A stretch of DNA of 64,000 nucleotides from a virus (Duplodnaviria > Caudoviricetes), in IMG/VR virus record IMGVR_UViG_3300046804_002724, positions 645 through 64,644 of that record, one strand, 5' to 3'. The position numbers were made by a program, and so were the translations under genes. A model generated the notes under the pieces. That model did no database searches. It saw only the letters and a program-made list of their open reading frames with translations, and was not told the origin of the DNA. Below are positions 1 through 64,000 of the stretch, piece after piece (within the stretch, counting starts at the first letter, position 1; each line of letters starts with the position of its first letter).

Positions 1-37
1 TCATAGGGGTCTGACAAATTTCAACTCGCAAAACACC

Positions 38-102
38 CAAATCGGACATTTTGACTATGAGTTACATCACATTTTGAAAAAATAAGGTGCAAATCGGACA
101 TT
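38..102. repeat. 13-bp direct repeat CAAATCGGACATT (38-50 and 90-102)
   Basis: Two exact copies 52 nt apart in non-coding DNA. Confidence 0.8.
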
Positions 103-207
103 ATGGGCGCACTATCTGAAAATTACAATCGTTTTTTATTGTGTATCATACATGAAAAATTTATATTAACATTTTTATAAATCTGAAAAAGTAGTCGACT
201 AGAATAT

Positions 208-221
208 GTTTCACGTGAAAC
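208..221. promoter_or_regulatory. parS: parS site (ParB-binding palindrome GTTTCACGTGAAAC)
   Basis: Perfect 14-bp match to the chromosomal parS consensus; 15/16 match to TGTTTCACGTGAAACA. Confidence 0.8.
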
Positions 222-257
222 CTAGATTTTTTTGGCGGGAAATGATAAGATGTAATC

Positions 258-335
258 ATGAAGACAATACTCTGGATAGGCATAGTAGCAATCCTAGTTC
301 ATATATGTGGCATAGCCATCTATATATTTAACTAG
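258..335 (+). CDS. 25-aa hydrophobic micro-ORF (MKTILWIGIVAILVHICGIAIYIFN), AUA-rich, probably leaderless
   Basis: Read by hand. TGATAAGAT extended -10 at 243-251 lies 6 nt before the ATG. The stop codon overlaps the first base of the tRNA. Confidence 0.5.
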   Translation: MKTILWIGIVAILVHICGIAIYIFN

Positions 336-409
336 GGCCTATAGCTTAATCTGGTGAAAGCAATTGTCTTATATGCAATCGACTTTGGGTTCAAATCCCA
401 ATAGGCCTA
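335..409 (+). tRNA. trnI: tRNA-Ile, anticodon UAU
   Basis: Cloverleaf: acceptor GGGCCTA/TAGGCCT, D stem GCTT/AAGC, anticodon stem ATTGT/GCAAT with loop CT-TAT-AT, T arm TTGGG-TTCAAAT-CCCAA. Discriminator is A; CCA is not encoded. Confidence 0.92.
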
Positions 410-412
410 CTA

Positions 413-547
413 ATGGAAAAAAATATGATCTGTTCATTTTGTGAAAAACATGCATACACTAGTATGATCAATAATAAAGGTGTTAAATATTTTCTTTGCG
501 AAAATCATGTAAAAAAAATTAAGACTATTGACAACGATAAAAATTAA
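413..547 (+). CDS. 44-aa putative zinc-binding micro-protein (CxxC...CxxH)
   Basis: Hand translation: MEKNMICSFCEKHAYTSMINNKGVKYFLCENHVKKIKTIDNDKN. Confidence 0.55.
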   Translation: MEKNMICSFCEKHAYTSMINNKGVKYFLCENHVKKIKTIDNDKN

Positions 548-557
548 ATGTTACACT
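528..557 (+). promoter_or_regulatory. Sigma70/SigA-type promoter TTGACA-N18-TACACT with extended TG
   Basis: Consensus -35 at 528-533 and -10 at 552-557, followed by about 150 nt without an ORF. Confidence 0.6.
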
Positions 558-709
558 TAGTTTGGTTTGTGGGGGCTTACACTGAGAACTCAAATGTACT
601 AAGTGTCAGTTTCTCTATCTCGTCAAAGTTTTTAACTTTGGGGGGTAGGGGGGCTTTCCTAAAAATCTAAATCCCTAAGTATCAATATATAAATAGTATA
701 ATAATATAT

Positions 710-1414
710 ATGATAAATAAAAAATATGATTCATTTTACTTTCTCCATATACCAAAAACAGGTGGAAGTTATTTTAATGAATATATATCTAGTCAACTAA
801 AAAATATAGAAATATTACCAACAAAAGATAAGCATTCTGGTTGGTCAGATTTAATTAAAGAATCAACATATATTTTTTCAATTATAAGAGATCCTATAAT
901 GTTTGCTTGCAGCATATATTCTCATGTAATTTGTGAAAAAGCGGGATTGCTAAAAGATAATCAACCAATTTTAATTCAAGATTTTAAATCAATAAACCTA
1001 GATAAAAAATACTTCTTTAAATGGTTAAATTTTAACCAATGGATATATAATGCTCAAAGTAAAAGCTTTCTACATTCATCTACAAATGATAAATATATTA
1101 TAGATGATATGATTCAAAAATATATTTTTAATAAAAATGTCGACAAAGAACTTTTATACACTAGACTAAATAGAGTTAATTTATTAATTAGACATGAAGA
1201 TCTATATGACTCTCAAAAAATATATGAAAAAATATGTAAAGATTTAGGAATAAATTGTGAGGGGCAGATAATAATAGATCGTGATACTTTTTCCAATAAG
1301 GCATCTAAAAGTCTCTATACTAGCCTTACAGAGTCAGATAAGGCTATTCTAGAGGAAATGTTTGCCCTAGATATGGAAATATATCACAGTAATTTTTTTA
1401 CTCTACTAGACTAG
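710..1414 (+). CDS. Sulfotransferase family protein (PAPS-dependent)
   Basis: 5'-PSB motif FLHIPKTGGS and 3'-PB-like motif IIRDP. Confidence 0.8.
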   Translation: MINKKYDSFYFLHIPKTGGSYFNEYISSQLKNIEILPTKDKHSGWSDLIKESTYIFSIIRDPIMFACSIYSHVICEKAGLLKDNQPILIQDFKSINLDKKYFFKWLNFNQWIYNAQSKSFLHSSTNDKYIIDDMIQKYIFNKNVDKELLYTRLNRVNLLIRHEDLYDSQKIYEKICKDLGINCEGQIIIDRDTFSNKASKSLYTSLTESDKAILEEMFALDMEIYHSNFFTLLD

Positions 1415-1432
1415 TTTTGGTATAATGGACAT

Positions 1433-1534
1433 ATGGAAATAATTTTTGGATTTCTTATATGTGTAGCTATAATGGGATTTGCATTACATGCATCTATAAG
1501 TGAGTATGATTCTAATAAATGGAAGAATAGGTAA
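1433..1534 (+). CDS. 33-aa single-TM micro-protein (MEIIFGFLICVAIMGFALHASISEYDSNKWKNR)
   Basis: TGGTATAAT at 1418-1426 lies 6 nt before the ATG (leaderless geometry); hydrophobic N-terminus. Confidence 0.55.
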   Translation: MEIIFGFLICVAIMGFALHASISEYDSNKWKNR

Positions 1535-1596
1535 TATATTGCTTCTATTTTTCGGCTCACTTCCCGCCGCACTTTTTCACTTATTTGGAGAAATTT

Positions 1597-2190
1597 ATGT
1601 TTTATAATGATGATAATGTACAGAAAATAAAAGAAGAAGGTGTATGGCTATATAAAAACTTTATATCAGAAGATGAATGTGCAAAAATATTGCATGAAGT
1701 AGATAAGTTTACTGATAAAGATTGGCAAGATGGCTGGGCCAGACATCAAGGAACATTGTTCTATTCCAATAGCCCAGAATCAGAAAAAGAAATTGAGGAG
1801 TGGTGGAATAATAAAGTAAGTCCGCCAGTTTTAATACCAACGATTACAAACATAAACAAAAAATTAAAAGATTTGTTTTCTCCAGAATTAATATTTTTGC
1901 CAGAGTATAAAATTGTAAGATTGGTTCCTGGCCAAAACATGAAAGGTCACAGAGATAACAGATCAGCAACAACTACATCTGAGGTTAAACAACAATTTAC
2001 AATATCTTGTGCCTATACACTTTACTTAAGTAATTTTACTGGCGGAGAAATAAATTATCCAGAAATTGGTTATACTCATGTTCCAGAGCCAGGCGATTTA
2101 ATCATTCACGGGGGAACAGTTTTTCACGAAGTTTTTGATGTATTAGAAGGCAATCGATATACAATCACTGGCTGGTTACTGAATAAGTAA
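1597..2190 (+). CDS. 2OG-Fe(II) oxygenase, prolyl-4-hydroxylase-like
   Basis: HRD, then YLSNFTGGEINYP, then HEVFDVLEGNRY (HxD..H..R). The ATG at 1597 follows GGAG; the ORF track starts at 1585. Confidence 0.88.
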   Translation: MFYNDDNVQKIKEEGVWLYKNFISEDECAKILHEVDKFTDKDWQDGWARHQGTLFYSNSPESEKEIEEWWNNKVSPPVLIPTITNINKKLKDLFSPELIFLPEYKIVRLVPGQNMKGHRDNRSATTTSEVKQQFTISCAYTLYLSNFTGGEINYPEIGYTHVPEPGDLIIHGGTVFHEVFDVLEGNRYTITGWLLNK

Positions 2191-2262
2191 ACCCCATACG
2201 GAGGCGGATCCATATGGGGTTTATGCACTTACGTGCCAGTAAGGAGCAAAGCTCTACTTACA
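2187..2262 (-). ncRNA. Candidate ~75-nt three-hairpin small RNA
   Basis: Own promoter TTGACT-N17-TACAAT on the minus strand (2297-2269). Three consecutive hairpins, including a GUAA tetraloop and a 14-bp terminal stem that is fully paired (U-G) only on the minus strand. Confidence 0.6.
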
Positions 2263-2268
2263 GTATTT

Positions 2269-2297
2269 ATTGTATTTTATCTTTTTTTCAAAGTCAA
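2269..2297 (-). promoter_or_regulatory. Promoter TTGACT-N17-TACAAT
   Basis: Plus-strand agtcaa at 2292-2297 and attgta at 2269-2274. Confidence 0.65.
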
Positions 2298-2441
2298 TGT
2301 TTTTTTAATTCTTTTTTTAATTAAATAAAAAAAATTAGATATTTTGTATTCTAATATTCCTTCTTTTGTTTCAGTCCTATAATGATCAGTATTAAAATAT
2401 GGACTGTGCATATTTTTTGAAAAGTGATCTCTTGGACTCAT
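2277..2441 (-). CDS. 54-aa hypothetical protein (MSPRDHFSKNMHSPYF...)
   Basis: Hand-read ORF continuing the minus-strand gene string; TATAAT lies 7 nt upstream of the ATG. Confidence 0.55.
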   Translation of the reverse strand: MSPRDHFSKNMHSPYFNTDHYRTETKEGILEYKISNFFYLIKKRIKKTLTLKKR

Positions 2442-2449
2442 GTATATAA

Positions 2450-2665
2450 TTATACATTATTATCGGACCTAAAGGATGGGGACGGTCCAAGCAAAAACCC
2501 CTCCTCATGATATTTAACCATTTTTTGAGTATCTTCCTCGCCAGCTATTTTTGTCGATATTAAGACGAGAATATCATATATCCTATGAAGCATAATATAA
2601 TTTACTAGATCTAAATTTTCCTCTAGCGGTTTATTGTCATTTTCCATTTTTTTCCAAATATTCAT
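2450..2665 (-). CDS. Hypothetical protein
   Basis: ORF track; packed in the minus-strand string. Confidence 0.7.
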   Translation of the reverse strand: MNIWKKMENDNKPLEENLDLVNYIMLHRIYDILVLISTKIAGEEDTQKMVKYHEEGFLLGPSPSFRSDNNV

Positions 2666-2825
2666 TTAATTCATTTAGGATTTGATCATAAGAAATGTTT
2701 TCTTCTTTACACTTTTCTATATAAACCTTAAATTCTTTTATTACATTTAATGCCATAGGTAAAGCTGGCATATGTACACAAGGAATTCTCATTCCTATAT
2801 TTCTTAACAAATTATTATCGTACAT
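2637..2825 (-). CDS. Hypothetical protein
   Basis: ORF track; overlaps both neighbours in operon fashion. Confidence 0.65.
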   Translation of the reverse strand: MYDNNLLRNIGMRIPCVHMPALPMALNVIKEFKVYIEKCKEENISYDQILNELNEYLEKNGK

Positions 2826-3009
2826 TTTCTATTATGCTTTCTATGTTTTTGTAAATTTTAATTCCTATATACTTTTTGTATTCACACGATATGCAATACA
2901 AAAAAATTTGATCATCATTATCCATATTTGCAAAAAGAAGGCCTTGATCCAATGGACAATCCATGCTTGGAACAAGACCTTCTCTTGCAAGCGTTAAATA
3001 CTTAGACAC
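2815..3009 (-). CDS. Small putative zinc-ribbon protein (CPLD...CISC)
   Basis: CxxD and CxxC pairs. Confidence 0.65.
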   Translation of the reverse strand: MSKYLTLAREGLVPSMDCPLDQGLLFANMDNDDQIFLYCISCEYKKYIGIKIYKNIESIIENVR

Positions 3010-3033
3010 TACTTGTATCTTAATATTTAACTC

Positions 3034-3600
3034 CTAACTCTTTGGAAACTCTAAAAGCCACTTTTTAGTTTCTGGCGTTAAGCCTTTCCACGATGACCAA
3101 TCTTTGCCGCCATTAGTCATATAATACGTTATCTCTGCGTTGATTACTGGATCAAATAACGTGTAGTTACTGTCCAGGTTGAATTTCTCTTTACGATCAT
3201 CGCCAAGGTTTCCCAGCATGTTGATCTGAAAAATTCCGTAGGAACTGTCTCCAGTATTCCTGTTGCCGTTATAAGCCATTGGTCGTCCATGGGATTCCTT
3301 TTTAGCTACGGCCCACGCCATTTTAAGGGCGTTTCCTTCAAAACCTACATAAGATAATAACTTTACCAAGTCTTTATCTGTAAGTGCCTCTGAAGGCTTG
3401 TATACAGTATTGCTGAACTTTTCCAGCGTTTCTTTTTTCAGTTGTGCTTCTGTTTTACTTATCTCTGGCTTTATAGTCAGAGCTGATGCATTTGGAATTA
3501 TATTATCTTGTCCTGAAAACAAAAAAATAATTAATATTCCAATTGCTGTCCAATGATGTACAACATCGCTGAACTTTTCTTTTATATTCTCCATTGGCAT
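3034..3600 (-). CDS. Lysozyme-like/lytic transglycosylase with N-terminal membrane anchor (probable endolysin)
   Basis: AVAKKES catalytic Glu motif and SYGIFQINM motif; hydrophobic segment WTAIGILIIFLF. GGAGG precedes the ATG at 3600. Confidence 0.8.
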   Translation of the reverse strand: MPMENIKEKFSDVVHHWTAIGILIIFLFSGQDNIIPNASALTIKPEISKTEAQLKKETLEKFSNTVYKPSEALTDKDLVKLLSYVGFEGNALKMAWAVAKKESHGRPMAYNGNRNTGDSSYGIFQINMLGNLGDDRKEKFNLDSNYTLFDPVINAEITYYMTNGGKDWSSWKGLTPETKKWLLEFPKS

Positions 3601-3628
3601 TCCTCCATTAGAGAGATAACGAACTATA

Positions 3629-3658
3629 ATCATAACATTGATTTATGGAATATGTCAA
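3629..3658 (-). promoter_or_regulatory. Promoter TTGACA-N18-TATGAT for the lysozyme-like operon
   Basis: Consensus boxes on the minus strand, with extended TG. Confidence 0.65.
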
Positions 3659-3660
3659 GT

Positions 3661-3693
3661 TAGTCAACTAAAAATAAAAATTATAGTTAACTA
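3661..3693. promoter_or_regulatory. Two TAGTYAACTA near-palindromes between divergent promoters
   Basis: TAGTCAACTA at 3661-3670 and TAGTTAACTA at 3684-3693; related copies at 192, 790, 6021 and 26991. Confidence 0.45.
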
Positions 3694-3809
3694 ATAATTA
3701 CATATATTTTTTAACAAAAAAAATAAAAGTCTTCCTTTCTATATTTTTTTTTGGTAGAATTAATATCTTAATTTAAATTTATTAACCGCAAGGCGGAGAA
3801 AAGGTATAT

Positions 3810-5744
3810 ATGTCAAAAACTATTGAAAACCCATATGAAAACTTTATTGCATTATCAAGATATGCAAGATGGATCCCAGAAGAAAATCGTCGTGAAACAT
3901 GGGGTGAAACAGTAGATAGATACTTTAGTTTTATGTTAGATCATCTTTTTGAAAACTATAAATATGAACCAGATTCTAAGTTGATAGAAGAACTTAGACA
4001 AGCAGTTTATGATAGAAATGTTATGCCATCTATGAGATCTGTAATGACTGCAGGTCCAGCTTTATCAAGAGACCATGTTGCTGGATACAATTGTTCTTTT
4101 GTTCCAGTAGATAGTCCAAGATCATTTGATGAAACCATGTATATTCTAATGTGTGGAACTGGTGTAGGGTTTTCTGTTGAATATAAGTACGTTAACAAGC
4201 TTCCATCTATTCCAGATTCTTTTGAAAAATCAGATACAGTTATTGTTGTAGAAGATTCAAAGCAGGGTTGGGCAAAAGCATATCGTGAATTACTTGCATT
4301 GTTATGGACAGGACATATTCCAGCAATTGATGTAAGTAAAGTTCGCCCAGCAGGCGCAAGACTTAAAACAATGGGTGGACGTTCTTCAGGACCACAACCA
4401 CTAATTAATCTTTTTGATTTTACTATTGCAAAATTTAAAAATGCTTCAGGTCGTCAACTTAAGCCAATTGAAGCACATGACATTATGTGTAAGATTGGTG
4501 AGGTAGTAGTTGTTGGAGGTGTTCGTCGTTCAGCAATGATTTCTCTTTCAAATATAAATGATATTGAGATGGCAGCAGCTAAATCAGGAAATTGGTGGGA
4601 AAATAATCCACAACGTGCTTTATCAAATAATTCAGTTGCTTATTCTCGTAAACCAGAAATGGAACAATTTATTGCAGAATGGAAATCTTTATATGATTCT
4701 AAATCAGGAGAACGTGGAATCTATAATGTCGCAGCAGCACAAAAACAAGCTTCTAAATTTGGACGTAGAGATCCAGAAATTCATTATGGCACCAACCCTT
4801 GCTCCGAAATTATTCTTCGTCCTTATCAATTTTGTAATCTTTCAGAAGTCGTATTACGTGAAAAAGATACACCAACAACTGTTGCAGAAAAGGTACGCCT
4901 AGCAACAATTCTTGGAACATGGCAATCTACATTAACAGACTTTAAATATCTTAGAAAAATATGGAAAGACAATACCGAAGAAGAAAGGCTTCTTGGAGTT
5001 TCTCTTACGGGGCAGTTTGGAAACAAATTTTTTTCAGGAAAAGAAGATTTAAAAAAACTTGAAGAAACTCTTTCAGGACTTCGTGATTATTCACGAGAAA
5101 TAAATAAAGAAGAAGCTGAAAAGATTGGAATTAAAGAATCAGCAGCCATTACTTGTGTAAAACCATCTGGTACGGTTTCGCAATTAGTGGGAGTTTCTTC
5201 TGGAATGCATGCATGGCATTCTCCTTATTATATTCGTACTGTACGTGGAGATAAAAAAGATCCATTATCAACATTTTTAAAAGAAGTTGGGATTCCCGTA
5301 GAGGATGATGTAATGAAACCAAACGATACTTATGTTTTTTCATTTCCAGTAAAAGCTCCAGAAGGAGCGGTAACTAGAAATGAATTGACAGCTATCGAAC
5401 ATTTAAATACTTGGTTAATTTATCAACGTGCTTGGTGTGAACATAAACCATCAATTACTGTTTCAGTTAAAGAACATGAATGGATGGAGGTTGGAGCGTG
5501 GGTATATAAGAATTTTGACGAAGTCTCTGGAATTTCATTTTTACCACATTCCGATCATACTTATAAGCAAGCACCATACCAGGAAGTAACTAAAGAACAA
5601 TATGAGGACCTTCTTTCAAGAATGCCTAAGAATATTCGTTGGGAAGATTTGTCATTTTATGAAACTGAAGATGGAACATCTACAAATGCAACATTAGCAT
5701 GTAGTTCTGATGGAAATTGTGAACTTGTAGATATTACAGCATAG
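3810..5744 (+). CDS. nrdJ: Class II (adenosylcobalamin-dependent) ribonucleotide reductase, monomeric RTPR type
   Basis: YNCSF, NPCSEI, CNL, TCVKPSGT and C-terminal ACSSDGNC motifs; no beta subunit gene nearby. Confidence 0.93.
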   Translation: MSKTIENPYENFIALSRYARWIPEENRRETWGETVDRYFSFMLDHLFENYKYEPDSKLIEELRQAVYDRNVMPSMRSVMTAGPALSRDHVAGYNCSFVPVDSPRSFDETMYILMCGTGVGFSVEYKYVNKLPSIPDSFEKSDTVIVVEDSKQGWAKAYRELLALLWTGHIPAIDVSKVRPAGARLKTMGGRSSGPQPLINLFDFTIAKFKNASGRQLKPIEAHDIMCKIGEVVVVGGVRRSAMISLSNINDIEMAAAKSGNWWENNPQRALSNNSVAYSRKPEMEQFIAEWKSLYDSKSGERGIYNVAAAQKQASKFGRRDPEIHYGTNPCSEIILRPYQFCNLSEVVLREKDTPTTVAEKVRLATILGTWQSTLTDFKYLRKIWKDNTEEERLLGVSLTGQFGNKFFSGKEDLKKLEETLSGLRDYSREINKEEAEKIGIKESAAITCVKPSGTVSQLVGVSSGMHAWHSPYYIRTVRGDKKDPLSTFLKEVGIPVEDDVMKPNDTYVFSFPVKAPEGAVTRNELTAIEHLNTWLIYQRAWCEHKPSITVSVKEHEWMEVGAWVYKNFDEVSGISFLPHSDHTYKQAPYQEVTKEQYEDLLSRMPKNIRWEDLSFYETEDGTSTNATLACSSDGNCELVDITA

Positions 5745-5808
5745 TAGTATAATAAATTTATGGGCTAACCCATAATTCTGGGCAAAACGTTCAGAAACAG
5801 GAGGATAT

Positions 5809-6015
5809 ATGAAAGACTTGAATAAAATGTTAGAACAGGTATTAGCAGCATTATCAACGTATGGAAGAGCTTTTGTCTCAGCCGTGCTTGCTCTATATAT
5901 GACTGGGAATACAAATCCTAGTGATTTGGTTAAGGGTGGCATTGCAGCCATTGTTCCAGTAATTTTAAAGGCATTAAATACTAATGAGCCTGCATTTGGG
6001 TTTAAGAAAAAGTAA
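5809..6015 (+). CDS. Putative holin
   Basis: 68 aa, two hydrophobic helices, basic KKK C-terminus, strong AGGAGG SD. Confidence 0.65.
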   Translation: MKDLNKMLEQVLAALSTYGRAFVSAVLALYMTGNTNPSDLVKGGIAAIVPVILKALNTNEPAFGFKKK

Positions 6016-6036
6016 TAATTTAGCCAACTAGATTAG

Positions 6037-6072
6037 AAAGGCTCTTGTGATAAAATTGTCACAAGAGCTTTT
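6037..6072 (+). terminator. Intrinsic terminator after the holin
   Basis: GCTCTTGTGA...TCACAAGAGC stem followed by TTTT. Confidence 0.7.
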
Positions 6073-6093
6073 CCAATTAGGAGACTTTAGCAA

Positions 6094-6444
6094 ATGGCAG
6101 TACAAAAGAATTGGGAAGTGGATCAAAATACCACTTTCAAATTTCAGGTTCAATATACAGAAGACGATGAGGTAACCCCCATCGATCTTACTGGTGCAAC
6201 CGCAAAAATGCAGGTAAGAGATACAAAAGGTGGCAGTAAATTAGCCTTTACCTTAACATCACCTGTCGGCGGTATTACAATTGATGGCCCAACAGGCACA
6301 TTAAATATAGTAATGACCCCTACTCAAACCAATAAGCTATTTTATCCTAAATCATCATATGACGTTATGGTTGTTGATTCCAATGGAAACAAAATCAAAA
6401 TTGTGGAAGGCTTTATGACTTTGAGTAGGTCGGTAACTATATAA
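6094..6444 (+). CDS. Virion structural protein (BppU-N-like fibre anchor)
   Basis: PIDLTGATAKMQVR...YDV pattern typical of phage beta-sandwich adaptor proteins. Confidence 0.6.
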   Translation: MAVQKNWEVDQNTTFKFQVQYTEDDEVTPIDLTGATAKMQVRDTKGGSKLAFTLTSPVGGITIDGPTGTLNIVMTPTQTNKLFYPKSSYDVMVVDSNGNKIKIVEGFMTLSRSVTI

Positions 6445-6902
6445 TGGCTAATGAAAAAATAATAGTAACAGAAAATAAAAACAAAGTTATAGTATCAACT
6501 CCAGGACCACAAGGACCAAGAGGGCGTACCATTTTAAATGGCACAGGCGCACCATCTTCCAACCTAGGTTATATTGGAGATTTTTATTATGACATTTCAA
6601 CTACAAGATTTTATGGGCCTAAAATTTCAGAAACTACTTGGGATGGTGCTAATAACTTTTTACTTCAAGATCCAGCATCAGATTATGCAAGAGTTTTAAG
6701 TTGGGAACTTACTCAAGTTCAATATAATTCACAAGAACAATATTACTATATCGATTTACAGCACGATCTAAACTTTTATCCAAATGTCACTATCAAAGAT
6801 AGTACTAATGAATTAGTTGAAACTGGAATTGAATATGTAACAGCAAATAAAATAACACTGACGATGGCGCAACCCTTTTCTGGGAAAGCATATTTGTCAT
6901 AA
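6444..6902 (+). CDS. Fibre-associated structural protein with short collagen-like motif
   Basis: PGPQGPRG, G-x-GAP...G..GDFY..YGPK and HDLNFYPNV motifs. Confidence 0.65.
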   Translation: MANEKIIVTENKNKVIVSTPGPQGPRGRTILNGTGAPSSNLGYIGDFYYDISTTRFYGPKISETTWDGANNFLLQDPASDYARVLSWELTQVQYNSQEQYYYIDLQHDLNFYPNVTIKDSTNELVETGIEYVTANKITLTMAQPFSGKAYLS

Positions 6903-6914
6903 AAGGAGAAAGAA

Positions 6915-8456
6915 ATGGCAAGAAAATTTTTAGTTAGTTTAGACCTCAATAAAAATGAGTTGCTAAATGCTAGATTACAAAATCTGTCTTCCGACCCATC
7001 TTCGCCAGTCGCAGGTCAGATTTATTATAATACTTCAGCAAAAGAAACTCGTTTCTATGATGGAACACAATGGATTGCAGGAGGAGCAACAAAATACGGT
7101 TTATTAGCAAATAGACCTTCTGCATCAAAAGGCGGAATTTTATATGTAGCCACAGACACACAAACTCTATATATAGATAATGGTACCTCATGGGTTCAGA
7201 TATCAGTAAATCCTCAAGATTTAACAGATGCAATAAACGATCACAACAATAACACCTCTGGAGTTCACGGTGTTACTGGTAATGTTGTAGGAACAACAGA
7301 TTCTCAAACATTAACCAACAAAGTTTTAGGCTCAAACACTAGCCTTGGAAGCGCATTAGATGCGGATGGATACCAAATCCACTGGGTGGGCGATCCAACG
7401 GATAATAAGGATGCTGCGAATAAAGAATATGTAGATACTCAGGTAAATAACCATAACTCTTCAACAAGCGACGTACACGGAATTACTGGAGATGTTGTTG
7501 GAACTACAGATTCACAAACATTAAGCAATAAGACAATTTCAGATGCTTTAAAGTTTAACGATGGTTCAAACGATAGCACAATTGATGTAGATGGAAATAA
7601 TTTCTATATTAATGCTAATAATAATTTACAATTATCTACAGCAAATGGTGATATAGAGTTACAGCCAGACGGATACGCTAAAGTATACGGAGATAGAATT
7701 GTTACTCAGGAAGCTAACCAGACTTTAACAAATAAAAGCCTAGGATCTGGAACACAATTATCATCTAATTTAGATGCAAATTCAAATAAGATTGTAAATC
7801 TTACTGATCCTACTGCAAATCAAGATGCTGCTACAAAAGCGTATGTTGATTCTCAAGTTTCAGATTCATTGCTTACATTTTATGGAACAGAAGATGAAGT
7901 AGAAGTTTCTAAGATTGGTAATGATGTAACAATTGGTTTACCAGATAACGTAACAGTAACTGGAGAAATTACAGCATCAACAGCACATATTACTGGAGAT
8001 GTTCAGATTGAGGGAGACCTTAATGTAACAGGATCTATTAATGCTGTTAATACTACTCAGGTAAATATTTCTGATAATGTAATTAATTTAAACAGCGATA
8101 TGCCAGAAGATCAGTCTCCGACAGTAGATGCTGGAATTAAGGTACACCGTGGTACAGAATCAGATGTACAGCTTTTATGGAATGAAACATCAGATCAATG
8201 GACATTGACCAATGATGGATCAAACTATCATTCTATTGCAAGAAAATTTGCAGGAAATATTGGAAATGGAGTAGCAACTTCATTTACAGTAACCCACAAT
8301 CTTGGAACAAAGGATGTAACTGTTCAAATATTTGAAAATAATGAAGTTTATGCACAAGTTGAGGCAGACGTAGAACATACATCAACATCTGCTGTTACAA
8401 TTAAATTTGCAGAAGCTCCAGCTACAAATGAGTATAGAGTAGTAATTGTAGGATAA
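6915..8456 (+). CDS. Fibre protein
   Basis: Repeated QTLTNK, VHG, and DAA(N/T)K.YVD fibre motifs; C-terminal THNLGT domain. Confidence 0.75.
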   Translation: MARKFLVSLDLNKNELLNARLQNLSSDPSSPVAGQIYYNTSAKETRFYDGTQWIAGGATKYGLLANRPSASKGGILYVATDTQTLYIDNGTSWVQISVNPQDLTDAINDHNNNTSGVHGVTGNVVGTTDSQTLTNKVLGSNTSLGSALDADGYQIHWVGDPTDNKDAANKEYVDTQVNNHNSSTSDVHGITGDVVGTTDSQTLSNKTISDALKFNDGSNDSTIDVDGNNFYINANNNLQLSTANGDIELQPDGYAKVYGDRIVTQEANQTLTNKSLGSGTQLSSNLDANSNKIVNLTDPTANQDAATKAYVDSQVSDSLLTFYGTEDEVEVSKIGNDVTIGLPDNVTVTGEITASTAHITGDVQIEGDLNVTGSINAVNTTQVNISDNVINLNSDMPEDQSPTVDAGIKVHRGTESDVQLLWNETSDQWTLTNDGSNYHSIARKFAGNIGNGVATSFTVTHNLGTKDVTVQIFENNEVYAQVEADVEHTSTSAVTIKFAEAPATNEYRVVIVG

Positions 8457-8457
8457 C

Positions 8458-8832
8458 ATGTCAAGAAAATTTAAGTCTTTACTTAACTTAACTACACTAG
8501 CCTCCGACCCAGTTGGGTCGGAAGGCGATGTGTTTTTTAATACAACAGATAAAGCCTTAAAAATTCATAATGGTACTACATGGGTTATTCTTTCACAAAA
8601 TACAGATCCAACACCTTTTTATATGCACACGCATACATATGATGGAGATGTTCATACTATTGATATATCTAATCCTATAACATTTAAAGATATAAATAAT
8701 GAGGATCCCGCAACCGTGCAAGAAGAAATTCCTGCTATAATTGGTATGGATGGCGGTAGCCCAAATTCATTATATAATAATCCAAGTTTTGTAAACTTGA
8801 CATTATTAGACGGAGGAGAAGTTGGCAACTAA
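8458..8832 (+). CDS. Small fibre-associated protein
   Basis: N-terminus resembles that of the preceding gene (RKF..L.L...SDP...G.VFFNT). Confidence 0.6.
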   Translation: MSRKFKSLLNLTTLASDPVGSEGDVFFNTTDKALKIHNGTTWVILSQNTDPTPFYMHTHTYDGDVHTIDISNPITFKDINNEDPATVQEEIPAIIGMDGGSPNSLYNNPSFVNLTLLDGGEVGN

Positions 8833-9373
8833 TTTCCCAACGAGTTTAGATAATTTATCTAATCCTCAAGGTACAGATAGCCTAGCAGGCCATGCTGCAT
8901 TGCATGGAAATGTTAATGATGCTTTAGAAGCATTGCAAGCAAAAGTTGGAGTTAATAACTCTGGCGATTCTAATTCTATTGATTATAAAGTGAGTCAACT
9001 AGAATCTCAATTATCAAATCTAGATAATCAATCCGATAGCACATTAAGCATTCTTGGGCTAGAAGGAAATAACGATTTAACAATCACTGGTCTTGAAAAT
9101 AAGACAACCGTAGACACATTTAATGCTGATATTTACAGAACAGTTAAATATGATTTACAAATAACAAGGGGAAATGAATATTATTCATCTACTTTTCTTT
9201 TACTAAATGATGGAACAAATATAAACGTATCAGAAACTGACATTATTTCAAATACTAATAATGTTTTAGCAACTGTTACATTTGAAACAAATTCAGGTAT
9301 AATTGGATTATGCGTTACGCCTACGACATCTGCTGTAACAGCAAGATACGTAAGATTAGCGCTTAAATCCTAA
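8822..9373 (+). CDS. Fibre-associated structural protein
   Basis: TNFPTSLD N-terminus, coiled coil, and a C-terminal YRTVKY domain shared with the next gene. Confidence 0.65.
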   Translation: MATNFPTSLDNLSNPQGTDSLAGHAALHGNVNDALEALQAKVGVNNSGDSNSIDYKVSQLESQLSNLDNQSDSTLSILGLEGNNDLTITGLENKTTVDTFNADIYRTVKYDLQITRGNEYYSSTFLLLNDGTNINVSETDIISNTNNVLATVTFETNSGIIGLCVTPTTSAVTARYVRLALKS

Positions 9374-9390
9374 ATTGGGAGGTTGTCAGA

Positions 9391-11013
9391 GTGGCAACAG
9401 TAAATAAAAATTTTAGAGTAAAAAATGGTCTGGTAGTTGAAGGAAATACAGCTACCGTAAATGGCTATGATATATTAACAAAGGCATCAGCAGATCAATC
9501 TTATATTATTGATCTTATTGGTGGCACAGCCACTTCAGCAAATACAGCCAATACAGTTGTAAAACGTGACGCCTCTGGCAATTTTTCTGCTGGAACAATC
9601 ACAGCAACATTTAGTGGAAATTTAACTGGCGACGTAACTGGTACAGTTTCAAGTCTTTCAAATCATGACACAGGTGATTTAACAGAAGGTTCTAACCTTT
9701 ATTTCACAGATACTCGTGCAAAAGAATCAGCAGCAGATCTTCTTGTAAATGCAACAAAAACTAATATACAAATTACAGGAGACGAAAACGGTTTAACCAT
9801 AACTGCCGAAAATGGTGTAGCAGATTCTACAACAGATGATTTGGCAGAAGGTTCAACAAGATTATATTTCACAACTTCACGAGCACGTGAGGCAATTTCT
9901 GGCGGAACAGGAATTTCTTATAACGACTCAACTGGAGTAGTATCAGTAGATAATACTATTGCTACTAAAACATATGCAGACAATGCAGCATCAAATGCAG
10001 TAAACGCCCTTAGCACAGATGATATTGAAGAAGGATCTTCAAATGTTTACTTTACAAATGGTCGTGCAAGAAATGCAGTATCTGCTGGAACAGGTATAAC
10101 ATACAGCTCAGCAGACGGTGTTATTAGTGTAACATCTGGAACATACGATGCATATGGAGCTGCTTCAACAGCAGAAGGAAATGCAAATACATACACAGAT
10201 AATGCTATAAATGCATTAACTACAGATGATATTGAAGAAGGTTCTTCAAATAAGTATTATTCAGATTCTCTTGCAAGAGCAGCCGTAAGCGCTGGTTCAG
10301 GTTTAGACTATAACTCTTCAACTGGTGAATTTTCTGTTGATACTACAACAATTGCTAATAAATCATATGTTGATACAGCAATATCTAATTTAGTAGATGG
10401 AGCTCCAGGGCTTTTAGATACATTAAATGAAATTGCAGCAGCAATTAATGACGATGCAAATTACTTTACAACAGTAGCAAATAGCATTGCTGGCAAACTA
10501 GCATTAGCTGGCGGAACTATGACTGGAGCATTAGTTCTTGCTTCAGATCCAGTAAATGCTTTAGAAGCAGCAACAAAACAATATGTTGATTCAGCTCAAT
10601 CAGCTGCTCAATCAGCTGCAGAATCTACAGCTCAAGGTGCATTGAATGATGTACTTGATGGAACAACAGACTTTACAGCACTTGATGTAAATTCAGTTTC
10701 TCGTCAAATTGCAGCTACCACAGGTAATATAGTAACAGCTGCAGCAACAACAGCAATAAGCTGGGCAAAAGCAGATTATAGAACTGCTAAAATTCTTGTT
10801 AAGGCAAAAAATGGATCTCACACACATGTATCAGAAGTTATAGTAACACTTGATACTTCAGATAATATTGCTCTTAATGAATATGCAATTACAACAACAA
10901 ATGGACCACTCATGACAATTGATGCTGATATTAACAGCGGAAGTGTAAGACTTCGTGTGACTCCAGAAAATAATAATACAGAGGTAATAGCTCACGCTAC
11001 ACTTCTAGTCTAA
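9391..11013 (+). CDS. Fibre protein with TDD(L/I)xEGSSN.YFT..RAR repeats
   Basis: Four such repeats plus the APGLLDTLNEIAAAI fibre motif. Confidence 0.78.
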   Translation: MATVNKNFRVKNGLVVEGNTATVNGYDILTKASADQSYIIDLIGGTATSANTANTVVKRDASGNFSAGTITATFSGNLTGDVTGTVSSLSNHDTGDLTEGSNLYFTDTRAKESAADLLVNATKTNIQITGDENGLTITAENGVADSTTDDLAEGSTRLYFTTSRAREAISGGTGISYNDSTGVVSVDNTIATKTYADNAASNAVNALSTDDIEEGSSNVYFTNGRARNAVSAGTGITYSSADGVISVTSGTYDAYGAASTAEGNANTYTDNAINALTTDDIEEGSSNKYYSDSLARAAVSAGSGLDYNSSTGEFSVDTTTIANKSYVDTAISNLVDGAPGLLDTLNEIAAAINDDANYFTTVANSIAGKLALAGGTMTGALVLASDPVNALEAATKQYVDSAQSAAQSAAESTAQGALNDVLDGTTDFTALDVNSVSRQIAATTGNIVTAAATTAISWAKADYRTAKILVKAKNGSHTHVSEVIVTLDTSDNIALNEYAITTTNGPLMTIDADINSGSVRLRVTPENNNTEVIAHATLLV

Positions 11014-11029
11014 CAATTAAATATTAATT

Positions 11030-11053
11030 GGTGGGGGATTAAGTTCCCCCACC
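11030..11053 (+). promoter_or_regulatory. GC-rich intergenic hairpin without a U-tract
   Basis: GGTGGGGGA-N6-TCCCCCACC. Confidence 0.55.
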
Positions 11054-11077
11054 TAAAATTCGGGGGAAATTGAACTC

Positions 11078-11398
11078 GTGGCAACAAATAATAAAGATTT
11101 TAAAGTTAAAAATAACCTTGTAGTCCAATCAGGACAGGTTACATTAGGCGACGTACCCCTAGCATTTAATGCTGAAAATAATAAATTAAGAATTCAAGTT
11201 AACGGACAATGGATAGATATATCAGATTCTAATGATCTATCATTTATGGATGTTAATTTGGCAATTGATTATAATGGATCGCCAATATATTCTATTGGCG
11301 GAGACGGGGTATACGTTGACACCTATAAAATGGCTGACGGCGGAACCCCAAATAGTTCATCATTTGCTTATACATTTGATTCAGGAGTGATTTCCTAG
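11078..11398 (+). CDS. Small fibre-associated protein
   Basis: N-terminus MATNNKDFKVKNNLVV is paralogous to MATVNKNFRVKNGLVV of gene 9391. Confidence 0.65.
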   Translation: MATNNKDFKVKNNLVVQSGQVTLGDVPLAFNAENNKLRIQVNGQWIDISDSNDLSFMDVNLAIDYNGSPIYSIGGDGVYVDTYKMADGGTPNSSSFAYTFDSGVIS

Positions 11399-11411
11399 TA
11401 AAATGAGCAAA

Positions 11412-11420
11412 TGGTATAAT
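11412..11420 (+). promoter_or_regulatory. Extended -10 promoter TGGTATAAT
   Basis: Matches the recurrent TGnTATAAT motif; lies upstream of the 11446-17582 gene string. Confidence 0.6.
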
Positions 11421-11445
11421 TCTAATATAGGGGATATAAAATAAA

Positions 11446-14400
11446 ATGGCAACAGTAAGAATTCAACTTAGAAGAGGCACATACGACCAATGGGATTCAG
11501 CAAATCCTACATTGGCAGCAGGAGAAATTGGTATTGAAACAGATACCAATAATTTTAAATTTGGTGATGGAGAAACAGCCTGGAGAGACCTTAGCTATGC
11601 GCTAACAAATTCAGATGATTATGTTTTAACATCAGGTTTATTTGGTCAAGCAGATGGAGTTCCACAATTAGATAACAATGGTTATATTAAAGCCATTAAT
11701 CTTCCTCCATTAGCAAAAGTTACTGTTAACTCTGTAGCAAATCAAGCGGCTCGTTTAGCACTTACTGTTGAGCCAGGCGATATTGCAATTCAAACAGATA
11801 ATGGAACAACATATGTTTTAGCTTCATCCCCAGCAACAAACAATGCAAACTGGAAAGAAATTTCAGCAACGGCAGCAATTAATGCTTCAATTGCTGCTCA
11901 CGAATCTGATACAACAGATGTACATGGAATCGCTGATACAGCAGCACTTGCAACAAAAACTTATGCTGATACAGCAGCATCAAATGCACAGTCTGCTGCA
12001 GCATCTGCATTATCTTCACACGAAGCAGATACAACAAATGTTCACGGAATTGCAGACACAAGTATTTTAGTAACAACAACTGCAAATCAAACATTAACTA
12101 CAAAAACTTTATCGTCTCCAGTATTGACTGGAACACCAACTGCTCCAACAGCAAATGCAGGAACAGATACTACTCAAATTGCAACAACTGCATTCGTTCA
12201 AGATGCAATTGAATCTGTTGTTGGCGCTGCGCCATCTGCATTAAATACTCTTGTAGAAATAGCAACTTCTTTAAATAATGATGCAGACCTTGCAGGAACA
12301 TTAACTTCATCTATTTCTACCAAGGTTGATAAATCAGGCGATACAATGACTGGCGTTCTTAATATGGGAACAAATAAAATTACAGATCTTGCAACAGCAA
12401 CAGCAATTTATGATGCTGCAAATAAATTTTATGTAGATCAAAGATCAATGGCTGATGTTGGCGCACATAATAGTGCAACTACAAATATTCACGGTATTGG
12501 AGATGTAGCGGATTTAGTTTATACAGATGATTCAAGATTATCTGATGAAAGAACTCCTGTAAACCTTTCAGTATCTACAGATAAACTTGCAAATCTTTCA
12601 GTTACAACTGCTAAACTAGATGATGACTCAGTAACAACTAATAAAATTGTTGACAATGCTATTACATCAGATAAACTTGCAACAGATTCTATAACATCAG
12701 TTAAAATTCAAAACAATGCAGTAGAAACTGATAAACTTGCAAATAATGCTGTTACATCAGGAAAAATTGCAACAGATTCTGTTACATCAGGTAAAATTCA
12801 AAACAATGCAGTAGAAACTGATAAAATTGCAAATGATGCAGTTACAAGTGCTAAACTTGCAAATGATGCAGTTACAACTGCCAAACTGCTTGATGATGCA
12901 GTTACAACTGCCAAGATTGAAACTAATGCTATCACAACAGAAAAAATTATAAATGATGCAATTACAACTGATAAAATTGCAGATTCTAATGTTACAGAAG
13001 CAAAGATTAACACATCTGCTGTAACTACAAATAAAATTAACAATGGTGCAGTTACAACTGACAAGTTGGCAGATGGTGCAGTAACTTCTGGCAAAATTGC
13101 AGATGGAACTATTGTAAATGCAGATATATCTGCATCAGCAGCAATTGATTGGACTAAATTAGCAGTTTCTTCAACAGTTTCTGCTACCGAATTAGGATAT
13201 GTTGATGGTGTTACATCAGCAATTCAAACTCAGCTAGATGCTAAATTAGCTTCAGCCACTGCCGCTTCAACCTATGCGCCAATCGCTTCACCAACATTTA
13301 CTGGCACAGTATCTGGCGTTACAAAAACCATGGTTGGCCTTGGCAACGTAGACAATACCTCAGATGCTAACAAACCAGTATCAACTGCTACACAAACTGC
13401 TTTAGATCTTAAGGCAAATTTAGCTGGACCAACATTTACTGGAACAGTTGTTCTTCCAAGCACAACAAGTATTGGAAATGTTTCGGCAACTGAAATTGGA
13501 TATGTAGACGGAGTTACATCCGCAATTCAGACACAACTAGATGCTAAATTAGCTTCAGCCACTGCCGCTTCAACCTATGCGCCAATCGCTTCACCAACAT
13601 TTACTGGCACAGTATCTGGCGTTACAAAGACTATGGTTGGCCTTGGTAATGTAGACAATACTGCAGATGTGGATAAGCCAGTATCAACTGCTACACAAAC
13701 TGCTCTTAATGCCAAATTAGCATTAGCTGGCGGAACAATGACAGGGGCATTAACACTTTCAGGTGCACCTTTATCAGATTTACATGCAGCAACAAAAGCA
13801 TATGTAGATGCAGCAGTTAATAATATTAACGTACACGAATCTGTAGTTGCAGCTACCACAGGAAACGTAAACCTCACAAATGCAGTAGATAACAATAAGA
13901 CACTCGATGGAGTAACTCTTTCTACTGGAAATCGTATTCTTGTAAAGAATCAGAATACTGCTTCTCAAAATGGTGTCTATATCGTAGCATCAAGCGGTGC
14001 ACCAACACGTGCAACAGATTATGATGCAGCAGGAGAAGTTTCCGCTGGTGACTTTATATTCGTCAAGGGCGGAACAGTAAATGCTAATACAGGATGGATT
14101 CAAACAGCAGATGTTACAACTGTTGGAACAGATTCACTTACATTTACGCAATTCTCTGGTGCTGGTACATATACAGCAAATAATGGTTTGACGCTAACTG
14201 GTACAACATTTAGTATCAATACAGCAGTTACAGCAGATTTAACAAGTGCTCAAACATTAACAAATAAAACATTAACAAGTCCAACATTAACTACACCAGC
14301 TCTTGGAACCCCAGCATCTGGTGTTATGACAAATGTTACAGGACTTCCATTAACAACAGGTGTAACTGGAACTCTTCCAGTTGCAAATGGTGGTACAGGA

Positions 14401-15072
14401 ATTACATCACTAGGTACTGGTGTTGCAACAGCCCTTGGAGTTAACGTAGGTTCTTCTGGTGCATTTGTTGCAAATGGTGGAGCATTGGGTACACCATCAA
14501 GCGGTACACTTACAAATGCTACAGGATTGCCAGTAAGCACTGGTATTTCAGGTCTTGGAACTGGTGTAGCCACATTCCTTGGAACTCCTTCATCTGCAAA
14601 CCTTGCTTCAGCAATCACAGATGAGACAGGTTCTGGTGCATTAGTATTTGCAACAAGCCCAACGCTTGTTACACCTACTTTAGGTGCAGCATCTGCAACA
14701 AGCATTGCATTCTCAGACGGAACACAATCTAAAGAAGGCGTTCCTTCAAGAACAACTATTGTTCAAAAATCTGCAGCATATACTTTATCATCATTAACTG
14801 AAAGAGATAATCTAATTGAAATGAACTCAGCATCAGCTGTAACATTAACAATTCCTTTAAATTCTGCAGTAGCTTATCCAGTAGGAACATCTATAGATAT
14901 CTTAGCAACTGGAGCTGGACAAGTTTCAATTAACGGAACAGCTGGAGTTACAATTAACTGTACCCCATCAGGTGGTACAAACATAGCAAAATTACGTACA
15001 CAATGGTCTTCTGCAACTCTTTTCAAGAGAGCTACAGATACTTGGGTAGTAATGGGCGACCTATCAGCATAA
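11446..15072 (+). CDS. Long fibre protein, Mtd-N-like N-terminus with decapeptide repeats
   Basis: [31 protein letters not shown]-terminus, about 19 AVTTxKIAD-type repeats, and multiple fibre modules. Confidence 0.82.
12562..13130 (+). repeat. About 19 tandem 10-aa repeats (x-A-V-T-T-x-K-[IL]-A-[DN])
   Basis: Visible in translation, with 30-nt periodicity in the DNA. Confidence 0.85.
13234..13628 (+). repeat. 92-bp perfect direct repeat (13234-13325 and 13537-13628) within a longer module duplication
   Basis: Direct comparison; offset of 303 nt (101 codons). Confidence 0.85.
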
Positions 15073-15088
15073 TAAATTAGGAGTAAAA

Positions 15089-16474
15089 ATGGCAACAATA
15101 AGAAAAGGTAATAAGTCAGCTGCACAAGATAATTTTATTGGACCAAATCCAGTAACAAATCTTGTTGCAACAGACGTAGGTTCTGGAAGAGCATATAATA
15201 ACGGAAGAATAGATCTTTCATGGACTAATCCAACAACAGGAAATACGCCAACAGGGTATAAAATAATTAGGGGTGGCACAGAAATTGCAACTGTAGCACA
15301 TCCAACTAATACTTATTCAAATACTGGCTTATCTTCAGCAACTTTATATTCTTATACAGTAACCGCATATGATTCATATGCTTCAGCTTCTACATCAAAT
15401 ACTGCTACTGCTACTGCAACTACTGTTCCAGCAACAATGTCTGCTCCAACCGCAACAGCTGCTGTTGATGCAGATACTGTAGCATGGACTGCTCCAGCTG
15501 ATGGCGGTTCAACAATTATAGATTATTATATTGAATCTAATGAAAGTCCAGTAAAAACAAAAACAGTAACTCAGGCTGGATCAGGAAATACAAACGTTAC
15601 TAACGAAGCAAATACTTCTCAAGCATATAGAGTAAGAGCTAGAAATGCAAATGGAAGCGGAGATTTTTCTGGGTATTCTAACTCAGTTACAACGCAAGCT
15701 CCGTCTTTCTTTGGGCCACCAAGCTTCTTTAGCCCACCAGGATTCTTTGGACCACCAAGCTTCTTCGGTCCTCCAAGCTTCTTCGGTCCTCCAGGATTCT
15801 TCGGTCCTCCAGGATTCTTCGGTCCTCCAAGCTTCTTTGGTCCTCCAGGATTCTTCGGTCCTCCAGGATTCTTCGGTCCTCCAGGATTCTTCGGTCCTCC
15901 AGGATTCTTCAGTCCACCGTCATTTTGGAAGAGCGTTGGAATTAATACACTCTTAAGAACACCAAATGGAATGGTTTCGGCTGGACAAATTCAAGTAGGG
16001 GATGAAGTAATAGGACTTCAAATACCTGGAATGCCAGATAATTATTGGTTATTAGATGATGGAACACATGGAACCTATCAAGATTTTGTGTATACTCCAG
16101 AACAAATAGAAAATGCAACAGAAGCAATTGTTACAGTAGTTGGTAAAAGACTACACGAAACAGTTGGCGCCGTTGCGGTTAATGGTGATATTTATACAAT
16201 AAATCACTTAATTCTTGCAAAAAGAGATGGGGAAATTAGAACATTAAATACCACTACATTGCAAAATACTGATTTAATATATAACTATCAAACTAAAGAC
16301 TTTGTACCTATTGAATCTTTAGAGCTTAATTCAGAAATTACAATTCAGTCTTATTCTATAAACGTAGAACCATGGGATTTCTACTTTACAGAAAATGGAT
16401 TAACATTTGATATGCAAGCTCTGGAATCATCACTATCTGGTTCGAATGATCCAGATGGACCAGGACCACTATAA
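15089..16474 (+). CDS. Fn3-Fn3-(PP[G/S]FF[G/S])x13-Hint domain protein
   Basis: Two Fn3 folds ([14 protein letters not shown] and [18 protein letters not shown]), then 13 hexapeptides at aa 204-281. Hint block [21 protein letters not shown], block B TINH, block [22 protein letters not shown]. Confidence 0.8.
15698..15931 (+). repeat. 13 x 18-nt in-frame tandem repeat (core ggtcctccaggattcttc)
   Basis: Directly visible; 234 nt long. Confidence 0.95.
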
Positions 16475-16483
16475 AATTAATCA

Positions 16484-17023
16484 GTGAAGTTTAAAGTAGG
16501 TGAATCTGGAAAAGAAATAGATAAGAATATTTCTTATCAATCTTTTCCAGAAACACTATATAAAGAAAAAATATGGGGTCATTTTGCATTTATTCATGAC
16601 AAAGAATACCATATAAGAACAATATGTTCAGCATATAACACTGACAGATACGAACCTGGAACTATAGTTGTTTCAAATAAAGTATTTAATGAATTTCCAA
16701 TAGCACAAAGTGCATGGAATATGGATAATAAAATTAGTAGAATGTATGTCGATCCATTTTACAGAAATAAAAAAATTGCTACCTATAGCGTAATAACTAA
16801 CGATATGTTGGCTGTAAAATTAGGATATGAAATATGGTCTATTATATATGGTGAAAAAGGTGGAACCGAAGCAGGAGATCAATTATATAATAGTATATAT
16901 AATTTAGGTTTTGATGAAAAAAAGGTAGAAATAAATTATCAAGATATATTTCAGTATAGAAATTTTTCACACCCAGTGAACTACATAGATAAGAGAATTG
17001 TTTATGTTGAATCAGCAATATAG
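16484..17023 (+). CDS. GNAT-like acyltransferase
   Basis: Motif A-like ISRMYVDPFYRNKKIAT. Confidence 0.6.
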   Translation: MKFKVGESGKEIDKNISYQSFPETLYKEKIWGHFAFIHDKEYHIRTICSAYNTDRYEPGTIVVSNKVFNEFPIAQSAWNMDNKISRMYVDPFYRNKKIATYSVITNDMLAVKLGYEIWSIIYGEKGGTEAGDQLYNSIYNLGFDEKKVEINYQDIFQYRNFSHPVNYIDKRIVYVESAI

Positions 17024-17582
17024 TAAAATAAAATTTATTAAAAATAAATTAGACATTGATTTTAATTTAGAAAATGTAGAATCAATGTCTTTTAAAAAAG
17101 ATGAATTATATTATGTTGAAAACAACAGTTTAGTAAAACAAAAAGAAATATTTAATTTTTCAAAAAATATATTCTCAATTTATGTAGATGAATGTTTTGA
17201 TTTATATAAAAATATTTCTATAATTCTTAAAGAAGTTTGTAATCAATATGATATAAATATTGAAAAACAAAAATATATGATTTTTGGCAAACTTTCAACG
17301 TATGGAGAAAATACAAATAAAAATTGGTATGATTTTCCAGGAATAAATATACCGCAGCTGCACGGGTTTTATTTTATAGATGATCAAGAACATTCTGTTT
17401 CATTTAAAAACAATAATAATGTAATTAAAGAAAATTTTTATAAAAATGAAATATTTATAAATAAACCAACAGATCTAATTAATATAAAAGTAAAAAATGA
17501 ATGTAAGATTGTAGAATTTTATATTTATCCAATGTTAATGTTAAAACACAATGAACCAGGGGTCTGGATTCCAATCATTTAA
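16998..17582 (+). CDS. Hypothetical protein, possibly a degenerate 2OG-Fe(II)/cupin fold
   Basis: WYDF...LHGFYFI...F spacing resembles a DSBH core, but there is no HxD triad. Confidence 0.45.
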   Translation: MFMLNQQYSKIKFIKNKLDIDFNLENVESMSFKKDELYYVENNSLVKQKEIFNFSKNIFSIYVDECFDLYKNISIILKEVCNQYDINIEKQKYMIFGKLSTYGENTNKNWYDFPGINIPQLHGFYFIDDQEHSVSFKNNNNVIKENFYKNEIFINKPTDLINIKVKNECKIVEFYIYPMLMLKHNEPGVWIPII

Positions 17583-17588
17583 GATAAA

Positions 17589-17597
17589 TGATATAAT
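17589..17597 (+). promoter_or_regulatory. Extended -10 promoter TGATATAAT for the oxygenase operon
   Basis: Matches the recurrent motif; followed by a GAGGA SD and the ATG at 17618. Confidence 0.6.
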
Positions 17598-17617
17598 GTC
17601 TATAGAAAAGAGGATAT

Positions 17618-27042: not shown

Positions 27043-28374
27043 ATGACCATTGAAAAATCACATTGGTCTTCAAATGGAAATGTTATTAATTTAGCAGTTC
27101 CATTTACGAAGGTCAATAGAGAAAAAAGAACAGTCTCAGGATTTGCTACATTAGACAACCTGGACCAGACTGGTGACGTTGTCACAATGGAAGCAAGCAT
27201 GAAAGCTTTCGAAAATTTCCGTGGTAATTTGAGAGAAATGCATCAACCAACTGCTGTTGGAAAAGTTGTTTCATTTAGACCAGAAACATATTATGATCCA
27301 AAATCAAAACAATTTTACAACGGTGTATATGTAGATGCATACATTTCAAAGGGCGCACAAGATACTTGGGAAAAAGTATTAGATGGAACTCTTCAAGGTT
27401 TTTCAATCGGCGGAAAAATTCTAGATTCAGACAATGAAGTTAATAAAGCTACAGGACAAAGTGTTCGTTTTATTAAAGACTATGCATTAGTAGAGTTATC
27501 AATAGTTGATTCACCAGCAAATGAACTTTGTAACATATTGTCTATTGAAAAAGTAAATGGTCAAATGATTTTTAAGGGTATTGCTGCAGATGTAAAAATG
27601 CAAAACATTTTTTATTGTGCAGATAGTGATTCTGTTTTTATGTCTACAGAATCAGAATATGTTTCTCCCGTAACTGGTAAAAAAACAGAACTTATCGGTT
27701 GGGTTGAATCAAATGATGTAAACAAATCAAAAGAGATAGATAAGATTCTTGATTCTTATAAATCAAGATTGAAAACGTTGCCTGATACACAAATTGCAAA
27801 ACAGGCAAACGCAGAAGGAGGTAATGAAGTGGAAAACGTAGAAGTTACAAATACAGAAGAGACTGTAGAGAAATTACGTGCACCAGAAGCAGCATCAGCT
27901 GCTGAAGAGGTCGCAGTAGTTGAAACTCCATCAGTTGAAAAAGTAGAAGAATCTACAGACGACAACACTTCTGCCGAAGTTCTGGAACAAGCAGCCGATG
28001 TATCAGACGCACAGGACGAAGAGCCTGATTTTGCTAAGATGCTCGGTGACCTTAAGGGTTTCTTCTCAGAGACTTTGGAAAAAGCCTCTGAAGCTAACGC
28101 AGCTCAGGTTACAGCTATTAAAGATACAGTTGAAACTTTTAGCAAGGGCGTAGATGCTCGAATTTCAGAATTAGCAGAAAAACATACAGCACTCTCAGAT
28201 GCAGTCAATGCAATTAAAAATACCATTGATGGCGTAGAAAAGAGAGTAGATGCAGTTGAATCAGAAACTGCAATTAAGAAGTCCTTAGACCTTGGCGGGT
28301 CTCGGGAAGTAACAATAAAAAAATCAAAATGGAACGGCACTTTCCTCGGTTCCGTTAGTGAATTAATAAAATAA
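27043..28374 (+). CDS. Prohead protease fused to an acidic/coiled-coil scaffold
   Basis: VSGFAT..D..GDVV, REMH, GFSIGG and ELSIVDSPAN motifs; acidic C-terminal half. Confidence 0.9.
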   Translation: MTIEKSHWSSNGNVINLAVPFTKVNREKRTVSGFATLDNLDQTGDVVTMEASMKAFENFRGNLREMHQPTAVGKVVSFRPETYYDPKSKQFYNGVYVDAYISKGAQDTWEKVLDGTLQGFSIGGKILDSDNEVNKATGQSVRFIKDYALVELSIVDSPANELCNILSIEKVNGQMIFKGIAADVKMQNIFYCADSDSVFMSTESEYVSPVTGKKTELIGWVESNDVNKSKEIDKILDSYKSRLKTLPDTQIAKQANAEGGNEVENVEVTNTEETVEKLRAPEAASAAEEVAVVETPSVEKVEESTDDNTSAEVLEQAADVSDAQDEEPDFAKMLGDLKGFFSETLEKASEANAAQVTAIKDTVETFSKGVDARISELAEKHTALSDAVNAIKNTIDGVEKRVDAVESETAIKKSLDLGGSREVTIKKSKWNGTFLGSVSELIK

Positions 28375-28391
28375 GGTAGGTGAAAAAACTA

Positions 28392-29426
28392 ATGAGTAAT
28401 GAACTATTAGCTAAAGCAGCAGCAGCTGATGCAACCCTTACAGGTAGCATGGTTGGAGCAGCAGATCCTTCTGACGGTATCCACGTAGGTTCCGAAGGTA
28501 AAGGTGGTTTGCTTAATCCAGAGCAGTCTGCTCGATTCTTAGATTACATGTTCGATGCAACAGTAGTCGGAAAACTAGCACGTACAGTTCGAATGAGAGC
28601 TGATACGACTGAGATTGATCGCATTGGCGTAGGTGAGAAGCTTATGAAGCTTGCTTCAGAAGCTGAAAACACAGGCACAAATGCAGGTGTTACTTTCTCC
28701 AAGATTTCTCTCACAACAAAGAAGCTTCGTCTAGATTGGGAACTCTCAACTGAGTCTCTTGAAGACAATATTGAAGGTGCCGATCTCGAAGACCACATTG
28801 CAAGACTTATGGCAACACAGGCAGGTAATGACCTTGAGGACGTAGTCCTTAATGGAGATACTTCTCTAAGCTCAGACAATCTATACAAGGCTTTTGACGG
28901 TATTGTTAAGATTGCAAAGGCAAACGGCCACGTAGTCGATGCAGATGGAGCAGCAGTTTCACGTGCAGTGTTCAACAGTGCACTTAAGGCTCTCCCACGT
29001 AAGTACAAGCAGCGCAGACCAGATCTTCGCTTCTTGTCAGGATCTAACTTGATTCAGGATTATTTGTATTCAACATCACAAAATATCCAGAACGTCAACC
29101 CACAGGATATTGCAGCAAGCATCATCCGTGGAGATACTGCAGGTCTCGGTGGACCAGCTGGCTTCACAGCACCATTCGCATTTGGTATTCCAATTGTTGA
29201 AGTTCCTTTATTGAAGGAAACTCAAGGCGAATCTGGTAATCTCGGAGATATCCACTTGACATTCCCAAATAACGTTGTTATTGGTATCAAGCGTGACGTA
29301 ACCGTATACCGATTCTTCTGGCCAAAGAAAGACTCAATTGAATATACAATGTATACTCGTGTTGGGTGCCAAATTGAGCAAGCAGATGCATGGGTCGTTG
29401 TTAAGAACGTTCAGGTTGCTTCCTAA
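28392..29426 (+). CDS. Major capsid protein (HK97 fold)
   Basis: GGLLNPEQS.RF, LEDNIEG, and DLE.V.LNGD motifs; position; biased codon usage; terminator follows. The ORF track starts at 28380. Confidence 0.92.
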   Translation: MSNELLAKAAAADATLTGSMVGAADPSDGIHVGSEGKGGLLNPEQSARFLDYMFDATVVGKLARTVRMRADTTEIDRIGVGEKLMKLASEAENTGTNAGVTFSKISLTTKKLRLDWELSTESLEDNIEGADLEDHIARLMATQAGNDLEDVVLNGDTSLSSDNLYKAFDGIVKIAKANGHVVDADGAAVSRAVFNSALKALPRKYKQRRPDLRFLSGSNLIQDYLYSTSQNIQNVNPQDIAASIIRGDTAGLGGPAGFTAPFAFGIPIVEVPLLKETQGESGNLGDIHLTFPNNVVIGIKRDVTVYRFFWPKKDSIEYTMYTRVGCQIEQADAWVVVKNVQVAS

Positions 29427-29451
29427 TTAATAAATAGGAATTAAACTGCTG

Positions 29452-29489
29452 AAAAGCCCCCAAATTAATTTTTGGGGGCTTTTCCTTTT
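29452..29489 (+). terminator. Intrinsic terminator after the capsid gene
   Basis: AAAAGCCCCCAAA...TTTGGGGGCTTTT followed by CCTTTT. Confidence 0.85.
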
Positions 29490-29533
29490 AATTTACTAAT
29501 GATATAATTAATGAACATACCAAAGGAGATAAT

Positions 29534-29932
29534 ATGTCATTTGACACATTAAAGGTAAAAGATTTAAAGCAAATTGCTAATGATTTTGCCGTAGATACAG
29601 ATGGACTAAAGAATAAAGCAGATATTATTGCCGCATTGGCAGAAGAAGGCGTAACGTGGTCCGTTTATAACAATACTAAAAAAAGTATAGAAGATGCTGC
29701 AGAAGATGCACCAGAAATTTTACCAAAGTTTGATCCAAACAAGAAACTTGAAAAAGATACTGTTTTGGTTAGAATGACAAGAAATAATTTTAGATATGAC
29801 ATTAAAGGATTTACTTTTACAAAAGAACATCCTTTTGTGGCTATGAGCCCAGATGTAGCTCAACAAATTTTTGATCAGGAGGAAGGGTTTAGGTTGGCAT
29901 CGCCAAAAGAAGTACAGGAGTACTACAACTAA
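29534..29932 (+). CDS. Head-associated protein with Rho-N/HeH-like N-terminus
   Basis: LKVKDLKQIA..F.V...KNKADIIAAL. Confidence 0.65.
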   Translation: MSFDTLKVKDLKQIANDFAVDTDGLKNKADIIAALAEEGVTWSVYNNTKKSIEDAAEDAPEILPKFDPNKKLEKDTVLVRMTRNNFRYDIKGFTFTKEHPFVAMSPDVAQQIFDQEEGFRLASPKEVQEYYN

Positions 29933-29941
29933 GCCTAATAA

Positions 29942-30922
29942 ATGGCAGAGATACTATTAAATTCTCAATCACCAATAACACACCAAATATTTTGGAATGG
30001 CGATATAGCAATACCAAACGATAACCCAACGGTAGATCTGTATGATATCACCGATGATCCTGCTATAGATCCAGCTATTAACCCAGCAGTTATTTTGGAA
30101 ACATTAGAAACTGTACCAGATGAAAACAATCCAGGCACATATATTGCATATATACCTTTTCAGTATACAAATAGAAATAGAACCCTAAGACTAGTTTGGG
30201 AATATTATATTGGTGAAAAGTATGTGTCTAGATCAGATGAGGTGTTTATAGTAACACCTTATGTTGATTTTAATCATGTGCAAGATTTAGGGTTTAGCAT
30301 AGATTCTTCAGATCCAAACTATAAAACATATAAAGAACTGATTGCAGCAGAAAGATATGCTAGAAAGCAAATAGAGGCTTTTACAGTACAAAAATTTTTC
30401 TTATATGATGATGTGGTAGTTCTTAATGGTTTTGACTCAAATGTTCTTCCTCTTCCATATAAAATAAATAATTTACATGAGCTTTATGCTAATGACTCCC
30501 TACTAGTTAACAATATTTTAAGTATTAATAATTGGGGTTACCCAGTAGAAGTCACCCCAACTGGATATGGTATTAAAGTCAATACATCTTCAATGGTAGA
30601 TAATGCTACGTACATAGCAAACGGAATGGTGGCCCCATCAATATATGATAGTTCTGGGGTATTTAGATCAGATGTTTCGTATAAAGTTCAGGGTAGATTT
30701 GGATGGGAAAAGGTTCCAGATGATGTAGAACTAGCAGCAATTGAATTAATGAAGGATTATTTTGCAAAAGATCAAGTTTGGAAAAATAAATATGTTAAAA
30801 ATATTTCAACATATGATTGGCAATTTGAATTTACGTCAGAAGTCTACACTGGCACAGGAAATGCATACGCAGATAAATTATTAGCAGACTATGTAATGGT
30901 TAGCAAAGTACAGGTAATATAA
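29942..30922 (+). CDS. Head-tail adaptor
   Basis: GW..VPDDVELAAIEL and TGN..AD.LL motifs; position. Confidence 0.75.
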   Translation: MAEILLNSQSPITHQIFWNGDIAIPNDNPTVDLYDITDDPAIDPAINPAVILETLETVPDENNPGTYIAYIPFQYTNRNRTLRLVWEYYIGEKYVSRSDEVFIVTPYVDFNHVQDLGFSIDSSDPNYKTYKELIAAERYARKQIEAFTVQKFFLYDDVVVLNGFDSNVLPLPYKINNLHELYANDSLLVNNILSINNWGYPVEVTPTGYGIKVNTSSMVDNATYIANGMVAPSIYDSSGVFRSDVSYKVQGRFGWEKVPDDVELAAIELMKDYFAKDQVWKNKYVKNISTYDWQFEFTSEVYTGTGNAYADKLLADYVMVSKVQVI

Positions 30923-31350
30923 TGCTTGATTTAATTGATTCTATGCTATCTATGCAATTAGATTTGTATAGACAGTATGAGCAGCAAGATAAAGATACAG
31001 GTGCCATTAAAAGAGAATGGCAATATCAAAGAACTTTAAACTGTTATGCAAAAGGAATTATAAGTAACTCTTCAACAAGTAGATCATCTGACAAACAAAT
31101 ATTATCTAATAAATATTCAAATGAACAAATAATACAAGTTAGAACTTCTGAAAAAATTACGATGCGTGATAAAGTTACAAATATAAGAGATATAAATGGA
31201 AATGTTGTTTGGACTGAATTAAACTATCCAAGTGAAACGCCAACAGTTTTTGAAATTATTGGAGTCACCCCAATAACAGATCCATTTGGCAATACAATAG
31301 GATACAACTCTTCAATGAAGAGATCGGAGAATCAGCAAATTGGCTTCTGA
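30922..31350 (+). CDS. Head closure (stopper) protein
   Basis: Size and synteny. Confidence 0.6.
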   Translation: MLDLIDSMLSMQLDLYRQYEQQDKDTGAIKREWQYQRTLNCYAKGIISNSSTSRSSDKQILSNKYSNEQIIQVRTSEKITMRDKVTNIRDINGNVVWTELNYPSETPTVFEIIGVTPITDPFGNTIGYNSSMKRSENQQIGF

Positions 31351-32131
31351 GGCACTAGCACTTCAAGCTGCAAGCGGACTGGTTAATTTAATGTCTGGGC
31401 AGCCTGTAAGCGGTACCATAAAAGATAGTACGGTTGCACAAATATCAGCAGCAATATTTTATAAAACTAATGTGATGGCTAAGCTTACATCAAATATAGG
31501 ATTTCAAACATTATTTACAAATACAATATTTAATCAGGTAAATAAAGATTTTGGCGAATATATAGATGCAAAAGCAAGAGCAAATAATAGATCATTTCAT
31601 CATATTTATGAATGGGGAAAAACGGGAGATAGTTCCGCTAGACTTTTTAAACTAAATAAAATTTCTCAAGATGGATTATCTTTAAAAATAAATTATGATT
31701 TAATGGATTCTAAATCCTTTGTACCTTCATCAAATTCTAAACGTAGACATGTTTTTATTAAAAAGGCTTCAGTTATGGAAGAAGGAAGATCAGTTGTAAT
31801 TAAACCAAGACATGCCGAACGCCTAGTTTTTGATATAAATGGATATACCGTATTTATGCCAAAAGGAGAATCTGTGACAGTAAATAAACCTGGAGGAGTT
31901 TCTACAAAAAATTCATTTTTATCATCATATAAATATTTTTTTACGGGACAGCTAGTAAATCTTTCAATAAAAAAATCAGGATTTCAAAGAATATTTAATT
32001 CAAAAATGACAAAGGCATTAGATTTGCCAGTACAAATTAAAACAGTCAAATATAAATTTTCTGCAAATAGTGTAGCGGATGAAGCAGATGCAGCATTAAT
32101 TGCAGCATTTGCGGGAGGCATGAATGGTTAA
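31340..32131 (+). CDS. Neck/tail-completion protein
   Basis: Synteny; MEEG..VVIKPR motif. Confidence 0.55.
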   Translation: MASEALALQAASGLVNLMSGQPVSGTIKDSTVAQISAAIFYKTNVMAKLTSNIGFQTLFTNTIFNQVNKDFGEYIDAKARANNRSFHHIYEWGKTGDSSARLFKLNKISQDGLSLKINYDLMDSKSFVPSSNSKRRHVFIKKASVMEEGRSVVIKPRHAERLVFDINGYTVFMPKGESVTVNKPGGVSTKNSFLSSYKYFFTGQLVNLSIKKSGFQRIFNSKMTKALDLPVQIKTVKYKFSANSVADEADAALIAAFAGGMNG

Positions 32132-32633
32132 TTATAAATTAGATGCAATGTTTGAGCTAAGAAAGTACTTATGGGAAAAACTTAAGGACAATAAAATATT
32201 TGACGAGGACGATTATTGGTCGGATAATCTTAATGAAAATATTATCCCAATAGTTCCAGTTCAACAAGCCCCAGAAATGAATCAATTTTTAAGCGGGAAA
32301 AAACACATAGTCTACGATAAAATAGGTATGTCCTATGAGAATAACTGGCTAATATGCTGTGAGCAAATAATATTTACAATATATTCTACAGATCTAATCG
32401 ACATAGTAGAGATTAGAAACTTTATGACAGATGAATTTAGAAGAATGGATGATTCTGCTAGGGATATAAATTACTGGGATAATCTGTCAGATAAGTATAA
32501 ATTCTATAGTATATTTATAGCAGACATATCCCCAACTGCTCCGTCAGAAGAATTGCAAGGCTTTTTTTCTACGGATATAATATTAGAGCTTAAATATTCA
32601 AGAATCACAGATAGTGTGGGCAGATTTGCCTAA
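32124..32633 (+). CDS. Tail terminator-like protein
   Basis: Synteny directly before the tail tube gene. Confidence 0.55.
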   Translation: MVNYKLDAMFELRKYLWEKLKDNKIFDEDDYWSDNLNENIIPIVPVQQAPEMNQFLSGKKHIVYDKIGMSYENNWLICCEQIIFTIYSTDLIDIVEIRNFMTDEFRRMDDSARDINYWDNLSDKYKFYSIFIADISPTAPSEELQGFFSTDIILELKYSRITDSVGRFA

Positions 32634-32736
32634 TTTGCTTTAGGCCATATTGTACCGTAAAATTGGCTATAGAGGAAAGGGCCTAGCCAGCCACAAAATA
32701 TATATATTTATTTCATGAAATAGGAGGTTTAAACTC

Positions 32737-33471
32737 ATGGCAGCACAAAACGTAGGTAATGCTAAAAACATTCTCGTCGGTGCATCACCATTGTTCCTAT
32801 CTGTTGAAGATTCAACAGTTGCAGGTTACGATGAAAGCATGGAAGCAGGTGTAGCGAATACATTCGTATCAAACAAAAATCGTTACGTACCAGCATTTGA
32901 TACAGCAGCTTCTTACACAGATACCCTTAATTCAGTTGCAGTAACGACTGGAGCAACACAGGGAACAACACCAAAGGATGGCGGAGCATACCGCAACGTA
33001 GGTTATACAAACAATGGTCTTCAGATCACTTATAACCCAACATATGATTCAGTAACAGTAGATCAGCTACTTGATACAGCTAAGCTGTTCAAGTCTGCGA
33101 TGGAAGTTATGATTGCAACAGAAATGTCCGAAGGTACATTGGAAAATATTCTTATTGTTTTCGGTCAGGGTAAAGCAACATTAACAGAGGGAGACAACGA
33201 TGAGTTGGGTCTAGAGGCAGGTGCACTTGGTGCAGCTCCAACAGAGCGTCAACTTATTGCAGTAGGAAAAGCTCCAACAAATGCTTCTCCAAATACTGAG
33301 CGTGTATATTATGCACGTCGTGTTCTTTCTGTACAACAGTCACAGTTCTCTTTGGCTCGTACAGCTCCAACAACATTCCCAGTAACATTCCGTCTTCTAC
33401 CATCTGGTGAGTCATCTCATGCAGGTTCAGAATACGGTAAGATTATTGACCGTGCTTGGACACCAGCTTAA
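32737..33471 (+). CDS. Major tail (tube) protein
   Basis: NILVGA..VGYT.NG..VDQL..EGTLEN motifs; strong SD; own promoter (32635-32663) and terminator. Confidence 0.85.
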   Translation: MAAQNVGNAKNILVGASPLFLSVEDSTVAGYDESMEAGVANTFVSNKNRYVPAFDTAASYTDTLNSVAVTTGATQGTTPKDGGAYRNVGYTNNGLQITYNPTYDSVTVDQLLDTAKLFKSAMEVMIATEMSEGTLENILIVFGQGKATLTEGDNDELGLEAGALGAAPTERQLIAVGKAPTNASPNTERVYYARRVLSVQQSQFSLARTAPTTFPVTFRLLPSGESSHAGSEYGKIIDRAWTPA

Positions 33472-33495
33472 TAATTAAATTTAATTATTAAAATT

Positions 33496-33519
33496 AAGGC
33501 CCCCAGAAATGGGGGCTTT
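33496..33519 (+). terminator. Intrinsic terminator after the tail tube gene
   Basis: AAGGCCCCCA-GAAA-TGGGGGCTTT. Confidence 0.8.
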
Positions 33520-33579
33520 AATCATTGTATCTGTAAAATGCTTATGCTATAATAATTAAGATCCTAAAGGAGGATAAAA

Positions 33580-33912
33580 TTGGCTACAAAAGTATATGAT
33601 GTAGAAGAAATTGAATTACAAAATGGCGACAAAGTAAAGTTAAAGCCATTATCAATCAAGCAACTACGTAAGTTTATGGAAGTTGTAAAAAAGACACAAG
33701 ACTCAAATGATGAAAATGTAACACTTGGTATTTTAGTTGAGGCATGCGGTGTAGCATTAGAAACTCAACTTCCCGATCTTGTTGCAGATAGAGACAAACT
33801 AGAAGACGCATTAGACGTTCCAACTATTAATCGCATTCTTGAAGTATGCGGTGGAATTAAGATGGACGACCCAAACCTGATAGCGGCAGCGGTACTGGCT
33901 GGTCAGAACTAG
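33580..33912 (+). CDS. Tail assembly chaperone (G)
   Basis: Lies between tail tube and tape measure; slippery heptamer near the 3' end. Confidence 0.82.
   Translation: MATKVYDVEEIELQNGDKVKLKPLSIKQLRKFMEVVKKTQDSNDENVTLGILVEACGVALETQLPDLVADRDKLEDALDVPTINRILEVCGGIKMDDPNLIAAAVLAGQN
33870..33876 (+). other. -1 programmed ribosomal frameshift site C CCA AAC
   Basis: XXXYYYZ in the correct phase; the -1 frame is open from 33861 to 34241. Confidence 0.8.
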
Positions 33913-34241
33913 ATCTAGCCGCATTAGAGGGTGAAGTATTTCTTCTTGGGCATTGGAAGAATTACGAAGAGTTAGAAGAAAATTTATCAATGCCTGAGCT
34001 CGTTCAAACATTGAAATCAATGAATGAAAAAGAGCATAACCAGCGAAAGTTTACAGCATCATTAAAAGGTATTAACTTAGATGATGCAGTAGAAGAAAAA
34101 GAAGGTCCCACCTTTGATGATATAAAAAGAAGAGCTATGGGAATTAATGCATCACAAGATGATGTGGTTAGTTTACAAGGTTCTTTTGCCAGCGAAGCTG
34201 GATTTGGAATCGGTATGGGGTTGGGATACTCTAAGGAGTAA
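33870..34241 (+). CDS. Tail assembly chaperone frameshift extension (T part of G-T)
   Basis: The -1 frame reads PKPDSGSGTGWSELDLAALEGEVFLLGHWKNYEELEENLSMPEL... and includes ORF 33990-34241. Confidence 0.78.
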   Translation, partial: PKPDSGSGTGWSELDLAALEGEVFLLGHWKNYEELEENLSMPELVQTLKSMNEKEHNQRKFTASLKGINLDDAVEEKEGPTFDDIKRRAMGINASQDDVVSLQGSFASEAGFGIGMGLGYSKE

Positions 34242-34244
34242 TTA

Positions 34245-37200
34245 GTGGCCGACGAGCAAATTGTAACGAGTATAGTTGCCAAAGCTGACTTGTCTAGCCT
34301 TGTGTCTGAAGTACACAGGGCTACCTCTAGTTTACAACAATTACAAAGAGAATTAAACGCATCCAACAGATCTATAGCATCTGCAACTAAAGTTGCTAAT
34401 AATTTATTTAGAGATACACTTGTTGGCAGTGGAATGTTTTCAAGCCACTTTGTTAATTTAAATTCTGATGTTGATAAATTTGGAAAAAATCTTGATGCTG
34501 GAAGATTAAAGCTTAAAGATTATTTTTCTACTTTTCAAACTCATTTAAGAACATCTAAAGGCTATATAAGAGAACTTGCTAAAGAGCAGGTAATGCTTGA
34601 AAATTCTATATTGCAACCATTAGGCAGGAACGCACAAGGCTTAATGCAATATAACGTAATGATTCCAAGAGGCCTGGATTTAGTTAAAAATAGAACTCAA
34701 TTAGCTCGTATGGAAATGCAGATAATGAATAGAGCATTATCTGAAGGAGCAACGTCATTAATTAACTGGGGTAAAAATACTCAGTGGGCAGGTCGTCAGT
34801 TAACCGTAGGTTTAACAGTGCCTCTTTCTATGTTTGGTGCTCAAGCTGCAAAAGCTTTCAGAGAAGCGGACCAAGAATTAACTAGATTAGTTAAAGTTTA
34901 CGGAGATTTATCTGGAGCAACTTCTCAAGAATTAGCACAAATAAGAAAAGATGTTATTACAACTTCTAAAGAATTAGCAAGCGGAATGGGTGTTTCATTT
35001 AAAGAAACAATTGGTCTTGCAGCAGACATTGCAGCAACTGGAAAGCAAGGAAATGAATTACTTGGATCTTTAAAAGAAACAACAAGATTAGCAGTTCTTG
35101 GAGAAGTTGATAGAGCAGAGGCAATGAAGGCTACTCTTGCAATTCAAACTGCATTTAAATCAAACACTAAAGAATTAACAGAATCAATTAACTTTTTAAA
35201 CGCAGTTGAAAACCAGACCTCAACAACTCTTGGCGATCTTGTTGAGGGAATTCCAAAAGCTGGTACTGTTATTAAACAGCTTGGCGGTAGTGTTAAAGAT
35301 CTTGCTTTATATCTTACTGCTATGAAAGAAGGTGGAGTTAGTGCTTCAGAAGGAGCAAACGCCCTAAAGTCTGGACTCGCTTCTATGATTAATCCAACTA
35401 AACAAACAGTAACAATGTTTAAGAGTTTTGGCATAGACGTAATGGGAATGGTTGAACGAAATACTGGCAACACTACAGGCATGATTTTAGAATTGCAAAA
35501 AGCATTAGATGGTTTAGATCCATTAAGTAAAGCAAGAGCACTTGAACAAATGTTTGGTAAATTCCAATTTGCAAGAATGTCTGCATTATTTAATAACCTT
35601 GGAAAACAGGGAAGTCAAACATTACAAGTAATGCAATTAATGAACGCCAGCGCAAAAGATTTAGCAAATGTAGCAAGTCGAGAATTAGGAATGGTAACTG
35701 AATCAGCTTCTGGAAAGTATAGAAGAGCTATCGAAGGATTAAGAGCAAATCTTGCAGATATGGGAGAAGGTTTCTTGGGAATTGCTACTAAATTCATTAA
35801 TGCATTTTCAAAAGTTTTAGAGTTTTTTAATAATTTACCAGAGCCAATTAAAAAAGCAGTTACATATTTAGGTGGATTTACTGCAGTTATTGGACCAGTT
35901 ATTATGTTAACTGGTGTACTTGCAAACTTTTTTGGATATATAACTAAAGGAATAGTTCAGCTAAAAGCATTTTTCCAAAGAGCACATGGATGGAAGATGC
36001 TTACTCCAGAAATGATTGCTACTCAAAAAGCCGCCGAATTAGTAGAAAAATCATTTTATTCAGATGCTCAAGCAGCAGAAGTTTTGCATGGAGCATTAAC
36101 TAAATTAGTTTCAGATTATATGAATTTGCAAACAGCAATGTCAAAAGGATCTGTTCCAGTTAATCCATTAGTTTCAACTTCCGCTGGAAATGTAATAATG
36201 AATCCAATTAGAAGAGAGGTTGATCCTAATAGTCCATATGTTGGCGCAGAAGATACTAGAGCAATGTCTCATATTAACCCAAGAGATATTAACAATCCAG
36301 CTTCTCTTATGGGAGTTGTTCCTGGAGCATTACCAGTAAATAGAGGAATTGCAAAAACTCCACAGATTTATATGCACGATAGATTACCAGATGTTCCTGG
36401 ATTAACAAGTGTTAAGGGGATTTCCACAGGTATAGTTGCTGGTGAAGCAGCAAGATTCCATGCATTAATGGCTACACTTGGAATGCAAACAGAGGCAGAG
36501 GTAGCATCACTTAAAAAAACAATTGCACTTGGCGGTACAGTTAGCTCAGAATTATTAGCAACGTTTGACGACATATTGCCTATGACAACAAGGTTAGCAG
36601 ACAATGCAGCAACTGAATCTGCAGCAATAGTTGCACAATTACGTGCAGGAAAGCTTACTGTAGATCAAGCTAAAACTGAAATTATGGCAATTAATGCACA
36701 ACTTGAAGCTTCGTTGCAATCTGAAATATCTACATATGCATCATCAAGAGGAAGAACAATTGATTTTACAAAAGCACCTTTAATGAATCAGCCAGTTGTT
36801 GATGCTAATGCACAATTTACATTAAGAGATTTGTATAAAAAAGAAGGCAACAAAGCTGTTATGGAAGAATTTGGTAGATTGCGTGGAATTAGAACTTTTG
36901 GCGCACCATATAGCATTCAGACAACAAGGTTTCCTAAATTTGAACAGGGTGGATCTGTTGAAGGGTTTGGCCCAAACAAAACAGTAGTATCAGGATCAAC
37001 ATCAATTAATTATGATGATAGACTTGGTAGAGTTCCACTAGGTGGATATGTATTAAATCAAAGTGCATCGTTAGACTCAGGCAATTCAGATTTAATTGCA
37101 ATGGCACCATATACATTTGAAAATGGTGGAGAAATAACAGCAGCATTAACTCCAGGAGAAGTTGTATTTGGACCTAAAATACATAGGGTTCCAGGTTTAT

Positions 37201-40200
37201 ATGATGCATTAGAAGCGGCAAATAATGGTTATAATTTTGGCGGGCAGATCATGCGTAATAAAGGAAATTATGGACAAGAAGCAAAAGAGAGTCCAGCATA
37301 TTACAGAAAACAGTTAGGCGAACTTGTTAAATTTATAAATAGTCCAGCATATGAAGATTCAGTAAGAATGAGAATGGTTATGTTGGATGCTGCAGAATTA
37401 ATTCAATATGGAAAATTATCTCCAAAAGATGCTGTTGATAAAGCTTTTGTTAATTTCCAATCTGCAAAAAATAAATCGGGTGGAAGCCTAGAAGCTTTTA
37501 TTAAAGAAAGAATAAAGCAAGTAAAAGCCTTGGAAAGAAAATATCCTGGACTAAAACATCCAAACAGAACAAGTACTAGAGTGCCAAATAGCTCAGCATT
37601 AAATTTAAATATTTCAAAATTAAAAAATCTAATGTTGACAGATCCAAGATTTGCAAATGTTGCTCAAGAATTAGAAAGTATGATTGTATTTGATCCCAAA
37701 AAGGTAAATACCGCTGGTGTGCCTTATTTGCAGATGCGTGATACAAGAGGAATTAAAATTGGTCAAGCAAGAGCCCACTTATTAAGACATGGAGAAGTCG
37801 GGTATGCAACAAGAGGACATATGGGTGTTGCAGCAGTTTTAGATGCAGAATTAAATTCAATGATGGCAAGATTAGATCAAATAGGTTTAAGACCAGATGT
37901 TTTACATTTAACTCAATCCGATGCTAAAGAATCATTAAATAATTTAATTAAAAAAGCTGGAATGGGCAATATGACAACGCTAGATGATATAGCAGTAGCT
38001 TTGTCAGATCCAGGAAATAAATTCCCAAGTAAAAAAGAACTTGCAGATATAAAAGCTGGAAGAGCACTTCCTTTAAGGGCTACACCAGAACAAAAAAATT
38101 CATTAAAAATGTTACTTCAAGCTGTTTCTGAAAGAAAAAGATGGGTTTTGCGAGGAAGACCTCCAGTTCCAGTTCTTGCTTCATTCAATAAGGGTGGCGG
38201 AGTAGTAACACCTGGAAGGCCTAATTATGGAAACATAATGTCCTTATTGTCTCCAGAAAAAATGCTTAAAATTTTAGCAACATCAAAAGAATTTAGTAGT
38301 AGTGTTGCAAAGGGAAGTTTTGCAGGGATGCAACCAGTCAAATATGGACACATGGTTTCACCAAGTACTGGAATGAGTTACCCGATACCTGGTGTTTCTG
38401 GTCTGTATAAAGATGCAGAAGGAAATTTAAAATTCTTTAAAGGCGTTCCAAATGAAATAACTGCTAAAGCAGAAATATATGGAACTAGAATGGCTAGAGA
38501 AGTATTTGGTCTCGAATCACCAGAACAAACTATTAGAACTATCCTTAACCCACTAGACCCTTCTGGTAAAAGTAAACTTTTAGGATTAGAGTCTCCATTC
38601 GATCCTAAATTTGCTACTGGCGGAACTGGTTTTAATGAAGATCAAATGATTAGACAAACAATTGCTTCTTTAATTATGGGAAATAAAGATTTATCAAAAT
38701 CAAATGTTTTTGGAAATATACTTGCCGATGTTGGACCAGCAGGAGTTTTTTCTAGGGCATCAATGAATACTGCTTATGCAGAATCAATGAATTCGATGGA
38801 AAAACAAGCAATGATTAATTTACTTGCGGTTAGGGGCGGAGCAAGAAAAGATTTTGCTTATTCTACTGCCCCTATTGCAGCAGGAATGACTGCAAGACAG
38901 TATGGAAGTAAAATGCGCTCTGCAATGAAATCAATGCATCCAAAATTAATTAATTTCATTAAATCTATTCCAGAATCTGATAGAGCTCCATATATTGCTT
39001 TGCTAAAAAGATTTGAAGAAGGAATGGATGTAAATTGGAGCAAATACCACTCAATACATTCAAATCCAAAGTTTAATTCTGGTGGTGGAATAATTAGAAC
39101 AGGAAAGTATGGTTATGGAAGACCAGGAAATCCTGCAGCAAGGGCAGCATGGGAAGCAAAACAACGTGCACAAAGAGAAAGAGATTTAGAGGCAGCTAGG
39201 TCTAGAGCTGCATCTCATCAAGTTTATGGACAACAAGCATTAACAACAGGACTTGGAAGAGAGGCAGTTAGACAAGGAACTACAAGTTTCTATAATCCTG
39301 GACAAGTACTTAGAAATCAAATGATTGATCCATTCCGTAATTCGGCATGGATGAAAGCATCATATATACAAGCATCATTTTCATCTCTAACTACCACTAT
39401 AGGTCAAAGTGTAATAAGATTAAATCTTGAACTTATGGCAGCTACTAAGAGAATAACAAACACAGTAAGAATTATGTCAGCAAATGCAAGATTAAACCTT
39501 TGGACTGGATTAGGCGGAGCGATTGGTTCCACAATAGCTTATGGAAGAAATAAAAGAACTGAAATATATGGAGAGGCAAGAAATAGGTGGGTAAATGCCT
39601 ATGGAGTAAATCCACAAACAGGACAACCAGTTGGTTGGAGACCTGGAATGATGACTGGACCATTGGGATTAACACAATGGAAATCTCAGCATATAGAGGG
39701 TCAAGGAACATTAGACACAAGAAAATCTGGATACTATGGATTTAGAAAAAATGAATACAGATTAAATGGTGAAACAATAACAAGACAAGAGGCTGCAGCA
39801 AGAGGCCTAATTGCACCAAGAGGACAAATTGGCATGGGTGCACAAATGGGAATTAGCATGGCTGGAATGGCAGCTGGAAGTGCATTGATGTCAAGTGGAA
39901 AAACTGGTTTGGGAATGGGAGTCATGGTTGGATCTAGCATTCTTCCAATGATGGGGCCACAAATAATGGCTGGAATGACTAAATTAAAAACAGCTACATT
40001 GGCAGCTGGAAATGCGTTTAGAGCTGGTGGTGGAGGAGTGAAAGCTTTTGTAACAGCTTTAACAACATTAAAGGCAGCAGGTCCCTTATTAGCAATAACA
40101 GCAATAGTTGGAGCAGTTGCATTCTTAATTAAAAAAACAAGAGAGTGGAATAAAGATGCTCAATTAAGATTTGGAATGAATGCAAAAGCTGCATCACAGG

Positions 40201-42605
40201 CTGGAATAGAATATACAAAGCTTGCAGATAAAATTAATTTAGTAAAACAAAAACAATCTGCACTTCAGAATGTTGGTAAAAATGGAGTTGCTTTTGGCGG
40301 AATAACTGGACTAAATATGTCTATTGCAGAATTAAAGAAATATAAAGAAGATGCTACTAAAAATCTAGGGGAATTTGTAGATTCATTTAATAGAGCAGAT
40401 TCAGGCAACATAGCAGAACTTGCAACAAACATTAAAGCTCAGTTTATAGCAGCGGGCATGAGCGTAGAAGAAGCAAATAAAAAAATTATGGGAATGATAG
40501 CAGCCTCTAAAAATTCTACTCTTGCGGTCAAGGTATTAACAGATACAACATTTAAAGGAATTCAAGATTCATCAACTGCAGCAGAATATTCTTACAAGCA
40601 TTTAAATCAATTGATAGAAACTGGAAATTCTGGAACTGGACAATATAAGACAAAGATTATTGAAGGAATTTCTTCCGTAATAGATTTAACAGACAAATCT
40701 ATATCTGCCATTAGTGCTCAAAAAGATGCCGCTGGAAATCTCAAGGGAGAATATGTTGCACTTGAAGAAGTGATTAATAGAATGAAATCTGCAGGTGGAT
40801 TTGAAGACACCATAGGACTTACAGCATTTGCTCAATTGCCAGCAGAGTTACAGGCAATATCAGATCAAAGCGATACAATTGCTGGAATTTATGCAAAATG
40901 GAGATTGTTAACAAAGGGCGTTCAGATTAATCTAAAAGAAATTAGTTCAGAAACAGCATTGGCTATTGATAAATTCTTAACAGCATTTACCGCAGCTCAA
41001 GATCAATTAATAGAAGCTGGTAAATCTGCATTTAAATCTGGATTAGGATTTGCTGGAATAGATGGAACTTTTAAAAAGGTTGGCTATACAATGGCAAGCC
41101 TTCAAGATATTATTATTAAAACTGGTAGAGAGGCTGCAATTGCTCAGCAAAAAGCATCTCAGGCTGCTCAAGATCAAAATGATAAATTACAAAAACAAAT
41201 TGATTTAATTCGTGAAGCTGCAAATGCAAAATTAGCTGCAATTGATGCAACAGAAAGAAAAGATACATATGAAATACAATTACAAAAATCAAAACTTGAT
41301 TATCAAGACGCTATAGCTAAGGGTGATTTCCAGGCTGCAGAAAGAGCAAGATTAGAATTAGTTCAATTACAAAAAGCAAGACAGGCAGAAGAAGCAAAAT
41401 TAGCAATACAAGAAGAAGCTGCAAGAAAAGAAAAAGCTTTACAGGAACAGCAAAAGAAAATTGCCGATGCAGAAAAGAAAAGACAAATTGCTTATCAAAA
41501 TATTCAAAATGAAGCTGCAAGAGCGCAAGAAGCTTTAACAAAAATTACTAACTATTCACAACAGTATAAAGATCTTTTATTACAAAAACAAACAAATGAA
41601 TTTATTACAGATCCAAAACTTAAGGCTTCTGCACAAACTCAAACAGATAATCAATTAACTGCTTTAGTTAAAGAAATTCAAAAAGCAGCTACAATTACCA
41701 AGGGTAATCCTGGTTACGATATAGCTGGAGATATTAAAAAAGCATTTAGTCAATTCTTTGATTCTGCAGGTAAAGCATTAACATTTGATTCATCAAAGCA
41801 AGTTCCAACATACGGTACAACAGGATTACAATTAACTACTGTAACTACAAAGGGAACAATGGGTGATGTTTTAAATAAAGACTTATCAATTGTAAAACAA
41901 CAAGCAACTTTAATTACAGGTGGAATGACTTTGAAACAATTAGGTGATTTGCTTGTTAAAGAATTAGGAAATGGTAAATCGGGCTCGTCTAGCGGCAAAA
42001 TGAACCCAGGCAAGTACGCAACCGCTGGATACAACAATACGGGAATGATGGATCCAAATGCTCCTAAAGGTGGAACCGTTGTTACTCAAAGTGGAAAAAC
42101 TTATATCTACAGTAATGATGGAATTCCTTTCGACACATCTTCAACTGCTGGAAGATATATTGCCTCACAATTAGGCGTTAATTTAAATACAGTGCAACCA
42201 ATTAAGCTTGCCCCTGGAGGCGTGGTTTTTGGACCAGGTACTGGAACTTCTGATTCAATACCAGCAATGCTATCAAATGGAGAATTTGTTATAAATGCTA
42301 AATCTGCACAAAATATTGGTTATGATAATCTTCATACTTTAAACAGAATGGCTTTTGGTGGAATTGTCGGTAACGCTACTCTTCCAAGATATAATGTAGG
42401 AGGCCTACTTGCAAAATCACAGCGACTAATGATGCATACTGGTGGCACTGCAAGTAATGTTACAATAGGTGATATAAATGTTTATGCTGCCCCTGGAATG
42501 GATGAAAAAGCTTTGGCTAAAGCTGCAGCAAGAGAAGTGTTTGCAGTAATGTCTGACAAGCAATTACAAATGGGACAATCAAAAATAGTAGGTAGGATAA
42601 GATAA
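34245..42605 (+). CDS. Tape measure protein (2786 aa) with inserted globular cassettes
   Basis: TP901-type N-terminal core, hydrophobic segments, coiled coils, C-terminal GPGTGTSDSIPAMLSNGEFV motif; follows the chaperones. Confidence 0.93.
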   Translation: MADEQIVTSIVAKADLSSLVSEVHRATSSLQQLQRELNASNRSIASATKVANNLFRDTLVGSGMFSSHFVNLNSDVDKFGKNLDAGRLKLKDYFSTFQTHLRTSKGYIRELAKEQVMLENSILQPLGRNAQGLMQYNVMIPRGLDLVKNRTQLARMEMQIMNRALSEGATSLINWGKNTQWAGRQLTVGLTVPLSMFGAQAAKAFREADQELTRLVKVYGDLSGATSQELAQIRKDVITTSKELASGMGVSFKETIGLAADIAATGKQGNELLGSLKETTRLAVLGEVDRAEAMKATLAIQTAFKSNTKELTESINFLNAVENQTSTTLGDLVEGIPKAGTVIKQLGGSVKDLALYLTAMKEGGVSASEGANALKSGLASMINPTKQTVTMFKSFGIDVMGMVERNTGNTTGMILELQKALDGLDPLSKARALEQMFGKFQFARMSALFNNLGKQGSQTLQVMQLMNASAKDLANVASRELGMVTESASGKYRRAIEGLRANLADMGEGFLGIATKFINAFSKVLEFFNNLPEPIKKAVTYLGGFTAVIGPVIMLTGVLANFFGYITKGIVQLKAFFQRAHGWKMLTPEMIATQKAAELVEKSFYSDAQAAEVLHGALTKLVSDYMNLQTAMSKGSVPVNPLVSTSAGNVIMNPIRREVDPNSPYVGAEDTRAMSHINPRDINNPASLMGVVPGALPVNRGIAKTPQIYMHDRLPDVPGLTSVKGISTGIVAGEAARFHALMATLGMQTEAEVASLKKTIALGGTVSSELLATFDDILPMTTRLADNAATESAAIVAQLRAGKLTVDQAKTEIMAINAQLEASLQSEISTYASSRGRTIDFTKAPLMNQPVVDANAQFTLRDLYKKEGNKAVMEEFGRLRGIRTFGAPYSIQTTRFPKFEQGGSVEGFGPNKTVVSGSTSINYDDRLGRVPLGGYVLNQSASLDSGNSDLIAMAPYTFENGGEITAALTPGEVVFGPKIHRVPGLYDALEAANNGYNFGGQIMRNKGNYGQEAKESPAYYRKQLGELVKFINSPAYEDSVRMRMVMLDAAELIQYGKLSPKDAVDKAFVNFQSAKNKSGGSLEAFIKERIKQVKALERKYPGLKHPNRTSTRVPNSSALNLNISKLKNLMLTDPRFANVAQELESMIVFDPKKVNTAGVPYLQMRDTRGIKIGQARAHLLRHGEVGYATRGHMGVAAVLDAELNSMMARLDQIGLRPDVLHLTQSDAKESLNNLIKKAGMGNMTTLDDIAVALSDPGNKFPSKKELADIKAGRALPLRATPEQKNSLKMLLQAVSERKRWVLRGRPPVPVLASFNKGGGVVTPGRPNYGNIMSLLSPEKMLKILATSKEFSSSVAKGSFAGMQPVKYGHMVSPSTGMSYPIPGVSGLYKDAEGNLKFFKGVPNEITAKAEIYGTRMAREVFGLESPEQTIRTILNPLDPSGKSKLLGLESPFDPKFATGGTGFNEDQMIRQTIASLIMGNKDLSKSNVFGNILADVGPAGVFSRASMNTAYAESMNSMEKQAMINLLAVRGGARKDFAYSTAPIAAGMTARQYGSKMRSAMKSMHPKLINFIKSIPESDRAPYIALLKRFEEGMDVNWSKYHSIHSNPKFNSGGGIIRTGKYGYGRPGNPAARAAWEAKQRAQRERDLEAARSRAASHQVYGQQALTTGLGREAVRQGTTSFYNPGQVLRNQMIDPFRNSAWMKASYIQASFSSLTTTIGQSVIRLNLELMAATKRITNTVRIMSANARLNLWTGLGGAIGSTIAYGRNKRTEIYGEARNRWVNAYGVNPQTGQPVGWRPGMMTGPLGLTQWKSQHIEGQGTLDTRKSGYYGFRKNEYRLNGETITRQEAAARGLIAPRGQIGMGAQMGISMAGMAAGSALMSSGKTGLGMGVMVGSSILPMMGPQIMAGMTKLKTATLAAGNAFRAGGGGVKAFVTALTTLKAAGPLLAITAIVGAVAFLIKKTREWNKDAQLRFGMNAKAASQAGIEYTKLADKINLVKQKQSALQNVGKNGVAFGGITGLNMSIAELKKYKEDATKNLGEFVDSFNRADSGNIAELATNIKAQFIAAGMSVEEANKKIMGMIAASKNSTLAVKVLTDTTFKGIQDSSTAAEYSYKHLNQLIETGNSGTGQYKTKIIEGISSVIDLTDKSISAISAQKDAAGNLKGEYVALEEVINRMKSAGGFEDTIGLTAFAQLPAELQAISDQSDTIAGIYAKWRLLTKGVQINLKEISSETALAIDKFLTAFTAAQDQLIEAGKSAFKSGLGFAGIDGTFKKVGYTMASLQDIIIKTGREAAIAQQKASQAAQDQNDKLQKQIDLIREAANAKLAAIDATERKDTYEIQLQKSKLDYQDAIAKGDFQAAERARLELVQLQKARQAEEAKLAIQEEAARKEKALQEQQKKIADAEKKRQIAYQNIQNEAARAQEALTKITNYSQQYKDLLLQKQTNEFITDPKLKASAQTQTDNQLTALVKEIQKAATITKGNPGYDIAGDIKKAFSQFFDSAGKALTFDSSKQVPTYGTTGLQLTTVTTKGTMGDVLNKDLSIVKQQATLITGGMTLKQLGDLLVKELGNGKSGSSSGKMNPGKYATAGYNNTGMMDPNAPKGGTVVTQSGKTYIYSNDGIPFDTSSTAGRYIASQLGVNLNTVQPIKLAPGGVVFGPGTGTSDSIPAMLSNGEFVINAKSAQNIGYDNLHTLNRMAFGGIVGNATLPRYNVGGLLAKSQRLMMHTGGTASNVTIGDINVYAAPGMDEKALAKAAAREVFAVMSDKQLQMGQSKIVGRIR

Positions 42606-43189
42606 TGAGTTTTGAAAATTTACCAAAAGGTTCAGTTTTATACATAGAGGCAAAAGACCCATTATGTATTACCACATACTCTCCTGCCAAATTTGCATAT
42701 CCTGGAGCTGACGCAAATTCATCAACCGCAGGCGGACAAGATTATAACTCTATAGTAGCAACTAGAAATATATTGCTGCCAGCAGATAAAGATGTTTTAA
42801 AATTTAGAAGAGTTTCAGAACACAATAGATCTGAATTTTCAATTGGAAATAATAGATTAAAACAATCTGCTAGAATGGCAAATGGAACACTTAGAGAATT
42901 TATTGTTGCAGATAAAAAAACATTTTCAGTATCTTGGTCAATGCTACCATCATTTAGAAATGAAACTGTGGACGGAGCTTGGGGGGCAGAAGATTTAAAA
43001 ACTTTTTATGAAAGCCTTGCAGGCAAAAAATCATTTAGAATAAAAATTAATACATCTAAATTATCTACTGCTGCCGAAGCTTCTACTGATAATATTTATA
43101 CAGTTGTTTTTACTGATTTCAGCTGTACTTTATCTAAAAGAGGTGTACAGCCCTATTGGAGTGTTAATTTTTCATTGGAGCAGGTATGA
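42605..43189 (+). CDS. Distal tail (Dit)-like protein
   Basis: Position after the tape measure; RMANGTLR...KK.FSVSW motif. Confidence 0.65.
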   Translation: MSFENLPKGSVLYIEAKDPLCITTYSPAKFAYPGADANSSTAGGQDYNSIVATRNILLPADKDVLKFRRVSEHNRSEFSIGNNRLKQSARMANGTLREFIVADKKTFSVSWSMLPSFRNETVDGAWGAEDLKTFYESLAGKKSFRIKINTSKLSTAAEASTDNIYTVVFTDFSCTLSKRGVQPYWSVNFSLEQV

Positions 43190-46100
43190 TAACTGTTTCT
43201 GATGCTGTAAAAAATATATTTAAAAAAGAATATTCAGTTGTAGTTTCTACTGGCGGAACGATAGAATATAATTTAAATAATATGGTAGATAAAATAACAG
43301 CTACTTCTTCTGGAGCAGATCACTCATTATCTAATGCTTTTAAAAATTTATTTCCTATAGATAGTATATATTCATCATATCGACCACTAAAGCCAGGAAT
43401 TAAATATTATATTTATACATCTGAAACCTCCCCTGGAATTCAAACTGATACTCCTCCAAATTCATTTGAAGCACCAAGATCAATTGGAACACCAACAAAA
43501 CCTAGGTTATATTATCCAGGACCAGATACAACATATAAATATTGGTTGGGTCCAAAAAATGCAGATATTAATATTTCTTTAGAATATTTTAATAATGAAA
43601 CAACTCCAGGTGTTAAATTAACTCCATGTAATAAAATAATTGCAAGGTTTGAAACTTCTCATGACACACCAACATCTTGGACAATTAAGGGAACAAAATC
43701 TGATAATACAGAGGTAACCCTGGCAACTGGTTCTTCAATAAATTCAAATGGAGAAGCAATAGCATATTACAATGGAACAGAATGGTCCACCACAGAACCA
43801 TCTAAGTATACATCAACTCAATCATTTAAAAAAATATCATTGTCTGCTGTTAATTCAAATACTGGAAAATTTTTAGCAGTATTAGAATTAAGTCCAAGAT
43901 GGGTTATCGATATAAGCGATGACATACAGGATTTTGAAATATCAAAAGAAACTACTATAAATGATGATTCAATTTTACCCGTTGGAACCTTATCGTCAAA
44001 TTTGTTATCTTTAAATATTGCTAAATTTGATGAATCAAATAATATTTTACAAGAATACAATAGAGATTCAGAGATAGATTCATCAGTCATGTACCTAGAT
44101 AAAAATGCAATTATTTCTCCATATATTGTTGTAAATGATGGATCATCTGACGTAAAAATACAACAAGGAAAATATTACATGGTCGAGTGGTCTTTATCAG
44201 AATTTGGCTCATCTTCCATAAGAGCATTAGATTCAAGTAAAATATTGCAAGATACAATTGCGCCATTAATTTTAGTTCAAGATATGCCAGCAACTGCAAT
44301 AATTAGAAGAGTATTAGATTCAATAGGTTATTCAAATTATAATATTAATATTGCACAAAATGATAAATCTATTCCAGTAGTTAGATATTTTTGGACAAAA
44401 GATGGGCAAACGGTGTGGGAATGTTTACAAGATTTATGTAGAGATATGCAAATAAATATGTTTGTTGATAATAATGATATTATGCAAATCTATAGCAGAG
44501 ATGCAATATATGATTCTCAAAGAACAAAAGATTGGATTTTTACAAATGAAGAAATTTCTTCAAACGGTTCAGTTTCATATATACCAAATATAATTAGTTT
44601 AAATAAAAAAGAAAAAGTAGCTGGAAATTCCGTTAAAGTTTTATGGTCAGCTCCAGGAGTAAGTGGATATGTTGCAAACAATGCTGCACCTGTTTGGATT
44701 TCTTCAGAAGACGGATTGGCAGCAGGAACTTTAGCAACAAACTTAAATGAAACAGAAACGGGATATATAAATATAAATCTTCAAAGCGTAGATCAATTAA
44801 TTGATTCAGATTTAATTATTCCAGATTTTTCTGGATTTTTGTTGATAGACACAGAAGTTATTGAATACGAAGGTTTAGAATTTGAATATTACAAGGCCTC
44901 AGATAGTACAAAACAAACAGTTTTAATAACAAACGCTTCTGATTTTTGGAAACATTATTCTTTAGCAAAAACAGATGCACAAAACATTAACACTTTTAAA
45001 GCCAGTGGAAGATATAAAATTAAAAAAAGAGCAGCTTTAGGCACATCTGCAAAATCACATAATGGAAATGGTAATGCTACTGTATCCGTATATGGACCAA
45101 TAGATTTAACCGCTCCAGGCGATGTTGCATTTAAGGGAGATTTAAATCAAATTTATTCTTCAGCAAAAGATGCTTGGAATGCAAAATCTTCAAAAATTGG
45201 TAAATCATTTTATCCAGTAACTAATTTTGATAAAAGTAAAAGTCATTACACATCTGGAGTAATTGCTTTTGATTCAATAACAACATCTTCTAAACCAGGT
45301 TTTTATTCAATAGGAACAAGAATGTTTTTTGATAATCAATTTGATACGGGACTGAAAGATTCCTATTCAACAGATCAAGTAGGTGGATTTACTGTATTTG
45401 CAGGAGATAATGGCAAAAAGGGTTACCATGTAATAGTAAGTACCACTGCAGGCTCCAGATCATCTAAAGACATTAGAATTTTAAAAACAACAGCTAATGG
45501 TTTAACAACAGTATTAAAAGATTCTCAAACAAATGCTATAAGCACATTTGCAGGGGTATACGCTGCACAGTCTTATAATGTAGATGTATTAGTTAAATCC
45601 ACATATGGAACGGGCGGGTCCTTGGTTAAAAATACACTTACTATTTTTATTAATGGATTTAGAATTGATGCAGAAGATACAGCATCTCCATTGTCTCCAT
45701 CAAATAAGGTTGGTTTATTATGTGGACAAGGAATTGTATATTATGATTACGTATATGGTTTAAATATTCCAGAAAAATCTAATTTAACTGATATCGATTA
45801 TACAAGCTTAAACTCAAAAGGTTCTTATAAATACAATGGAGTTTATTCAGATGATACGATATCTATGCTTTTTGGAGACCTAGTATATAGTTCAGGTGAA
45901 ACTAGAGATTCAAGAAATGGATCTTTAAAAGAATTTGGTTCTGTGGTTAGACAAATAAAAAGAATTAAAGTTAGATATGATTCTGCAAATCCAGCGATAC
46001 CGCTCTATCTTTCATCTGGTGTCAATAAAAATGTTAATATAATGTCAAGCAAATTACAACCATTTACAGCGGAAATGCTTGTAATGAACAACACCTCTGG

Positions 46101-46482
46101 ATTTGTAAATCTTGCAGATGGGCAGTATAATACTTTTCAAGTAGTTGGAACTCCAATTGTAGATGGCGGTGTAGTTGAATATTCAACAGACAGTCCAGAC
46201 AGCAGGGCAAAAAAATATCCAGTACAATTTGATTCGACTTGGATTCAATCTGCTACAGATGCAAAGTCTCTTGCCGACTGGATTACCTCAACTCAATTAA
46301 ATAAAGGACAAAGCGTAGAAATGGAAGTTTTTGGAAACCCACTCATAAATCCTGGAGATATTATTGGAATAAATTATCCATTACAAGATTTATCTGTTTC
46401 AAATAAAACTTATATTGTTACTTCAGTTAGACTAGGATTTTCTCAGGGGGTGAATACCAATATAGTCTGTAGAGCTATTTAA
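43186..46482 (+). CDS. Baseplate hub/Tal-like minor tail protein
   Basis: TVWECLQDL...FVD and GNPLINPGDII motifs. Confidence 0.72.
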   Translation: MITVSDAVKNIFKKEYSVVVSTGGTIEYNLNNMVDKITATSSGADHSLSNAFKNLFPIDSIYSSYRPLKPGIKYYIYTSETSPGIQTDTPPNSFEAPRSIGTPTKPRLYYPGPDTTYKYWLGPKNADINISLEYFNNETTPGVKLTPCNKIIARFETSHDTPTSWTIKGTKSDNTEVTLATGSSINSNGEAIAYYNGTEWSTTEPSKYTSTQSFKKISLSAVNSNTGKFLAVLELSPRWVIDISDDIQDFEISKETTINDDSILPVGTLSSNLLSLNIAKFDESNNILQEYNRDSEIDSSVMYLDKNAIISPYIVVNDGSSDVKIQQGKYYMVEWSLSEFGSSSIRALDSSKILQDTIAPLILVQDMPATAIIRRVLDSIGYSNYNINIAQNDKSIPVVRYFWTKDGQTVWECLQDLCRDMQINMFVDNNDIMQIYSRDAIYDSQRTKDWIFTNEEISSNGSVSYIPNIISLNKKEKVAGNSVKVLWSAPGVSGYVANNAAPVWISSEDGLAAGTLATNLNETETGYININLQSVDQLIDSDLIIPDFSGFLLIDTEVIEYEGLEFEYYKASDSTKQTVLITNASDFWKHYSLAKTDAQNINTFKASGRYKIKKRAALGTSAKSHNGNGNATVSVYGPIDLTAPGDVAFKGDLNQIYSSAKDAWNAKSSKIGKSFYPVTNFDKSKSHYTSGVIAFDSITTSSKPGFYSIGTRMFFDNQFDTGLKDSYSTDQVGGFTVFAGDNGKKGYHVIVSTTAGSRSSKDIRILKTTANGLTTVLKDSQTNAISTFAGVYAAQSYNVDVLVKSTYGTGGSLVKNTLTIFINGFRIDAEDTASPLSPSNKVGLLCGQGIVYYDYVYGLNIPEKSNLTDIDYTSLNSKGSYKYNGVYSDDTISMLFGDLVYSSGETRDSRNGSLKEFGSVVRQIKRIKVRYDSANPAIPLYLSSGVNKNVNIMSSKLQPFTAEMLVMNNTSGFVNLADGQYNTFQVVGTPIVDGGVVEYSTDSPDSRAKKYPVQFDSTWIQSATDAKSLADWITSTQLNKGQSVEMEVFGNPLINPGDIIGINYPLQDLSVSNKTYIVTSVRLGFSQGVNTNIVCRAI

Positions 46483-46510
46483 TATAGTCTATAAATGGTA
46501 TAATGAATAA

Positions 46511-46870
46511 ATGACAGAAAAAAATAATACAGCTGGAGTCTCTACACCAATTATAGGTGACGAGACAGATAAGTATTATTTAAATAAGCTATGGCTATCA
46601 GATCAAAAAGACAAATCAACATCAAGCTTACTGACACCTTTTGGAAGTCAAGCAGGTGGAGACAACCCGCCTCCTCCACCACCTCCACCACCAGGAACAA
46701 ATAGGCCACAGTTAGATGATATACAAAAACCAATTTCGCAAGAAATATATTATGAAAATAACGTAGCCAAAGTAAAGGTTTCTATGAGGGTATATATCTC
46801 ATCAGAAGATGAAGTTAAAAAGTTTGAAGTAAAAAGCACTAAGCCAGTTTCTCAAGGAGGTAAGGTATGA
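46511..46870 (+). CDS. Small tail-region protein with a Pro9 tract
   Basis: DNPPPPPPPPPGT; TGGTATAAT lies 6 nt upstream of the ATG. Confidence 0.7.
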   Translation: MTEKNNTAGVSTPIIGDETDKYYLNKLWLSDQKDKSTSSLLTPFGSQAGGDNPPPPPPPPPGTNRPQLDDIQKPISQEIYYENNVAKVKVSMRVYISSEDEVKKFEVKSTKPVSQGGKV

Positions 46871-47724
46871 TAACCAAATTTGGTAAAAGATTTTTAATTG
46901 ACTTCATAGCTGGAAATAGAACATTTTTTGATAAAGTGTTAGCTGTTGGAATTGCAAAAAATTCAGAATATGAATTAGTAGATACTAATAGCAGATTGGG
47001 TTTTGAATTTTATAGTGTTCCAGTTTTATTTGGTGGCATAGACATAGATACATCCGTAGTTCCATACACATATACTGCGATATATAGTACAAAACTTCCT
47101 ACAAATTTAGCTGGTAAGATAAATGAAATAGCAATATACCCTGGAAGAAGATCCTCATCCAATACATATGGAAATCAATTTATAACTACATTTGAATCAG
47201 CATTTGAATGGATGCCTTCTCCTGTATTGAATCAAACTGATTATAGGGTTGGAAATAGCTCATTAGATTTATCATCAGATGGGGTATCAGAAAAAGAATA
47301 TATTGCAACAATACCAAATTTTGACATGTCTGGGTATAGTAATTTTGATACATTGTCATTTTCTTATAAAGTAAATGATTCAAATTTAGCGGAAGTTAAA
47401 ATTAGACTTTATAGCTCTGTAGTTGATTATTATGAATTTAATTTTGTAAATCATATAGTTGGGTGGAATATAAAAGATATTCAAATAGCAGACATGATAT
47501 CTAATGGTAATCCAGATCCATCTTTGATTAGTAAAGTTGGAGTAATGGTTGTGCCAGTAGGATCATCTACATCAATTACAGTAGATGGATTAAGAATAAA
47601 CGATGAGGATACTTTTGATCCCGCATATGGCATGATAGCCAGATCTAATATAGATGAAGTTGAAAAAGTTGCTGGTAGAGAGTTAACAATAGAATATAAG
47701 TTAGATTTAAATTTTGGTGAGTAA
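46867..47724 (+). CDS. Minor tail/baseplate protein
   Basis: MITKFGKRF...L.FEFY..P...INEIAIY...IEYKL pattern; synteny. Confidence 0.6.
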   Translation: MITKFGKRFLIDFIAGNRTFFDKVLAVGIAKNSEYELVDTNSRLGFEFYSVPVLFGGIDIDTSVVPYTYTAIYSTKLPTNLAGKINEIAIYPGRRSSSNTYGNQFITTFESAFEWMPSPVLNQTDYRVGNSSLDLSSDGVSEKEYIATIPNFDMSGYSNFDTLSFSYKVNDSNLAEVKIRLYSSVVDYYEFNFVNHIVGWNIKDIQIADMISNGNPDPSLISKVGVMVVPVGSSTSITVDGLRINDEDTFDPAYGMIARSNIDEVEKVAGRELTIEYKLDLNFGE

Positions 47725-47726
47725 TA

Positions 47727-50700
47727 ATGGCTAATTTTTTTGACCTTAATCCTAAACAAACAAAGTCAACAGACGGTAAATATATAGATTTAGTATTTAC
47801 TGATTTTGTTCCGTCTACAGATTATGGTCTTACTTTTGCATGGGTTTATGAAGACCCTAAACTAGGAGTCAGTGGCGAATCCAATATATTTAATTTTACA
47901 ACAATTGGAGAGCCAGAACTTGCGGCACCACATTTTACATCAGAAGATCTATATGGCATCAATTCAATTTTGTATATAAATTGGAACGGCAAAGATGCTC
48001 TTGGGCAAGACTACATTTCTGGAAAAATTAAACAAGTTAATGTTTGGATTAAAGGCGGAGATTTTGGAGAAGAGTTTAAACAGTATGGTACATCGTTTAC
48101 AAAAGCTGGAACATTACAAATAAATGCTACGCAAAAAGCAACATATTGTGTAAAGTTACAGGCCGAAGGAACTACATCTGGTTTATTGTCTCCATTTTCA
48201 GAAGCATTTTGTGTTACATTATTAAAACAACCAAAAGCAGTTTATGATGTTAGACATGAGTGGGACAACTCTGGAAACTTATCTTTATTTTGGAAATTTG
48301 ATCCAACATTTAAAGACTCAACAAATGATAATACTTTAGCAGATTCTTTTGGTCTTCAACTTCTCGATGATACAAATGATGTTGATGCAACATGGTGGAC
48401 ATCCGTAGAAAAAGATAAAATACCTCCATTAGAACAAAAAATAATTATATCTGCAAATCAATTGCAAAAAGTTTTTGGTCAATTTACAGCATTTGAAATA
48501 GACTATACAGGTGCAATCTATGTAAGAGATAAAAATTTGCAAACAAGTTTTGTAACTGGATATTCTGTAAGTAAATATTCTGATCCTTTAACTGCGCCAA
48601 CTATATCGGCAGTCAAAGCCCCCATGGCCTATAATGTTTCATACACAGCAAATTCTTTATTTGATAAGATATACGTAGAAGAAAGTACAAACGGCGGCTC
48701 CACATGGACAAACGTAGCAGTTACATCAGCAAATCCAGCATATATAGCTACAACAAATTCTTTATCAAGAAATGTTAGAGCTAAGTTTTCTAAAAAATTA
48801 GGTGGGTTTACAGACTATAGCAATACTGTAACTGTAGTTCCAGACAAAATAGATCCAACAGACACAACTCCGCCAACAAATCCAACAGATGTTTCTGCAA
48901 CGGCATCCGTAGATTTAAATAATAAAACAGGATTTAGTGTGCAGGCAACAATTTCTTTTACAAAATCTTCTGATGCTGATTGTAGAGGATATAGAATAAG
49001 ATGGACAACGCAAACTACAAATCCAATTTATGAATATGGTTATGTAGATCACCCATCTAGCGGAACTACGGTTTCTTTTACTGTTTCAGGATTAATACCA
49101 GATGTTACATATTATTATCAAGTTGCAGCAGTAGATCAATTCAATAATACACAATCATATACTACTTCAGGAACGTTTGTTGCACAAGATTCGATAGCAA
49201 CAGCAGAGGGTTCACTTGCAAGATTAAAGTCATATATTTCTATAGGCGGAGCAACAGGAGATTTATTTAAATTTGGTACTGGTATATCTGAATCAATTAA
49301 TACAAGTACAACAACAACACCATCGTTATCCTCTGGAACGTATCATGGTATTTTACTAAATAAAACAGGAAATAAAAATAATTTTTGGTTAACAACAGGT
49401 CAATTAAGAGTTGGTACAGATACTCAGTTTATGTATTTCAATGGAACTGATTTATATTTAACTGGAGATATAAATGCTAGATCTGGAAAAATAACTGGAA
49501 ATCTAACAATGACTGGTGGCGGATCTGTAATTGCAAGAACTGCAGATGGATCAGCAAATAAGGTTACATTAAGTTATGCAGGTTTATTTGCATATGATGC
49601 AAATGGAACAGAAACTACACAAATTATTTCAAATGCAGCTGCTGGCGCAGCAACATTTACAACAACAAAAGCTTTAATTGGAAATTGGACTGTGGATACA
49701 AATACAATTTCTGCAGGCGGTGTTACGTTAAATTCAGCAGGATCAATAGTTGCAACTAATAGCGGATCATATGTTGGCATTAAGCCTAGAGTTTCTGCAG
49801 GAACAGATATTGTTCTTTGGTCAGGAAATACAGCAAGTCCAGCAATCAATAGTGCATCATCAGGACAAGCTGGCTTTCAGGTAAATGCAAATGGACAACT
49901 GTACGCTACTGGAGCTATTATATCTGGAGTTATTACAGCAGATTCTGGATCATCTTTGGGTGGATTATTAAGTGATACATCTAAAGTATACTATTCATCA
50001 ACAACACCAACAGCACCAACAGGTGGTTTTAAAGTTGGAGATTCTTGGGTAGATACATCATCTAACAACGTTTTAAAAATTTGGAGTGGTAGTCAGTGGG
50101 TAGTTGCTCAAGATTCAGAAGCTGCAAAATCAATTGCAATTACAAAAAACAAAACTACATACGGATCAACACAGCCAGTAAATCCTATTTCAGGAGATGT
50201 GTGGTTTGACACAAACACTGGTATTAATTACTTTAAAGTATATAACGGTACTTCATGGGTAAGAATGAAAGATTCAGACATCACTGCTGCACAAAGTGCA
50301 GCTGCTACCGCACAATCAACTGCAGATACTAAGGCACAAACTACATATGGAACTACAGCCCCAGTAAGCCCTAAATCTGGGGACATATGGTTTGACACTA
50401 ATTTTAGTTATTTTAAACGATATAATGGAACTTCATGGGATAGAATGAAGGATGCAGACATAACCGCTGCTGCAGCTGCTGCAGCTGCTGCTCAGGGAGA
50501 CGCTGGTACCGCATTATCAAAAGCAGCAAAATTTGGAGTAGACGGATCTTTAGTTCAAAGTTTAGGAATTAAATTAAACGATGGCGGATCAATATATTCA
50601 ACTTATACAGGGGGAGCAAAAAGCTCATATTCTAGCGACAGCACACCTGGATTTTTTATTGGTTGGGAAAATCAAGCTGGAGTAATATATCCTGCCTTTA

Positions 50701-51392
50701 ATGTTGGAAATGCAAATGCATATGTAAAATATTCAAATTATACTCAAGCACTTGAAGTAAAGGGAACAGTTAAAGCTACAGCAGGATCTTTTGATGGAAA
50801 CGTGACAGCAGGTGGAGGAGCAATAACAATTGGACCTTCTGGAATTTCAACCACAAGCAATAAATTTAGAATTGATACTTCAGGTAACGCATATTTTAGC
50901 GGAACATTAGAAGCTGGAACAGTATTATCAAATGGACAAATTAGCGGAGGTACAATCAGTGGTTCTACAATAACAACCAATGGAACTGGTTGGGGTAGAG
51001 TTAGATTAAATAGTTCTAATAATACTTTAGAATTTTTAAATGATGTAGATACTGTAACAGGTGCAATTTACCAGTTTAATAATGGAGGAGAATTACTTTT
51101 ACAGCATGGAAATAAAACTGCATTTAATTACCCAGCATCTTCTGCTTATATGACATTAAATCCAAGCACAATATCTTTAGGATATACTGACGGAAATGGG
51201 TATTCAAGATACACTATAAGTATTGCAAGTACTGGAGAATTTAATTTTTATGGTAAGGAAGTAAAAACTAATTATGGCGGAGCAATAGGAACTGGTAACT
51301 ATTACATAAGAAATATAGGCATGGGAACTGGTCCAAAAACAACAACCGACACAGACGGTCTGCGTGGCGATGTATGGATTCAATACGCATAG
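47727..51392 (+). CDS. Tail fibre/central spike with Fn3 domains
   Basis: DTTPPTNPT and VSGLIPDVTYYYQVAAVD Fn3 motifs; three P...GD.W.DT...Y.G.SW repeats at about 49985-50460. Confidence 0.8.
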   Translation: MANFFDLNPKQTKSTDGKYIDLVFTDFVPSTDYGLTFAWVYEDPKLGVSGESNIFNFTTIGEPELAAPHFTSEDLYGINSILYINWNGKDALGQDYISGKIKQVNVWIKGGDFGEEFKQYGTSFTKAGTLQINATQKATYCVKLQAEGTTSGLLSPFSEAFCVTLLKQPKAVYDVRHEWDNSGNLSLFWKFDPTFKDSTNDNTLADSFGLQLLDDTNDVDATWWTSVEKDKIPPLEQKIIISANQLQKVFGQFTAFEIDYTGAIYVRDKNLQTSFVTGYSVSKYSDPLTAPTISAVKAPMAYNVSYTANSLFDKIYVEESTNGGSTWTNVAVTSANPAYIATTNSLSRNVRAKFSKKLGGFTDYSNTVTVVPDKIDPTDTTPPTNPTDVSATASVDLNNKTGFSVQATISFTKSSDADCRGYRIRWTTQTTNPIYEYGYVDHPSSGTTVSFTVSGLIPDVTYYYQVAAVDQFNNTQSYTTSGTFVAQDSIATAEGSLARLKSYISIGGATGDLFKFGTGISESINTSTTTTPSLSSGTYHGILLNKTGNKNNFWLTTGQLRVGTDTQFMYFNGTDLYLTGDINARSGKITGNLTMTGGGSVIARTADGSANKVTLSYAGLFAYDANGTETTQIISNAAAGAATFTTTKALIGNWTVDTNTISAGGVTLNSAGSIVATNSGSYVGIKPRVSAGTDIVLWSGNTASPAINSASSGQAGFQVNANGQLYATGAIISGVITADSGSSLGGLLSDTSKVYYSSTTPTAPTGGFKVGDSWVDTSSNNVLKIWSGSQWVVAQDSEAAKSIAITKNKTTYGSTQPVNPISGDVWFDTNTGINYFKVYNGTSWVRMKDSDITAAQSAAATAQSTADTKAQTTYGTTAPVSPKSGDIWFDTNFSYFKRYNGTSWDRMKDADITAAAAAAAAAQGDAGTALSKAAKFGVDGSLVQSLGIKLNDGGSIYSTYTGGAKSSYSSDSTPGFFIGWENQAGVIYPAFNVGNANAYVKYSNYTQALEVKGTVKATAGSFDGNVTAGGGAITIGPSGISTTSNKFRIDTSGNAYFSGTLEAGTVLSNGQISGGTISGSTITTNGTGWGRVRLNSSNNTLEFLNDVDTVTGAIYQFNNGGELLLQHGNKTAFNYPASSAYMTLNPSTISLGYTDGNGYSRYTISIASTGEFNFYGKEVKTNYGGAIGTGNYYIRNIGMGTGPKTTTDTDGLRGDVWIQYA

Positions 51393-51401
51393 GATAAAAA
51401 A

Positions 51402-54257
51402 ATGTCAGATATTTTTGTTAAAACTGCAGGATCTGGTTCGACTGGATGGAAAAAAGCAACAAATATTTTTGTTAAAATTGCTGGTCTTGGATCAACTGGT
51501 TGGAAATCTGCTGTAGGAGTTTGGATAAAAAATGTAAGCCAGTGGGTTAAAGTTTGGCCGCTATCTGGTATTTTTGCAACAAGAGTTCCATATATAGGTT
51601 ATTTTTCATCAGACGCATATTCTGCAAGAATGCCAAATGCAACATATCCAACGGTCAGAATAGGGGATTCATATTTTGGTAACAATGCTCAATGGGATTT
51701 AAATGGCTGGACTGCCTCATCTTATACCTATAAGTGGAAATTATATGACCAGTATGGCTCTGACTTAGGAATTGTATTAAAAAGCGGCACTGGATCTGGA
51801 TGGACAAGTACAACTGGACAAGATGAATTACCAACTACAATATGGACATCAACTAATTCAACAAATTCAGATAATAATTATTTAGGATTTGAAGCAACTG
51901 CGGTAAGTTCCACCAGTAGTCAATATAATGGCTTGTCTATTTCTAATAAAATAAAAATTTTACGATTAAGGCCAATAAATTCAACTGCAACATTAAGCAC
52001 AAATTCACCAACTGTAGGAACTCCAATTACATATTCATCAACATGGGTCTCAGGAGAAGCTTATAAGGAAGATTCTACAAGAACAACAATATATTGGTAT
52101 ACCAATTCAACTTCCTCAACAACTGGAGGTACATATGTTGGGTCTGGTTCATCTTATACGCCATCTAGCCCAGCGGATGTTGGTAAATATATATATGTTG
52201 AAGAAACAAGATATAATTCTGGGACAGATTATGATTTAGGACTTACAACAGGAGTATCTGCAACAGCAATAACAACTTCTACTGTTCAAAACCCAAGCTA
52301 TCAACTAACTGGATATCAAAGAAGAATAACCTTACCATCAGCATTTAATCCTGGAACTACCATTTATGTTTCAACAAATGGTTTTGTAAACTGGGGAGGA
52401 GCAGATCCAGGAGGAAGTATTTCTATACCAAACGCTTCAAACTCTGGAATAACACTAGCACCATTATCTGCAGACTTAAGACAGGGTTCTACAACAAGTT
52501 CTTCTACTACATCCATCGGCGGACTTTGGTATTATGCTGATGTTTCTAATTATTATATAACTTGGTATGGAAATCATTATCAAGATGCTGCTCAAGTTGC
52601 ACGATATCAAATAAAATTTTATTGGGGCGCAAGCTATGCAGATGTTTATTTTATAAATAATAGTTTAACATCAGTAACTCCAAGTACCACTGCTATTCAA
52701 AATAATTCAAATATAATATATACATGGTCAAATAGCACATCTCAATCATCTACTTTATTATCAACAGCAAGTATGAATAGGGTTTCTGATCAAGACGGAG
52801 TAGACGATGGAAGAACTATATTAACAGCTTCTCAGCCAATTGCTCCATCAGGCGGATCAGCGTCCATATCTGGAGGAACTACTCCAACAACATTATTAAC
52901 TTTATCTAAAACGGACGCAACTGGTACTCCTACTCCAACAGCATCTTGGGTTTGGAGAAAAGCAGATGGAGGAACTGGAGGAAATTCTTTTTCTGGAGGA
53001 ACAATACTTCAATATAATGGAACCACTTACACAATACAAAATTCTGATGTTGGGTACTCAATACGTGCCGAAGTAACTTGGTCAAATGGAATTTTACCAA
53101 ATCAAATAGTAAATACAAATGCAATAGTTGCCACAGCTGGTTCTTATACAGTAACTTGGAATGCAACAGCAAATGGCGGATCTGGTGGAGGATCAACTAC
53201 GCAAACAGCTGGTATTGCACATACCGCACCATCTGCATTAAAAACTTCATTTGTTGTCTCATATTCAAGCACGGGACAAACTTCAGGAACTGTACCTTCT
53301 TCAACTCAGGGATATTATCAAACAAATGGATATTATGATACATCATCATTAAGTTATACTTATGGGCCAATTGCAGTAGGTGGTTCATTTACGCCTCCAT
53401 CTTCTATAACAATGTATGCAAGATACTCATCATCTAGCAATGCAGTCACTTTAGCAACTCAAGGAACTCTTTTGCAAACTGGCTATACATTTGGTGGATG
53501 GAATATTGGAGGAACTACATACGCAGCTGGATCAAGTTATACTCCAACTGGAAATGTTACTGCAACAGCAATTTGGACGGCAAATTTAACTCCCCCTTCT
53601 GGCGGAACAGTATCAATAGGTACAAATACTGGAAATTACCAAGTTGGTAGCGTTATTACTGTTTCAACTTCTGGTTGGTCACCAACTCCAACAGGTTACG
53701 TTTTAGAATTACATAATGGAACAAATCCAGTATTAACAAGTGATCCATCAAGAACGCTTTCTATGTCAAACTCAACAACAGGAACTTATACAATTACATC
53801 ATCAGATGTTCCAAATTATTTTAAAGCTTGGGCAACTGCAAGTAATTCAGCTGGTTCAAATACCGCAGCATCATCACAAGTGGGTCCAGCAACAACTGCA
53901 TTTGTTGCACCATCTGCACCAGCACCATCTTTACAATTTTTAAGAACAACATCTTCATCAAGATTAGATTGGTATTGTGATTATCCTTCTATATCAGGAA
54001 ATGGATCTATATCAAGTATGCAATTTGAAATTAGAACAACTGCTGGAGGAGGAACTCTACTTGCAAGCGGAACAAGAGCGTATCCAGGTGCTGGAAGCTA
54101 TCCATATTCAGCCGCAGGCACTATATGGGCATTTAGAATGGGTACGGCAGACGGAGATATAGCTTATTCTTCTTCAGCAAGATACGGTAGAGCAAGAGTT
54201 GTTATGTTAGGATCAAATGGTAGTACATATTATGGAACATGGTCTGGATGGTTATAA
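51402..54257 (+). CDS. Ser/Thr-rich tail fibre/adhesin with Ig-like, NIDO-like and InlB-B-repeat-like modules
   Basis: YT...DVG..I Ig-like repeats; IYVSTNGFV..APLSADL; YTFGGWN...ATAIW. Confidence 0.7.
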   Translation: MSDIFVKTAGSGSTGWKKATNIFVKIAGLGSTGWKSAVGVWIKNVSQWVKVWPLSGIFATRVPYIGYFSSDAYSARMPNATYPTVRIGDSYFGNNAQWDLNGWTASSYTYKWKLYDQYGSDLGIVLKSGTGSGWTSTTGQDELPTTIWTSTNSTNSDNNYLGFEATAVSSTSSQYNGLSISNKIKILRLRPINSTATLSTNSPTVGTPITYSSTWVSGEAYKEDSTRTTIYWYTNSTSSTTGGTYVGSGSSYTPSSPADVGKYIYVEETRYNSGTDYDLGLTTGVSATAITTSTVQNPSYQLTGYQRRITLPSAFNPGTTIYVSTNGFVNWGGADPGGSISIPNASNSGITLAPLSADLRQGSTTSSSTTSIGGLWYYADVSNYYITWYGNHYQDAAQVARYQIKFYWGASYADVYFINNSLTSVTPSTTAIQNNSNIIYTWSNSTSQSSTLLSTASMNRVSDQDGVDDGRTILTASQPIAPSGGSASISGGTTPTTLLTLSKTDATGTPTPTASWVWRKADGGTGGNSFSGGTILQYNGTTYTIQNSDVGYSIRAEVTWSNGILPNQIVNTNAIVATAGSYTVTWNATANGGSGGGSTTQTAGIAHTAPSALKTSFVVSYSSTGQTSGTVPSSTQGYYQTNGYYDTSSLSYTYGPIAVGGSFTPPSSITMYARYSSSSNAVTLATQGTLLQTGYTFGGWNIGGTTYAAGSSYTPTGNVTATAIWTANLTPPSGGTVSIGTNTGNYQVGSVITVSTSGWSPTPTGYVLELHNGTNPVLTSDPSRTLSMSNSTTGTYTITSSDVPNYFKAWATASNSAGSNTAASSQVGPATTAFVAPSAPAPSLQFLRTTSSSRLDWYCDYPSISGNGSISSMQFEIRTTAGGGTLLASGTRAYPGAGSYPYSAAGTIWAFRMGTADGDIAYSSSARYGRARVVMLGSNGSTYYGTWSGWL

Positions 54258-54258
54258 A

Positions 54259-54423
54259 ATGAGTATAGAAAAAGAATATAAAGTCTACGTAATTGAACAA
54301 AAAATAAAGTCTTTATTGGGCAAAAAGAAATTAATTTTAGAGGGGTCTTTTACAGATTCTTCTACTGAATTAGATATAAATAATCAAATTCAGGTATTGA
54401 CTAATATGCTTGAAATGTTATAA
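54259..54423 (+). CDS. Small hypothetical protein (possible fibre chaperone)
   Basis: ATG directly after the fibre stop codon; helical and similar in pattern to the next gene. Confidence 0.55.
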   Translation: MSIEKEYKVYVIEQKIKSLLGKKKLILEGSFTDSSTELDINNQIQVLTNMLEML

Positions 54424-54440
54424 TATACAAGGAGGATAAA

Positions 54441-54665
54441 ATGACCACACTATCAAAAAACGATAAAATTCAAATTGTTGAATCTCGTGTAAGAGGCCTA
54501 GAATATAAAAAGTTTGGGCTAGAAATGGATTTGCTTATGGAGAATGCAAAAAATACTCCAGAACCTGAGTCTGTTTCTAAAATAGAAGAAGCTATTGCAG
54601 AAATAAACAATCAATTGTCTGTTCTAAATTCAGAACTTTCAACCGTAAATGAATTGACTGAATAA
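54441..54665 (+). CDS. Small coiled-coil protein
   Basis: AGGAGG SD; ORF track. Confidence 0.75.
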   Translation: MTTLSKNDKIQIVESRVRGLEYKKFGLEMDLLMENAKNTPEPESVSKIEEAIAEINNQLSVLNSELSTVNELTE

Positions 54666-54669
54666 AAAT

Positions 54670-54843
54670 ATGGATAAATTAGAATTAGTTGTTGCTGCAT
54701 TACAAGAAAGAATTGGTCAATTGGTTTCGGGGTATGAAACACAAATTGCAGTTCTTAGAGCAGAAATAACAGAATTAACACAAAAAGAAATAGCTAAAGA
54801 AGATTATGAAAAGTCTTTAGATGCTAAATTAGAAGAGGTATAA
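54670..54843 (+). CDS. 57-aa coiled-coil protein (MDKLELVVAALQERIGQLV...)
   Basis: Hand-read ORF that fills the gap between its neighbours. Confidence 0.75.
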   Translation: MDKLELVVAALQERIGQLVSGYETQIAVLRAEITELTQKEIAKEDYEKSLDAKLEEV

Positions 54844-54844
54844 A

Positions 54845-55282
54845 ATGGCAGAAGTTTTTGCTGACGGCGAACCAGTAGATCCACAAAAATTAAGAAATTT
54901 ACAGGCACAAATTAACGAAGTACGTGCCACAGCGGGTAATGCTTATAATTTAATTAGCACAACCGTAAATGGTTCTACAAAAAATTATACATTTCATACC
55001 AGGTCTGGCGTTGCAGAAATTAAAAATATTAAAAGCGGTGATACTGAAAGAGAAGTCTCATGCGGATTCACATGGGATTCAAGTAAATATGAAGATCCCG
55101 TTACTGTTGCTACAATTAAATATGAAAATCCAGGCGCTGATGACATAAGACTTGCAATCAAGGGGGAATTTGAACCAAAAATTCAAGTTTATTATAAGGA
55201 TGGAAACACAAAAACTCCAGGCGCATTATCTCTACTTAGAATTAATTGGATAAGTTCTGCAAGATATAAAGTAGAAGAGTAA
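54845..55282 (+). CDS. Hypothetical, probable tail-associated protein
   Basis: F.DGEP.D...L..L N-terminus and INWIS C-terminus typical of fibre tip modules. Confidence 0.55.
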   Translation: MAEVFADGEPVDPQKLRNLQAQINEVRATAGNAYNLISTTVNGSTKNYTFHTRSGVAEIKNIKSGDTEREVSCGFTWDSSKYEDPVTVATIKYENPGADDIRLAIKGEFEPKIQVYYKDGNTKTPGALSLLRINWISSARYKVEE

Positions 55283-55285
55283 CTA

Positions 55286-55313
55286 TTGACAGCATTGTAG
55301 TATATGCTACAAT
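55286..55313 (+). promoter_or_regulatory. Promoter TTGACA-N16-TACAAT (extended TG) for the replication operon
   Basis: Consensus boxes at the boundary between structural and replication genes. Confidence 0.7.
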
Positions 55314-55359
55314 ACAATTCATATTAACTATCTGTTAATGTAATATATTGAGGAAATAA

Positions 55360-56160
55360 ATGACAAATGATTTAAGGTGGATGTTGTCATCCGACCAGCA
55401 ATTCCCGTACCAAGATGATAAAGCAATTGCCCTGTGGTTTAAGGTAATGAAATGGTTTAAGCCAGATGTTGTAGATTATCTTGGAGATACAGATGATCAA
55501 GCATGCTATAGTAAATATACAGAAGGAAGATCTGCAGAGTTTTTAAATTTTCATAAAACAGATAGTAAAGATCTTATTGTTCCAATGATGCGCCATGAAG
55601 CAAAGGGTGCTCGTGATTTTTATGCTAAAACAAGAGAAATGTTGCCAGACGCACAACTATTTTCAGCTTTAGGAAATCATGATATTCGTATTTTTAATTA
55701 TGTAGATGCAAAACTTCCTGATTATATTAATGAAGTTACTCCAGAAGCTTTATGGAGTTTAGATTCTTTAGGATATGAATATATTCATTATAATGAATTA
55801 CCTAAGCGTCGTTTTGGAGATATACATGTCCACCATGGGTTGTCAATTGCAGATACTGGTGCTGTTAGAAAAGATATGAATGATCTTCAGATATCATTGA
55901 TTCGTGGACATTCACATAGAATTGCTTCTCATTTACAAACATATGAATTACGTAATAATGGAGAGGGTGAAACTATCCGTGGTTATGAAATTGGTCATAT
56001 GTGTGATGAAAAAGGTCCAGGTATGAAATATATGCAGCACCATGATTGGCAAAAAGGATTTGCCATTGCTCATATTGTAAATGATTATCCTCATATTCAA
56101 ATGATTCATATTGCTCCAGATTACTCATGTGTTGTAGATGGTAAGGTGTTTACTTTATGA
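55360..56160 (+). CDS. Calcineurin-like metallophosphoesterase
   Basis: SDQQ (variant of DxH), GD..D, GNHD, HHG and GHSH motifs. Confidence 0.85.
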   Translation: MTNDLRWMLSSDQQFPYQDDKAIALWFKVMKWFKPDVVDYLGDTDDQACYSKYTEGRSAEFLNFHKTDSKDLIVPMMRHEAKGARDFYAKTREMLPDAQLFSALGNHDIRIFNYVDAKLPDYINEVTPEALWSLDSLGYEYIHYNELPKRRFGDIHVHHGLSIADTGAVRKDMNDLQISLIRGHSHRIASHLQTYELRNNGEGETIRGYEIGHMCDEKGPGMKYMQHHDWQKGFAIAHIVNDYPHIQMIHIAPDYSCVVDGKVFTL

Positions 56161-56345
56161 TGAAATGTGGAAGATGTAAGGGAAGAGTTTTTGTTGATCG
56201 TGTATTTTCACAAAAACTTCATGTTGAGCTATTCTGTATCTTGTGCGGAAAGCGTTGGATGATAAATAAAGATACGAGTGCATTGGGACGATGGCTGGAA
56301 AAAGTAGAAAACAACAAGCTAAAAGATTTAGCTATTTCTTCTTAA
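56157..56345 (+). CDS. Zinc-ribbon protein
   Basis: CGRC...CILCG. Confidence 0.75.
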   Translation: MMKCGRCKGRVFVDRVFSQKLHVELFCILCGKRWMINKDTSALGRWLEKVENNKLKDLAISS

Positions 56346-56770
56346 ATAACAAAATACATAAAGTATTAAGTTATTCAAGAGCAAAAGATGAATTAATTGC
56401 TTGGTGTTATCCAGAAAAAAAACGTGTATTGTATTCATATTCTCAAGTTATTAAAAATATGGAAAATGCTTATTCAACTAAGCAGGTTGCACAAATATTG
56501 AATAAGCATAAAATAACAATTGAAGATTATATATTAGAGAAGAAAATTAAATATCCTCAAAAGGTATATCCAATTGGAAATCCTGAGAGTGACTGGTATA
56601 AATTTATGTATAGCGAATCAGACATTATGGACATACATCAATTTATTTTAGAATCTGGATATTCAAAAAACATGCCTTCTAAAACTGAGTTAAGGGCACT
56701 TCTCAAAAATAATATTATATTGTATACTAAGACTGATTCTGGCTTTGTGCCAGTATGGAAGGCGGATTAA
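56291..56770 (+). CDS. MerR/excisionase-like HTH DNA-binding protein
   Basis: YSTKQVAQILNKHKITI..Y...I..P...YSESDI. Confidence 0.7.
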   Translation: MAGKSRKQQAKRFSYFFLNNKIHKVLSYSRAKDELIAWCYPEKKRVLYSYSQVIKNMENAYSTKQVAQILNKHKITIEDYILEKKIKYPQKVYPIGNPESDWYKFMYSESDIMDIHQFILESGYSKNMPSKTELRALLKNNIILYTKTDSGFVPVWKAD

Positions 56771-56877
56771 TGTCAAGCAGAGTTGTTGTCTGTGAGATAT
56801 GTAAAAAAGAAATAGAATTGCGTTGGGGCATATTTGGTCACGACACATTGAGTAGACATAGAAAGGCGGAACACTAA
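56770..56877 (+). CDS. 35-aa C2H2-like zinc-finger micro-protein
   Basis: MSSRVVVCEICKKEIELRWGIFGHDTLSRHRKAEH; TAATG overlaps on both sides. Confidence 0.75.
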   Translation: MSSRVVVCEICKKEIELRWGIFGHDTLSRHRKAEH

Positions 56878-57086
56878 TGAATAAGAACACTCAGGTTAGA
56901 GTAGATCTTTCTTTTACTAGAAATCTTGGTAACTTCGAAAGTATTAAGATTGGTATTGGCGTTGACGATTTTGTTAGAGATGGCGAAACCGTAGATGATG
57001 CTACTGAAAGAGTTTATAAATTTGTAGAAGCTAAGCTTATATCTAAAACTCAAGAAGTAGAAGAAGAACTAAATGGCAACAAATAA
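56877..57086 (+). CDS. Hypothetical protein (NLGNFES.KI type)
   Basis: ORF track; translationally coupled. Confidence 0.78.
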   Translation: MNKNTQVRVDLSFTRNLGNFESIKIGIGVDDFVRDGETVDDATERVYKFVEAKLISKTQEVEEELNGNK

Positions 57087-57384
57087 AGAACCATATATTC
57101 TCCTTTCTATTTATGAAGGTCTTTACGCTGAAAAATATAATAAAAAACCTAGAATAAATAAATATAGAGAAAAATGGGCTATGCAAGATGTCATTGATAG
57201 TGTAGGATATCATCGTGCAAAAGAAATACTACAGTATTATTTTAAAACAGGTAAAAGTGGTCACCCACTTTCTTTCTTTTATAATAATTTTGATAGGCTT
57301 GAAGACATGATGGTTCAAATTGAAAGAGATAAAGAAAACAGGGAACGCCTGCTTGAACAGACAAGAAAATTGGTTAGTGAGTGA
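57073..57384 (+). CDS. Hypothetical protein upstream of the helicase (possible loader)
   Basis: ORF track; function inferred from position only. Confidence 0.65.
   Translation: MATNKEPYILLSIYEGLYAEKYNKKPRINKYREKWAMQDVIDSVGYHRAKEILQYYFKTGKSGHPLSFFYNNFDRLEDMMVQIERDKENRERLLEQTRKLVSE

Positions 57385-64000: not shown

Follow-up and report, generated by a model that had tools for sequence, protein, structure and literature searches.

The 64,000-nt stretch of phage DNA analysed here (the window; IMG/VR record IMGVR_UViG_3300046804_002724, positions 645 to 64,644) carries on its minus strand, at 2182-2297, a promoter-like site followed by three hairpins and a U-tail, and we regard it as near certain that this locus represents a new family of phage small RNAs. 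The structure of the RNA is conserved on this one strand, its terminal loop is invariant save for a single clade, and the heptamer complementary to the loop and its next base, AGGCGGA, is conserved ahead of dnaE. Plausibly, the sRNA is an antisense repressor which uses the loop of its own terminator as a seed and thereby masks the variant Shine-Dalgarno (SD) sequences of a small set of phage genes.

The locus and its predicted transcript

The element lies in an 86-nt gap on which two genes converge, a 2OG-Fe(II) oxygenase gene on the plus strand and the last ORF on the minus strand, and the stop codon of the oxygenase gene (2188-2190) overlaps hairpin 3. The minus strand contains the promoter TTGACT-N17-TACAAT that a sequence-only reading of this DNA had described, with the -35 hexamer at 2297-2292 and the -10 hexamer at 2274-2269, the two separated by 17 nt and together matching at 10 of 12 positions; transcription is predicted to start at about 2262-2264. 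Promoter-like matches are not enriched in the AT-rich stretch (21 observed against 17.8 expected), and the case for a promoter is therefore made by its conservation in relatives and not by the window alone. In the relatives, TTGACT is frequent at the equivalent relative position, the -10 hexamer ends 6-10 nt ahead of hairpin 1, and TTGACT-17-TAnAAT stands at a fixed distance from the sRNA in 36 of 56 distinct upstream regions. A sigma-70 match of at least 9/12 was found in these 36/56 regions as compared to 6.7% of 2000 control positions; about a third of the relatives lack a clear promoter.

The predicted sRNA of about 80 nt (2182-2266, minus strand) comprises three hairpins, which are situated where the sequence-only reading had placed them, and the U-tail. 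Hairpin 1 (2239-2261; GUAAG-UA-GAGC-UUU-GCUC-CUUAC) consists of an outer stem, a 2-nt 5' bulge and an inner GAGC/GCUC stem; its signature GGUYGAG...CUCC is kept in relatives, among which a long form with the apical sequence AUCCCACC also exists. Hairpin 2 (2225-2236; GCAC-GUAA-GUGC) has a 4-bp stem and a GUAA tetraloop, the loops of its counterparts in relatives being GNRA- or UUCG-like. Hairpin 3 (2189-2222) has a GC-rich stem of 14 bp, topped by the hexaloop UCCGCC (2203-2208) with its closing A-U pair (2209/2202), and is followed on the transcribed strand by UUUACUUAUU, as is characteristic of an intrinsic terminator. The inner part of this hairpin was scored terminator-like on the minus strand, and the U-tails are conserved among relatives. 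Judged by sequence alone, the element has both a promoter and a terminator of its own, as a trans-encoded sRNA should.

The minus strand folds at -37.7 kcal/mol (z = -6.0; 0 of 200 shuffles equal this value), whereas the plus-strand fold is weaker (-34.6 kcal/mol, z = -4.2), a C.A mismatch taking the place of the minus-strand G.U pair; the last stem is indeed perfect on the minus strand only, as had been claimed. Opening the loop costs 0.0 kcal/mol for the six loop bases and 1.4 kcal/mol for seven, and A-UCCGCC-U is thus both a conserved and an accessible candidate seed.

The neighbouring minus-strand gene has support for an SLT/lysozyme-like domain and for a hydrophobic stretch at the N terminus. 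The four small neighbouring ORFs match no Pfam family, and none of them could be recognised as a candidate RNA-binding protein; the label 'lysis cassette' was dropped, as its support is limited to the domain and the hydrophobic stretch of the one gene. The contigs of the one RNA run in which relatives were found, a freshwater metatranscriptome (word share 0.11), cover the lysozyme-like gene and nrdJ and not 2182-2300, and such contigs cannot show a small RNA.

Conservation and covariation of the RNA

In an alignment of 51 distinct sequences, compensatory changes occur at 21 of the 24 base pairs, namely at 6/6 modelled pairs of hairpin 1, at 4/4 of hairpin 2 and at 11/14 of hairpin 3. Paired cells amount to 95.4%, compared with 76.9% in shuffles and at most 45% when the partners are slid, and 0 of 500 shuffles equal the observed values. 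Against this background of changing stems the eight columns of A-UCCGCC-U (A55-T62) show no variation at all in the 51 sequences. Beside the loop, at alignment columns 84/95, a G.U pair predominates (30/51 sequences), and such a pair can form on the minus strand only. A conserved stem with a drifting loop had been named as the sign of a plain bidirectional terminator; what we find, covarying stems below a loop that is invariant save for one clade, is the opposite.

The covariance model (R1) built for the RNA has its sole strong match in the window at this locus (73.8 bits, E = 3e-16). Two sets of 80 loci were collected with the lysozyme-like gene as anchor, and the model matches at 64/80 and 65/80 of them, always on the strand of that gene, with opposite-strand scores of at most 29 bits as opposed to 41-90 bits. 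The loop reads TCCGCC in all 64 matches of the first set and in 57 of the 65 matches of the second, the other 8, which belong to one clade, having CCCGCC. Among the genomes inspected singly, the window, G001 and G003 have one strong match each, G002 a weaker one and G005 none. More than a hundred contigs of related phages, none of them cultured, carry a member of the family, and freshwater is the label of one sequencing run in which relatives occur. The contig IMGVR_UViG_3300047546_002119 is 98.8% identical to the window and unchanged over 2161-2393, which makes it too close to be informative.

A search with the loop-and-stem pattern returned full model matches at 78/80 viral loci. The same pattern occurs in at least 121 stretches of bacterial genomes, and since 0 of the 80 bacterial loci examined match the model (E up to 0.01), we regard these occurrences as chance in GC-rich genomes; among the at least 121 stretches they offered no clue to a host or prophage. 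With Rfam 15 only a tRNA (335-409) reaches threshold in the whole window. At E up to 10, what matches in the region 2100-2400 is the terminator part only, by chance and below threshold (rli38, 22.4 of the 49 bits required; ClpQY_promoter, 18.3 of 42), and the loci of five relatives yield tRNAs only. Searching the literature for the motif yielded nothing but papers on primers and siRNAs that have no bearing on it. The sequence comparisons together support the view that the locus is a discrete, conserved and structured small-RNA gene and more than a plain terminator.

AGGCGGA boxes ahead of start codons

The word AGGCGGA occurs 13 times in the window, always on the plus strand, as compared to 1.67 copies expected from dinucleotide shuffles (0/100 reach 13). 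The caution that GGCGGA is common in coding regions proved well placed, as 8 of the 13 copies are in-frame GGC-GGA, which is the commonest Gly-Gly codon pair here (35 of 127 pairs against 9.3 expected from codon usage), and the raw enrichment is therefore mostly a coding effect. At ribosome-binding sites the word still stands out: among 496 ORFs of five genomes AGGCGGA was counted 9 times, AGGUGGA and AGGGGGA once each, and the canonical AGGAGGA 12 times. The four copies that had been reported just ahead of nrdJ, a C2H2 micro-gene, gene 56877 and dnaE are all present, at 12, 3, 6 and 6 nt from the respective start codons, and they differ greatly in how far relatives bear them out.

The best candidate target is the box ahead of dnaE (60562-60568, plus strand). 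Among 80 relatives, 66 have AGGCGGA and 71 have GGCGGA no more than 25 nt ahead of the dnaE start, and the flanks vary; the box is found 2-8 nt ahead of the start, and GGAGG or AGGAG precedes dnaE in none of the 80. One genome (G057) has the RNA and yet carries the canonical GGGAGGA in place of the dnaE box. The box ahead of gene 56877-57086 (phrog_5189) at 56864-56870 (plus strand), inside the 3' end of the micro-ORF, is kept in most of 80 relatives, with the variants AGGCUGA, AGGCGGC and the canonical AAGGAGC; AGGCUGA is the form in genomes without the RNA and also in two that bear it (G030 and G041). Ahead of dnaB the box occurs only in RNA-bearing genomes (5/10 as opposed to 0/4 without the RNA).

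The remaining two sites are less convincing. The box of the micro-gene (56760-56766, plus strand), which is located in the last codons of a phrog_9440 gene, is a weak candidate; AGGCGGA is present there in a minority of 80 relatives, the others having AAGCAGA, AGGCAGA and the like, and it drifts as synonymous sites do. Ahead of nrdJ, AGGCGGA is found in 54/78 relatives, and in the window it is held in the 3' arm of a hairpin in the 5' UTR (CCGC-AAG-GCGG, 3786-3797, plus strand). This hairpin covaries (CUGCC/GGGCAG, UCCA/UGGA, UCCG/CGGA), opening the site costs 4.7 kcal/mol, and the box is missing in at least 7 loci that retain the sRNA; the nrdJ box is accounted for as part of this local covarying hairpin.

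Proposed pairing of loop and box

Duplex energies separate the two kinds of SD sequence. The AGGCGGA box pairs with the loop at -11.8 kcal/mol and with the anti-SD at -5.3 kcal/mol, whereas the canonical AGGAGGA pairs with the anti-SD at -9.8 kcal/mol and with the loop at -6.1 kcal/mol. For dnaE the net pairing is estimated at about -4.4 kcal/mol. There may be resemblances to 16S rRNA, at its 3' end and in an internal UCCGCCU segment, but a 7-mer match in 1.5 kb is expected by chance about 1 time in 10. A second seed in the apical loop of the long hairpin 1 forms was considered and rejected, as GGUGGA-type boxes are not enriched at ribosome-binding sites.

The joint occurrence of RNA and box gives a mixed picture. 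Of 23 genomes with the RNA, 22 retain the core GGCGG ahead of dnaE, counting A-to-G changes by which pairing with U is preserved; of 4 without it, 2 do. This association has a one-sided p of about 0.05, with kinship ignored, and covers 27 genomes in all, of which the four RNA-less ones apparently form one clade; 36 further contigs were left out as fragments that do not include the region of the lysozyme-like gene. In G005 and G015 the RNA is absent and the dnaE and nrdJ boxes are retained, which indicates that the box has a reason beyond this RNA. AGGCGGA is also about as frequent at the ribosome-binding sites of genomes without the RNA (6/712 ORFs) as of those with it (18/1167), which speaks against the pairing model, as do the shortness of the seed (6-7 bp in a tight 6-nt loop) and the approximately 35 in-frame GGC-GGA coding sites that may compete for the loop. 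Finally, the compensatory change in target boxes that the sequence-only reading had proposed as a check did not appear: in the clade with the CCCGCC loop there are no AGGCGGG boxes, dnaE having AGGCGGU and the other two sites still AGGCGGA (read from a 100%-identical overlapping contig and one complete genome, as the five first contigs do not include dnaE). This comparison leaves aside the contigs with GGCGGU-type variants of the dnaE box, on which the sRNA region is missing.

Discussion

How might such an RNA act? We propose that host RNA polymerase transcribes the sRNA from its own sigma-70-type promoter and that the transcript would form three hairpins, the third of which would serve as intrinsic terminator and end it. 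The exposed terminator hexaloop together with the next base (UCCGCC-U) could then pair with the variant SD sequence AGGCGGA of dnaE, 2-8 nt before the start, and of a few other early or replication genes. Because the box pairs poorly with the anti-SD and perfectly with the loop, the sRNA could mask these ribosome-binding sites selectively, so that translation of the variant-SD genes would be lowered or timed and that of canonical-SD genes left untouched. We infer that the sRNA is made as a discrete transcript, that its loop meets the box and that the outcome is repression. As a whole, this reading of a host-transcribed, loop-seeded antisense repressor of AGGCGGA genes is held tentatively, at somewhat under an even chance. 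Of the earlier proposal of a trans-acting regulator of DNA-synthesis genes, the structured RNA, the invariant loop and the dnaE box (in 66/80) have stood up, whereas nrdJ, with its box in a local hairpin, and the micro-gene, with its drifting box, have lost weight as targets, and boxes persist where the RNA is absent; a repressor role at DNA-synthesis genes is a good but unproven conclusion. It is possible, although we doubt it, that AGGCGGA amounts to a private ribosome-binding code by which early and replication genes (dnaE foremost, dnaB, gene 56877 and others) are switched jointly by one phage sRNA while canonical-SD genes are unaffected. A box older than the RNA, or outliving it, would then account for the lineages without the RNA.

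But could the loop not have been conserved for another partner? Hairpins with an invariant loop on a covarying stem are also known as protein-binding sites, as in boxB and the coat-protein operators, and the sRNA may be genuine while its loop is recognised by a phage or host protein or by a host RNA, the complementarity to AGGCGGA being coincidental or secondary. This would fit the survival of boxes without the RNA, the CCCGCC loop without a compensating box change, and the second conserved motif in hairpin 1 (GGUYGAG...CUCC or the long form), which the pairing model leaves unexplained and which has no GGUGGA boxes at ribosome-binding sites to match. However, such a recognition site does not predict that the complement of the loop should be among the few over-represented non-canonical heptamers at ribosome-binding sites, nor that it should precede dnaE in most relatives, and the Pfam search of the four small neighbouring ORFs gave no RNA-binding candidate; we consider this explanation rather unlikely, if one to be taken seriously.

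Improbable in our view is that the element merely closes the minus-strand cluster of the lysozyme-like gene, acting as a bidirectional intrinsic terminator that also stabilises the 3' end and has no role in trans. A plain terminator needs neither an invariant 8-nt loop with its closing pair nor two extra covarying hairpins, a conserved promoter at fixed distance would be superfluous to it, and the selection of G.U pairs on one strand is at odds with a bidirectional element. In favour of a terminator are the position between convergent genes with the oxygenase stop inside the hairpin, the GC-rich stem and U-tail of hairpin 3 with its in part terminator-like score, the relatives without a clear promoter, forms reduced to hairpin 3 directly after a gene end (L052 and G018), and one genome in which a plain terminator occupies the equivalent place. 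An element acting as DNA, be it a single-stranded hairpin for replication or packaging or a duplex protein site that shares the word AGGCGGA, is very improbable. DNA hairpins do tolerate G.T pairs and all 13 copies of the word share one orientation, but the latter follows from Gly-Gly codons and from the fact that almost every gene is encoded on the plus strand; moreover, a promoter, a U-tail and three covarying hairpins suit a transcript, and the element is located at the end of a gene cluster and neither at a genome end nor in a repeat.

Relation to known regulatory RNAs

To our knowledge, phage-encoded sRNAs acting in trans have been described in just a few cultured model phages. The present family, which is supported by covariation, comprises over a hundred copies in apparently widespread uncultured phages and is absent from Rfam. 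If the pairing of loop and box holds true, it would show clearly how a whole class of genes can be controlled at translation in nature, by a small RNA that matches their variant SD sequence, and it would add a second, independent instance of a seed formed by a terminator loop. The system is small and directly testable, and it is of interest in its own right that AGGCGGA should be conserved before dnaE in phages that lack the RNA as well.

The mechanism that we propose resembles that of RNAIII, RsaE and their relatives in Staphylococcus aureus, whose C-rich hairpin loops, in RNAIII including that of the terminator hairpin, pair with G-rich SD regions and block initiation. These RNAs, however, are host-encoded, larger and unrelated in sequence, and their UCCC motif targets ordinary SD sequences, whereas the loop of the phage sRNA, which has no Rfam match, fits the variant AGGCGGA and pairs poorly with the canonical sequence. 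Among phage RNAs, c4 of P1 and P7 and CI of P4 (Rfam family C4) silence phage genes by pairing in trans across a ribosome-binding site; they are processed from the leader of the operon they control and serve in the control of lysogeny. The phage sRNA differs in that most members have a promoter and a terminator to themselves and in that the annotated parts show no integrase or repressor context, and no C4 match was listed at E up to 10 in a full Rfam scan of 2100-2400.

The phage sRNAs treated in the available part of a recent review comprise OOP, aQ and PreS of lambda, sar of P22, VpdS of VP882 and 24B_1 (PMC12197685). As described there, OOP, aQ and sar are antisense RNAs acting on their targets in cis, whereas PreS and VpdS are Hfq-dependent and use linear seeds on host mRNAs, PreS acting on a DNA-replication gene, the host dnaN (PMC12197685). 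The phage sRNA shares with them that they are phage-encoded small RNAs timing phage development; a terminator-loop seed or a variant-SD regulon is described for none of them in that part of the review (PMC12197685). The loops of intrinsic terminators have been found to drive regulation by the E. coli sRNAs SdsR, RseX and ArrS, where, according to the portion of the report at hand, they act 'likely without base-pairing' on the structure of the fepA 5' UTR and require Hfq and RNase E (PMC11979758). Like these sRNAs, the phage sRNA would have the loop of its own terminator hairpin as functional determinant; unlike what that portion describes for them, the proposed basis is a perfect 7-nt complement to ribosome-binding sites, and there is no relation in sequence. 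Like ordinary intrinsic terminators, lastly, the phage sRNA closes a gene cluster with a GC-rich stem and the U-run after it, and it is set apart from them by an invariant hexaloop with its closing pair, two extra covarying hairpins, a promoter of its own and selection on one strand.

Results

A conserved structured RNA gene

The phage genome measures 64.6 kb (34% G+C), of which the window covers 64.0 kb, and nearly all genes of the window lie on the plus strand. The sole sizeable minus-strand cluster (3633-2277) begins with the gene for a 199-aa protein with an SLT/lysozyme-like domain, and four small ORFs come after it. An 86-nt gap separates this cluster from a 2OG-Fe(II) oxygenase gene that converges on it from the plus strand, and here lies the locus of a predicted RNA of about 80 nt (2182-2266, minus strand; here the sRNA), and the oxygenase stop codon (2188-2190) lies inside its third hairpin. 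All elements described in the sequence-only reading are found on the minus strand: sequence matches to a -35 (TTGACT, 2297-2292) and, after a 17-nt spacer, a -10 element (TACAAT, 2274-2269), predicted hairpins 1 (2261-2239), 2 (2236-2225) and 3 (2222-2189), the last with the loop UCCGCC (2208-2203), and a U-rich tail. The minus-strand RNA folds with -37.7 kcal/mol (z = -6.0) and the plus-strand fold is weaker (z = -4.2); the last stem is indeed perfect on the minus strand only, the plus strand having a C.A mismatch in place of the G.U pair. A tRNA-Ile gene (anticodon TAT) is located at 335-410, and in one relative four tRNA genes lie immediately 3' of the sRNA (L072:4716-5016).

Metagenomes contain 2373 homologues of the lysozyme-like protein. 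Around such homologues a first anchored set of 80 viral loci was collected, 62 of which contain, downstream of and on the same strand as the lysozyme-like gene, a hairpin of at least 7 bp with an A-[UCCGCC]-U loop and closing pair. The hairpin 3 stems differ among these 62 loci via compensatory changes. When the 51 distinct sequences were aligned with MAFFT, the invariant columns were eight, exactly A-UCCGCC-U, and RNAalifold returned 24 pairs in three helices, with both-sided changes in 21. Paired cells amounted to 95.4% as compared to 76.9% in shuffles and at most 45% with the 3' partners slid, and none of 500 shuffles matched any observed covariation measure. The loop-adjacent pair is G.U in 30 of the 51 sequences, where the other strand would give A.C.

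A covariance model built from this alignment matches 64 of the 80 loci, every one in the same orientation as the lysozyme-like gene and with the loop UCCGCC, at 41-90 bits as compared to at most 29 bits on the reverse strand. The window and the related genomes G001 and G003 each have a single strong match, whereas the match in G002 is weaker and G005 has none. A second anchored set of 80 loci, whose lysozyme-like protein is just 61% identical to that of the window, gave 65 matches, and an unanchored loop-and-stem scan of viral contigs gave at least 121 stretches, with 78 of 80 fetched loci being full three-hairpin matches to the model. The same pattern in bacterial genomes yielded chance matches only, none of 80 fetched loci fitting the model among the matches listed. 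No family matching the sRNA was found in Rfam 15, nor one in print by text searches of the literature, supplements aside. It is near certain that the locus is a conserved structured small RNA gene transcribed in the minus-strand direction.

The sequence-only reading had named a kept stem with a non-conserved loop as an outcome that would refute it; the opposite is seen, the loop being fixed while the stems covary. In the second set 57 matches carry UCCGCC and the remaining eight CCCGCC. The latter form one tight clade (L613, L617, L619, L636, L638, L649-L651; G066:C1:72907-73000), which has different hairpin 1 and 2 sequences and its own TTGACT promoter and includes G066, a genome of 111 kb that is complete and has terminal repeats.

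Promoter and variant forms

A sigma-70 match of at least 9 of 12 positions is present in 36 of 56 distinct upstream regions and of at least 10 in 28, as compared to 6.7% and 1.5%, respectively, of 2000 control positions. The promoter geometry is constant among the matching regions (TTGACT-17 nt-TAnAAT, ending 6-10 nt 5' of hairpin 1), and about one third of the relatives have no clear promoter. Reduced forms also occur: in a few relatives hairpin 3 alone directly follows a gene end, without promoter and hairpins 1 and 2 (L052:3091-3164; G018:C1:62103-62176); one further form combines hairpins 1 and 3 without hairpin 2, and G002 also counts among the reduced-form loci (L090:6786-6854). Since a third of the relatives have no clear promoter and hairpin-3-only forms lie behind genes, the element may be a 3'UTR-borne hairpin in some lineages.

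In many relatives (e.g. L023, L039, L055, L064) an extended -10 promoter (TGnTATAAT) lies 3-35 nt past the terminator and drives toward same-strand genes; in the window the convergent oxygenase gene is found there instead. A long form of hairpin 1 (L012, L028-L037, L044, L050, L053-L056, L060, L061, L072, L082) has a conserved C-rich apical loop, AUCCCACC, which could possibly be a second seed or binding site. Among the whole genomes examined, no GGUGGA box matching this loop was found at a ribosome-binding site. The only RNA run with relatives, X1, labelled a freshwater metatranscriptome, is kept as contigs and is silent on the small RNA; its contigs match the lysozyme-like gene (3097-3598) and nrdJ (3810-4165) but do not extend over the sRNA, and they are mostly 85-99% alike, hence largely from relatives.

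The AGGCGGA box

The complement of the loop plus the next base, AGGCGGA, occurs 13 times in the window versus 1.67 expected. As the sequence-only reading had cautioned, GGCGGA is frequent as Gly-Gly codons: because eight of the 13 copies are in-frame GGC-GGA, and this is the most frequent Gly-Gly codon pair of the genome (35 of 127, 9.3 expected), the raw enrichment is mostly a coding effect. GGA-GGA (19, 32.5 expected) and GGA-GGT (6, 19.4 expected) fall short of expectation, a strong codon-pair bias consistent with avoidance of internal GGAGG. In the ribosome-binding regions (-22 to -3) of 496 ORFs from five genomes there are 9 AGGCGGA, 12 AGGAGGA, 1 AGGUGGA and 1 AGGGGGA; the genome-wide counts are 78 for AGGCGGA, 66 for AGGUGGA and 13 for AGGGGGA. 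The central C is preferred at these regions over U or G (9 versus 1 and 1) in what looks like a weak SD variant. In the window and G001-G028, sRNA-less genomes included, about 1-4% of ORFs have it as a ribosome-binding box, at the usual SD distance of 2-8 nt.

Ahead of dnaE, 66 of 80 viral loci have AGGCGGA and 71 have GGCGGA no more than 25 nt from the start, none has GGAGG or AGGAG, and the flanks of the box are highly variable; judged from these leaders, the dnaE box is clearly under selection. The DnaE-type polymerase itself (60575-63844) has its nearest cultured-phage kin in Streptomyces phages (56% identity), yet its own genome has 34% G+C. At nrdJ, 54 of 78 relatives carry AGGCGGA. We do not count this site as good support, because the box forms the 3' arm of a small covarying 5'UTR hairpin (3786-3796, plus strand; arms in relatives CCGC/GCGG, UCCG/CGGA, CUGCC/GGGCAG and UCCA/UGGA) and is gone from at least seven loci that retain the sRNA. 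The hairpin, which follows an extended -10-like TGGTAGAAT (3752-3760, plus strand), may stabilise the 5' end or have a regulatory role of its own. Before the C2H2 micro-gene, only a minority of 80 relatives retain AGGCGGA (56770-56877; 35 aa, CxxC...H...H), with drift elsewhere resembling that of synonymous sites; the ORF overlaps its neighbours' stop and start (TAATG junctions) and is kept in most of the 80. Before gene 56877 (56877-57086, phrog_5189) most of 80 relatives have AGGCGGA, the variants being AGGCUGA, AGGCGGC and some canonical AAGGAGC. AGGCUGA here was rejected as a mark of sRNA absence: it is in all four sRNA-less genomes but also in the sRNA-bearing G030 and G041.

The sRNA-less genomes are G005 (98% complete), G015 (83%), G019 (100%, terminal repeats) and G021 (96%); at the syntenic position, one of the four carries a plain terminator. 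Several results weaken the link between sRNA and boxes. Ribosome-binding sites with AGGCGGA are no rarer in these four (6 of 712 ORFs) than in nine genomes with the sRNA (18 of 1167). G005 and G015 retain the dnaE and nrdJ boxes; evidently the box serves as a ribosome-binding element independently of the sRNA. G057, although it has the sRNA, shows a canonical GGGAGGA at dnaE. Other results favour the link. The dnaE core GGCGG is retained in 22 of 23 sRNA-bearing genomes versus two of four without (p of about 0.05, one-sided and uncorrected for relatedness, the four looking like one clade), and changes of the dnaE box in sRNA-bearing genomes are mostly A to G at both ends, which preserves pairing with U. 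A dnaB box is present in five of ten genomes with the sRNA versus none of four without. The CCCGCC clade again weakens the link: as read from G066 and a contig that is 100% identical to G061 across 7.3 kb, its dnaE box is AGGCGGU and the two other sites are still AGGCGGA; neither source has a box change compensating for the CCCGCC loop, although the 6-bp core AGGCGG/CCGCCU remains.

Duplex energies, assuming a canonical anti-SD sequence, are -11.8 kcal/mol for box and loop, -5.3 for box and anti-SD, -9.8 for AGGAGGA and anti-SD and -6.1 for AGGAGGA and loop. The seed is short. Opening costs 0-1.4 kcal/mol for the loop, about 2 for the dnaE and gene 56877 targets and 4.7 for nrdJ. With an initiation term of 4.1 kcal/mol and the strain of the 6-nt loop left out, net estimates are about -4.4 (dnaE, gene 56877), -5.4 (micro-gene) and -1.7 (nrdJ).

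Discussion

We tentatively favour, at slightly less than even chances, a role of the sRNA terminator loop in masking variant SD boxes before dnaE and a few other early or replication genes. The loop would pair with AGGCGGA ahead of these genes and hide the sites from the ribosome; the box itself exists independently of the sRNA. The sequence-only proposal of a regulator of DNA-synthesis genes thereby holds in part: the dnaE box is kept in 66 of 80 loci, but nrdJ and the micro-gene are doubtful as targets and the box persists without the sRNA. Likewise, the covariation check it proposed bears out a conserved loop on covarying stems but finds target boxes uncompensated in the CCCGCC clade.

With lower probability, the invariant loop is a recognition site for a protein or host RNA; the persistence of boxes without the sRNA speaks for this reading, which does not predict the conserved box before dnaE. 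It is unlikely that the element only terminates transcription and stabilises the upstream mRNA; the hairpin-3-only forms speak for this proposal and the fixed loop against it. Least probable is a DNA-level element, against which stand the promoter, the U-tail and the three covarying hairpins, all fitting a transcript.

The proposed masking of SD boxes by the loop resembles the action of Staphylococcus aureus sRNAs with C-rich loops and of the phage c4/CI immunity RNAs. Among the phage sRNAs described in section 2 of a review (PMC12197685), none is presented with a seed in its terminator loop or with a regulon defined by a variant SD. Outside phages, the sRNA bears a likeness to E. coli sRNAs reported to have regulatory terminator loops (PMC11979758).
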